From Eutreptiella sp. 'Long Island Sound 2002' (lineage: Eukaryota; Protista; Euglenida): DNA of 64,000 bases. A model generated the notes under the pieces. It saw only the letters and a list, made by a program, of their open reading frames with translations. It was not told the DNA's origin and searched no databases. Location: contig OZ038378.1 in assembly GCA_964036045.1 (NCBI GenBank), positions 164,486,001-164,550,000 on the forward strand, in the 5' to 3' direction. Of the stretch, positions 1 to 64,000 are shown one piece after another. Both the position numbers and the translations under genes were made by a program. Position 1 is the first letter of the stretch. Every line of letters starts with the position of its first letter.

Positions 1-3000
1 GAAGTCATACGCGAGGTGCTACTTGACCTGCGTTGGAAAGCGGGCAACGCCTCGTTTCACGAGTAATTCGAGGCGGTGCTCCGAAAAGTACCAACACCGG
101 ACTGTGCCCACAACCACCAGCTATCACTACCGCTGTGCAGTGGCCCTCACCCATGGCGGCTGCAGCCTACCCCGTGTCTCGAGGCCATTGGCCCGAAGTG
201 ACCGACTCGTCGTCTTCATCAGGTATTCACTTGTACCACATCGTGGCCCCCAATCCAAGCCAAGACGTGTGTGGCCAAGGGGTGACGGGAAAAACAACAA
301 GCACAATAGTCACTCCTCCGGCACTAGCTGGCGCGGGTGAACCCGATCAGGGATCCAACGACCCCCACGACATGACGATCAGCAACACGGAGAGCCTCAA
401 ACATTCCACGAAAACACCTGCAGAGCCGCCCTTAGCCACGGCGCACCTACCAGGCACTCATGACGGACCACCGGAGTAGATCCCGTCCCGATCCCCGAGC
501 CCGGATCGTGCATCCTCGCAAACGATGCCGACCACCCTCGACCACTCAAACACTCCAGATTTCCACAACCCTTGAACCTGCCCTGCTGCCCTCGCAGAAG
601 GACCAGAGCACGTTAGACCGGATGCCGAAGATGCAATGCACAACACCATGGCAACGGCGATACACCAAAAGGAAGGCCACTGCCCTCCCCAAAACGAAGG
701 CAACTGCCACACATAGCATGTCCCAGGAGAGTGTGGCGGTCACCCACCAAATCCCCAGCTACATCACCGAGCACTATCACTACCTCCCGCCCAATGAACT
801 AGTCCGCTTGAGAGGTTAGCATGACGAGCAGCACATCATATGCATGGAGCCGACCGGCCTGACCCCCCTCTTTGGTTGGTACACGCAGTGAAGGGTGATG
901 GCGTGGGCCACATGTTGTGTACCGTCGACTCGTACTATAGTGGGGGAACGCCTGGTGCTAGGCATTGTCGTCGGGGGCTCGAATCCTAGTGCCTTGGGAT
1001 TATGGTCCATGGAGATTTTAGTTCCGTCTAGGATCTTCTGCTCCCATCCCGGGGGCAGGTAGTTTTTGTGCCCTTTCACTTTCGAAACCCTCCTGGGTGT
1101 TGGCTTTCTAATTGATTGGCTTTTGATCTTTTGTCTTGGTTTGGCATGTTCGGCGCTTCGCTTGGGCACTATCCAACAGAAATCAACTGTGCTCTTACCC
1201 TTCCTCAAATTCCCGTGAATGTCGGTTTGTTCATATGGTCTTCTCCTCACCAACTACACTTCTTGCGAGCAATGCCATGCACTGATTCGAACTCAATTTG
1301 TGCAGAGCTGGATCCAGTGAGCGGGGGTACCCGGTTAGCCAATTATCCGTCTCTATGCCAGCATATGCATGGAGCCAAGGAGACGAGTCGTACTCCGCAA
1401 AGATGCCAACCAGGACAGCGGTGATTACATGCAGCCGGCCGCCCAAGAATTTCTTTGCAAGCTTGCTGTCATCACCCCACCCCCCGGCAACATAGTACAA
1501 CCGGTTAGCTTGCTCCTTAGACACATGATATTAGCACCATCTGATTCAGAAGAGCAGCCCAATGCAGAGGGGCAGGACATGGTAACATTGTACGCGTCCC
1601 TTCGCAATGATGTGGTACTCGAAGACAAGTCTTGGGCGACCGTAACCATTCACAAGGGGTACCAACTCACTTCGTGCCGTTGTACCCAGTCTCCCGTTGC
1701 AATGTCAACGGGATGGACTGGAGATCATCTTGCCTGCAACGCTGTTAGATCACCCCGGCCATGAGAACGCACCTGGGGCATTGCGAGGCCATCTTGGCGC
1801 GGATACGCCACTGCTCGTCCTTGGGGGCGGCGATGGCGGGCGGGGGGGGGGGGGTGTGGGAACCTTGGTTTTCCCTTGATTGGCACCCTCAAATAGGGAT
1901 GTCCCAGGTTTTGGGCCGTATCTCATTAGCGGGCCCGATGTCCCAAAGATGGCTCGCAGGGGCGGGGGGGGGGGGGGTGGACGGACAGTGGGAGGGGCAA
2001 CCCAACAACACAAAACACATGAGCCACACCAGGAGGGATGAGGGAGAGGACAGCAGGCAAGGAGGACGGTGGCGGCAAGACATCAAGGACAGCGAGAGTA
2101 GGGAACCACAAAGTAGAGGATGGGAGAGCATGTGCATGGGGGGCAGCAACAACAAAGGGGATGGCCTGGTCAGCCAGTCCCGTCGCGACCGGGTGCCAAC
2201 CCCTGCTCAACCGGCATCAGCTGAAGGGTGTCTCCCGCAGCCGAGACGGGCTGTTTGCGCAAAAGGAGCGGGAGCCCACCAGGGGCAGACCTACGGTGAG
2301 GGGAAAAGGGACATATGGAGGACGGTTGGGACAACGCGTGGAGGAGCAGGGCACCTGGCTGTGCTGGATGTGGCATGGCGTGCCGTTTGCGCGTCAGTGG
2401 TCCCCAGTAGCTGGCGTATTGAGGCCGTGCTGGTTATTGCCGGGGTCGTTTGACTGCTTTTGCTGCCCATATGCCTCTGTCCACAGGCGGTCCATAACCT
2501 GCCTCCCTACGTCTCCGTGTGCTTGAGGCCCTCAGCACACCAACCACTGGGCTCCGCGAACGCGGAAACGACATAAGAGCACTGGCCGTAGCGGCCGACA
2601 GAAAGCACCAGCCCGACGCAACACGCAACACGCGAAGGGAAGAGCGCGTGACTGTCCAGGGCCCGTAAAGAAACAACCACCAGACGGAATGTCACACAGG
2701 GGGCTGCGAACCCTGGTTTTCCCTTGATTGGCACCTTCAAATAGGGATGTCCCAAGTTTTGGGCCGAACCTCATCAGCGGGCCCGATTTCCCAAAGGTGG
2801 CTCCCAGGGGCCCACGGGGAGGGGGGGCACACTTTTCCTTAACAACTCAACATCTCCAGGGGGCGGGGGACAGGGAAGGGTCTGACACCCCCCACCCTCC
2901 CCCCCCTCCGTCCTCCCCCTCTCCCTCCCCTCGCACCCCCCTAGCCCTGCCCCCCTCCCGCCCGGCCCCATCAAGGCCAGCAAAGAGGTCGGTCGGTGGT

Positions 3001-5129
3001 TTTGGCCACCGAGTTTGTTGGAGGAGATGGCAGACATCGCGACCATAGCGCAAGTTACTCGCTGCACCGGGCCCCAGATTTTCGTTCGCAACAGAAAAGC
3101 CCGTCTCTTAAGTAGCCCCTTCATGGTTCATTTGCTCTGTTTCAACCCTTGGTCCCAACGAGCCCATGCTTCTACGCCCAGACACCCTCTTGTTCTTCAT
3201 TGGACGTCGGCTTCGGGCACCATTTGTATGTGAGGCCAGCCATTGCCACAGGGGCTGACAGGCATCATTGCTTTGAATAGCTCTCCTCCTCATACGTACC
3301 GTTTCGCCTGCCCCTGGCGTGAACGTGTTTCACATGCCCGGCATCACATTGCCCTGTGCAGTCCACTTTGACTCGCACCAAAGGCAGGAAAACTCTCCCG
3401 GGGTCGTTTCGGTGCCCAAGCGTCGTCCCTGTAGGAAAAGAATAGGAATCGGGGCACTCTCTCGTCTTGTCTCACCCAGCCCAACCGCATCTCCCCAGGC
3501 CTGCGCTTGAAGGGGTGGAGGCCGCGGTCAGAAAGGCAGCACCAGCCGCCACCCTAGCGAACCAGCTATTGGGCACCGCTCACACGCAAGCAGCACAATG
3601 TGCACTGGCCCAACAGCCGAGCAGGCAACAAGGAACCAACTCATTGTGCGACAGGAAATGCGGGTGACTGTCCAGGGCCCCGTAAGGGACGACGTCAGAA
3701 GGTGCAAAGCCGAGCAAGTAGCAACGACGCGAAGCATTTTGCGAAGGGAAGAACGGGTGACTGTCCAGCCCCCCCCCCCCCCCGTAAGGAAACCACCAAA
3801 GGACGGAATGTCTAAAGGAGGACCCTGGTCCCAATCTGGAATGACGGTCAGCGCCGCCTCCAACAGTCCTCCAAACGGTTTGTATTCGCCAGAGATAGCC
3901 TCCCAACCGCTTCTCGAACCGCCAGTGGCTGCCGTCGCAACCGCCAGTAACCCCTATTGCAACCGCCAGTAACGGCTTTTCCAACCGCAAATAACCGTTT
4001 TTTCCAACCGCCAGTAACCACTTTCCAACCACTCTTGAAACCTCCCTCAAGCGCAACCCCTTCCCCTTGCGCCCCAAACAGAGACATGCAGTGGGCGAGG
4101 GTGGGGCCCTGCCTCAAATCCTGGCCGATGGACATATGCTCCTGGAGCATTCGAATGCATTACAATGAACATTGGGCAGTGAAGACCGTGGTGCAGCAGG
4201 CGGTTGGAGCCAACTACGGCGACCAAAGCCGACCATTGTTCGCTCTCCTGAAGGAGCATGGACAGAGATACACGCCTGTACCCCAGAGGTCCAGACCAAT
4301 GGCACATGAGAAACAAGCACAGCATTGGTGTTGTGAGGGAGTGAGGGAGTGGGTGTCAGAGTGACAGAGAAGCGGAGGTTGGTGTGCCATAAAAGCAAGT
4401 AAGTATGCCGGTTGGTATTTCTGGGTATACACGCAGGCTTGTGGTTTTTTGCAGCAAGTCGTCCACATTGCCCAAGCCACTGGAGAAAAGTTGTTTTGGC
4501 AAGTGAGAATGGGACAGCACACCATGGCCCGAGCATATTGCATAGATCCCTACAAGACAAGCAATAAAACTTTCCAAAAAGTAAAAAGAAACAAGTTGTC
4601 ACTTTTCAATCTTTTAAATTTGGTTGCTTGACTTTGGGACAAATTCAGAAAATTCAGAACATCACTCCATTTGGTTAATTTACGTCAACGTATGACTTTT
4701 ATGCGCGCGTGTTTTTTGGCGAATTTCAGCGACAATCGCGAGGATGAGGTGTTCATGGGTCTCAACCAGCCGAGTGACAAAACTTTCTAAAACCCACAAA
4801 AAAACAAGTTTTAACTTTTCAATTTGTTTACTTTGGATAAGCCGGTGCAAATGGGATCGGGGATGGCTCTCTGTGTTAGGGGCTGAGATTTGGCTTACCC
4901 CTCCTGGCCCCCTTTTCTGCACCAGCTTCACAACAGCTCCACTACAGAAAAGGGGCTTATTGTACTCCGACATTAGGAGCATGATGACTATGCGCCACAT
5001 CCAGGCTACATGCCTGTTTTCTTATCAGCATTAGGGCCCATGGGTCTTGGTGTATGAAAGATCGGAAGTAGTAGTTGGTTCGTTGCTGGCTTGATGCCCA
5101 ACCACAACTACCCCCCCCCCCCTCCTTGT

Positions 5130-5467
5130 CTTAGCTGCGGTCTGGTCTAAGCTACAGCTGGTGTAGGGACCGTATTAATACGGGACCTAATTTGATTCGG
5201 TACCAAACGTAGTGCAGCCACAAAAGCATGGGTTTGGTGACAAATTTGCCAGTTACATAGAGTCATGGACACATTTGTTGTGAGTGTTTGCCCACTTGAA
5301 CCCACACAGCTCTGATTTTGGGGATATTTTGTGCATTATATTCCCCTTTCTTGCACTCACGTGTGTGTCCGTAGTTGTATGTGGTACGCGCAAGCTACGG
5401 CCTTGTCTAAGCTACAGTAGGCGTAGGGACCGTATTAATTTGGGACTTTTCCGTAGCTTAGACAAGG
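5130..5467. repeat. Dispersed repeat family (also 7620-7830), ending in a 67-bp inverted-repeat unit
   Basis: Shared AAGCTAC...GGGACCGTATTAAT...GTGCATTATAT; inverted repeat 5401-5417 / 5451-5467 (16/17). Confidence 0.8.
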
Positions 5468-7832
5468 GGGGGGGTAAGAACATGAGCGTGATTTGTGGAC
5501 TCTAGCAATGTGCAGAACCTGACAATTGGGAGAGTTTTGATTTCCGTGAGGGAGGGTGCATGTTTCCCGTGCTCCATAGGTGGGGGCCTGTATGGGGGGA
5601 GACGGCGCCTGAACTCTGCTCCGCTCTCTCCCTCCGCCCCTCACCCTCTGTACACAGGCCTACGGACAATGATAGGAGACGTACCCGAAATTGCCATTCT
5701 TTAGGCTATTTAGTGGCACTTGATAATTTTCTAAAATTCGACTTTTTCTGAAACCCTTCTGTCGCCCCTGGGATGGGTTTGGGTGGTCATTTGGTGACAC
5801 TATGGGTACGCACCCATAGAGACCCACGTAGTGGCTGCTTGGTCCATGTAGCCCAGGCTCCCTCTGCAGCCCAGTCTCTCGTCTCTCTTTGAGGTGCCTT
5901 GCCGAAGGCAATAGAATTTACAGATCTGCAGGTTTGGAAGTTCGCGCCTAGCTTTAGAAGCCCAAAGTGGGTTCGCCTATTCTGCCAAGAGCCACGGACC
6001 TCAGCAGTTGTGTGTGAACGTGCCAAAAGACACCGTTGTGACATGGCTTTTTGTCCATCAACTAGATCCAGTCTCAGACATGTGGACGAATGCTTTTTTT
6101 GTCTTGCTGTTGTCGGGGACCATTGTGTACGCCCATCCGCCTGGCCTGACTTGTCAGGTATGGCCTGCACAGGGCACAGGGCACCGATACAGTGCAGCGC
6201 AGCCCCTGGGGCAGGCAGAGGGTGTCCGAACTACTGTCACCATGGGCGGCTGCGGCTCTGCCTCGGGGGGTGGGTACGGCAACACCCTGGTGAACCTCAG
6301 AGACAGAAAAGCTGCTCCAGCACAACCACCCCCCCCCCCTAGTGGGTCCTAACATCCCGACCCCCCCCCCCTCCCGGGTCCTGACCGAACCATTGCTCTC
6401 TCTCTCACGGGTCCTGAGGCCCACCTTACAGCCACTGACGCTTGGGACGGTTCCAGGCCTCCCCCCCTTTAAAGGGGCAGGGAGGGACCAGGCATCGTTT
6501 ACAAGGAAGTAACATGTGGGGGGGGGGGGGAGGGTCTGGGTGGGTGCCCCAACACAACCAGCAGGACAAGCGGCAACTGAGGCCCCATCCCCGGCTACAT
6601 CTACAACTGCAACCCCCAGCAGACCCCACTCCAAGCCCACGACCAGCGCATCAGCAACACCGTCTGCCCGTACCGCTTCCAGAAGTGAAGTTCCATCCCT
6701 TTCGAAAACTACAACGCCCAAAACACCGAAGAGCACGCGGCTGCCGCTGGGAGAGCGCACGCAATTTTGCGCAAGGCGGCGTGGCTGGTGGTGAAGCACC
6801 TGGCGGCTGGCCGCCTTCTTTGTGGGGAGCCGATGGGGCACTGCCGGTTCCTGCTCTCGACAGGAGACCGGCTCTGCGCAGGGCTATCCGCGTGGCCGTT
6901 CTTTGTGGCTCGTCCTGAGATGGTCGTGCAGCTGCCCCGGTTGGCAGTCCGCTGCCAAGAGGCATGGGTGCGGCGCCTGCAGGCACCAGCGAGGACGCGG
7001 CCGGTGGGGACCAACCGCTGACTCATGGACTATTTCCCGCTGCCGCCGGAGGGAGGGCAGCCGCTCTTGCCCGATGGCGACCCCCGCGGGCCCAGGCGCC
7101 CAGCATCCCGCTGGCGGCGGCGCAGTGGCCCCGCCTCCCGGGTGAAGGAAGGGGCACGGTGGGGGGGAGCTGCCTGGTGCATGGTTCGTCCTTGTGCCCG
7201 CGGTGCATGCAGCTCCGCTATGGCATTGGGAGGTGCTGCCGCCATGCAGAACAGGCAGGCAGAGCAAGGGAGCCCCCGACCCCCCCCCCCCGCCCCGGTT
7301 CGACGATCTCTCCCAAGGCACGGGCGACACACCAAACAAGAGGCACCAGCGCCCGCGGGCCCAGTGTTCCTTAACACAGGCTGGGGGGTGACCTTCTCTC
7401 CGGCGGGCGCGCCAGGGGGGCCCCCGCCCGCGCAACGACGACCGCTACCGCAGCGGCAACACGGCAGGGCGAGCATGGAAGAGACGTACTCCCAACCAGC
7501 CCGTCCCTCTTGGCCGCCGTGCAGGACAGGCGAGGGGCATGACCGGGAGGCAGGGTGCCAGAACTTGCATCGGCCCACCTTCCCGCCCCCCAACCTCTGT
7601 ACCCCCCCCCCCCCTGCATAAGCTACGCCCTTGTCCAAGCTACAGTAGGCGCAGGGACCGTATTAATTTGGGACCTAATTTTAATGAGGTACCAAACATA
7701 GTGCAGCCACATAAGACATGGGTTTGGTGACGACTTTGCGAGTCACATAGGGTCATGGACACATTTGTGGTGAGTGTTTGCCCACTTCAACCCACGTAGC
7801 TCTGCTTTTGGGTATATTTGTGCATTATATAT

Positions 7833-9639
7833 CTTTGTGTTGTGAACCGGTGTCCTTGGCCGTTTGCAGAAGGATCCGCCTTGGCATCGGCGCCGATCTT
7901 GGTGCGGTGTGTGTGGCACATCATTCAGTCTCAATGTGGCAGTTTCAGAGCTCCTTACTGCGAATGGGGGCGTGGCCCTGAACACGGCATACTTTTTCAC
8001 TGAATGAGCTACCTACCCATGATGACTGTCCCCATGATGGTCATTGCAGGTCAAGGTCCGTCAACGCCCCTGTGCGACCCCTGGATTTGCGTTGCTTTCC
8101 AGCGTTGCCTGATGTACAGTAATCTGCATCTTGGGTCACTCAGCCGTCTGTTTCTCTCTGCTTGCGTCCGCTGTTGCAGGTCTTTACTTGCATCAGTAGT
8201 ACGCACGTTGTCCACTGGCAGGTGAGCTGGAAAGTGGGATCCATTTGCTCCCTGGCATTGCAGGTTGAGCGCCATTCTATCTGTTCCATCTGTTCTGAAG
8301 ATACTGGAGCGGTGCTGCGTTGGTCTGGGCCCACATGTACTGATGTGCCCTGAAAGATACCCCATCGTGGAACATTGCTGCTCTGCTGCTGTACAGACGT
8401 TTGTTGTTGTTGGCCATGGGTCCCAGCAAATCTGCACATTGTGTCAAAGGCCACATTACCATTTTATGCTGCACACGGCAAGCAATTGCGCCGCAAAATG
8501 AGTACTGATTGCTGCCGTGCAACGCTGTGCCCCCCCCCACTATATAGTACCACAGCTGGACCGCATTTGTGGTACTGGGCAGCCCCTTTGGGGAGTGGGC
8601 AGCAGACGCGGCTCCCCCGCAATATGGCAGCGTCCTAGTCATGCCACCAGATGTGCAGTACTGTCCTCATACCATGCGTGTGGTGCAGTGCGCCGTGTGA
8701 TGCATGTTGCAAACAGAGTGGTGTGCCCGCACTTCCTGAGGTTGGGCTCGGTTGGCTTGTGCATGTGTTTGTAGTGTTGGTGCTGCAACAATCCTTCTTG
8801 GAGGAGGAAGTGGGCCTCCTCTCACGACACCAAGCGCTCCCTGTCCCAGACCGGCAGCCGCCCCCCGCCCCTCCCCCTCCTGTGCGGCTTGCTGCTCGAA
8901 TCCAGCCCGAATTGGAAATACCTTTGTGTTGTGAACCGGTGTCCTTGGCCGTTTGCAGAAGGATCCGCCTTGGCATCGGCGCCGATCTTGGTGCGGTGTG
9001 TGTGGCACATCATTCAGTCTGAATGTGGCAGTTTCAGAGCTCCTTACTGCGAATGGGGGCGTGGCCCTGAACACGGCATCCTTTTTCACTGAATGAGCTA
9101 CCTACCCATGATGACTGTCCCCATGATGGTCATTGCAGGTCAAGGTCCGTCAACGCCCCTGTGCGACCCCTGGATTTGCGTTGCTTTCCAGCGTTGCCTG
9201 ATGTACAGTAATCTGCATCTTGGGTCACTCAGCCGTCTGTTTCTCTCTGCTTGCGTCCGCTGTTGCAGGTCTTTACTTGCATCAGTAGTACGCACGTTGT
9301 CCACTGGCAGGTGAGCTGGAAAGTGGGATCCATTTGCTCCCTGGCATTTCAGGTTGAGCGCCATTCTATCTGTTCCATCTGTTCTGAAGATACTGGAGCG
9401 GTGCTGCGTTGGTCTGGGCCCACATGTACTGATGTGCCCTGAAAGATACCCCATCGTGGAACATTGCTGCTCTGCTGCTGTACAGACGTTTGTTGTTGTT
9501 GGCCATGGGTCCCAGCAAATCTGCACATTGTGTCAAAGGCCACATTACCATTTTATGCTGCACACGGCAAGCAATTGCGCCGCAAAATGAGTACTGATTG
9601 CTGCCGTGCAACGCTGTGCCCCCCCCCACTATATAGTAC
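7833..9639. repeat. Near-identical 718-bp direct duplication (7833-8550 and 8922-9639)
   Basis: Constant 1089-nt offset; the ORF track translations are duplicated almost exactly. Confidence 0.95.
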
Positions 9640-12044
9640 TACGCCTTGAAGTCAGCAACATGACAGAATTCTGCTTCACTTGCTGCCCGAGACGATGGCG
9701 AGCCCCCAGTCTTCAAGTCGGAAGAGTCGTTCGTAGCATGCGCATGATTGGATGCCACGTGCAACAGCCGTGCTGGCTGCTTCCCTTTGCTACGTACGGG
9801 TTGTACATAATGGTCTGGTTCCCGGCCTTGACCAGGGACACCTATTTCGTTGAAGGTAATGCCATCGTCCCTCGTTGTACTAGCTGACTTCGAGCCCCCA
9901 GTCTTCAAGTCGAATGAGTCGGCGGTAGCCCGCACGTGACCACGTTTCACGTATGAAAGGGATGCTCTTGGTTTTCCCTGGCTATGTACCTGATCGTAAT
10001 GGCCCTGTTCCCGCTGTTCATCAAATGCACCTTCATGTCCCATGGCCTTGTCATGGACTTCGGCCATCCCGGCGCGCTCGGGTGCTTCAAATTGAGTTTT
10101 GCAACCCTAGAGCGTTGCACTCGCTTTTGATTGAACCGAGTACGGGACACGTAAACCCCAATAGGCACATGTGGAGCAAGCAACGAAGATCTTCAAAGAT
10201 ACGAACAAGTCCAACACTCCGAGTTGAAACTCAATTAGTGTTGAAGCATCCTAAATGAAAATGAATAAGCAAACATTTAATATACCAATTTATCAAATGC
10301 ACATGTACAAACAAACACAATGTTCAATGTCATTTCTCACTTTAAACCTTTTGACCTTCTTGACCGTGGTTTGTTACTGTTTAATCTTTCTTTGTTGGAG
10401 GAAAAGAAGAGAGGAAACAATACTCTTGGTTTGTTAATCACCCAACCTTGTTCGACTCTTGTTGGACCCTTTGAACGAAGTGTGGAAAAGGATAAGGAGA
10501 CAAGGCACAAATTGACACCAATTGCACAAATGAAACATGTGAGCATTTGGGGGATGGGGTTGGCTTTCAGAAATTCAGATTTAATAATGTGACATCGTCA
10601 GAGTAATTCACCATTGAAAGGAAACAAACGAAATCAGAAATTCTAAAGTTGATTAGCGATCGAAGATCGCTCATGAAATCCGAAATTGAACAGTGATCGA
10701 AGATCGCGCATGAGACTCACAAGTGTGCACATGTGCAATTTCAGTGCTAAGCTTGAGGCTATTGCACACAGCAAAACTGTATTTTCCACTTCGGGTCACT
10801 GATCATTGTTGAACGATAGGTAGAGTTTAGAAATTCAAAGTTGAAGGGATTGAAGCATTTGCCTCCCGTGTTCACCCTGCTAGGTCACCCTGCTAGAAAA
10901 AACACAAGGGGTTGTGGCATGTTTGAGTTGCAGACATGATCACGCATTTCATTGGGAGGTCAATCATTCACAAAAAAAAATGCATATTAGGTGGTGTACT
11001 GGTTTTTATCTCCCTGCTGAAGTGTTCAACACCACGCCGTATTTGTAGGCGATGATCTGTGCACCTTCAAAACCGTTGAAGGATTGGAGTTTGGATTTCG
11101 GAGAATGTACAACAGTTGTGGCAAACAATGACCATGTAAAGATTCATTGTTTGCAAAAGTAATTGGTTGCCGACACAAAGTGTTGTTTAGCACAAACAAG
11201 TATTAATTTCCAGCCGCATGCCCATTAGGTGCACCCACTATCCGCCAAGACAGCAAGGTGCAATCTGTCAAGGTATAGCTTCGCCAAAACAGATTTACAA
11301 ACCGGATTTGTGAAGAAGTGATTGACCTATGTTGCAAATTGAGTTGGTGTGCCAGCATTTCATGTACCATAGGCACCACCATAGACGAATCAGGAATAGG
11401 TTCTTTGAAAAACTCGAGGACTGAATCATCCGAAACGTTTGCCTGTTTGTGTTTCTCTTTGCTTTAGACTGCAATGTCCAAGTTGAATTAATCCACATTT
11501 GTATCCCTGTGTAAGAATGGACCACAATCCGCCAATCTAAGAGACCCAAGTTTTCTTGGTAGAACACCCGACGCGATGCACAGATTCAACCACCTAGCCC
11601 AACTAGGCAGCTTGAGATTAATGTGTAGCCAGGCTAGAATACGTATTGCTTCTCCTCCCGATTTGGACAAGGGTAAAAAAAGAAAATCAAACATGCCGCA
11701 GGTGTGCCCCGAATTCGGGTGGTCTTTGCTTCAAACGGGCCATCTTATGTATTTTCACTTTCTGAGGTGTCAGATCGGGAAGAACGGAGGATTGCCCACA
11801 CAGGCTTTGTTCCCGGGGGTTTCTTCTCCTTAGCAGCATTTTGTAATGGAATAAAAGCGCGTACGCCCGGCGCGCTACTTTTGTAATCAGTATGCCGGCT
11901 TTAACCCGAGATTTACGCCCCCCAAGAGAAGCTCCCCAAGTTGACCACAGTGGACCACAAACCTTCCCTGTGAAGCACGTTGAAAAAGTCGAAATAGCTA
12001 AATTCAGGAAAAAATTTTATCCATCATGTATTGGCTATAAACAA

Positions 12045-13510
12045 CTTGTTCAATTCCCCCCCGCAGGGGGCTGGCTTCTGTGGGGGTCGGGGTGTTGGGG
12101 GCCCCTGACCCCGCGCCAGAAGCAGTGACCAACTACTACGTTACGCGACCCCCCCCCCCTGGAAGACAGCCCTTCTCAAAACCCTGCAATGCAGCCCCTT
12201 AAAATGATCGCAGTCGAATTCTAAGAACGCGACTTTTCTTCTTTTTGGCCGATGATGTTCGTTTTGGTGAATTAGGACGGTTTTAAGTAGTTTTTGGGGC
12301 AGTCTCCGGAAATTGGGGCTGAATTCCGTATTGGCTCTTGCTTGCGAAGTTGGAGCATGTTGTAGCCCCTTAAAATGACCGGCTCGGGCCAAAACGTCGG
12401 AAAAGCAACCCCATTGGCCAAATCTGGTGCCGTTTGGATGATTTACCGTCAATTTTGAGCATTTTTTGGCAGTTTTTTGCCATATTTTTCGCCATATTTG
12501 GCATGTATACTTGCTGCCCATCTGGCAAGCCTTTTCCGCGGACGGGGCAACCATATTATGCAAGAGGCAGAAGGCAGCACCCGCTAGGCTCCGTTTTTGT
12601 GGGGCTTGGCCCACAAAAGCGGAGCCTAGCGGCCGGCGCTGGCGCCGTTGCTCCCGTGTTTTCATGGTTTTCTCCTTCTCCGCCTTTGAATGGTCTTTTT
12701 GCCTTTGTGCTCCTTGTCCTCCCCGTTCTCATTTGAGAACCCGTGCGACCCCACCTCGTGCAACTTTCCCCCGCTTGTTCAAATCCCCCCCGCAGGGGGC
12801 TGGCTTCTGTGGGGGTCGGGGTGTTGGGGGCCCCTGACCCCGCGCCAGAAGCAGTGACCAACTACTACGTTACGCGACCCCCCCCCCCTGGAAGACAGCC
12901 CTTCTCAAAACCCCGCAATGCAGCCCCTTAAAATGATCGCAATGGAATTCTAAGAACGCGACTTTTCTTCTCTTTGGCCGATGATGGTCGTTTTGGTGAA
13001 TTAGGACTGTTTTAAGCAGTTTTTCGGGCAGTCTCCGAAAATTTGGGGCTGAATTCCGTATTGGCTCTTGCTTGCGAAGTTACATCATGTTGTAGCCCCT
13101 CAAAATGACCGGCTCGTGCCAAAACGTCGGAAAAGCAACCTAATTGGCCAAGTCAGGTACCTTTTTGATTATTTACGGTCAATTTTACGCGTTTTTGGGC
13201 AGTTTTTTGCCATTTTTTTCGCCATATTTGGCATGTATACTTGCTGCCCATCTGGCAAACCTTTTCTGCTAACGGGGCAACCATATTGTGCAAGAGGCAA
13301 GAGGCAGCACCCGCTAGGCTACGTTTTTGTGGGGCTTGGCCCACAAAAACGGAGCCTAGCGGCCGGCGCTGGCGCCGTTGCTCCCGTGTTTTCATGGTTT
13401 TCTCCTTCTCCGCCTTTGAATGGTCTTTTTGCCTTTGTGCTCCTGGTCCTCCCCGTTCTCATCTGAGCATCCGTGCGACCCCACCTCGTGCATCTTTCCC
13501 CCGCTTGTTC
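12045..13510. repeat. Tandem duplication of a ~730-bp unit (two diverged copies)
   Basis: Units start at ~12045 and ~12775, with a third start at ~13504; each contains a 21-bp-stem hairpin. Confidence 0.9.
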
Positions 13511-15147
13511 ACCTCCCCCCCCATGGGGGGCTTTTAATTGGGGGGCCGGGGAATGGGGCCCCGCCCCCCTCTAAAAGCAGTCCTTATGCCATTATATACG
13601 ATCCGCGCGCCGAAATGAAACATATCCCAAAAGTGTACGATGCAGCCCCTCTAAATGACCGCCTCAGAGAGCTGATTCGCACTGTCATATTTGTTCTGAT
13701 CAATCATGGCTGTTTTGCAAAGTTAGGACCTTTACAAGGTTTTAACTTCTTTAACAGCATCCACTAATTCCATATAACCTAGGGATGCGATTTAAAGGTG
13801 CACCAGCAAAGTTGAGGTGCCGAACGACACTATCTATAAGCCACAGGCCCCAAATCCCAAGGAATCTATTTGCCATATTATTTATTTGCTGTGCACGCGT
13901 GCATTTCGCAGTCGCCGGCATTTGCGATCTTTCATTTTGACTGTTCAAAGTGAAATCGGGCTACAGTGCACGAAATTTCGATCTAAGACCAGTTTTATAA
14001 ATGATTCTGAAAGCTTCGTCTTGCTGTATAGTTGAAAAACCGCCGTCATTTTGTTTTGGCACCGCTTTTCGATTTGACGGTTTTCAGCCTCTACGGCCGC
14101 CTTCACAAGCTCAACAATGAAAAGAATACCCCCAAATTCACCGAAATTGCCATTCATTTCGTCAAAATCCGATACAATAGGCCCGAGTTATGAATATGTC
14201 AATTTTATGCTATTTGCAACCTGTGTCGCTAATCTTGCCAAATGCACCCTCCCTGTCTTTGCGCTGCTAGCTTAAACACAAGGCAAAGGAGTGTTTTTGC
14301 AATTGTTTGTCACCGCCTGGCTCCACTTCTGACATAGAAAGGTGACCCGAAAACGGCTAAAAACGTAATAAGGCTTTTCTTTTGATGGTGCTTCGCACCA
14401 ACAAAGGAAAAGCCGGACCAAGCACGAAAGACGAAGGATTCATTTAATCCTACTCTTCCACACCCTCCACAACATATCATGTATCATTGCTTCATTGCAA
14501 TTTCCTCAACATGCTCATCGTTCTTTGTTATAAATACTTGATCATGCATGTGCACATTGTGCAATTTTACTTCTACGTCCGACAGATACCCTTGAGAGGC
14601 GATCACAGCCCGCACACTGCCCTTCCCCATCTCGTGGAGCCCCCCTCCACTTGTTCCCCACTGGTGTGGGCATCAATACATTTGTCACAATAATGTTCCT
14701 GCTACTCACCACAAACTGTGATGGTGGAGTGCTTTTGACAACATAACACACACACAGCTGCCTCATCCTCTCCCTCATCTTGCCTGGCGGCTGCGTTGCT
14801 TTTATCGGTCCAAACTTGAGGTGGGACACGGTCCAATGGCCTATAAGGAGGGTGACAGACCCACTTCCGAATGCAAAATTGCATGAAATGCAACAAAAAC
14901 ACGCAGGGACTGGTGCAACTCAAAACGACCGCTACGGCGGATGTTCCTAACCAAACCCCAATGCCAAAATTGTCCAAACAAACTCTCAATGCATGCCCTA
15001 TACCACCCATGCACATCACTGTACACTATTGCCGGGCCATCAACGTTCCAATGTTTCTTTCAATGAATGACACAACGACATGAATCCGGCCTTTATAAGC
15101 GCCATCATGGCCCCCAACCTCAAAATTAAGGAAATCACCATGGGTAC

Positions 15148-15875
15148 GGGGAGAGATCAATATGGCTACATCACCCCTACCTTCTCGGGGTCCCCATAGT
15201 GGGGATAGATCAATATGGCTACATCGCCCCTACCTTCTCGGGTTCCCCATGGTGCGGAGAAAAGAGGGATGGAAAATGGTTGAAAATGATTGAAAACGGG
15301 TAAAAAATGGGTGACAATTCAAAAATACCACACCCTAGGGGGGGTGTTTGCCCCCCCCCTCCCCCCCTCAGTGTGTTACCTTTGTATTAACTATCCCGGC
15401 TTTAATCCCGGATTTATCCTCCCCGAGAGGAGCCCCCCAAGCCGACCAAAGTGGACCGCAAACCCTCCCTACAAAAGACGGTTAGGTTCCCTGTTGGTAC
15501 TAAAACCACCGAAGCAAAGCTTGGGACGGTGTCGGGTTCCCCGAAGGAACTTCCTTAGCACTTGCCTCCAAAAGCGATCAACGTAGATGGTCCGGCCTCC
15601 TTTGTCACGCAGCATGGCGACATAACCCCTGCCGCATCGGGGGCCCACATGTGGGCGGAATGGCTACACCAGCCCTGCCTTCTCGCGGGTCGCCACATGG
15701 GGACCAAATCAGAAAGGGCTACATCACCCCTACCTTCTCGGAGTCTCCATGGTGGGGAGAGATCAATATAGCTACATCACCCTTGTCTTCTTGGGGTCCC
15801 CATGGTGCGGAGAAAAGAGGAATGGAAAATGGGTAAAAATGGTTGAAAACGGGTAAAAATTGGTGACAATTCAAA
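15148..15875. repeat. ~50-53-bp minisatellite in two clusters (GGGGAGAGATCAATATGGCTACATCACCCCTACCTTCTCGGGGTCCCCAT)
   Basis: Two units at 15148-15250 and about four at 15610-15805; each cluster is followed by the same GGTGCGGAGAAAAGAGG...GACAATTCAAA tail. Confidence 0.85.
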
Positions 15876-16832
15876 TATGCCACATCAAAAATGCTAAAAA
15901 AAAAAAACCCCGGGGTGGAACATAAAAATTATGGAAAAGTGCATTCCCCACATCCCCAACCGAAAAAGGGCCATGCAAAATGCGTGAATTACGGCTCTGT
16001 ATCAAAAGTGGCCCAAAAAAATGCCTGGCTCATTGCCGCTCCCCCCATGGCCCACATTGCCCAATGTTGGGTTTGAAGGCAGCCTGCACACATGGCCACA
16101 AAAGTGTGGCATCGGTGTTTGCTTGCATGGCGCCGTCATGTTGGATGGACGCCGGGCAACACAACGGGGTGCTGCCCTTGCACAGCCACTAGGTCAGGAA
16201 AATGCTCGTGTAAACACCTTCTATTGCACCATGGTTTCGGACGGACAGTGGTTGTCACCGACAGCAATACTTGGTGGCAACACTCAAAAGCATACATGGC
16301 GTTTTGTTGGTGATCCATTTCAATGTAACGTTCCACCATGTTGCTTCCCCTGTGAATTGTGCTCACCACTTCGTGGAAGTCTTGATGTGACTGATACCTC
16401 ATGTTGAAGACTTTTGACACTAGTTCATATATTGTACCATAAAGACATGTACGCATCGCAGTTGATGTGAATCTTTGTGGGCACACCCAGTGATTGCTCT
16501 TTCTTGTCTACGGCAGAATTCGCATACACTGATTGCATCAACAAGTTCCGTTTGGGTTTCTGCATTTGCTCTGTTTGCCCTGAACACAGAAATAGATGTG
16601 TAATACCCCTTGTGTTGTTGGGTTCCTTGCTGTTTTGGGCAGGACACGATGGAATTCCTTTAATCGCGGGACTTGCACCAGCTGCATATAGGGAACAGAA
16701 ACCAATGCAATGCAAATGCCCTGGTGCTCTACCCTCGTGCTTTTGGGGCACGCAACAAGCAGATGGTTTTGTCGCGATATCTATGACTACACCCCTTTCC
16801 CCTTTTATCCACGGAGCCACATACCCCCTCCC

Positions 16833-16860
16833 ACTTTTTTTGAGTGTCGATTTTTTTTCC
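16833..16860 (+). other. Euglenid spliced-leader-like relic
   Basis: ACTTTTTTTGAGTGTCGATTTTTTTTCC versus the Euglena SL exon as I recall it, ACTTTCTGAGTGTCTATTTTTTTTCG; 21/24 identical over the 3' 24 nt. Confidence 0.5.
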
Positions 16861-17994
16861 TGTCGATCTCTCTCACGCCATGCTACCTCAGGCCCAACAT
16901 GGGTCAATATGGGTGTTCTTATGGATGTCAAAGTGTTGGTGTATCTGTAATTCCATGTGCTCTTGTGTGTATGCTGGCTGGTTGGACCCCTTTTGCAGTC
17001 ATGGACCGTCATCTTTTCACTGCCAGGCTGCCTGTCAAATGCCAGCCCCAAATGGCAAGCACATCCACCTAAGTTTGGAAAGGGGTTTTTTTCGGTGCCT
17101 GTCAATCAAAATGGAAGCAACGGATTGGTGCGGGAATTGTATACATGAAAGAAATTGTCATGTTTTAAGGGGTAGGGTTGGGTCACGTCTGCAACATATG
17201 TGGGACGTGTTGTGCGGTAACGAGGGCTTCAAAGCGTGGTGGTGCCTGTTGTTGACTGCGGCTGGAACCACCTCTTGCCTCCTCCCTAGGGAAGAGCTGG
17301 AAAGGGCATGCAGAGGGGAGGGGGGGGGAGCTGGGAGGCCACTGCAAGCAATATCAATTCCGAATGCGCAAAACGGGCTGTCCAGTGTGGCTCCTGGCAC
17401 CCGAACCCTTCTGAACACCTCGAGAGCAGAGCCCGCCGTAGCGGTGGAAATCGTCCTCTTTTGTCTCGGCACTCCTTCGGCCAATGAGACGGTTGGTTGG
17501 GACCTCTGTGCCAGCAAACAGTCGTTGAAAGGGCAGTGTAAACCCGAGCCCTTTGTCAGCGCAATGCTGTGCATGGAGAGGGGGAGAATTCAGACGTAGG
17601 CATTCCCTGGCCAACCCTCATCGTGACATTTGTGCAATGGTGATGGTGGTGGTTGCCGCGAGCAGGTCACAAAGCGCTCCACACACGCACGTCCTGCTCT
17701 GCACGTGCAGCAATGTTCAGCAGTTCGATAATATTTCATAAAGACACTGCTTTTTTTTTGGCTCAGACCAAGATGAGCTGGCGTAGCCTGCTCACTTCAC
17801 AGTACTCGAGACAACCTCTCGGAATCAAGGTTCAGAGCTGTCCAGTGCTATGATGATCCCACAGTGGCTGCGGTAGCGGATCTGACACGTCGTAAGGATT
17901 AGTTAGCTGAGTCTGAGACCAGGTTATGCTGTGGGAGACTGCCATGCCCGTAGGCTTCCCAGTAGCGTCTTAGCAAGTATGAGGTGGGGTGTCT

Positions 17995-18145
17995 TTCATT
18001 TTCTAAGACAGGGTGTCTTACATCCGTCTTACACCGTCTTACATCCGTCTTACACCGTCTTACATGCGTCTTAAATCCGTCTTACATGACTCTTAGATTT
18101 TCTAAGACGGGGCGTCTTGGATTTTCTAAGACAGGGCGTCTTACA
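17995..18145. repeat. CCGTCTTACA(T) 10-11-bp tandem array with TTTTCTAAGAC repeats
   Basis: Directly visible tandem units. Confidence 0.85.
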
Positions 18146-18198
18146 ACAGTTTTGCCACTGGGCATCGTGAATACACCTCCACCCTCCAAGGGCGAGGG

Positions 18199-18365
18199 CA
18201 GGGATGCATTGGGAGGCGGGGAGGCATTCCCCCACCCCCACCCCTCCAGGGCGCCCCACCTATGCCCAGCCACCGTCTCCCTGACGCCAAGTGCCAGCTT
18301 CAGTGGCATTTGTAACCGACAGTAACCGCCCCAACCGCTTCGGCAGCCTCCTCCACCCGGCTGCC
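18199..18365. mobile_element. Truncated family A MITE
   Basis: One TIR plus most of the body. Further partial copies at ~51853-52022 and ~61420-61611. Confidence 0.7.
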
Positions 18366-19192
18366 GTGCGTGAGGCACAATGACTGTAGGCTGAAAAAGA
18401 CAGCAGTTCAAAGATTGAAGGCTGAGATGAATCAGTGGGTTGCATTTCATACACTATCAGTACCAGAGAGGGACATTTCATGTAGACACTTCGGCTTTGC
18501 TGTTTCCTTGCTCTTGAACCTATTTTGTCAGCACTGCGTGCCTTAATGTTACAGTACAGGTAGGGCGCTCAGGGGGTAAGTCAGGTCAGGTCATTGTACC
18601 TTGCTGCTACACTGACACAAAATGATCAAGTGCAACGGACGTCCCACTGTCCCAAGAGGAAGTGGTGAGGTAATGGCAGGGGTGTGGTGTATGGGATAGT
18701 GAACTCGGGGTGTATCATCTGTCATTGGGGACCCGATCTCAGGGCTGGTATCAAGATAACGCAGAGAGCTGACGTCAGTGCTTGGTGTTTGGCATGCTCG
18801 ACGCGAACATGGGGGGGCTGCAACATGGGGGTCAGGTGTGGACCCGCCACTTAGCTCCAGCCGCGCCTGCCTCTCACGGCCTTCATCGCCACATCAGTTT
18901 CATTGTTCACCTGCGGCTTTTGCCAAGTCCAGTCCAATGTGATGCTCCCTCTCCTCCCTGAATGGGGCTAGAGGCTGTTCACAGTTTCGGGTCCCGGGCA
19001 GTAGCGCCTGCCTTGCACAGGAATATGGTCATAGCCACAACTCACAGTACATTGTTTTGCCTTGCTGCACTGCAGCGCAAACCAGAGGTTGCGAACAATG
19101 GGGGGGGGGGGGGTTCCATGGGCTGAAGTCCCACAGATTCGCATAGACCACCATCCAGACTCAATTCAGACCGTTGTGAAGTGGGTGACGAC

Positions 19193-19258
19193 TGGTGGTG
19201 GTGGTGGTGGTGGTGGTGGTGGTGGTGGTGGTGGTGGTGGTGGTGGTGGTGGTGGTTG
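19193..19258. repeat. (GGT)n microsatellite
   Basis: About 21 units. Confidence 0.95.
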
Positions 19259-20601
19259 GGGGGTTCCAAAAAACCTCCCCCCCAGTAATTTGGTGGCCCC
19301 ACTCCAGACCCCAACCACATGCCCTCAACATCACCCGGACCGCATCACCTGGGACGACCCCAGGCCCCCTAAATCGTGGGAAAAGGTGTTTTGTTGTATT
19401 CCCCGGCCCCAAAACAGGGGTTGAGGCTGGTTTGGCTGATGTCCCCTGATCCTGCTCTTCCTACACAGGCACAGTTCAAAGCAGTCGACTGATTGACGGG
19501 CGGGAGCTTAAATACCATAAATAAATTACAATAATAAATTATAATAACAAATAACAATAATAAACTGCACACCGCAGAACGAAGAGCAGCGGAGCCAAAC
19601 TGGGGTTTAAGGGTAAACCTGAGTTCAGACCCAAGCTCACAGTCCTCAAACAGAGACCTGCCTGCCCCCCATGTTGGCGCAGCAAAGGACAGTGGTCTTC
19701 GAATAAAACGATGCGTTCGGATTGCACGTGTCCTTCGATGCTGACAACCCAACAAGAGTCTGCGTGTGGTCAGGACCCATTCCGCCGACTTCGAGGGTCC
19801 GTGTTCAAGCAGCAAGAGCTTTGCAGTGCTCTGTGACCCTGGAGTGGCTCTGTGGCTACTGGATAGTCACGGCGGTGCTGTGAGAGTCCCAAACTACCCC
19901 CCCCCGTTCGGGCCCACAGAGGGTCAGAATGAGCAGTGGCGAGAGGCCAATAGGCGCCGCCAAAGGCAAACAATCAGATACCGAGGCCTTGTGCCACCCC
20001 CCCCCCCCCTTTGCGAGAGCAACACCAAAGTTCGACACTGGGGCTGAAGCAGAGGATTGGTCCAATAATATCCTACTTACTGGCACCGATCCCCCACCCC
20101 CCCTGTGCAAGCAACGGTAAATGACCAGAAATTGACGGAACCAACGCCCAGCGTTGCTTGGGCAAGGCTGTTGCTTACGTGCTACGCTGTGCACCTTGTT
20201 CACCCTCAAGATTGTTATTCCATTCCATAATGGTCAGCAAATTGTCATCTTCGTTGAATGCAAGGAAAACAAAATGTTGTCCTCGTGACTTCGCGTGGGT
20301 CAGCCTTCAATTAAGTTGATGAAGTTTCTCGAAGGATTTGAATTTTTTTTGGTGAGTGAAGTTTTTAAAGAACTTGCCCACTGCTAAGCAGCACCGCTAA
20401 CTATTTCAACAGTGATGGTCAGCACGTGAAGAGGTGAATTGCAGCGAGCTCCCAGTGTGCCTTTTTTTTCGTTGCTGCCTGCAACAAAACTGAGGAATTT
20501 GACGGAAACGACACCTCTTGTCGGGGGGTCGTTTGTGCTCGCCGTGAGAAAATCATCCCACCCCGGCCCAGCAGCCTGAGCGGCAGAGGAGTGCGCAAAC
20601 G

Positions 20602-21489
20602 CTACGCATCCCCCAGCAGGCTTTGAACCGCGTGCAGCGTCCAAAAGCCCGCCGCGTTCACAGGCACAGCCCTGGCGAGCATCACAAGGCTGCCGCGATA
20701 GAAGCCCGCGAGCCCATGCTCCCGGATGATGTTCGCGGCCATGACCCGGACGCCGCCGTCTGCGGGCGACGAGACCATGAGCCTCGCCCTGACGGCGTCG
20801 CACGGGTACAGGGCGAGGTTGAAGATGACCCCCGTGGTCGCGCCGCACCACAGCCGCTGCAGCGCCGTGGGCTGGTCGAAGAGCAGGAGGAGGTACTCGT
20901 GCGACACGAAGAAAATCCCGTTCCCTGGCATGTTCCGCGCCGCCGTCATGGAGGTCCCACGGAAGAGCAGCCGCCATTTGTCCGGCCCGTCCATCAACGC
21001 CCGCAGCGCCGGTAGAGAGCCGCGGGCCTCTGCGCCCCGCTGCGACGCGGGTGTGTACGTGGTCTGCAAGCGCGTCCGCCACACGTCCAACGGGTTTTGC
21101 AGGGCGGTGAGGGCCACCCCTGACGCAAAGCCGGCGGCAAAGACGCCGCCGTAGAACCGCCGCCACTCGGCGCGCGCGCTGCCGGGCGGGGGGTCCGCGG
21201 GCCGCAGGGAGCGGTACGTGCCGAACATGATCGCGGAGTACGGGAGCGAGATGAGCAGCTGCGGGGTGAACCCCTTCCAGAGGGCCTGCACCCCCTCGAC
21301 CCGCACGGTCTGCGTCAGGCAGTGCCAGGGGCCCCGGAACTGCAGCGTCGAGGTGGTCTGAAGCCGCACTCTGATGACGTCGAACGGCACGCCCACTGCC
21401 GTCCACACAACCCCTGGGGAGGCGGCCACAACAACGCTCTTCAGGGCGTCGCGGACCCAGTCACGGATGCCGTGAATCTGCTGTGTCAT
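20602..21489 (-). CDS. Mitochondrial carrier (SLC25 family), carnitine/basic amino acid carrier-like, 295 aa, intronless
   Basis: Three signature motifs PFDVIRVRLQ, PLDVWRTRLQ, PCDAVRARLM; EGVQALWKG, EHGLAGFYRG, RAVPVNAAGF. First ATG is at 21489 (the ORF track start at 21531 is GTG). Confidence 0.93.
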   Translation of the reverse strand: MTQQIHGIRDWVRDALKSVVVAASPGVVWTAVGVPFDVIRVRLQTTSTLQFRGPWHCLTQTVRVEGVQALWKGFTPQLLISLPYSAIMFGTYRSLRPADPPPGSARAEWRRFYGGVFAAGFASGVALTALQNPLDVWRTRLQTTYTPASQRGAEARGSLPALRALMDGPDKWRLLFRGTSMTAARNMPGNGIFFVSHEYLLLLFDQPTALQRLWCGATTGVIFNLALYPCDAVRARLMVSSPADGGVRVMAANIIREHGLAGFYRGSLVMLARAVPVNAAGFWTLHAVQSLLGDA

Positions 21490-21492
21490 GCT

Positions 21493-21515
21493 CTGAACAG
21501 GAGGGCGTTGAGGAG
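21493..21515 (-). promoter_or_regulatory. Candidate trans-splice (SL) acceptor upstream of the carrier ATG
   Basis: Minus strand reads pyrimidine-rich CTCAACGCCCTCCTGTTCAG|AGCATG, with the AG 3 nt before the ATG. Function is inferred. Confidence 0.35.
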
Positions 21516-22610
21516 TACTAGCGCTGGGCACAGCAGACTTGCGATCGTTTGCGTTTCTCTACAGACAGCCCACCCGAGCGAGGACACAAGGTCGCCGCTC
21601 AACCTGCTTTACCACGCCGTCGTCCGCCAAGCCCCCGATACAGGACGTCCTTTTAATGGGAAAAGAAAAACTGCAGTGTCCGGTGGTCAGCCAAATCTGC
21701 ACATTATGGCCATTGTGGTTCCACCAGGACTTTCTTATCTTGAGTCTGATGCAACCCGTATGCCCTGACATCCCCAGTTTTGCTCATTTTGACGACTGCT
21801 GTTTCACCAGCAATGTTTTTTTTTTAAGTCTGATGCAACCCGTATGTCCAGATGGTTACCCTCCAACGTCCGTTGGTTACCTGCCAACCGCCGTCGGTTA
21901 CCCCCCCCAACCGCCGGCGGTTACCCTCCAATCTTTTAACTAAAAAAAGCCGTCCACTAAAACATGACCTGCCCCAATAAGACCACCAACACCCTGGCCA
22001 TCCTACTCATGCACACTCTGTATGTCTAGGCGACACGAACGCCCATGCGACCACACGACAGCTGATGCAACACCGTGCCTGAGCCCATAGGCCAAGAAGG
22101 CCTGGCTGAACGCGGATATACAGACCAAACCTTGGCCTTGGCCTGAAACACCCACACACCAACCACAATGCCCCTCGTGCCCCCACCCCGTCTCCCATCA
22201 CCTCCCCATAACCCACTACACCGTGGGGGGAAAACCGTCTGTGGGTGTTTGGCCATGGGGAGGGCAGAGGTTCCGCTTTTTGTGGGGGTATTGGGACTGC
22301 CAGACCGCCATGTGGGGTCCACCGGCGCGTGCTCCCCCAACGTGTGCGCTTTGCTTCGGCTGTGGCCCCCTATCGGGCGCGGACCCGGTTTGGGGGCCTC
22401 GTTGGACAGCGGGGGCAGACAGGACGGGGCGAGGGGCTCACTCGACAGTCAGACAGGCTCCAACGTGCACCAAAACCAGGCATGCCCCTCACGTCCCCAG
22501 AGGAACGACCCGGTCTCAAACAGCACCAGGTCCACAAACACTTCCTCACGCGTCCAGGGCCCAGATTTTTGGAGGGGCTGGCTGGCGTGCCTGCTGAATG
22601 GGGGGCCGTC

Positions 22611-22819
22611 CAGGGATGCATTGGAAGAGGGGGGGAGGTACCACCCTCCAGGGTGCCCAGCCTATGCCCAGCCACTGTCCCCGTGACACCAAGTGCCAGG
22701 TCCAATGGCATTTGTAACGAACAGTAACCGCCCCAACCGCTTTGGCAACCCCCTCCAACCGCCTGACTAACCGCTTCTGGGGCCACCTCTGAGGCCCCTT
22801 TCCTTCTAATGCATCCCTG
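22611..22819. mobile_element. hAT-type MITE family A
   Basis: TIR CAGGGATGCATTGGAAG / CTTCTAATGCATCCCTG; TSD GGGCCGTC/TGGCCGTC (7/8). Confidence 0.85.
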
Positions 22820-23328
22820 TGGCCGTCACACTGGCCTATCTCAGGGATGATGAGCCCCGCAGGTGTAGCCCTGCAAAGCGTCCTCCGCCATCCTACCGCC
22901 CACTGCCCCGCATCCTCCCGCTGCCAAGAGAGCCTACCGCTGGGGGCCGCCAGATCCCCCTTTGAACCCCCCTGTTCCCATTCGACTGCTCAAAGTTTAA
23001 GGTCCGTCCACGGAGCGCCCGAGCAAGCCCCTGAAGTCCTGCGCAGACGAGGTCAAATTGGCACTCTGAGTCTGCTCCACTGTTCTGTTGCCTGCGCAGC
23101 AGCCATGCACAGCCCGCACGCAAAGGTATTTGTTCATCATGTAGGTTGGTTCCCCTGCAAATGGCCCCCTCCAAGGACAGCGGGCCGTCCTCGCCTCTGT
23201 TACAAAGGCGATGGCGGGTGGTTGAGACTGTGGAGGATGACTGTTGCTTCCGTTGCTGAGGGCCTGTGGGTCGGGATGAACTCCGGGCCCTCGCGCCGTC
23301 AGGCTGGGGGGTTGAGGAGCGTCGGTCC

Positions 23329-23657
23329 GGTGCAACCCTACAAATCCTCATACCAACGGGCGTAAATCAACAGACAACAACAGACAACAAATCCTCATGC
23401 CAGTGGGGGGTGCAAGCCCACAAATCCACAACGCAATGTAAGTGCAAGCATACAAACCGTCATGCCAAAGGGGGTGTAAGCCTATCAACCATCTCACCAG
23501 TGGAGTTGCCATCCTACTAACCCTCATACCAATTGGGTGCAATCCCACAAGTCCTCATACCAATGGGGGGGGCATGGCTGAAAATCCATCGCGCAATGTA
23601 GGTGCAAGCATACGCATTCTCCACTAACAGGGTTGTAAGGCCTACTAAGCCTCATAC
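23329..23657. repeat. Degenerate ~32-bp minisatellite, ~10 units
   Basis: Approximate consensus AAATCCTCATACCAATGGGGGTGCAAGCCTAC. Confidence 0.8.
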
Positions 23658-26480
23658 TTTTCTGTGTGTGTGAATGTTCTGAAGTAAAGGAAAGCCGTCT
23701 GCACTTGCATGTACTATTCTCCCAGAAGAACCATGGACGTGCTTTGCCCGAAATCTCCAATATTTGACCATGCTGAACTTGCGAGATTGCACCGTGTGTT
23801 TCTTGTATCTCGTGCTGAGCCCATGCATGCAAACAGCTACCCCAATGGGCAACAAAGGGACAACCATCAAAACAAGGCATGCAACACACACAGACAAAAC
23901 AGCTGAATTCTTTGGGTTGCACCTTCCAACTGTACACAAAGGCCCAACCCTACCCATCACCGTCAAAAGTGAGCAGTGAATGTGCCCCATGACGTACATT
24001 ACACAGCAATCATGTTCACAGCTCCAGAGGAAATGGAACCCTGAAATGTCTTGAATCTTAATCACAACCCATTTTCATCATGAAACATACAAGCAACACA
24101 GCATCTTTATAAGAGGTTGGAATCCCCCCACAACTTAGAGATATGCAAAAAAAAATGGGGCATAGAACAGATAAACATACATGCTCGGTAAAACATGAGC
24201 AGGAGTGGTGATCAAAAACTGGGTTTCACATGTGGCAAACAAGAGACACAACAACTCTCTGCGAGCTTAAAAACCATAAACCTCTACTAATTACAAAAAC
24301 CGACCACACTGGTGACCACACACATGAAGCAGCTGCTCCCTGTATGCGTGGTCCCCTGTTCCAGTCTGGCAGTTTTATGATGCATCTTAAATGCACAAGG
24401 TTCCCCATGTTTGCCTTTTTTTGCCTATGGCTGAGGTTACAAGCAGTTGTGACAAAAGGGTCAAAAACAACAAAGTGTACCAGAAGATGTCTCCCTAAAG
24501 GCTTTTACTGTAGTTGACACAATTTCTAAAGAAGAAGACTGTATTTTACTGAATGAGGTAGGGGGAAAGATTTCAGGTGGGACTCGCAGCACCATGTGCA
24601 GAGTTCAAAGTGTTGGTTGGAGAAAAGAAACAATGCCGAGAAAACACAGTACCCCTCCCCTTAAAGAGGACTTGTTTGTTCCAAGAAAACGAACATTGGG
24701 TGCTACACGTGACTTTCCACCAAAACAGATGAATGATTCAAAGGTAAAGCCCCCAGAACCTGGTGCTGCAATTCCAAGGTCACGCTAACGCTAGGTAGTC
24801 CTGCTGGCCCACTCGCCTGGTGCAGGTCAGAGAAAGGGCTCCAGAAGCAAAAAAACGAAGAATGTTCGGTACGAAGAATGGCAGACTGAATAGAAAGAAA
24901 GAATGGGAATGCAACAAGAGAGGGAGAAGACCGATCTTTGAAAAGCTCTGCATTGCCTTTCTGCTTTGGCCCAAGAAATCATGGGGTGCAGAGAGGAAGG
25001 CCGGGGATGTGGGCTTTGCAGAGTTCTGCATGAGGTGAAGAGGGGTGGGCTGCTGGATGTCCCCAGGTGTGTGGGCACTTGCTGAAAAAAAGTCTGCGCT
25101 TGGGGGCAAAAGACAACCTGCCATTGTGTGGCCAATGGCCCAATGGGGATCAGGCTGAAGGTGCCTCGAGGCATCCGCAGAGCCCCCAAGAACGCTTGAG
25201 ACAGCGCAGTGCGACACAATGTGCTGTGCCGAACGCCTCTGGGCACGCACATGTGGCTAAAAGGCGTGTGCAGTGTGCAGGGCATGTAGCTTCCTTAGTA
25301 GTTGCCTTGCACGACCACAAACCACGGACCTCTGAAGTCTCAGAGAGTCAGGCCCCACTACTCCTTCGTAAAAGTTCTCGTTGAACGCAAGGGAGGGGGA
25401 GGTTGGCGGAACAGCACTGCAGAGCGCTCTGTGGAGAGGATCCAGGGGGCACCCGGAGGGCTGTTCAGAGAGGGGGAACAATTTGCCAGGCTCCGTTACT
25501 CCGAAACCTGAGGAAAGCGCCTGTCATCAGCCAATTGCCATCATGCAATGGCCATTCGTTACTGGCCAACCCTCGTGGGCCGTCCCGTTGTCGGTTGACC
25601 AGGTTTCAACAACCGCTGTCATGTGCAAAGCACCCAACCGCCATCAACTAACTCGAAAAAAGGGAGGGGGGGGGGGAGTTGGATCCTTTGGCCTTGAGCG
25701 CACAGTTGCACTTTCCCCTTGGGTCACAAAGAGAAGCCATGCTCTGGAACAAAAACACAAGTCAAGCACAAGGTGAGTGAGTGTGAACGTCTCCTCGCAA
25801 TTGCAGCTACTGCCCCCGTGGCCTCCACTCGTGTTGACCGCGAAATTTTGGGGGCTTTGGAATATAAATACACAAGTCAAGCACAAGCACACGCACATTG
25901 TGATCAGATCAGAGAGGGAGGAGTTGACTGGGTCAAATCATGGTCATTCCAGGGAGTAGTGGGAGGTCTGCGGTGGTTTCATACAGGGCGTTGGGCGTGC
26001 ATCATGCCACGCACCTGTCACCAGGAGCAAAACAGGGAACCGGGGTCCTGTTGCTTAAGATTTACTGCTGGGGTTACTGAGCCATGAGAGCCACAAAGAA
26101 TTACACACAGCTGTACACGGCCGTACAGCTACACACAACCACAGACATCCACACTGGCCCCGCATGCTGCTGAATTCTGCCACTGACAACAGGAACCTCT
26201 GATGCTGGAGCAGTGGGCAACTGCAGGGGCCATGCCATCAATGCAGCGAGCCCACATGGACCTCTGCCAGCCAGACGGGATGGGTGTCCAGTTCATCTGG
26301 CAAGTGGATGAGTCCCTTCGGGCTGGACCACCTTCCTCAGGGCCTATGCAGGACCACACTGGGGGCGGAAGCTTTACCAGCGAACTGAGAGGCAAGGGGT
26401 GCTCCTGGCAACCCTGGACTGGATGCAGACCTAATCATGACCGCTGCACAGCAGGTCCATGGGTGGTGGGGCCTAAGCCC

Positions 26481-26677
26481 CAGGGATGCCTTGGAAGGGA
26501 TGAGGTACCCCTTTCCAGGGTGCCAAGCCTATCCCCAGCCACTGTCTCCTGATGCCAAGTGCCAGCTGCAATGGCGTTTGCAACCGACAGTAACCGCCCC
26601 AACCGCTTTGGCGACCTCCTCCATCTGACCGCCTCTGGGGCCACCTCTGAGGTCCCTTCCCCTCTAATGCATCCCTT
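26481..26677. mobile_element. hAT-type MITE family A
   Basis: Same TIR and body; TSD CTAAGCCC/TTAAGCCC (7/8). Confidence 0.85.
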
Positions 26678-28341
26678 TTAAGCCCCATCTGCCACCCCAT
26701 TATTCTGGCCTGTGCCTTCGGGTAACGGTGCCTTCGGGCAACGAACGCCTTCAGCACAATGGGCCTCATGCAGCCACACAGGGCCACACAGCCATACTGC
26801 TGTGCTTTGCCAATGCTAGCACTACTGCTACTACTACTGTTCCTGCTATTGCTACCAGGACAAAGGAATGCATTCCTATCTGTGGCCCGGGGTTTCCGGC
26901 ACAAATAGGGGCTGCATCTCAGGTTTCCGTCTAAGGTTTGGGAACGAGTTTGCATCCCTTTCTGAGCAGAAGATCCGGGGGAATGACATGGGGGCTATGG
27001 TGCCTCTGCTCAAGTGAGGAATGGTCTGGACAGAGTTTGGTTTTGGACGGCTTCAGACAGGGGGGGGACATAACGAAGGGGAAGAGCAGGGTCGTCGGAT
27101 GGCACCTGCCACTCCCTGCACTCCAACGCTTCCGGGGCACCTGCTCATCAACCGTAATCCTAAAAACGAACGTTGTGAAGCCATCGCAACACAAAAATGG
27201 CACCGCATAGCGCTGTTCACAGCCACAGAGAGCCACAAAAAACCCCACACAGCACCAGCGGCACACCAGGCTTCAAGTTGGAGAGGTTCGCCAGCCTGAG
27301 GCAACACAGAACAGGGCTAAGGATCGACAGAGGCTTGAGGTTCAGGCCCAACCCCATCTACTTTCCCTTGGGTCTGGCATCCCCGCCTAGGCCTTGGGGT
27401 AATAGCGCCTTCAACACACAGAGCCACACACAGTGCTACACAGCTACGCACAGCAAGAGACCGCCACAAGCAACACACACAGCCACACGGAGCCATACCC
27501 CCGCGCACACAGCCACACGGAGAGACACACAGCCACGCACAGCCCGTACAGCTCTAGCTCCTTGATGACCCCTCGTACTGTTGATGGGACACAATACCGA
27601 CACATAAAGAAAAATGGGGCTGCAGACCACAAATCATTTCATTTCAAGGAAATGAACGGAACAGGGGGAGGGTGTGCCCCCCCTGAGGAAGGCGACAGGC
27701 GACAGGAACTCACCGTTTGCTCGCTCCTGTGCCTACCGATGGCACAGAGGAGAGCAGCCTGAGGTGCAGTGTGGGGGTTGGGGGGCGGGGGGGGTAGCCA
27801 TCGAAGGCGAAGTAGGTGTGCCAATGGTACTTCCAGTTTGACGCACTTTGGGTGTGTTTTATGGGGGGCGTGCCTCCGGGACGTGGATGTGGTTGTGGAG
27901 AAGTGTGTATGTGGGGGGGGGGGGGTCTGAATGGGTGGGTCCTACTGAGTGATGGCTGGGGCGGGGGGGGGGGGGGCTCCTACGGAACTCACATTTACAC
28001 GCCGGACGCCAGCAAGTCTGCTCGGATATAATGGGACCGCCAGGGCTGTCACAAAGGCAAAAAAAAAAAATGCAAAACAGCTGCAGCACTTGGGACCGAA
28101 CACCAACGGAGCACTGGGGCATCGGCGCGCACCGTCGCTTGCCGGCCAACCGCCGTCGGTGGGCCGGTACCGGTGGTGCACGGGTCCGGCACCGACCGCC
28201 TGCCACGGAAAACCGCCGGCCGTTCTTCGGAGGAGAAGAAAGGGAGAAAGGAAGCGGCGTGCCCCGCGCCCCCCACAAGCGCAAGGAGGGCCCGGACCGG
28301 GGCCGGGTCTGGCTGGGGCTGAAGGGGGTGTGGGGGGCGGG

Positions 28342-28612
28342 TTAGTCGTTCAGGGCGCAGACCAGGGCCGCGCCCTTCTGGACCCAGTAGTCCGTGGAGT
28401 GCTCCGAGGGAAGCTCCACCGCGAGAATGAAGTTGGTGGACTGGCCCAGGGAGCTGATGTTGCCCTTCCGCTCGATGGTCTTGTACAGCGGCGCCGCGTA
28501 CCATTCCTCCGGCTTCTTGTGGTGCTCCTCCGGCAGGAAGTGCATCACCGGCAGCGGCGTGAACTGCTCGCCGGCCAGGGAGTCCTCGATCACTTTGCGC
28601 TCGGGGTTCCAC
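28342..28612 (-). CDS. Dynein terminal exon 16 (WNPERK...CALND*)
   Basis: Acceptor CGCAG|G; TAA stop at 28344-28342. Confidence 0.92.
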
Positions 28613-31600
28613 CTGCGCCACGTGGCACGGGGGCGCAAGGAATGATGGGGTTGGGGGAAAAAACAAATGTCGGGGGGGGGGGGGGGGGCACTTTTCCAAC
28701 CAACCAACCCCTCGGCAGGGGCTCTTTGGGCAGGCGGCAAAAAAAAAAAAACACCCACCCTTTCCAATGGGGGGGGGGGGGGGCTCTTTGGGATTGCCCA
28801 TGGAGCGCCGTTCTCAGCCATTTTAGACCAAAAAACCTTGAAGCATCTGTCGTGGACAACACAATGTGAGTGACAGCGGTCAAGACAACATCCAATTCCC
28901 AGCATCCCAAGCCCCTGTGTGACACGCTGCAGGCACACCACAGGCAAACAAAAGGACTTACCGACGACAGAACGACAAAGAAGAACGACAGAAAAGAGAA
29001 GGGGTGGCGATGGAAGCAACAGCGTCCCGACCGGTGCATCTGCTCATGAGACGGGGAGTCTGCAGGGAAAAGGAAGGGTGGCCGCGGGGGCTGAAGAACG
29101 ACCGTCACTTTGGGGCGGGCGCCGTGTCCACAAATTGGGGTCCGAACCGCACCCAGAACTCTGAGCACTCTGCCCAGGGATTCATTGGAAGGGGGGAAGG
29201 TTACCCCCCCCCTCGAGGGCGCCCAGCCTATGCCCAGCCACTGTCTCCCTGACGGTAAGTACCAGCTTCAATGGCATTTGTAACCGACAGTAACCGCCCC
29301 CCAACCGCTTTGGGCAACCTCCTCCAACCGACTGTCTAACCGACTCTGGGGCCGCCTCTGAGGTCCCTTCCCTTCTAATGCACCCCTGACTCTGCCAGAG
29401 TGAGAGCGGGCCACATGAAGCATGAGGCCAGATTGTGTGATACACGATGGCACTCCGAAGGGATGGAAGGCGTACGGGGGGAGGATGTTGCAGCCCCTTT
29501 CTCAGCCCCCCCCCCTCTTCCCTTCAGGGCTCGGGTGACAGGGACCGGGCCGCCCTTGAGAAGGAGGGGGGGTGGCGGCGGTTGAAATTTAACGGTCGGC
29601 AGCCGGTGTCAGAGCGACGGCGGTCGGGCGGGAGTGAGGCCGTGGCTGGTGACTTGAGGTCCGGGTGCGATGAGGGTGGCTGCGGGGCACTGTCTGTGTA
29701 CCCCCTCCCCCGTGGCGAGAGCAACACTAAAGTCCCAAAATTTGACGGAAACAACACCTCTTGTCGCTCCGACACGGGGCGTTGGTTGGGCGGGCCATGG
29801 GAAGACACAAGCGGTGACCATTGCATCACGCAAATGCTTTGGTCGTGGGGTAAGTCCCAGATCCCCACCAAAGGACAAGAAGGGGGGGGGAAACTAGATG
29901 GCAGGACAGCAACCAACATCCCTAAAATACCTTCCCCAGCCTCAAATCACAGAAAAAACTGGATCTTCATGGACCACCAGAAAAAGGAACCGCCAAATTC
30001 CACGGTTCCAAAATTTGCAGAGCCAACACCCGCTGTTGCACTGACACGGGCGGTGCTCGCACATGCGGGGGGGGGGGGGGGGGTACCACCGCATGTGATC
30101 TCCACCCAAGAAGTGCTGTGGACTCAGGATGGACAGGGTGGCCGTTGCGGTGGCCAGGGAGGCGTGGCGGAGGGAATGGGGGATGAGGGAAGGAAAGGGA
30201 CAGAAAGGGCCTCTCAAACGCCCCTGCGCTGAGCGTCCGTTGGGGAAATGCAGGAGCACACGACATCCTTCAGCACCCCCCTTTCCCCCCCCATTCCCAT
30301 GCGTCCCCCCCAACCCTCCCCCACCCCCGGCGTACGGAATGGTTGTTCCAGCGGTTGGACAGCCCAGGCGCAAGCGAGAGATCGGCGGATCGATTACCGG
30401 AGCGTACCAAACCCTGGTGAGCGAATTGCGGCATGGGCAGACCCCATGTGCCGGTATTCGCCAGGGGATAGCTCCAGGGATAGCTTCTTTGCACTCCCAT
30501 GCCTTAGGCCTTCAGACACCTTGAGACGGTGGGGCCACGGGCGGGGTGCCAACCAAACCAAACCAACCCCCCAACCCCCGCACACTGCACTACCACAAGG
30601 ACGTCTTGCGCCAGAGATCGTGCCTTTGCAGGTCAGCAACGGCGACCTCCCACTCCACACGCTCCCGCACAATGCTACACCTGCAGGAGTCCATGAAGAG
30701 GCCGGAGACGTAGACCCCGGCCTCCGGGGAATGTTCGATGTCCTCACTCGCAGTCTCCAACACCGTGAATGCGATGCCCAACACGTCCACCGATGTCTTG
30801 AACTGCCGGGCATAGGCCTAATGAAACGCAGGGGTTTGGCAATCAGCACACCGCAGGGGCGAGCGCGCGCGGCGGCCCCTGTCGGCGCGGGGGCTGCTTT
30901 CACTGGTGCGGGAGCAGCCCCCGTTGGCCCGGGAGCCTCCTGATGGCCACGGGGCTGTTCCCATTGCACGGGAACTGCTCTGCGAGGCCGAGGAGCCGGA
31001 ACGCAGACAACAATTCTTGGCCACCCTCTAAAATCAATGACTGGGGCAATCCGTGCATTTTGTGCCTTTGAGCTGGGCTGCAGGCCTCATATGTGTACCG
31101 AGAGGGAGGCCCCCTTGGCCAACGCCGGCCCTCAATGCCAGTCGGGACGAAGACGTGCGTGCCAGTGCAGTGCGGTCAAGTGCATGCGGCCCTGATCCGC
31201 AGACCCGAGACGCGTGCGATACAGTGCCCGCTCCTGCCCGTTACCGCACAGCACGCCACAGCACAGCACAGCACAGCACAGCACAAGGGTCGTGCAGAAC
31301 ACGCAGGACTCCCGCCTCAGCAGGTCTACACACCCAGCCCCTCCACTCCATCTTGGGCCCCCCCAGGGGCTAGCTATCAGGCAATGATGAAAACCCCTGC
31401 CGTATCGGGTCCCAACCGCGCGCAGAAGCCGGGTGGTGCAAAAAAAAAAAAGAACTAAGGGCCCAGTGGGTGGGTGGGTGGGGTGGCACAAGGCCTCGGC
31501 CTGGGTGGGGGGAGGGGGGGTTGGCACAAGGCCTTGGTGGTTGGCTCTGTTGGCCTGTGGCGGCGCCTATTGGCCTCTCGCCTTTGAACCTTCTGCTCTG

Positions 31601-34600
31601 ACAAGCAGGCATCTGTACTACTGCGGGCATCCGCACTGCCGCGGGCATCCACCTTCCTGGGTGGGACTCCAGAATGCTACTTCTGCCCATGGCGTCCTCC
31701 CCTGACGGCCTGATCAGTGCCCGGTATGCGGTCATCACGAGGCTGGGAGGTGCTCACCACAACCAGCAACGTGAATGTCACACAAGGCCATGGGTGCTAG
31801 CTCACCAATGTGTGACTTGCTGGTAGTGCGTTGCAGTAATATCTTCTGCGCTCTGCGCAATTCATGGCGAGCGCGTTGCAGATGGTCGCGGGTGGGGGGG
31901 GGGGGGGGGGACTGCATTGGCTCAGTGTCACGTGTGCAGCACAGCACAGCGCGGCACAGTGCACCACAGCACAGTACACCACAGCACACCACAGCACATG
32001 ACACCACAGCATGGCACACCACACCACAGCACGGCACATGACACCACACCACACCACACCACGGCACGGCACACCATACCACGGCACGATGCAGCGCAGC
32101 CACCGCTTTGCCCCAACAGACTGCGCTACCCAACACACCATCTTACCCCTCAGACACTGCCAACTGCACACCCCTGCCTCCTGCACCACTGTACCTGCAG
32201 CGTGCCGGTCATGAACCCGTGGGGGTAGAACATGCCGGACATCCAAAACACCGCGGGCTCGCCTTTGCGCAGCCATTTCCGGATGAAGTCAACGCGTTGG
32301 ACCAGGTCCTTGATCCATGACGCCAACGGTTTGAGGGAGGGATAGGCCTTAGAGGCCCAAAGGGCGGGCACTTTGTTGTCAAGGAAGGCGCTGAACATGC
32401 CTGAAGTCAATGAGGAGGGTTGATGGTGACCAAAAACAACGCTGGGGCTGAACCAACGAAGAGGAAAAGGCCAGACGGGTTGAGATGAGGTGTTGTTGGT
32501 TGGATCAAGGATTGGTTGGATGGTCGCTTGGATCAAGATGCAACCAACGTGGGAGAAAGTGCGTGTATGCAGCCAGCGCAATGGAGCACGAGCAGGATCA
32601 TGGTACAGAGAGCACGTGTCTATGAAGGTCCTGGACGCTACCGTACCAATACTAACGTGTTGCAGAGCACTAATTTTTGTGTTGGGTGTTTTGAATTTTC
32701 TTTATGCAATTGTTCATGCGGATTTCATTTTTGCGAAGGGCATGCAGCTGAAAACTAAATTGTTTTGGCGTTCCTTGTTTTTTTCTGCGGCACATGAACA
32801 CGTTCCATTGAGTGTGAAGCGTTGGGCGGTGGTTGGCGGTTGGCGGTTGGCAGTTGGTGGTTCCTAGGGGCTGTCCTTCAGGGCTCTCCTCAACAAAAAA
32901 AGAGTTCTTAAGGACATCCCTTCCTGCCCCCCCTGTGTGACATCCCGTCGGGTTGTTGTTCCTTTACGGGGCCCTGGACGGTCACCCGTTCTTCCCTTCG
33001 CATGTTGCGTCGGGTCGCTGCGTTCTGTCGGCGGGTGCGGCCGGTGCTTTTGCTGGTGTCGTTTCCGCGTTCGCGGAGCCCCGTCGTTGGTGTGTTGGGG
33101 CTGTGCTGGATGTGGCGGGTGCCGTTTGCGCGTCAGTGGCGCCCAATAGTTGGCGTATTGAGGATGTGCTGGTTGTTGCCAGCGTCGTTTGACTGTGTTT
33201 GCTGTCCACGCACCTCTGTCCACAGGCTGTCCATAGCCTGCCCCGCTGTGTTTCTGTGTGCGTGAGGCCCAGGTGCCCTGTTCCTCCACGCGCTGTCCCG
33301 GCCGTCCACCATATGTCCTTTCCCCCTCACGGCCGGTCTGCCCCTGATGGGCTCCCGCTCCTGTTGCGCAAACAGCCCATCTGGGCTGCGGGAGACACCC
33401 CCCGCCTTCCGTTGCGGGGATGCAAGCGAGGGCGTGCGCACACGCCTTCCAACTGCTCCGACAGCACTGTCAGCCCCTTCAGCGCCTTCTGGAACTCGGC
33501 GAGCGTGGCGTGCATCTGCGACAGGAGCTTGTTGAACTTCAGCAGCTCGTGGCTCAGCACGGTGCTGATGGAGTAGGGCAACCCGTTCTCCATCACACGG
33601 AAGGTGTTCGGACCGGCCTGCAAAACGGACGCACGGGACTCCGGCCGCAACCCTGGCAAAGGGGGTGGGGGCCGGGGTGGGGGGCATACAAGATGGGCTG
33701 TTGATGCGATACAGGGGGGGGGGGGGGGCACGAGGCCATGGTGCCAGCTTGTTTGCCTTTGGCGGCGCCTATTGGCCTCTCGCCCTTGCACATTCTGACC
33801 CCCTGTGTGTTGGTTGTGCTTTGGTAGTGCCAACGGAGTCTCTGGAGAAGGGGGGGGGGGGGCGGGGGTAATGCGGTTGTTTGGTTGATGGTCCACAGAT
33901 CACACAGGGGCGGGGGGGGGGGGCTTCATTCTTTCTTCACATAAAAGACAAACTACGACCGCAAGATGTGAGTGCGGCAGAAGGACAAGACTTGAGGCCC
34001 ACATGACCCCCCTCCGACGGCAACACCTTCCTCAAGGCGGACTCTCTCCCTTTGGGGGGGGGTGCCCCTTCCCTAAGGTCGACTATCCCCAAACGTGTGG
34101 GGGGGAGGCTGCAGGCTGTTGCACAACACGAGTTTATGGTCTTTCACTTTGACCTCGGGTTGCACGTGGAGGGGGTGTTTGTATGTGTGTGCGCCTGTTG
34201 GGCTGCAGGAGCACAGCCGTGGGCGCCTCTTGAACAACGAGCCTGTGAACGAACACCCTCTCCGCGACTGCAATGGAGACCAGTCGGTCGCCTCCCGGAA
34301 CAGATGGTCCAGAGCACAGGGGATATGCAGCCACCGGTACACGAGCAGAACATGGGAGACGGGGCACAGACGCACCCGTCCACACATGATACGGTGCACT
34401 GTACACGAGTGGGGGGCTGACTGCAACACGGTGCATCTGAGTCATCCGTCTCCACCAGCGAGCACCCCCGGCCCCCATGATCGTCAGCGCTGGCTGCCAC
34501 GCACGTTGAGAACCGCAAACACAAACAGTGCCAAAGCAAAGCAAAGAAAGCGGTTGGAGATGCCTCCTCAGGAATTGCAGAGCAGTCCTGCTTTCGGTCG

Positions 34601-34786
34601 GTCCAAGAGCGTGCAGTCCGTGAGCACAGGAGTGGCGGGCAGTTCGAAATCCACCCTCCCCCTCAATAAATTCTCGGAGGACGCTGTACTACCTAATTGC
34701 CTCGGCCATTTACAGGACCTGTGTTGAGTGCCACCACTCAACCACTCAACCACACACACGCGCGCGCGCGCGCACCCACGCACGCA

Positions 34787-34841
<55 letters not shown>

Positions 34842-37800
34842 TGCATGACGGGGCAGGCACCTCTTCCATCAGCAACATCTCCGGGCAAATCTCCTGGATC
34901 TCCGTCGCTTTCTGGGCCACGAGCTCCTCGGGACTGGGACCACTACTGTCGGACTTCGTGGCGCGGGGCTGGATGGCGACCACCGTGCCCAGCAGCACCT
35001 CGCAGTCCTGCAGCTGGAACGCGATGTTGGCGTTCTCGTGCATCCCGAAGATCTCCGGGTCGTCGTGATGCGGCAGGTTGCCGGCAGTGAACTCCCGATA
35101 GCCCTCCACCTGCGGCATGCGTTCAGGCAACGCAGGCGGGTACACAGGCGAGGGTGCACCCCACGGGCCTTTTGAGGCCCAAGAGGCTGCCTGATTCGGG
35201 ACAGACATCGCCATCCGTCTATGATCATAATCCATCGCACACGCCTGCGCGACACACACGCGCGCGTGCGCACACATGCACAGTTCAGCCGGTGGATATC
35301 GCATCCACAAGGTACCGGGGGGGGCAGGGGGGATATTCCGTGCGGGGGGGGAATATGAATCTACAAATTCTGGCACGAAAAAATCTGCGCCATCTCTTAA
35401 AAATGAGCGAACAAATTATGTATGGTTACCAATAATTGCTCATGAGAAACAGTGGGCGCTTGCAATGCCTAACGTATACCTGCACAAATCCTTAAAAACA
35501 ACGAACAAATTGCGCACAAAAACTTCGTACAGAATTTGAATTGCAGAAATTCTCGCTTGCATAACCCCCGGATACGCGTGGGGGGGGGGGGGGGTCCGCA
35601 GGGTGTGCAGTGGTGTGTTTGCTGAACATGCGCGTCTCCCGGGGGATTCCCGTCTGGTGTTGCCGGGGGCCTCTCGGTACGACCCCCTTTCAGAAAGGCA
35701 TGCGATGTCGAGAAGTGGGGTACTGGACTGGAGGCACACACCGAGAGGGGGACAGGGGGGGGGGAGTATGAGAAGGGGGGGGGGGGGGGGTTGGCACGAG
35801 GCCATGGTGTTAGTCTGTTTGCCTTGGGCGGCGCCTATTGGCCTCTCGCCTTTGCACAGCCTGACCCTCTGCGGGTCCGAACGTGTTTTGGTCGTGTCAA
35901 CGGAGGAGGGGGAGGAGGAGGAGGAGGAGGAGGAGGAGGAGGAGGACCTGCGACCCAGCCCTTGCTGGCCGCACGACTAGCACCGCGAGAAACACGCCAA
36001 TGCTAGCTGGTTCCCGTTAGCTCCGCCTCGCTGAGATGCAGTGGGTCTTTCGCGGTGCATGCAGGAATGTGCCCTAGGACCTTTCGGCTCACATTCCCCC
36101 GCTCACCCTATCCGTGGGTACCCCAACCGAAGCCTGACAGGTGGTAGCCAAGTGGGACAATATGCTCAGCACATACGGTCCTAGCATCAGCATGATCACC
36201 CCGGAATCCAGTTAGCAGTGTGTCCCACAGATTGCTTTCATTGCTTAACTTGCGTAAGGTGATGCTAGTTACAATGGTCTAGTGGCTTCTCTCTTGGAGT
36301 CTGACAATAGTACAGTTCTTGCCAAGGGCACGCGAGCAAACAAAGGCATTCACGACAAGTTCACCAAGGTTCTTCAACCCACTTGTCCATACTGGGTTGA
36401 AACTTCAGTCTATAATCTTGTGTGCTCATCTTGTGAGGTAATCCTAGTAAAGCGAACAGCTGTTGAAATGCCGCCAATAGGGCACGCAACCGTTTGACGG
36501 AATATACTTGTTCTTGTACCACTAAACAAGTGATCATGCGCTGATTCTCTGGATATCCAAACGTCATGCTCCAAAATATGGTACCCTGAAGGTTCGTGCC
36601 TATAACAGGCTTTTCAACCGAATCAATAAGCCATACAGTGGGAACATTGTGTTGTAGCTTGCGCATGTCCCGCATATCTGTGACAAACCAGTATGTGACT
36701 GGTGTGAGCGAGTGCGCCATCAAGCGCATCTTGGGCAAATACACATGAAAATGCATGCGATTTCCTAAGAGGAACAGCAAAGGCGCATGTGGCCACACTA
36801 CCCACACTTCAGGGTATGATGCCCATGAGTGTTTTGGTACTCTGTGCTGGTGCGCGAGTACGAAATGTGTCATGGGTGCCCCATTGAGGGCTGCAAAATC
36901 TTGGGTTTGTAACATGAGAGGCAAGGACGTTGCCTCTCGTAATAACTGCAGAGTGGTAAGTATAAAACCCAACAAACGTTGCTGTTTGGATTCGTTCACT
37001 CCCAGCTTTTCCATAGCATGTGTAGTGTCTGTTGTTGCTCTACCGTCTGGATTGATGCACAAAGAGATGTGATCGACCTGTGCTCCTGGATAATACACAC
37101 AATGCAACAAAATGGTTGCTGCTCCCCTTTGTACCCAAACTCCCCAAGGGGTAGGAATGCAATGTTTCCAGGATGGGATGACATCGGGTATCATGACTGC
37201 CAATTTGGAATAAACCAAATACAGTATTACATCTCTGTATGGGCATTCCTCACACATGTGCCTGGAGGTATTCTGCATTCCACACCAGATGCATTGTGCA
37301 GGATTTGGTTGCCAGATGCCTTGTCTGCATGCCACAGTATGTAGATGTGTGTTCCATTGAATGTGCCCATTCATGAGGGCATTAGCATACAAATCATACA
37401 CTGGCTGTGGGGCACAGTACTCTACATCATGAGACTTACAATACAGCTCGGTCAGCTTGGTGTGCACATACTTGTCCCAATTATGAAACTGCTGACCTTC
37501 ACAAGAAAACGTGATCTGTGGTTCTTGCAATTCGGAAATCCATCCTATGCTTGGCACTTGTGACAGCGCCGTTTCTTTGGCACAGCTATCTACACTGTCT
37601 AGAATGATATCCAACAGTGTACCCTTTCGATGGGAGTAAATATGCACTGGAACTTGATAGTCTTGAGACAGTTGTTTACATGCCTGAAGTAAATCTCTCA
37701 AAATGGGTACAGTTTGCTCTGTATCTGACTGTAGGGCTGTAACATATGACTTAGAATCTGTATATGTATCCGATTTGGTATACCACACTCCATCTTGAGT

Positions 37801-40800
37801 TCCCAGCTTCTTTCTCACCAGGAGTGTTACCCAGGCCACATACATCTCTATGGCAAAAGAGTGGTCTAGGCTGATAGGACAATGTATCGGGTATACTGTG
37901 TATTCCATCGTGTCATAATCACAAATGGCAAGAGCACCTCCTACCCTGCCATCTGATAATCTGGAACCGTCTGTGACAAAGAATGGGCGTTTGGGCAAAA
38001 TCTTGATGTCTGGCAAAATGGCTGGACACGGAACTGAGGGCAACAGATCCACATTCGGTAAACAGAACATCCAATCCGGGATGGGCCAGCCAGCTTTTCT
38101 AGCCGCTGGCAAATTTTTATATCCAGCCGTCATCCATTCATGCATATGCACAGCTTGCCAATCATGTGTGCATTTATACATGTTGATTTGTTCATCGATC
38201 TGCTTGACATATGCTGGGACATGAATGCGAATGTTCATGTGATGGGTGTATTTGAGAAATCTGTCATAATCTGTGCTGTGTGAGGGACACATCTTTCCAA
38301 AGATATCTGGAACACATGGCATGCCTGGATGAAAATTCTGAAAGGCTCTCCATATACCATGAGTAACTGATTTCCGGACCAAAGGGTTTAGATGTCCTGC
38401 CTGCCTCATGATGGTGATGACAAATGTGTGTAACATGGTGACTGTGGCTGGATATATACCAGTCCATCCAGACTGTAATGATTGCATGAAGGAGGCTGAA
38501 GGAATTTGACCCCAATTCGCTACACTCCTAATGGCAGAAGCAGCTGCAAAATCACATAATCTCATGGTGGCATGTGCTGGAGGCCTCACTCCTGCTATCC
38601 ATCGTTGGGAACCTCCTGCACTTGCTGAGTACATAATCAAAGGGTAATTTGCTGGTAGCCTCTCATATCGAAGAGCAATACTTGCTCTTCTGCATGCTGA
38701 TAACAACTTGATACAATCTTGTCGGTGGAAGATATGTGGCAAAACATGTCTTCCCAACAACCTGGCATATTCATTACCGTCTAATAACTGCAGAGTGCTC
38801 CCTCCTGCTCGAAAATCGTGGCCGTGGTATTGTACCTTTCCACCTATCATAGACGCTACTATACCCGTCAGTTTGATTACTGAAGTGTGTAAGTGTGTGT
38901 ATAGCCCTGCTGTCATCTGTCTGTCTAACAATTGCTGCATATCTTTTGCGCATTCCAAAACAAAGGTTGTATCATCCATATATGTGACTCTGAGAAATCT
39001 CCCTCCTGGACTGATTGGTACTGGAACCTGATGAGTGATAATGGCGATGCGCAATTCCAGGAGTAAACAGAAAATCAAAGCTGAAACAGGGCATCCCTGT
39101 GCAATACCTGCCCGAAATGTGGTGATGGCTAATTTCACTCCCTTTTTTCCGCCCATAAAAATTTTTGATTTGGTTGCTGCACCCATAATGATAGTGATCC
39201 ATCGTTCATGAAACCCTGCGAGTCGTAAGATTTGTTCCAATGTGGGGTGCTGAACAGAACCAAAAGCATGACGAATGTCATCTAACACAAGAAAAACTGT
39301 GAGATTTCTGTACCACCTGTCATTAACATGATCATGTATGACCCTCAATACATCATTGGCTGAAGATTTACCCCATAAGGCAAATTGCGTTACTGGTATG
39401 ACCTGAGACTGACACAGAAGATGAGTAACGTGTTTTTTTATACTGGCCGAAAAGATTTTCCACAAAGTGTGGAAATTGAGAAGAGGTCTGGCATTTGCGA
39501 TGGGACCATGAGGTAATTTATTGGGGAGAGCGTAAAAGTCTCCCCAATATATACCGTCCATGTCCCCTCCTGCCAACCATGTGTTGTATAGCTGTACCAA
39601 GTGTAATAACTGCGAATCTGACAAGAAATTCACCATTCGGGCCTCTAACAGGTTTCGAAATGGAGTGGATCGTGGAAACTTTTTGAGCACTTTGCGTAGA
39701 AAACTTACCGTAAGTGTGAGAGGGGGAAATTGAGGGGGATCCCACTGGACCCATTGCAGAATATCATTGCGGTTCATATATAAAGGGGGTGAAAGATGTC
39801 GTTGACGAAATTGATCCAATGCAACCAAACCAATCATGTCTGCATGTGCATTGTGCTGTGATACATATGTAGGCTCAAGTGATGCATTGTATGGTTGTCG
39901 AAATATTTTTCGGTAAAGGGGTTTTCTAGGTGCTTGCGCACCTGCTGACCCCCCCAAATTGTTGAGGGAAACCCGAATCTTGTTCTCCAAATGTATCATA
40001 TCCCATGCTCGCCATATATGTGATCTATGCTTCTGTAACTGCTGTGCCTGTGTTATATGTAACCACCACTGTGGGTGCTCTGTGATGTATGCTTGCATTC
40101 TTTGCATAGCCTTTTGCACTAACATGGGGGTTGAATATGCATCACATGGCTGCCCAAATACCTGCGTGGCTGCCTGTAAAATTGCATGTGTGAAACTTTG
40201 CACCGTGATATCCAATGTGTCTGATGCATGCTGTGTGTATTCTTTATCGAAAACTCTCTGGAAATGAGCCAACTGAGTGGCTGTAATTTCCACAGGTATG
40301 ACATACCTATTGGTAGCATGGGTGCATTCCGGAGGGGGTAATGGGGTCACATCATATATACTCAGAATTAATGGGAAGTGATCAGAAGGGAACGAACAAC
40401 GATGAATCACCTGTGTTATAGGAGGTGTGGTGTGTGTGACGGAAACCATGAAGTGATCCAATGCGCCAACATGCCCCTGTGCTGATACCCATGTGGGTCC
40501 TGGTGATTGTTTCTTTACTGGATGTATGTTGGTATCTAGAAATGCATCGAGTATGGCTTCTGTGCGGGCGGGGCTGGATATGGGACAATCATTATCCCAA
40601 CCCGGATTCTGATTGAAGTCACCACCTACTACAGTGTACCAGTAGGCAGAAATCAAGAATGGTGCAACCCAGTTCAAGGTTGCTCTTATTTCGTGTGCCT
40701 CTGCTTTAGATTTGAGGTACAAATTGACTACCTGAAAGGGTTTGTCATTGTACAAAAAGCGAACCACAATGGCTCGATGATCTGGGGAGAAATGTTGCTC

Positions 40801-43800
40801 TTGCATCTGTATTCCCAACACTCTGCGTAGCAAAATTGCTACTCCCAATGAATTCCGGTCTGTATGCGTGTGAAATGCCATATATAGAGGATGGAACATG
40901 AAATCTGAGGGGAGTTTTCCTATCTCCTGCAACATGACAATGTCTGGGAATTCCATCTCTTTAATCCATACATGTAACTGTTTTGTCTTGTCTCGGATAC
41001 TGATCTGAACATTGAATGATATGCATCGGACCGGCGACGTCTCATGAGGATTTTTTTCTTGGGCAATGCAGTGAGGGACTGATACAATGTCCATTGTGTG
41101 TAACAGGGACTGTCTCAATCTCTGTGGCAATTTTCCGGGTATTTTTAAAATCCTGCGTATGATGCGTGGTTTGAATATTGCCACCATGAGAGTACTGGCT
41201 GCACCTGTGAGCATTGTATGTGTGATGGAATACTGTGTGAACCAGTACATAGGCAATATGAGCGAGTGTCCGGTGGGTACACGAATTGCAAATTGTGTAC
41301 TTGTTTTTGTGCATCCTGAGATCTGCATAGCACCTTTCAGCTGAATGTAATAAAGCACATCAGCCCATTGAGTTAACAATGGAGCTGGCTGGTGTGTGTG
41401 CTTGAAATAATGGATGTGTATCAATCCAGCAGGGACTGGCAAAAGAGACAGAAGTTCTGCAGGAACTTCTCGGAAACTTACACACCGGTTGTTCTGAAAC
41501 TGAAAACCCCACTGACTGTCAATGGCATTCCCAGTCAGAGGAGACACATACAATATTACTTGCTGTATCGGAAATTCCGACGGAAAGGGAACTGAATCTG
41601 GGGGGCTTTTAAGGTTGCCAGGGGTTTGGCCATCCTTGCTGTTCAGGTGTAGATGGCCAGGCATGGTTATGTACCGGTGCTTGTTGTGGTGCCCAATGAT
41701 GCTGTGCATGCTGATGGGGTTGCCAGCCACTTGTGGTGGGAGGGCGAAAATGCTGTGGATTGGTATCTTTTACCCTCCTGTCTGGTGATGGGGACCTGGA
41801 TCTAGAACGAGAGTAATGTTTCTTTCCGTTTTTCTTTCGTTTTGGAGATCGTGATTTCGATCTGGATCGGCTCCGCTTCTTCTTGTGTGAGTTCTCCTTC
41901 TTTTTTGTACTGCTCTCTCTCCGATTTTTGTGGTCATCGGATTGATCCGATTCACTTGAATCATCATTCCCTTTTTTTTGTTTCTTTTTTCCAGATGAAT
42001 GGCTGGCTTCTGGCGTAAAATATGAGGCTTGATGAAATCCCCTGGGAACCCATGGGGACCAGGGTTGTTTGGTGGCTTTTTTCCAATTGATTCGCCACCC
42101 TGAAACGACTGTCATACCTGGTGTATTGGCTTGATCTTTTCCGTCCTCTGAGACTCCTAACATACAGAAAGACCGTGTGCCTTTCACTGAGTCATCTGTG
42201 ATGGAGCACAGGTTTTTTCCGAATACTGGTCTTAATGCAGTGCCCAAAATCCGGGCAGATATATCATGCTCTGGGGGGTCCATCACTGCATTCCATGCCA
42301 CAAGGATACATATAGGAAATTTTGCAGGGTCTGATGACCTGGATTGAGATGTCTGTGCTGCTTGTTGATTTCTGTGTTCTGCCTGCTTGACAATGGTATG
42401 ACCCGTCGAGATCGGGTCTTGGGGGGTTTCCTGCTCTGCCTGTGTGAAGAAATCTTTGATAACATGATCCAATTTGGGATGTGTAGTATGCATGTTGAGA
42501 GTGTTCCATTGCTCATGTAGATCCATAGGTGAGAGGTTACGAATCTCTGGTATGTTCAGGCTGACCGTCATGTGGAGCTTTTTGGCAAAGCCACTGATTT
42601 TCTCTGTAGGCTGGTGATTGATCCATTTCAATAGTTTGTGCATAGGCGGTGAACCTGGAATCTGTGTTTTTACTGTAGGAACTGGTGTTTTATCTTGAGC
42701 TGACTGAGGTGTGTTGTGTGTGGGTGACTCTCCTACTGGATCAGTATCATTCAAATACTTCAGTAAGTTTACTGTAGTGGGCCTGTGCTCTGGTATGAGT
42801 GCTGTGATAATGGGAAGCAAGTCCTGCCTGATACCTGTGACTGCTAAAAAAGTTGAGACAAGAGGAACAGAAGCCATATATTTGGCATGGAGTGGGGGGA
42901 GACACGTGAAATTTTCGGGAGAAGACTCTTTCAAGAGGTCCACCAGACTTGGGGACGGTGGGCCTTCCCACTCACTTGCTTTCTGTCTGATTCTGACCAA
43001 CATGGCGAATGCATTTGCGAAGTTCTCTGTGAGCTGTGGAAGCGTTAGTTCAGCTGTTTCGGATCTGTCTCTCATTTCTTGAAGCTCTGCTTGTAGAATC
43101 TTGATAGTGCTCTGCAATTCTTCGATCTGTTTGTTTTGCAATTTTATCGTGTTCTCTGCTTGCCGATGTTGCGTCTTGATATGATCCAGGTCCGCCTTGG
43201 TTGTTTCCAATCTTTGAGCATTCATACGCTGTGTGAAATGCTCCGGAATGAGAGGTTCTTCCTCTTTCTGCGAAAAACCATCATCCAATGCCTGCAATAG
43301 GTCTGCACTCGTTCTGCTTGTTTTCTTCATGTCCAGCAAATTGGGGCTGTTTAGCAAGTTGATATAGTTGTCCTTTGGCTTGAGCAATGCTGCAGTAGGA
43401 GCAGTAATCCATGAAGGTTTTTCCCCAGGCCAGGCTTCTTCAAAAACCGCTTCTGTTGCCACTTCCAAGATGGATTGGCGAATGATATCTTGAGCTTTGT
43501 TCTGGTTCATCGCTTGTACGATTCCCTTGTTTCTGAGTGCATTTTGCTTGTGCGGAGGAGCCAATTTATCACTTGCCCATGCCAACAGATGATGATAAAT
43601 TTGCAGATAATCCGATCGTGTGACAGTGGCAGTGCCTGTGAATGGTACAGTGTCTGGTAATCGGAACAGTTGTTCCTGAATACACTGTAGCCCAGACTTT
43701 TGTAATTCCCCCCATATTGTCTTGAGATGTACAGGAAGAGACTGTTCCATTGGTGTCAGCACAATGTTCTTGAAGAGTGTAGTATTCACCTTCTTGTATT

Positions 43801-44502
43801 CTTGTCCCTTAATCTGCAGGAGCTTGCCAAATGTATCCTTGATCTCACTGTTCTCGATCTTTCGATACGTTTGATCCCACATCTTGACAATATTTTTAAT
43901 TGATGGTAGCTGCACTTGTATGTGTGCCAAAAGAGCTGGAGAGCGGGCTAGAGCGATTGGTATGTGTTCCACTTGCTGCTTCTTCTTTTCTTGCATGACT
44001 TCAGCTGTCACAGTGATCAGGTATCCTTGTGGGGCCAATAGTACATTTATGCTGGAGACATAACTGATCTTGCCGACTATGGTAATCCATCTGAGAGCAT
44101 CACAGAGAGCTTGTACTTGTATTCCAGGCGCGAATGCAGTTGGTAAAGCACTTTCAGCTTCCTTGTACACATGAGCAGGAATGAGATCAATGTACTCTGT
44201 GAGAAGTCTCTGTAACTCTGGGTCTGATGAGTCTGCAAGCAGCTGCAACAAAGAAGCTTGATAGGGGACATGTTCCATGTCTGTACACGGGACATGTAGG
44301 AAGTGATGTACTGAGGGAAATTTGTTCACTGATGAACCTGATTGACACATGACAATATATGTGTATCATATATTGTATAGCTTGTTGAAGAGTAAGGAAA
44401 GGGAAACACTGGCCGCATGGGGTATGTTCTGATGAACACAGAGCCACTCTGGCTATTCTATGATAGTGAAACTGACCGCACGGGTTGCACTGTGTGCCTT
44501 TC

Positions 44503-44534
<32 letters not shown>

Positions 44535-47500
44535 CTCTAAGTCTGGTATCTCCAATCGTCTACATTATTACTCACTACGCTGTCGGTTGCCACGTGCTTC
44601 AGCGGGAAGACGCTGGAGCTCCACTCGCGGGATCCTGGTTCGATTCCCGGCCACCACGAGCAGTTTCCGCCGCTCGTGGTGGCTCACGGACGGGTGGTGT
44701 GGCAACCTCCCGCCACCTGTGGGCGGTGGCGGGGCGCACTGCTGCAGGCAGTGGGCAGGCATTTTTTTCTCCTGATCAGGACCAAAAAAGGGGGTTTGTC
44801 AAAAGAGAAGCTAAAAGAGAAGCTAAAAGAGAAGCAACATCCCAAAGTGGCTCCGGTCACTCATGTCTGTACCAAAACGGGAGACGTCGCGGCCTTCTGT
44901 CAGTTGTGGGCGGTGGCTGGGCGCACTGCAGTCAGTGGGAGTCGAACCGACGATCTTTCTGTTGACGAGTCTATGTTGTACCACTAGGCCGCTCCGTCTC
45001 CATGCCGTAGTCACGCATACCGGTTGCACTCGGATCTTGCAGAAAAAGGAAACTAAGCTATCAAGTCGCACCCAGGGCTCAGTGCCGCAGAGCATCCACA
45101 GGCACCGGCGCCAGCTTTACTTTGGGGGTAGTGTACACTCCCCAGGGATCATGCACACGGGCTTGGCGGTTCCACTGTACACAATATTATCAATATCTCT
45201 AAGGGGTCTTGTGTGTTTAGAATCTGCTGGTCCCCCCTTATTGACATTGGTAATAGTGGACCCGTGCTCCCTGCTTCGTACTGCCATCTGTTGAGTGTCT
45301 TGTCGCTCCCCTTTTCCGGTCTGTTGGCGCAGTTCTGAGCACTGTCGGGCCCTCACACCACGTCAAGGTCACCGGCCCTAGGGTCTGAGTAGGGCGTGAG
45401 GGTACGGAGCCCCCGGGGGGGGGGGGGGGCTCCTCCTGCAGCGTACACACTTCCCAGGGACAAGGGATGGCACAGACCGTCAAGAGGTGCGGCATGGCGT
45501 AGACGCCGCTCGGCGACAGCGCGTACCCGTCCGCCAGCAGCTCCTCCCGCATGAAGTTCTGGAGGCAGGACAGCAGCGTCCGGCGGTCCCACGGGTCTGT
45601 GACCCGGCCGCCGTAGACGATCTGCCCGATGACGTACCGCAGGGCCTCCCACGGGATCTCGCTGTTCTCCTGCAGGAACATCTGCAGCCACTGCGTCCCC
45701 ACGCTCAGGTCCGTGTCGTTGAACTCGTACTTGTTGTTCCAGCCCAACGGCCCAAACTGAGCGACGCACGCAATGCGGAGGGGGGCCCGCGGGGCATTGC
45801 ACGTTGCCTGCGGCTGAGCGGTTGTTCCAGAGACGGGGGATGTGGGGGGAGGGGGGGGGGGAGGTGGCATATTCGAATCCCGATGAACTCTGAGCACCTT
45901 GACCACACAAAATTGGGGGGGGGGGGGATGGCCAGAGTGCTCCTTCAAAAAGGGGGGGGGGGGGTTCCTGGAACCCAAAAGTCCGAAAGTTTGTGTACCA
46001 AAAAACGCCCAAATCAATATTTCCTTTCGTAAAATTTCATTTTTTCCCACGATGAACTCCGGGTCAGAGAAGGCCCCCCCCCCGGAGGAGACGCTGAGGT
46101 GCTAAGCAAAACTCTGGGGATGGCCCAAATTGTCCAAAACGGGAGGCAGCTGGTACCTTCTGAGGTCCAGGTGAGACAGCAGCGGATAGTACTGAGTGGC
46201 AGGGGCTGAGTGCTACAATGTGTGGGTAGCGACCACACAGTCGATGGCGACTCAAACCAAATACCAATGCAATACGCCACCAACGCCTGTGCCTGAGAGG
46301 AGGGTGTGCCATAGACAGAGGGCGTTGGGGGAAGGGGGGAGGGGGGCGGCTGTGGACTTCCCGGTCTTCGCCCTCTCTTTGTCTCTTTGAGGCCCTCCTC
46401 CACCGGGGCCTGGCGGGCGTAGAAGCGCGCGCGACCCCCGCCGACCCAAACGCCAGAAGTGGAGGGCAGCGGCTGTGCGCACACCATCTCCACTCGCCCC
46501 AGTGACGCGGCTGCCCAGATGCACATGTGCCCCCTGACAGGCCCCAGGCCGCGCCACTGCCTCCCTCACTGACGCCGAATCTGGCGTATCGGCCGGGGGG
46601 CGTCTGGATAGACTCCCTGCGCCTCACCCACCGAATATCGGTCGAAAGGGGGGTGGAGGGCAGCAGGGGGTATGCTGCCGCTTTGGTGCCGCCCTGGGGG
46701 TGCGGACCCCCAGGGCAGTAGGGCGTACGTGGCCCATTGGATTCTTGCACGCCGTGGGGGACCTCGGGCTGGCCGGGGTCACATGGCCTTTTTGATTCCC
46801 CCCCCCACCTTGGGTATGCAACCCAAACGGAGGCACACAGTCGGGACCAGTCCAAACACTTTAATACGATTCTTACTATCATCACAATCAAAACAATCAA
46901 CATGTTGTCCAAACAAGTTTGCAGTCAAATTCTAAACACAAAAAAGCATCGGACAGATTAACAGACCTGCACAAAAAAAAAAACGCACCTATCAGTTAAG
47001 ACATCTGAGATCCATCAAGGCGGAGTCAGTATGCCGGTTGCTAAATCCGGGTGTGTATACTTGTTCACTTTTGGGGGGGGTCCTCCAAAAAGGGGGGGGG
47101 GGCTGGGGTGAACTATCAAAAGTGGGGTAAGTTTGCCAGTTTGTATTCCCACTTGGGTGTGTGTTGTAGCGGCGTGCCTCCGAGCTCTTGGGACGTGTGT
47201 GGGGAGGGTATCTGTGTTTTGGAAGGGGAGGGGTGGGCGTGTGGTGTTCGGCTGCGTGGGGAATCTGTCCCACTGCTCACCATTGCAGCTTTCGTGGGGT
47301 GTTCCCAAGGCTTGTCCAGAGGGGGACAGCGCATGCGGCTGGATGCTGCCTAACAACTCCACATCTAGGCCCTCCCTAGTACACCCCAACGGGCGTAGGC
47401 CATTTGCCAAAGCGTACGTTCCAAGTGGTACTCCTCCGTTTTGGGGAGCCCCGGTAGACATGGTGCTTTGTGTCGCAGGCAGAGGCGTCGGGATTCGGTG

Positions 47501-50500
47501 GTGCTGTGCTCCAAGGAGACGGGTCCCCGACCATCCCCGTGGCCCCCACAGAGGATGAGGATGTAAGGGGGTCGCAGCAGCATAGATTTGACCCACGGGT
47601 GCTGGGCTACGAAGGGGGTGCCCAACGCGAAATCAACAGCGGCCATCACGTAGTGTAGGGGGGGATATAGATCTCGGAACCCACAGGCACATCAGCAGAG
47701 AAATCCCCTTTGCCGTGGACCACATGACCAGCCCCAATGCGAATAGCGGTGGCGGGTCCAGTGTTCTTGAGAGCCCCAATGGGTAAAACTCGTTTTGTCA
47801 CCATCGATGTCGTGGCCCATTTATCGATTACTGGCAGACCCCATCAACGTTGATGTAGACCGGGACCACGAGGTCCAACGAGTCGGAGCAGACCCGTCAA
47901 AGTTCCGAGGGCACCATGAAGGCTTAGTAAATGTGCCGCTTGGTACTTGTGGGTGTGTGCACAGTTTGTGCGCACAGGTCTGTGGGGGGGGGGGGGGGAT
48001 ATCATAACTCAACACGATCGCCACAGGGGCACTGATCATGTCCCGAGGGCAAAATAAATAATGTTGTACAAGACACGTCCACGTCGCGAAGTACATTCCT
48101 CTGGAGTCCTCGGAGCCCCTGTTCCCTGGCGCAGATGGTCCCCACTTTGGGGACAGCCTATCGAGGGGCCGCCCCCCCCCCCCCACCCCCACCCTGGGGC
48201 CCAAAAGGCAGTGGAATGACGACGGAGATCCGTCCGTGCCTGGGGGGAATGTGCCACGGAGAACACGGGGGGTACCACGGCGGTGTTGCAAACCCCCAGC
48301 CCCAGGCCAACAGACGCTACTGGGCCCCGTTTCTAAGTTGGGATGCCCCACCCCCCCCCTCTGGGCTTTGGTGGCCGTTCTGTGTCCTGCCCCTCGTCCC
48401 TGGCCCCAGCCCCTTTACGTCTGCCTCGCGCACCGTCCCCTGCTCTTCGCCCTGAGCCATCCTAAAACTCAATAAGAGGAAAAAGGAAGCACAGAGCAAT
48501 GTCCTGCAATCCTTCTGGCCTCCTTTGATACAGCCACAACCCACTCAGCTCTTCCATTCTCGAACACCCGCGGACTTGCCCAGGCGGGGGGTATACGCCG
48601 CCACAGAATGAATGAATGAATGATCCGTCCCCTGCGGCACACGCCCTCCCCCGGCAGACCTTCTTGCGCTCGGCGATGATGCTGTGGAAGAAGCACAGCC
48701 CGTACAGCAGCTTGTGGTACGCGTTCTCCTTCGTGCACTCGGGGAAGGCCTCGCCCTGCGATGCCGGGCGGGGCAGGGCAGGCCAAGGGGGAGGGGGGCT
48801 GAGGCAGGCCATTGGGTATAGAAATACAGTAGCCCTCTCAGGACTGAGGCACACAATTGGACAGTGCTTGAGGGGCAACCACCGGCGGTTGAAGGGTGAC
48901 CGACGGCGGGTGAAGGGGAAGCCACGGCGGTTGGATGTTGATGTGAATGAAAAAGAAAAAGGTTGTCCTCTAAAAACGCCCTGGGCTCAGGGGAGAGACA
49001 AGGGGTGGCTTGGACTAAGGGAGTGGGTCACCCTGCAGGTTAGGGGTAGGCTGCGCACCCCCCCCCCCCTGCTATCTGTCAAAAATTCGGGAGGGGGGGG
49101 GGGGGGCGTCAGGCAACTCCGAACAGTTGGGTATGCGGCCCAGGCAGCCTGACTCACGCACCGGCCCAAATCCAATGGATAGGGCAGCATCGGCTTGGGT
49201 ATTGCCAGGCAATGGGTACCGGAAACCAGGGGGGGGGGGGGGTCTGGAACCCAAAGGTCCATATGTTTGTGTACCAAAAATAGCCAAAATCAACATTTCC
49301 GTTTGCAAATTTCATTTTTTTCCACAAAATCCGGGTGCGAGGGGGGGGGGGGGTCAGACCCCCCCACCCCCCCCCAGGAGATGCTGAGTTGTTAAGCAAA
49401 ACTCTGGGGGGGGGGGGGGGGGAGTCCGGAGGCGGTCATGGGGTGACATGCACAACAACTCAATGACTGGTCCGTCCTACATCATCACTGTTCAGGGAAA
49501 GGATAAGGGGTGGGCAGGGATGTATTAGAAGTGGGGGAGCGGCGGGGGGAGGGGGGTTTGGCTGGGACACACCCTCCTCCCAGGGTCCCCCTGTGGTGCC
49601 CACCGAATGCGGGCCGAAAATGTTGAAGCGTAAATCCTCTTGACACCGAAGGCGCCGAAGCAAAACTTTGGCTGTCAGCCTCAAACATTGGAAGGGGAGG
49701 AGGGGGGGAGGGGGTCCAGGGGGGGGGTACCCCCCCCCTCCTCCTGCGGTGTGCGGCCGTACTAAAACACCTGGGGGGGGGGGGGTCGCATACAAAGACC
49801 GGACCCAGCTGCCCCTCGGGAGTGGGGTATATTGATTGGGGAAGGAGGCAAATGTACGGAAGCAGGCCACACCTCCTCAAAGAAGTCCATGTCCTTGATC
49901 TCCTTGTAGCAGCGGATCATGTTGGCGCGCAGCCCCGTGGGGTTCTCGTTGGTGAGTTTGATGGAGTTCTGGAGCACCGGGATGGGGAAGAACTCCGAGG
50001 GCATGGACGTCAGCCACAAGCGGAAGGACGGGTTGATGTGGGCGAGGCTGGAGCTGAAGTTGGCGATCTGCTTCTCCAGCTCCGGCATGAACGACTTGGA
50101 CAAGTGGCAGTTCTGCAGGATCACCCAATCGCCCGTCTTTTTGCCATGATCGATCAGCCGCTTGGCGTTGTCTCCCTGCGCAGCCGGGGGGGGGGGGGGG
50201 GGGGGAACAGAGATGCATTGGAAAGGGGGGGGGGGGGGGTAATCCCCCCCCAATCAAGGGCGCCCAGCCTATGCCCAGCCACTGTCCCCCTGACGCCAAG
50301 TGCGAGCTTCAATGGCATTTGCAACCGACAGTAACCGCCCCCCAACCGCTTTGGCAACCTCCTCCGACCGCCTGTCCCACCGCCTCTAGGGCCACCTCTG
50401 AGGTCCCTTCCCTTCTAATGCATCCTTGGGGGGGTGGTCTAATTAAGCCGAGCTGAGCGAAGGTGCAGGGGGGACCTTTGGTAGGCTACCCCTGTCTAGC

Positions 50501-53500
50501 ACAGCAGCCCACCAAGAGCCTCTGCATGGCACCCACGCTGGGGCACATGACTTCAAAAAGAAGCAGGGATGATCGAGGATGCAAATTGGTGTGAGGAACG
50601 AAACGCACCCTCAGAGCGAGACCCTACCGCACTTATGCACCGCCGGGGGGGGGGGGGGGGGGCAGCGCTGCGCCTGAGGGGGCGGGGGGCGGGGGACTGA
50701 AGGGGGGTCTCAAAAGTGGCGGCTGCAGCAGCTGATGGTGGCCGATGTCGGGGCTTCGGACTTTGGAAAAAGGGACCCGATTCGGGCCCAATAACACTGT
50801 TAGAAGGTCCAAGAAAAGGGGGTAAGAACGAGCTGCGTCCACCGCCCCAACTCAGTAGGATCCGCTCTTTGTGATCTCAGATGGCAGTGCCAGTGCCAGT
50901 GCCGGATGCCAGTGCCAAGTTCGGTGCAAAATGTTCTGACATTCTCGCAAATTTACTGTTTGGCGACAACACCGCTGCTCCCCAGGGACGTTTGGGGGCG
51001 GGGGGGGCGGACCCACAACTACACACCGCCCCTGAAGCGCTCACGCCGCCTCGGGCCATGACGAGGGATGTATTAGAAGGGGGATGTGGGGGTCTGAAAG
51101 GGGGGGAGGGGGGGTTGGCGGGGACCCCCCTCCTCCGAGAGTCCCCCTATGGTCCCCGCCGAAAGCGGGCCTAAAAATTTTTAATTTTTCTAATCTTTTT
51201 TTAAAATGTTAACTTCAATTAAAATTCAAATTTCAAAAAAATTTTAAAAGCGTAAATCCTCTTGGCACCGAAGGCGCCGAAGGAAACTTTCGGCCGTCAA
51301 CCTCAAACCTTGGAAGGGGAGGGAGGGGGGGGTCCAGGGGGGGGTACCCCCCCGCCCCCTCCTCCTGCGGTGTACGGCCGTCCTCTCAGACACCCCTGGT
51401 CATGGCCCCACAGACCTGGCCCTGCCCAAGGGACACGATGTGCAGGCGCTCGCCCATGCCCTTCTCCGAGGCGAAGTTGAGCAGCAGCGCGAAGGGGTCG
51501 GCGCCGGGCGACAGGATGAAGATGATGGGGGTCTGGGCGCTGGCGTCGGCGGTGGAGCCCTCGAGGTCGAAGGGCGGCGGGTCGATGAAGCGGGGGCCCA
51601 GGTCGTACTTGACGAAGTCGGTGACGGAGAAGACGACGTGCGGGGGGCGGCAGCACTTGATCAGGAGGATGCGCTGGAAGTGCGAGAGGCCGTACAGTTT
51701 GCTGCCCACGGTGCCGGGAAGCAGCTGTCGGCGATGGTGGCCATGGCCGAGAACCGCCCCTCCTCCGTCAGCTTGGCGAACATCGCCGCGAACTGGGCCC
51801 GGCGGGGCTTGGCGTCCAGGCCACTTTCTGCAGAGGTGGAGGGGGGGCGGGGGGGGGATGCATTGGAAGGGAAGCGGCCTCACGGGCGGCCCCAGCGGCG
51901 GTTAGGCAGGCGGTTGGAGGAGGTTGCCGAAGCGGTTGGGGGCGGTTACTGTCGGTTACAAATGCCATGGAAGCCGGCACTTGGCGTCAGGGGGACGTAG
52001 CTGGGCATAGACTGGGCGCCCTGCCAAGGGGGGGGGGGGGCAAGGATGTATTAGAAGGGGGGAGGGGGGGGCGGGACGGGGGGTCTGAAGGGGGGGGGGA
52101 CGGGGGGAGGTTTGGCTGGGACCCCCCTCCTCCCAGGGTCCCCCTATGGTCCCCGCCGAGGGCGGGCCAAAAAATTCTCCTGTTGCGCAAACAGCCCATC
52201 TGGGCTGCGGGAGACCCCCCCCCCGCCCCGTCCCCGCGCCCAACTGACCCACCCACCCCGACGCTGCTGTGTCTGGCTCGGAGAGCTGATCGCACGTGCA
52301 CCCGCACTGCGGCCCCCTGCGGCGCGCCAATGCCCCTGCACGTGCGGCGCGGTGGCACGCCGCCAAACACTCGCAAATCTCCTCCCGCTGAAGGACGGTT
52401 CGTCCCAATGCGCCCCCCGGCGGCCTCTGCCCTTCCGAAGACCACTGCCCTGCCTCTGCCTCGGGGTCACTCTCTCCTTCTCGGACGATGCCCTGAGGCC
52501 GCGTCAGTCCGCCGCGTGCGCGCTGGCGCATGCGACAGTGGGTGCCCATACCCTCCGTTGTCTTGGGGCAGCCTCCGGCGGCTCCGGTCCCTCGAGAGGC
52601 CAGAGCGTAGGGGCCACGTGCTCCAGCCACGTCCCCCGCCAGAGCCTTGGCGCAGTCGGAGGGCACCGACGGCGGTCGAACGGGTGTTCCCGAAGAGCGA
52701 GGCCCTGAAGGCCCTCGTCAGTGGGGGAGTGGGGGAGGGACAAGATGGGGCAGGCGTGGAGCGGCCTGGGACGCCTCTTCGATGGCACCCCCGCGTGTGT
52801 GAGAACCAGCGACCCCCCCCGGGGGGGGGGGGGGGGGCGGTGGACAACTTCAGCGTCAGGAAGGCCCATCGGAGGGCCGCCCAGGCCCCCCCTGCGTCAC
52901 CCCCGCCGCGACTTGACTCTCACCCGCCCCCACGTGGCACGACACGACACGACACGACCCGACGCGACCCGACCCGACACGATACGATACGACGCGACGC
53001 GAACGCGACGCGACGCGACACGACCCGACCCGACCCGACCCGACACGATACGACGCGACGCGACGCGACACGATCTGAGATGATGTGACGCGTCGTGACG
53101 TGTCGTGACGTGTCGTGACACGACGCGACGCACCCCCGGCGACGCTCATCGCCGCATCTCTTACCCTCGGGATACCCCCCACGGCCAGCGCCCTTCGGGG
53201 GCTGTTCCCGGGGGCTCCAGCCGAGGGACCAATGGCCAGGACCCTCCGTTGCCTCACGGGCGCCCCGGGCACGCGCCGGGCAGCCCCACCCCCCGGGCCC
53301 CCCTCCCGCCGGAGCGACGCCCGCTGCACTGCCCCACAGCACCTTCCTTCAGCCCCGCCCACACGTCGTCGCCCACTTTCGCCAGCAGGTCATCCTCGTC
53401 GCCCGCGTCCAGGTCCGGCCCGGGCATCGGCAGGTCGTTGGAGTACGCCCGGCGCTCCACCCACTCCTGCCAGATCTTGGGCCGCTCCGTGACGTCTTTG

Positions 53501-56500
53501 CACGTCCCCGCGAACGCGGGCACGGCCCTGAGGAGCGCAATGCACGGGGCATCGGCGGTGTCCAGCGGATGCACTGCAAATCTGCCACAGCACCTGCGGG
53601 GCCTACCAGCGAAGTATTAGTAAAGGGGGGGGGGGTCTGGGGCCCAAAAGTGTGGGCACCTAAAAAGGCCCCATCAGATTGTCCCAACGGTAAATCTTGT
53701 TCTTTCCCACGATGGTCCCTTTGGTCTGGGGGAGGGGGGGGGGGGTACCACCCCCCCCCCTCCTCCTGCGGTGGGCGGCTCTTCTGATACTTCCCCGGGC
53801 CCCACGGTCCCACCAACGGTAACAAGGGGAGGGGTACAATGAAAATGAGGGACCGTCTGCCCTGCGCACGGGCGACAGGCAGAATGATGCCATGCGCCTC
53901 CAATTCGCGAATCTGTGGAGCCAGACCGATATTGGACTCCCGCACGGACGACGACTGCTGCTGTCGCGCGCGCGGGGGGGGGCGGGGGGTGCACGGCAGG
54001 CACGCCCTCCATCCAGCGGCAAAATCAAAGTGTCACAGTCCGTTGTATCCTCAGGCACTAATGCGGCATGTTTCCGGGCAGTGGTACGGGGAAGGGAACG
54101 CCAGCGCGGGGGCACTGCCCAGGCGTCTGCGCACGGGGGCGGGGGGTGTTGCGTTGTCAGGCCACAGACAAGTGGTGCGCGGCTGGGCGGCGGGCGTGGG
54201 CGGATCGGAGGACGGTACCAGACCCGGGGGGGGGGGGGGGGGCGCTGGGGTCGTGCGTGTTGGCGTCCTCGAGGGGTGGGTGGCCCTTGACCTGGGGGCT
54301 GGGGTGGGGGGTGGGGGGTGGGGGTGGGGCCCTCGGCGACGGGGGGGGGGGGGGGGCGGGGATGACTAAATGACGATGACGCAATTCAGGCGGCCGACTG
54401 TGGCCAGTTTTCAATTCAAAAAATTCAGCCGTTAAAGAAAGTGACTGTTGCCGCCCAGCCCCCCCCCCCCCACACACACATACATCTTTGCGTTCAGCAC
54501 CTCCCGCTGATCAATTTGCTGGGCCTTATGACATTTTTTTGGCCACCTCAGAAAAAAATTCAGCGACTTCAGCGCCGAAAGTGACCCTTGACCACAAGAG
54601 GGACAGAGGAGTTTCGTAATACTCATTTCGTCATTTCGGGCCCCTCAGAGCCCCCCCCCCCCCGTCGGGATGCATTGGAAAGGGGGGGGGGGGCTCCCCC
54701 CTCCAGGGCGACCCACCCATGCCCAGCTACGTCTCCCTGACGCCAAATGCCAGGTTCAATGGCATTTGTAACCGACAGTAACCGCCCCCTCAAACCGCTT
54801 TGGCAACCCCTCAAACCGCGTGTCCAACCGCTTCTGGGGCCGCCTCTGGGATCCCCCCCTTCCATTGCATTCCTGCCCCGACCCCCCCCCCCTCTCCCCT
54901 ACCCCAACCAAAATAATTCGGTCCCTGTGATATCCCTCCCTGGTCCCCCGGGTATCCCTCACCACAGAGACACGCCACAGACCACAGGTGTGCCCTGTGC
55001 GGCACGGGGCGCCCTCCCGAAGAGATGCATCGCGTACACCGGCTGCCGCCGGACCGCTCATGCCACGCACACCTCCGGAGTCGTTGGACTTGACACGGCG
55101 TTGGGGCAGTCCCCCTGTACAACTACCGGCCCGTGGGATGCAGGGCCCTTGCAGACCTCCGTGGGACGCACTCCCCTTACCTTGGCGAGATCTGGCCCAG
55201 GGATGTCTTGGAAGAGAGGGGAGGGGGGGGGATCTGGGACGTGGTAGTCGGCCATTCTACTACATCCCCGGATCTGACCGCCGGGATCTTTGGATTTGCT
55301 GATGTGGTGCTCCGCTCCATATCGCTCCGTTGCTGCGTGCAGATCGTGCTTTCAGGGTTGGACAGCCCCGTCCCCCCCCCCCCCCCCCAGGGATGCATTG
55401 GAAGGGAAGGGACCTCACAGGCGGCCCCAGCAGCGGTTAGGCAGGCGGTTGGAGGAGGTTGCCAAAGCGGTTGGGGGGCGGTTACTGTCGGTTACAAATG
55501 CTATTGAGCCTGGCACTTGCCGTCAGGGGGACATCGGCTGGGCATGGGCTGGGCGCCCTGGAGTGGGGGGGGGGGGGTCTCCTCCTTCCAATGCATCCCT
55601 GCCCCCCCCCCCCCCCTCGCAACCGAACACAGGCCAGAGACCACTCCTGCCCTACAGAGGGTCTGCGGGTGGAGGGCATACCGCTCCAGAGCACACAACA
55701 GGCCCCATTTCTTGGGGTCCAACCAGGCGACCGGGCAGTTGGCCTCATCCTCTGCCTTGACCAACACGCCGGCACGCAGCAGGAAGTTCCACTCGGCCTC
55801 GGCAATGGATTTGCACTGCGGCAGACAAACAAAGGCTGCGGACAGGGTTTGGGGCTGGGGGGGGGGGGGCACCATGCAGCCGAATGGAGCCGTGTAGTTA
55901 CCCCCACCCCCCCCCCCCCCCCGCGCCGTGGTCCAAGCAACGGTAAATGACTGAAAATTGGCGGAATCAACGCCCAGTGTTGCTTGGACAAGGCTATTGC
56001 TTACGCGTTGCACTGGGCATGGCACACGCAAAAAGACATGGCGTACTATTCTGAAAGCCAAGGGGCAAAACATGCCACAAAGGCCATCATGCCCCAATCC
56101 GCTTCCTTGACACACAATATGAACATCCTGCATCTCAAAACCCAAGTATCAGGCAGCACACGTAGCACACAATAGGACCACCAAAATCCACGGTGCGAAA
56201 CTTGACGCAACCAACGCCTGGTGCTGCTTGGACATAGTCGTTGCTTGGGCATCGGGGGGGGGGGGGGAGCACAATCAGCGCCCGGTGGCCAGGGCCATGT
56301 CTTTTGTGTGGCCTACGTGGTTGAAAACCTTCGTGGTTCGCGAGAGCCGGGGCGCGAAATCTGCATCGGTGTGGGCCGTCTCACCCTCACTTTCAACGCT
56401 CCGCAGGCTCTCACGACGGTCACCGACCCTCTCATAACCCTCATCCACCCCAACGCCCTCACCAGCCCCCCCATCACCTTCATCAGCCCTCACACAACCC

Positions 56501-59500
56501 GCACCAGCCCTCTCACAATGCTCAACAGCCCTGTGGCTCAGAAGGGTATTGAGTAGCCTGGTGAGGGTTACACGAGGGCTGGTGGCCATTGCGAGAGGGC
56601 TGGTGAGGGTGCCCTCCAACAAGCTTCATCAGCCCTCTCATACCCCGCGCGAGCCCTGTGATAAACCTCGATAGCCCTCATCAACCCTCTCATACCTTCA
56701 TCAACCCCTCATAGCCCTCATCAACCCTCTCATAACCCTCATCAGCCCTCTCATAACCTTCATCAACCCTCTCATAACCTTCATCAACCCTCTCATAACC
56801 CTCATCAACCCTCTCATAGCCCTCATCAACCCTCTCATAACCTTCATCAACCCTCTCATAACCCTCATCAACCCTCTCATAACCTTCATCAACCCTCTCA
56901 TAACCCTCATCAACCCTCTCATAACCTTCATCAACCCTCTCATAGCCCTCATCAACCCTCTCATAACCTTCATCAACCCTCTCATAGCCCTCATCAACCC
57001 TCTCATAACCTTCATCAACCCTCTCATAGCCCTCATCAACCCTCTCATAACCTTCATCAAACCCTCTCATAGCCTCATCAACCCTCTCATAACCTTCATC
57101 AACCCTCTCATAACCCTCATCAGCCCTCTCATAACCTTCATCAACCCTCTCATAGCCCTCATCAACCCTCTCATAACCCTCATCAACCCTCTCATAACCT
57201 TCATCAACCCTCTCATAGCCCTCATCAACCCTCTCATAACCCTCATCAGCCCTCTCATAACCTTCATCAACCCTCTCATAGCCCTCATCAACCTCTCATA
57301 GCCCTCATCAACCCTCTCATAACCCTCATCAACCCTCTCATAACCCTCATCAACCCTCTCATAGCTCTCATCAGCCCTCTCATAACCTTCATCAACCCTC
57401 TCATAGCCCTCATCAACCCTCTCATAGCCCTCATCAACCCTCTCATAACCTTCATCAACCCTCTCATAGCCCTCATCAGCCCTCTCATAGCCTTCATCAA
57501 CCCTCTCATAACCCTCATCAACCCTCTCATAGCCCTCATCAACCCTCTCATAGCCCTCATCAACCCTCTCATAGCCCTCATCAACCCTCTCATAACCATC
57601 ACCAGCCGTCCCAACAGACGGAGCATCGGAATCCAAAGGGCAGCCTGCCGCCCACAGACCTGCCTCAGAATCTGAACGGCGATCAACAGCGAGAAGATGG
57701 ACTTGTCCTTCTTGAACAGTCCGCGACAGATGTTGACGTACACCGCCTCCGTCAAGCGGGCGATCAGCACCTGCAGGTGCTCCTGGAAATTCGCGTGTGA
57801 GGGGCACTGGGCCACCACCTGCCCAAAGAGCTTCTTGAAAGTAGTCCAAAGAGTATTGGTACATGGGGTCAATCAGGGCCAAGTCGGCGATCACGAAGTA
57901 CAAGATCGAAGCCCGCGTGGCCACGGGGGTGTACTCAAGGCGGGCCTGTGGGCAGGGGAGTGCACGGGGCCAGACATGGGACGCAAGCCACGGCGGGCAG
58001 CGGGCAGGCCTCGTTTATGAGGAGGGAGCCTGAGCCTCCACACATGCGAACACCCAAAACAAATCTTGACTCAAAACTTGACTCAGGAAACATCAATTTG
58101 AATACGCGGCCCCCCACGGGACCCACATAGACCCCCCCCCTCCAACTTAATTCTTCATAAACGATGCCTGGCAGCTGGTGCGTATGGGTGCCTTGTATGC
58201 ACGGGTGTGCGTCAAGCCCCTCCACCCCACCCCCCGCGCACGGGTGCGTACCCATGGCACACAACAAACATATTTTCGAGTCCGGTCCGCTTCATCAGAC
58301 ATGGTCGCAGGGGGCCGGGTCCCACCGACTGCAGCGGGTTCCCGCTGAGTTCTGGGGTGAGGGGACCGCGCACTTTGGAGTGGGAAATGGTTCGGGGCCA
58401 ATTCGTAACGAAGCTCCATTTCCCTGCGGGACACGAGGAGCCCCTCGTGTTTGGAGGGTCCTTTGTGGCATCATCACGACTGTGTCGCCCTCCAACAATG
58501 GTTGGCGGTTGGCGGTTGGCGGTTGGCAGTTGGCGGTTGGTGGCGGTTGGCGGTTGCGAGTTGGGGGTTGGTGGTCCCTGGGGGCTGTCCTTAAGGGCTG
58601 TCCTTAACAAGAAAACAATTGGGGTTCTTAAGAGCAGCCCTGGGGGGATAACGGCGAGAAGTTGACAGTTGACCGTCAGCAGATGGCGTTGGCCGCCGCC
58701 GGCGGTCCCGGCCTTTCCATGCCAACAAACCACCCAAAGCCGTCCCTTGTGGACCGCCCTGCACAGACCTCATTGATGGACTGTGACTGGGTCTCGGCGT
58801 CCGCCAGACGCTTGGACAAGAGCTCGGAGGTGCTCTGGGCCTTCTTCAGGGCCTCAATCACCGCCTGATTGTCCAGGATGTTGCCACTGGCAGACTCCAA
58901 GTTGTCCAGAATGCCGTCCTCATACTGTTTGAGCCGCTTCTTGTCACTGGCCACGCTCTGGATGATCTTATTCTTGGTCTCCTCCAACTCCGCCTTCTCG
59001 ATGGCGACTACATCCCCCAGCATCTGCTCCTCCAGCCCTTGCATGGTCACCGTGAAATTGATCAAACTGACCTTGATGCAGATGTCCGGCAGATACTTCG
59101 GGTTTGCAATTTTGGTGGTCAAGTAGAACCTGAGACAATGAAGCAAAGTGTGAATATGTGGCTGTGCATGTGGCTGAGGTTGGGTGTGGGCTGTGGGCTG
59201 GGTGTGGGTGTGGGTCGGGGGTTGGTGTGTGTGTGTGTATGGGCGTGGGTGGGGGTGTGGGGGTGAGGGGCTGGTACTGGAAGAGCCGGTAGTGGTTGGG
59301 ACGTCTTGCACATGGGAAAACGCAAAACGGGTGAGCCCTATTTCCGAGCTCTACCCTATCCTGTGCGCCGTCGCCTGGTGGCTGCCGCCTGCTGGCTATT
59401 AGTGGCTGCCGTTGTGACTGCTGGCGGCCTACACCTGGTGACTGCCGCCTGGCAGTTGTCGCCCGCCGGTTGCTAGCTGCTGGCTGCTGCCTGGTGGCCG

Positions 59501-62500
59501 CCGCCTGCCGGCTGCCGGCCCATGGCTTCCAACTGCAGATTGGTGACTGCTGTCTGGTGGTCTCCGCGCGCCGGCTGCTATCCATTGGCTGCTGCTTTGT
59601 GCCTGGTGGGGGCTACCCAGCGGCTACTGCTTGCTGGCTGCTGGCTGCTGCCTAGTGGCCACTGCCTGCTGCCTCCCGACGGACCTTTTGGATGGGGTAT
59701 GTGGCTTTGCCCAACGCCCCGGCCGACACAGCCTTGCTCGGTTGCGGCTGGGGGGATCACCCCACCAGGGGGGAGGCGTGGCGAAAAGCGTGTGGACTTT
59801 CGAGGTTCGTGGGGATCATGCTGTTGGGCTTGTCGTGGTAGCATCCTTGTCTTGGAATGCCCTGGTGTTGGCTGGGGCGGCGGAGTAAGACCATTCGGGG
59901 TAGAGGGTTTCTGAACGCCAGTGGAGTGCCGTCGGCGCACAGCTGGTTAGGGCAGGGGGGGGGGGGTTTGTTTGGGGACCTTGAGACAATGGGAGGGCCC
60001 TCGAAGTCTCTCTAGCCAAAATTAATTGTTCTGATGGAAGTTGTGGTGGTGTTGTGTGTATTGTACAAATGGGGGGGGGGGGGGGACTTCAACAGGACAA
60101 AAATGACATGGAAAGGAGGGAAAGAGAGGTATGGAGTCTGACTTGTCAGCTACTGCAATGAGGTAAGGTGCGGGCATCACATTGTTTCGGAACCCGTTAC
60201 ATCCTCCCTCCCCCCCTTCATCAGAGGCTGCTCACGGCACCTGCGCAGGTGAGTCTGTGAAACCTGCATTGGAATCTGGGAGAGTAACTTTAGCAGTTGA
60301 CTGAAGAACTGCGCGATTTGGGGCCAATCATACCTCCACTGCTTGGTCCCCCTGGGGATTGAACCTTTGCCCTTTCCCCCGGCGGTGTTGTAAGGACCAG
60401 ACCTGCCACTAGCGGGCAGGGTCCTACTCAGCCACACGCCGGACGCAGCACGTTCCTACTGAGTTCCGGTGGTGCGGGGGGCGGGTATTACTGAGTGGCC
60501 TTGGGTGTGGGGCCGATTGTGACTGAGAACCAGTTTCCCTGCCAGACGCTAGTGGCATGTCTGGTAAGGACCGTTGCATCACCTGGTCTGCAAACCCAGG
60601 TCATGCAACGGCCCCCACAACAGTGACATTGTGAACACTCACATTCGATCCCCCAGATATCAAAGACGAAAATCCCCGCGGCAACTGGAGAGCAGGTTCT
60701 CCCAGAGGACTATTTCCCCCAAACCGGGAACCGGCCTCCGGTTTGGGGGTCAGGCCTGGCGCAGCCTGTGCCGTCCCCATCGTGCCCCCCTGGGCGTGGC
60801 ACAGACGGCTTGGCACATACAACAAATGTCCCAAACTGGTGGACGTGGACGGAGAGGGGGCACACACCACCGGACTGTCTCATGGCACCAAACCCCAAAA
60901 CCAAGATGTTCGGTTTCAGTGCCACATGCCCAGGGATGCACCAGAAGGGAAGGGACCTCAGAGCCCGGGGGGGCGACTACAACCGGTCCTGATGCGACCA
61001 CCCCCCCCCCCCCCCCCGCTATCTGCCAAAACTTGCGCGGGGGGGGGGGGGGGGGGGGGGGGGGAGTTGGGGGCGGGGGGGAGGGTCGGCGGGAGGGGGG
61101 GGGGGGTATTGGCAGCTCGGCAGGGGGGGGGGGCTGCGCGCGACCCGCTACTACCACATGCATGCCTCAAGGGTGTGTGTGTGTGTGTCTGGGGGGCACG
61201 GGGGTATAGAGATAATAGCGATTTCTCGTCTTTGCCAGGAAGAAAGTCTTCAGGGTCTTAAGGACCAAAGGCATAGTACCCCCTTCAACTCAGCATGGGA
61301 CAAAAAATTTGGCGCCGTTGGCGCCACGGCCCCTGCACCGCTATCTTTCAAAACTCGGGGGCGGGGGGGCTGGGGGGTGTCGCATACAAGGACTGGGCCC
61401 GGCCGCCCCCCCCCCCGGGCCTCAGAGGCGGCCCCAGAAGCGGTTAGACAGGCGGTTGGAGGAGGTTGTCAAAGCGGTTGGGGGCGGTCACTGTCGGTTA
61501 CAAATGCCGTTGAGGCTGGCACTTGCCGTCAGGGAGACGGTGGCTGGGCGTAGGCTGGGCGCCCTGGAGGGGGGGGGGGGGGATACCTCCCCGCCTTCCA
61601 ATGCATCCCTGCACGTGCCCCGCACCCTTGCGTCCACGGCAACAATATCACCGGGCTCCACACCGCATAGCGTGCGTGCACCTGCACCGGGGTTTCAACG
61701 GCCACAGTCGCTGTGCCAAGCCCAATGGCAGCGGCGGGGGGCGGTAGGTCTCGCGGACCGCGGGCCTCGCAATCCACGATGGGTTGTCAGCGGGTACTGC
61801 GGGGGTGGCGACGTCAGTCCTTTGTGCGCTCTGCCCCGCTCTCCCCGAGCCCTTCCCCTCTGCTGCGCCCTGCCCCGCTACACGACACGCACCACAGAGG
61901 CCCGTGGCCACTGGCAACGCCTTGACGACCGGCGCACAGCGATCGAGTGCACGGATTGCACGCACCTGAACATTGGGTCGTAGTCGATGGCGTTGCCGGA
62001 CCCCCCGAAGTTGATGAGGGTCCGGCCGTCGGCCACGTACACTTGCTTCAGCAGGATCGGCTCGAGCGCGGGGTCCAGAGTCTCTCCCACGTCCTCCACC
62101 AAAACGGGGGTGCCGTTTCTAATGGCCTGCCAAGACACAAGGGGTGTGTGAGAGGGGGGGGGGCTGTGGCTGTGGACCACCTCAGAGCTCTTAGCAGGAG
62201 GGGGAGGGTGTCGGCAGGGCGGTGGGGTCCCAGCGGGGGGCGGAGGAGGGCCCTTGGGGGGGGGGGGGGGCCATATTCCCCATTCCTCTTTGCAGACAGG
62301 GCCGTCCGTTGAAGCACCAGGAGGGGGGGGGGGGGGCGCTGCTGTTGGAGCACCATCAAAAGGGGAGCAGGTGTGCCAGTTGGTGCCTCTCGTCTCACGC
62401 ACTTTGGGTGTGATGTGTGGGGGCGTGCCTCTCGGGCTGTGGCGGGATGGGAGGGGGGTGGAGCGGGGGGGCTGGGGGGGGGGGGGGAGGTTTGGTGGTG

Positions 62501-63934
62501 CACACGTGTGTGTGAGTGGGATGTCCGCCCCACTGCCCCGATGGCCGCTTGTCCTACGCACATTGTGTAATGATACGTTCAAGGGAATCCTCCACTCGCG
62601 GATGGGGGGCAGGGGCATGGGGCAGGGGGAGGGCAGGGCCACGGCCATGGCCCAGGGGCATCGCACGACCTGCTCCATCGTGCGGATGTACCCGGGCTCC
62701 GATAGTTTGATGGTCTTGAGGCCGGACTTGGCCTCCATCTTCTGGATCCATTTCAGCGCCTGGCCCTGGGGGTCGATCATTAGGGGCCAGCGACGAGACT
62801 TGTTCGACGTGGACACGGTGACCATGATGGCGTTCTCCAGCGATGTGTTGTCTGGCAGACGCACAGCGGAGGGGCAGGACCGGCCTCGGCGGCAAACACA
62901 GGAAGGTGCGCGCGACGACCGTCGACCAATGGCGCGGGGTGGGTCAACAACCGCCGTTGGGGTCAGAGATGGCAGTTGGCGGTTGACTACTCGCGGTCGG
63001 CAGTTCAGTGACAGCAGCCGGCGGCGACACAATGGCAGTTACCGTGGAGGGGAAAGTTGTGAACGTGCGAAATTTGGAATGGCGAACTTTGGTGCGGAGA
63101 AAATGTGGCACCAATTCTAAAAGTGCCACTTCAAATTTTGATTCAAATCCCCAGATTGTGGCACAAGAACAAGCATAGACCGTGGACGGTGGTTGCTACT
63201 TCCTATGGGCCTTTGGTTGGTTGCTGTTATTTCCCTGGGGCTGCGGGGCACAACAGAACTGTGCCTGCCAAGAGCGCCACAGATGACACCTGGAAAAAAT
63301 GGCCTCGGACATTCAAAATAATATATCGCGGCATACTTTGGCACACGTGTGTTGTGCCACATTTTGCCAATCCAAATTTTGCCGTTTCCTCATTTCCCCC
63401 TCCCCCCGGTCGTGGGAACCGGACAGTTTGTCGCCAGTGCTCACGGTTGGCGGTTGTTTGCCGCCGGTTGGGGGGCAACCGCCAGGCGGTTGGCCGGCGA
63501 CTGTGGAACCCGAAGGCCCTCGTTCAGGATCATCTTTGGCAAACCCCCCTCCCGTCGCTGCAAAGGGGCCGGGCACCTGTGGGCAGCGTCATGATGGCCC
63601 ACTCCCGCATCTGCATCGGGGTCGCCAGCGTGGACACCAGCGAGAACTCGTCGCTGATTTTGATGTTGCGCTCGTGGCACAGCTCCACCCACTTCTCGGA
63701 CATGTCCCTCCGGAACGGGGCCGTGAAGGCCCCCAGGTACGCGATGGAGGCCGAGGACAGGAACACGTTGCCCGCCAGCGTCTTGACGTCCGTCTCCATC
63801 GTCTCGATCAACGCGTCCCACCGCACCACCTCTTGAGCCAAGGACCCGGTCAGGGCTGAGGCTGCAGTCAGTCGCTTGGAGGAGAGGTCGATTTTGTACT
63901 CCAAATCCTCCTTCTCCTTAATGCTCTTGTCAAA
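28342..63934 (-). CDS. DNAH6: Axonemal dynein heavy chain, C-terminal ~1263 aa (end of stalk, AAA5, AAA6, C-terminal domain), 16 exons; 5' part lies beyond the window. DNAH6-like inner-arm type
   Basis: Spliced translation gives dynein motifs: [125 protein letters not shown]. Exon lengths and phases join in frame except two 1-nt indels in homopolymers. Dynein call is secure; the DNAH6 subfamily is from recalled motifs and less certain. Confidence 0.95.
29175..29388. mobile_element. hAT-type MITE family A
   Basis: TIR CAGGGATTCATTGGAAG / CTTCTAATGCACCCCTG; perfect 8-bp TSD ACTCTGCC. Confidence 0.88.
30681..30817 (-). CDS. Dynein exon 15 (AYARQFK...[13 protein letters not shown])
   Basis: Acceptor ATTAG|GCC; donor AG|GTGTAG. 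Confidence 0.9.
31935..32100. repeat. (CACAG/CACAC/CACGG)n pentamer array
   Basis: Visible tandem pentamers; smaller (GCACA)n at ~31250-31285. Confidence 0.85.
32195..32400 (-). CDS. Dynein exon 14 ([12 protein letters not shown]...GFMTGTLQ)
   Basis: Acceptor TTCAG|GC; donor CAG|GTACAG. Confidence 0.9.
33446..33617 (-). CDS. Dynein exon 13 (AGPNTFRV...LSEQLE)
   Basis: Acceptor TGCAG|GCC; GC donor G|GCGTGT required by phase. Confidence 0.85.
34752..34840. repeat. Compound (CG)n-(CGCA)n-(CA)n microsatellite at the 5' end of dynein intron 12
   Basis: Directly visible. Confidence 0.9.
34861..35109 (-). CDS. Dynein exon 12 (VEGYREF...[13 protein letters not shown]...LMEE)
   Basis: Acceptor CGCAG|GTG; donor GAG|GTGCCT; 249 nt. 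Confidence 0.9.
35902..35946 (-). repeat. (TCC)n 3' tail of the retrotransposon
   Basis: About 15 GGA units on the + strand, ~415 nt downstream of the ORF2 stop. Confidence 0.75.
36361..41730 (-). CDS. Retrotransposon ORF2 polyprotein, 1789 aa
   Basis: APE at ~40358-41031 (CISFNV, IVMLQE, GVAILL, VVGGDFN, GPTW, ALDHF, SDHFPL). RT at ~38740-39560 ([27 protein letters not shown]). RNase H at ~37570-37990 (TDGS, AIE, TDSK, DSCAK). CCHC knuckle CIWC-x7-H-x4-C at ~37241-37295. Start codon uncertain (GTG 41730; first ATG 41709). Confidence 0.95.
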   Translation of the reverse strand: MAGNPISMHSIIGHHNKHRYITMPGHLHLNSKDGQTPGNLKSPPDSVPFPSEFPIQQVILYVSPLTGNAIDSQWGFQFQNNRCVSFREVPAELLSLLPVPAGLIHIHYFKHTHQPAPLLTQWADVLYYIQLKGAMQISGCTKTSTQFAIRVPTGHSLILPMYWFTQYSITHTMLTGAASTLMVAIFKPRIIRRILKIPGKLPQRLRQSLLHTMDIVSVPHCIAQEKNPHETSPVRCISFNVQISIRDKTKQLHVWIKEMEFPDIVMLQEIGKLPSDFMFHPLYMAFHTHTDRNSLGVAILLRRVLGIQMQEQHFSPDHRAIVVRFLYNDKPFQVVNLYLKSKAEAHEIRATLNWVAPFLISAYWYTVVGGDFNQNPGWDNDCPISSPARTEAILDAFLDTNIHPVKKQSPGPTWVSAQGHVGALDHFMVSVTHTTPPITQVIHRCSFPSDHFPLILSIYDVTPLPPPECTHATNRYVIPVEITATQLAHFQRVFDKEYTQHASDTLDITVQSFTHAILQAATQVFGQPCDAYSTPMLVQKAMQRMQAYITEHPQWWLHITQAQQLQKHRSHIWRAWDMIHLENKIRVSLNNLGGSAGAQAPRKPLYRKIFRQPYNASLEPTYVSQHNAHADMIGLVALDQFRQRHLSPPLYMNRNDILQWVQWDPPQFPPLTLTVSFLRKVLKKFPRSTPFRNLLEARMVNFLSDSQLLHLVQLYNTWLAGGDMDGIYWGDFYALPNKLPHGPIANARPLLNFHTLWKIFSASIKKHVTHLLCQSQVIPVTQFALWGKSSANDVLRVIHDHVNDRWYRNLTVFLVLDDIRHAFGSVQHPTLEQILRLAGFHERWITIIMGAATKSKIFMGGKKGVKLAITTFRAGIAQGCPVSALIFCLLLELRIAIITHQVPVPISPGGRFLRVTYMDDTTFVLECAKDMQQLLDRQMTAGLYTHLHTSVIKLTGIVASMIGGKVQYHGHDFRAGGSTLQLLDGNEYARLLGRHVLPHIFHRQDCIKLLSACRRASIALRYERLPANYPLIMYSASAGGSQRWIAGVRPPAHATMRLCDFAAASAIRSVANWGQIPSASFMQSLQSGWTGIYPATVTMLHTFVITIMRQAGHLNPLVRKSVTHGIWRAFQNFHPGMPCVPDIFGKMCPSHSTDYDRFLKYTHHMNIRIHVPAYVKQIDEQINMYKCTHDWQAVHMHEWMTAGYKNLPAARKAGWPIPDWMFCLPNVDLLPSVPCPAILPDIKILPKRPFFVTDGSRLSDGRVGGALAICDYDTMEYTVYPIHCPISLDHSFAIEMYVAWVTLLVRKKLGTQDGVWYTKSDTYTDSKSYVTALQSDTEQTVPILRDLLQACKQLSQDYQVPVHIYSHRKGTLLDIILDSVDSCAKETALSQVPSIGWISELQEPQITFSCEGQQFHNWDKYVHTKLTELYCKSHDVEYCAPQPVYDLYANALMNGHIQWNTHLHTVACRQGIWQPNPAQCIWCGMQNTSRHMCEECPYRDVILYLVYSKLAVMIPDVIPSWKHCIPTPWGVWVQRGAATILLHCVYYPGAQVDHISLCINPDGRATTDTTHAMEKLGVNESKQQRLLGFILTTLQLLREATSLPLMLQTQDFAALNGAPMTHFVLAHQHRVPKHSWASYPEVWVVWPHAPLLFLLGNRMHFHVYLPKMRLMAHSLTPVTYWFVTDMRDMRKLQHNVPTVWLIDSVEKPVIGTNLQGTIFWSMTFGYPENQRMITCLVVQEQVYSVKRLRALLAAFQQLFALLGLPHKMSTQDYRLKFQPSMDKWVEEPW
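41609..44350 (-). CDS. Retrotransposon ORF1 (gag-like RNA-binding protein), 913 aa
   Basis: Position directly upstream of and overlapping ORF2; heptad-rich segment ~43040-43230; RRM-like segment ~42075-42322; K/RS-rich C-terminus. Confidence 0.85.
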   Translation of the reverse strand: MCQSGSSVNKFPSVHHFLHVPCTDMEHVPYQASLLQLLADSSDPELQRLLTEYIDLIPAHVYKEAESALPTAFAPGIQVQALCDALRWITIVGKISYVSSINVLLAPQGYLITVTAEVMQEKKKQQVEHIPIALARSPALLAHIQVQLPSIKNIVKMWDQTYRKIENSEIKDTFGKLLQIKGQEYKKVNTTLFKNIVLTPMEQSLPVHLKTIWGELQKSGLQCIQEQLFRLPDTVPFTGTATVTRSDYLQIYHHLLAWASDKLAPPHKQNALRNKGIVQAMNQNKAQDIIRQSILEVATEAVFEEAWPGEKPSWITAPTAALLKPKDNYINLLNSPNLLDMKKTSRTSADLLQALDDGFSQKEEEPLIPEHFTQRMNAQRLETTKADLDHIKTQHRQAENTIKLQNKQIEELQSTIKILQAELQEMRDRSETAELTLPQLTENFANAFAMLVRIRQKASEWEGPPSPSLVDLLKESSPENFTCLPPLHAKYMASVPLVSTFLAVTGIRQDLLPIITALIPEHRPTTVNLLKYLNDTDPVGESPTHNTPQSAQDKTPVPTVKTQIPGSPPMHKLLKWINHQPTEKISGFAKKLHMTVSLNIPEIRNLSPMDLHEQWNTLNMHTTHPKLDHVIKDFFTQAEQETPQDPISTGHTIVKQAEHRNQQAAQTSQSRSSDPAKFPICILVAWNAVMDPPEHDISARILGTALRPVFGKNLCSITDDSVKGTRSFCMLGVSEDGKDQANTPGMTVVSGWRINWKKATKQPWSPWVPRGFHQASYFTPEASHSSGKKKQKKGNDDSSESDQSDDHKNRRESSTKKKENSHKKKRSRSRSKSRSPKRKKNGKKHYSRSRSRSPSPDRRVKDTNPQHFRPPTTSGWQPHQHAQHHWAPQQAPVHNHAWPSTPEQQGWPNPWQP
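44503..44537. repeat. (GCTCTG)n microsatellite upstream of ORF1
   Basis: About 5.5 tandem hexamers. Confidence 0.9.
44585..44768 (+). ncRNA. tRNA-like Pol III-type unit with 3' hairpin extension (not a canonical tRNA)
   Basis: A-box-like TGCTTCAGCGG ~44595-44605; B-box GGTTCGATTCC 44637-44647; perfect 12-bp hairpin 44650-44683; 9-bp hairpin 44709-44733; T7 at 44762-44768. Confidence 0.5.
44762..44789. terminator. Candidate bidirectional Pol III terminator
   Basis: T7, then perfect palindrome TCCTGATCAGGA (44770-44781), then A6. Confidence 0.45.
44874..45000 (-). ncRNA. Second tRNA-like Pol III-type unit, convergent with the first
   Basis: Minus-strand A-box CGGCCTAGTGG 44991-44981; B-box GGTTCGACTCC 44948-44938; T-stem 4/5 paired; acceptor stem poor; T4 at 44877-44874 and T6 at 44789-44784. 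Confidence 0.45.
45478..45756 (-). CDS. Dynein exon 11 ([13 protein letters not shown]...YAMPHLLT)
   Basis: Acceptor CTCAG|TTT; donor ACG|GTCTGT; 279 nt. Confidence 0.9.
45933..46116. mobile_element. hAT-type MITE family C
   Basis: Ends CAGAGT / ACTCTG; perfect 8-bp TSD GGGATGGC; related partial copy at ~49230-49406. Confidence 0.82.
48660..48755 (-). CDS. Dynein exon 10 (GEAFPEC...HSIIAERKK)
   Basis: Acceptor CGCAG|GGC; donor AAG|GTCTGC; 96 nt. Confidence 0.92.
49515..49773. mobile_element. hAT-type MITE family B
   Basis: Starts CAGGGATGTATTAGAAG; [19 protein letters not shown]; shares its body with 51063-51398. Confidence 0.7.
49873..50175 (-). CDS. Dynein exon 9 (GDNAKRLI...[11 protein letters not shown]...DFFEE)
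   Basis: Acceptor CGCAG|GGA; donor GAG|GTGTGG; 303 nt. Confidence 0.92.
50208..50428. mobile_element. hAT-type MITE family A, 33 nt from the exon 9 boundary
   Basis: Family A body and degenerate TIRs; TSD 6/8. Confidence 0.75.
51063..51398. mobile_element. hAT-type MITE family B
   Basis: GAGGGATGTATTAGAAG ... ACACCCCTG; TSD GCCATGAC/GTCATGGC (6/8). Confidence 0.7.
51416..51827 (-). CDS. Dynein exon 8 (ESGLDAK...PFDLE...SLGQGQ), one base apparently missing at 51705-51707
   Basis: Acceptor TGCAG|AA; donor CAG|GTCTGT; strong GC3 codon bias throughout. Confidence 0.8.
52935..53130. repeat. (CACGA/CGCGA/CCCGA)n pentamer array with an inverted tail
   Basis: Directly visible; the GTCGTGAC segment inverts the motif. 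Confidence 0.85.
53343..53527 (-). CDS. Dynein exon 7 ([12 protein letters not shown]...WAGLKE)
   Basis: Acceptor CTCAG|G; donor G|GTGCTG chosen for phase compatibility; an alternative donor lies at 53376. Confidence 0.75.
54665..54875. mobile_element. hAT-type MITE family A
   Basis: Family A body with degenerate TIRs. Confidence 0.7.
55388..55601. mobile_element. hAT-type MITE family A (opposite orientation)
   Basis: CAGGGATGCATTGGAAG ... CTTCCAATGCATCCCTG, flanked by poly-C on both sides. Confidence 0.8.
55682..55815 (-). CDS. Dynein exon 6 ([13 protein letters not shown]...LCALER)
   Basis: Acceptor CGCAG|TGC; donor CG|GTATGC. Confidence 0.88.
56677..57597. repeat. 21-bp minisatellite (CCTCATCAACCCTCTCATAAC)n, ~43 units, intronic
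   Basis: Gives the (DEGYERV)n and (MRVMRGL)n pseudo-ORFs; degenerate units extend left to ~56420. Confidence 0.95.
57660..57945 (-). CDS. Dynein exon 5 ([17 protein letters not shown]...QILRQ), one extra base at 57838-57840
   Basis: Acceptor CACAG|GCC; donor CAG|GTCTGT; length 286 = 3n+1. Confidence 0.88.
58499..58635. repeat. (GGCGGTT)n heptamer plus GGGGCTGTCCTT module (related copy 32821-32915)
   Basis: Shared sequence between the two sites. Confidence 0.75.
58769..59129 (-). CDS. Dynein exon 4 ([12 protein letters not shown]...QSINE)
   Basis: Acceptor CTCAG|G; donor GAG|GTCTGT. Confidence 0.92.
60398..60563. mobile_element. hAT-type MITE family D
   Basis: TIR CAGACCTGCCACTAGCG / CGCTAGTGGCATGTCTG (16/17); perfect 8-bp TSD GTAAGGAC. 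Confidence 0.88.
61966..62126 (-). CDS. Dynein exon 3 ([15 protein letters not shown]...YDPMFR)
   Basis: Acceptor GGCAG|GCC; donor AG|GTGCGT. Confidence 0.92.
62670..62851 (-). CDS. Dynein exon 2 (DNTSLENA...[12 protein letters not shown]...TMEQ)
   Basis: Acceptor GCCAG|AC; donor CAG|GTCGTG. Confidence 0.92.
63577..63934 (-). CDS. Dynein exon 1 in window (FDKSIKEK...WAIMTLPT)
   Basis: Acceptor CGCAG|TTT; donor G|GTGCCC; phase 1 end. Confidence 0.9.
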
Positions 63935-64000
63935 CTGCGCAGTGCAGACAGGCGTGGTACGGTCTCATGCGCAACTGTTCTGACCGCCAGCACCAACACC

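Follow-up and report, generated by a model that had tools for sequence, protein, structure and literature searches.

The ORF2 protein of a young LINE in the euglenid Eutreptiella sp. begins with a domain that is probably a selected pseudo-enzyme. In our structural models, residues 41-187 take on an AlkB fold that appears to have lost both its Fe(II) ligands and its 2-oxoglutarate arginines and to have become a permanent N-terminal module of the protein. Descriptions of LINE ORF2 proteins usually comprise an endonuclease and a reverse transcriptase, with few accessory modules. We analyzed the element within a stretch of 64,000 nucleotides of contig OZ038378.1 (hereafter, the window), where its features are arranged as follows.

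41609-44350, minus strand: ORF1, 913 aa, with a TAA stop codon at 41611-41609
36361-41730, minus strand: ORF2 as a mechanical open reading frame, 1789 aa, with a TGA stop codon at 36363-36361
41664-41662, minus strand: probable ORF2 start codon, a conserved ATG encoding M23 of the mechanical frame
41170-41610, minus strand: predicted AlkB-like double-stranded β-helix domain without catalytic residues, ORF2 aa 41-187 (model residues 1-147)
41083-41169, minus strand: two basic linker helices between the domain and the endonuclease, as placed by the model, ORF2 aa 188-216, including a 25-residue segment
40369-41019, minus strand: AP endonuclease domain, ORF2 aa 238-454 (PF03372, E = 1.9e-08; PF14529, E = 3.4e-07)
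38869-39495, minus strand: reverse transcriptase domain, ORF2 aa 746-954 (PF00078, E = 5.7e-10)
36364-38865, minus strand: C-terminal 834 aa of ORF2, without a recognized family in Pfam
35902-36360, minus strand: 3′ UTR with a (TCC)n simple-repeat tail at about 35945-35902, not poly(A)

The region at 36361-41730 belongs to a young, intact, multi-copy LINE on the minus strand. ORF1 lies upstream of a single ORF that encodes an AP endonuclease followed by a reverse transcriptase, the 3′ tail is a simple repeat, and many dispersed copies exist, some of them near-identical and intact. Among the matches listed, a 1802-aa ORF2 frame is open in 21 of 44 near-identical (96-100%) genomic copies, and an ORF1 of 918 aa is kept open in at least about 35. 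The reverse transcriptase shows weak matches to those of R2 and human L1 ORF2p. Pfam assigned no family to the C-terminal 834 residues of ORF2 at E ≤ 0.1, RNase H not being detected there, and none above the cut-off to ORF1. Within the latter, aa 671-797 are conserved and the tail is basic and Ser/Arg-rich; over aa 672-792, identity reaches 62% in divergent families. Word-index protein searches queried with the N-terminal domain, the reverse transcriptase and the ORF1 regions matched only the element’s own family, and a scan of JGI metagenomes with an ORF1 alignment yielded no relatives.

Relative to ORF1, ORF2 is read in the +1 frame, with an overlap of 56 nt. Initiation at M23 fits the public protein P0001, the length of which (1767 aa) equals 1789 minus 22, and a Met (‘RDM’) is aligned at the same position in family b, one of the divergent LINE families of this genome. 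The ORF2 frame has no ATG between the ORF1 stop codon and aa 135. RNA-library contigs from estuary metatranscriptomes span 41314-41910, that is, the ORF1/ORF2 junction and the domain, without joints, contaminating DNA being a possible source of these contigs. The spliced leader of dinoflagellates was found neither in the window nor in the loci, which speaks against a dinoflagellate host.

The predicted fold of ORF2 aa 41-187 is nearest to AlkB. Supplied with 34 natural homologues from this one genome, AlphaFold returned a double-stranded β-helix (pLDDT 82.8, pTM 0.77; pLDDT 78-83 in all five models), whereas the single sequence gave no fold (pLDDT 31). The model combines the β-helix core with an N-terminal helix and hairpin of AlkB type. 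Its β-sheet core, model residues 30-148, corresponds to 41167-41523, the interval for which the original prediction had proposed an AlkB-like domain by eye. In an exhaustive comparison with 48,161 PDB chains, ranks 1-12 were all members of the AlkB family (Z 8.8-10.7), among them ALKBH5, ALKBH6, FTO, ALKBH1, Ofd2, ALKBH3, NMAD-1, ALKBH7, ALKBH8 and E. coli AlkB. In a second look at the PDB, the top 50 entries were AlkB homologues without exception, with ALKBH5 as the best match (Z = 11.3 over 151 residues at 3.5 Å); a Z of 10-11 is a moderate excess over the 7-8 typical of unmatched models. Foldseek, the route originally suggested, also placed the AlkB family first, with E values of about 1e-4 to 1e-6 in the PDB and BFVD. 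AlkB domains lead the BFVD search of the model, and a bacterial AlkB cluster leads in ESM Atlas (TM 0.59).

Of the two signs whose joint absence would have spoken against the original assignment, the double-stranded β-helix was predicted, whereas a profile match to 2OG-Fe(II) oxygenases was absent. At E ≤ 1, no Pfam family, PF13532 (2OG-FeII_Oxy_2) included, matched the stretch or one of the 34 homologues, and the weakest public homologues gave no match either. The domain profile drew a blank at E ≤ 10 against all PDB sequences, hhalign comparison with nine true AlkB domains from this genome gave probabilities of 0.06-0.12% with either 34 or 75 sequences, and the ESM Atlas search with language-model features of the domain produced no usable match. 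An HMM built from the genome’s own AlkB domains matched neither the window nor any of the loci L001-L070, and no locus is shared between the ORF1-like and the PF13532 lists, each comprising 150 of about 1100 candidates. Two strings quoted by eye as AlkB-like do lie where they were placed, QWGFQF at aa 73-78 (41514-41497) and STLMVAIFK at aa 179-187 (41196-41170). At the sequence level, the proposed AlkB motifs did not rise above chance: the best local hhalign alignment is collinear with AlkB and sets one ten-residue segment of the domain on D.PI.S.SLG and another on L.SG..V, both in the register read by eye, but neither this alignment nor the motif matches are statistically significant. Profile searches are thus blind to the domain, and structure prediction from in-genome paralogues alone reveals the AlkB fold.

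Because no significant similarity to any 2OG oxygenase was found, descent from AlkB rests on the structural ranking and on context. It is possible, if rather unlikely, that the double-stranded β-helix came from another source (cupin, JmjC, prolyl-hydroxylase or TET/JBP) and resembles AlkB through a common fold and not through descent. Besides the missing sequence signal, this would fit the scores of cupins, pirins, P4H, NgTET1 and YcfD, which also reach Z 7-8.7 or Foldseek E values of about 1e-4 to 1e-5, and the occurrence of base J, a product of TET/JBP enzymes, in euglenozoan DNA. However, AlkB homologues take all the top ranks in each of four independent libraries, and their alignments take in nearly the whole 150-residue core (133-163 residues), N-terminal helix and hairpin included, whereas generic cupins cover about 90-100 residues (90-104). 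True AlkB domains are also abundant in the genome, with at least 151 matches to PF13532 above the Pfam cut-off, many of them in open frames of 500-1546 aa. Descent from a true AlkB domain is the reading that we prefer.

The best-conserved positions of the model are W34, G35, P50, Q90, G93, L119, P120, R126 and S138, of which only G35, Q90, G93, L119 and R126 form near-invariant columns in the 34-member alignment. R126 is replaced by Gln in the window copy and its family. The core is basic in 34 of 34 members (pI 8.4-11.6), and the two predicted linker helices (model residues 148-155 and 163-176) keep their basic pattern across families. Judged from these sequence properties, the pI of the core and the basic helices, a nucleic-acid role of the domain is plausible. 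The domain might instead be a protein-protein adaptor or a structural brace that docks the ORF1 protein or a host factor, or stabilizes the endonuclease, and has no nucleic-acid role. Such a function would suit conserved residues that are mainly Gly, Pro, Leu and Trp and look structural, as well as a pocket whose only conserved residue, R126, is Gln in the window family. We consider it improbable, given that basic pI and basic helices occur in all families and that AlkB-fold proteins are in general nucleic-acid binders.

Turning to catalysis, the original prediction that the HxD dyad and the 2-oxoglutarate arginines are lost was borne out, and more broadly than proposed. Across the 34 genomic and 110 public homologues, there is no conserved His, Asp or Glu column that could supply an HxD/E...H triad; therefore, the domain is not a canonical Fe(II)/2OG oxygenase. 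In the true AlkB domains of the genome, by comparison, H105, D107 and H161 are invariant. L78 and T80 of the domain occupy the place of the AlkB HxD, an approximate placement taken from the non-significant hhalign alignment, and the HxD-bearing loop of AlkB has a shorter counterpart in the domain, predicted to form a short helix (residues 77-82). The RxxxxxR motif of the last strand is present in no domain family: the strand reads STLMVAIF in the window copy and LLYANF, AVLISIL or LTLLLTVL in other families, as opposed to R(I/L)NxTFR in the true AlkB domains. The comparison with other genomic copies, as had been advised, thus showed no family that keeps an HxD...H triad or the two arginines. 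The distal His, originally thought to be kept, proved not to be a shared feature: H131 (YSITHTM) is peculiar to the family of the window copy. In family b, His residues stand one column and four columns from it, families c, d and e lack any, and no His-dominated column emerges among the 110 public homologues.

His is nevertheless frequent in the domain, with up to 13 residues per copy and with columns 65, 85 and 115 occupied by His in 38-49% of homologues. These residues might be taken as a sign that the domain is still an enzyme, with non-canonical ligands or a different cofactor. This is very unlikely: conservation across families would be expected of an active site, yet His, Asp and Glu show none in any column, and the window family lacks even the conserved R126. 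A pseudo-enzyme that has lost its Fe(II) ligands and 2-oxoglutarate arginines agrees better with this pattern.

The N-terminal stretch of ORF2 is a real, selected domain. As noted from the sequence at the outset, roughly 230 residues precede the endonuclease, which is the first Pfam domain of ORF2 (residues 238-454). The stretch between the start of ORF2 and the endonuclease measures about 195 residues, or about 215 if translation begins at M23. The domain has at least 149 matches in the 2.28-Gb genome and shares a reading frame with the endonuclease in five or more divergent LINE families, at 21-38% identity; an exhaustive profile search added 110 public cluster representatives. Between subfamily copies, dN/dS in the domain is 0.10-0.51, and when both domains are compared in the same copy pairs, it is 0.13-0.45 here versus 0.05-0.39 in the endonuclease. 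A chance-open spacer or an AlphaFold artefact, to which the failed single-sequence prediction and the failure of the protein language-model search to recognize the stretch might point, is ruled out as an explanation for the stretch by dN/dS and by in-frame conservation across many families, and the confident models obtained with an alignment leave it scarcely credible.

On these grounds, we propose that an AlkB-type double-stranded β-helix, joined to the AP endonuclease by two basic helices, would have descended from a true AlkB domain and would now work without chemistry. Its likeliest role would be that of a basic module that binds single-stranded nucleic acid or recognizes a base. During target-primed reverse transcription, such a module could keep either the LINE RNA or the nicked strand of the target close to the endonuclease. 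A more specific and tentative variant is that the dead AlkB fold serves as a reader of modified bases, having arisen from an active AlkB through a shift of the ORF1/ORF2 boundary and subsequent loss of catalysis. The marks could be m6A or m1A on the LINE RNA, or modifications of the base J or 5-hydroxymethyluracil type in euglenid DNA. Reading them might help the element to choose its template or integration site, or might shield the RNA from host epitranscriptomic control. For retrotransposons, RNA methylation is coming into view as a layer of control. An AlkB-fold pseudo-enzyme fused to the endonuclease and kept under purifying selection throughout a group of LINE families suggests that the fold can be useful to the element without chemistry.

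In the literature, we found no paper describing an AlkB-fold module without catalytic residues ahead of a LINE endonuclease; the closest comparisons are with the AlkB family itself and with AlkB domains of other selfish elements. The predicted domain resembles the AlkB family (PF13532) in fold and topology over about 145-150 residues (Z 9-11.3, rmsd 3.3-3.5 Å), with the helix, the hairpin and the jelly-roll strands following in the same order. It differs in having no PF13532 match, no HxD...H and no RxxxxxR, and in sharing 5-15% identity with solved AlkB structures. AlkB domains of plant RNA viruses of the Closteroviridae and Betaflexiviridae were the top BFVD matches (E 1e-6 to 1e-4), namely those of GLRaV-1, GLRaV-3, Little cherry virus 2 and vitiviruses. 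In these viruses, as in the LINE, an AlkB-fold module would be part of the replication protein of a selfish element. Plant viral AlkB domains retain the catalytic motifs, and their presumed task is the repair or demethylation of viral RNA; the LINE domain, in contrast, could not work by catalysis.

A further parallel comes from the Ty3/Gypsy LTR retrotransposons of Phalaenopsis orchids, which carry an AlkB (2-ODD) domain that is an active m6A demethylase in vitro and that still binds RNA after mutation of a catalytic His (H448A) (PMC9289625); effects of m6A on LINE-1 and endogenous retroviruses are reviewed in the same paper (PMC9289625). The orchid domain lies in an additional ORF within an LTR element, is detectable by sequence searches and is active, whereas the LINE domain forms one protein with a non-LTR endonuclease and has no catalytic residues. 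Both would nonetheless be AlkB-type modules encoded by retroelements, and the RNA binding that persists in the orchid mutant offers a precedent for a non-catalytic, RNA-binding role of the LINE domain.

The window carries a complete two-ORF LINE on its minus strand, with ORF2 in the +1 frame relative to ORF1 and the following parts.

44350-41609, minus strand: ORF1, 913 aa, ending in a TAA stop at 41611-41609
42373-41951, minus strand: conserved region of ORF1 (aa 660-800), its most conserved part, with the motif GWR[IV]NWKKAxxQPWxPW
41730-36361, minus strand: ORF2, delimited mechanically, 1789 aa
ORF2 aa 238-454, minus strand: AP endonuclease (Pfam)
ORF2 aa 746-954, minus strand: reverse transcriptase (Pfam)
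~35945-35902, minus strand: (TCC)n tail following the 3' UTR, a simple repeat instead of poly(A)

All in-frame ATGs of ORF2 before aa 135 lie within the ORF1/ORF2 overlap; the candidate start at 41664-41662 agrees with the 1767-aa length of the public protein P0001 and aligns with a Met in a divergent family. Pfam assigned no family to the first 237 residues of ORF2, to its last 834 residues (aa 956-1789, window 36364-38865, minus strand) or to the conserved region of ORF1, which is common to all LINE families sampled. By eye, aa 956-1789 contain an RNase H-like DGS...G.G stretch and a CxxC...HxxxxC motif. ORF1 aa 671-797 also match, at 30-33% identity, open frames of 1027-1031 aa elsewhere in the genome, ~110 aa longer than ORF1. 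Three ORF1-like matches lie on one strand within 17 kb (G000:C16:39626410-39643779; open frames of 2482, 1427 and 1253 aa); possible explanations are a tandem array or a sister-LINE variant in which ORF1 and ORF2 are fused.

Searching the 2.28 Gb assembly in six frames with ORF2 aa 41-235 returned at least 149 matches to the stretch preceding the endonuclease. About 45 share 96-100% identity with the window copy (99% for the one at C1:190516003) and 21 of these keep the same 1802-aa open frame; the LINE family is therefore young. The other matches range from 59% down to ~21% identity. From 40 divergent places we assembled an alignment (A1) made solely of natural open frames, none repaired, joined or replaced by a consensus, whose 34 sequences represent at least five families sharing 21-38% identity with the window copy. 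Wherever the frame is unbroken (e.g. L031/L032, L033, L049, L050, L058/L059 and L066), one open frame runs through both the stretch and the endonuclease. Its dN/dS is 0.10-0.51 between copies of different subfamilies (Nei-Gojobori), and, when domain and endonuclease are compared over one set of copy pairs, 0.13-0.45 versus 0.05-0.39 in the endonuclease, which indicates constraint, if somewhat weaker than on the catalytic endonuclease. It is thus a real, selected domain. Exhaustively searching 1.84 billion cluster representatives with an HMM added 110 members, all unnamed fragments and most from ENA assemblies. In a decayed sister-family copy (L036:466-2100), the AlkB-like domain shares a frame with the tail of ORF1 and the endonuclease lies in another, an arrangement probably due to indels; intact relatives, L032 among them, keep domain and endonuclease in one frame. 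This copy illustrates how readily the domain could pass from one ORF to the other.

The original prediction placed an AlkB-type double-stranded beta-helix at 41167-41523, which corresponds to ORF2 aa 70-188 as it had stated, and structure modelling supports this fold. From the single sequence no fold was obtained (pLDDT 31), and with A1 AlphaFold2 gave a confident model (pLDDT 82.8, pTM 0.77; all five models 78-83), predicted to run helix, hairpin, helix, seven more strands and two C-terminal helices. In an exhaustive structure search of 48,161 PDB representatives, ranks 1-12 were all AlkB-family proteins (ALKBH5, ALKBH6, FTO, rice ALKBH1, Ofd2, ALKBH3, NMAD-1, ALKBH7, ALKBH8, mouse ABH1 and E. 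coli AlkB), with ALKBH5 at Z 10.7 over 147 residues (3.3 Å); generic cupins ranked below them (Z <=8.6, just 90-104 residues aligned). Foldseek against the PDB mixed AlkB with other oxygenases and cupins (E ~4e-5 to 3e-4), and when its 1000 best chains were re-examined, each of the 50 entries listed was an AlkB homologue, the best being zebrafish ALKBH5 (Z 11.3, 151 residues, 3.5 Å). The first ESM Atlas match was a bacterial AlkB cluster (TM 0.59), and BFVD matches comprised AlkB domains of closterovirus and flexivirus replicases, phage AlkB and giant-virus 2OG oxygenases. Z values of 7-8 are common for models without a true match; here, a Z of 10-11, near-complete coverage and a uniform match list provide good, not overwhelming, evidence for the predicted AlkB-like fold.

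Profile comparison, by which a match to 2OG-Fe(II) oxygenases had also been sought, yielded none: no 2OG family in Pfam matched any of the 34 A1 members at E<=1, and a profile search of PDB sequences was blank. Against nine true AlkB domains of this genome (A2), whose H105, D107, H161 and R187, as well as the motifs SLG and RxNxTFR, vary little or not at all, hhalign gave A1 a probability of 0.12%, and 0.06% in a 75-sequence version. These non-significant alignments are collinear and follow the register proposed in the original prediction, with QWG on the YG region, HIHY on NxY, YYIQLKG on SxSLG and VPTGHSLI on LxSGxxV; this agreement is worth recording, though it proves nothing.

The predicted loss of the HxD dyad and the 2OG-binding arginines agrees with the alignments. 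A1 has no invariant column; G35, Q90, G93, L119 and R126 are nearly invariant, position 126 being Gln in the window's family, and the 110 public homologues add W34, P50, P120 and S138 as conserved. Neither His nor Asp/Glu predominates in any column of these homologues; His peaks at 49%, in a column with Val in the window copy. L78 and T80 align with the AlkB HxD in the collinear alignment; the segment that holds them is ~7 residues shorter than AlkB's and is predicted to form a short helix. No A1 family keeps the HxD...H triad, the last strand is free of arginines, and the distal His thought to be kept (H131) is absent from other families. Judged by these residues, in no sampled family does the domain qualify as a canonical Fe(II)/2OG oxygenase.

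True AlkB domains are themselves a repeat in this genome: from 1108 first-look candidates, at least 151 exceed the Pfam cut-off for PF13532 (2OG-FeII_Oxy_2), for example at the following loci of G000.

C27:18044775-18045197: PF13532 match
C5:113707180-113707626: PF13532 match
C23:27144785-27145231: PF13532 match

These matches are intronless, many in open frames of 500-1546 aa, many of ~1000-1150 aa and one of 1546 aa, and include frames sized like the 1027-1031-aa frames matched by ORF1. No neighbour resembling ORF1 or ORF2 of the window LINE lies beside the best 12 of those matches whose surroundings were read, and no locus is common to the ORF1-like and PF13532 matches listed. One of these 12, an intronless 683-aa frame in very GC-rich DNA (L073:826-2874; G000:C17:12019649-12020257), joins a full AlkB domain (E 2e-24) to a C-terminal CCCH zinc finger and is probably a cellular gene.

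The LINE sequence also occurs in estuary metagenomes and in sequencing runs of two organisms. Three estuary metatranscriptome libraries, whose contigs may derive from DNA carry-over, cover parts of it; one 597-nt contig runs over 41314-41910 without joints and so takes in the stop codon of ORF1, the start of ORF2 and the N-terminal two-thirds of the domain (to 41314). An open frame with a dynein heavy-chain AAA-lid domain (45238-46050, minus strand; PF18198, E 5e-33) closely precedes the LINE on that strand; the DNA around it has 58-64% GC versus 44% in the LINE, which may lie in or beside a dynein gene. Elsewhere in the window, the 24-mer TTTTTGAGTGTCGATTTTTTTTCC (16837-16860, plus strand) has 3 mismatches to the Euglena gracilis spliced leader, with 0 matches expected by chance; it may be left over from a trans-spliced retrocopy or retroelement, and it speaks for a euglenid host. 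The dinoflagellate spliced leader is absent from the window and loci.

The domain core is basic in all 34 A1 members (pI 8.4-11.6) and is followed by two basic helices leading into the endonuclease. AlkB-fold proteins bind single-stranded nucleic acid, with a base flipped into the jelly-roll. In the AlkB domain of an orchid Gypsy element, RNA binding persists after mutation of the catalytic His (PMC9289625). Together, these features favour a putative non-catalytic role in nucleic-acid binding or base recognition beside the endonuclease; a purely structural or protein-binding domain is a less likely alternative.

Full-text literature searches found no account of a LINE ORF2 with a domain resembling AlkB or an oxygenase. 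An AlkB domain is known on a retrotransposon of orchids (PMC9289625), but its carrier is an LTR (Gypsy) element, whereas in the window the AlkB-like domain belongs to ORF2 of a LINE.
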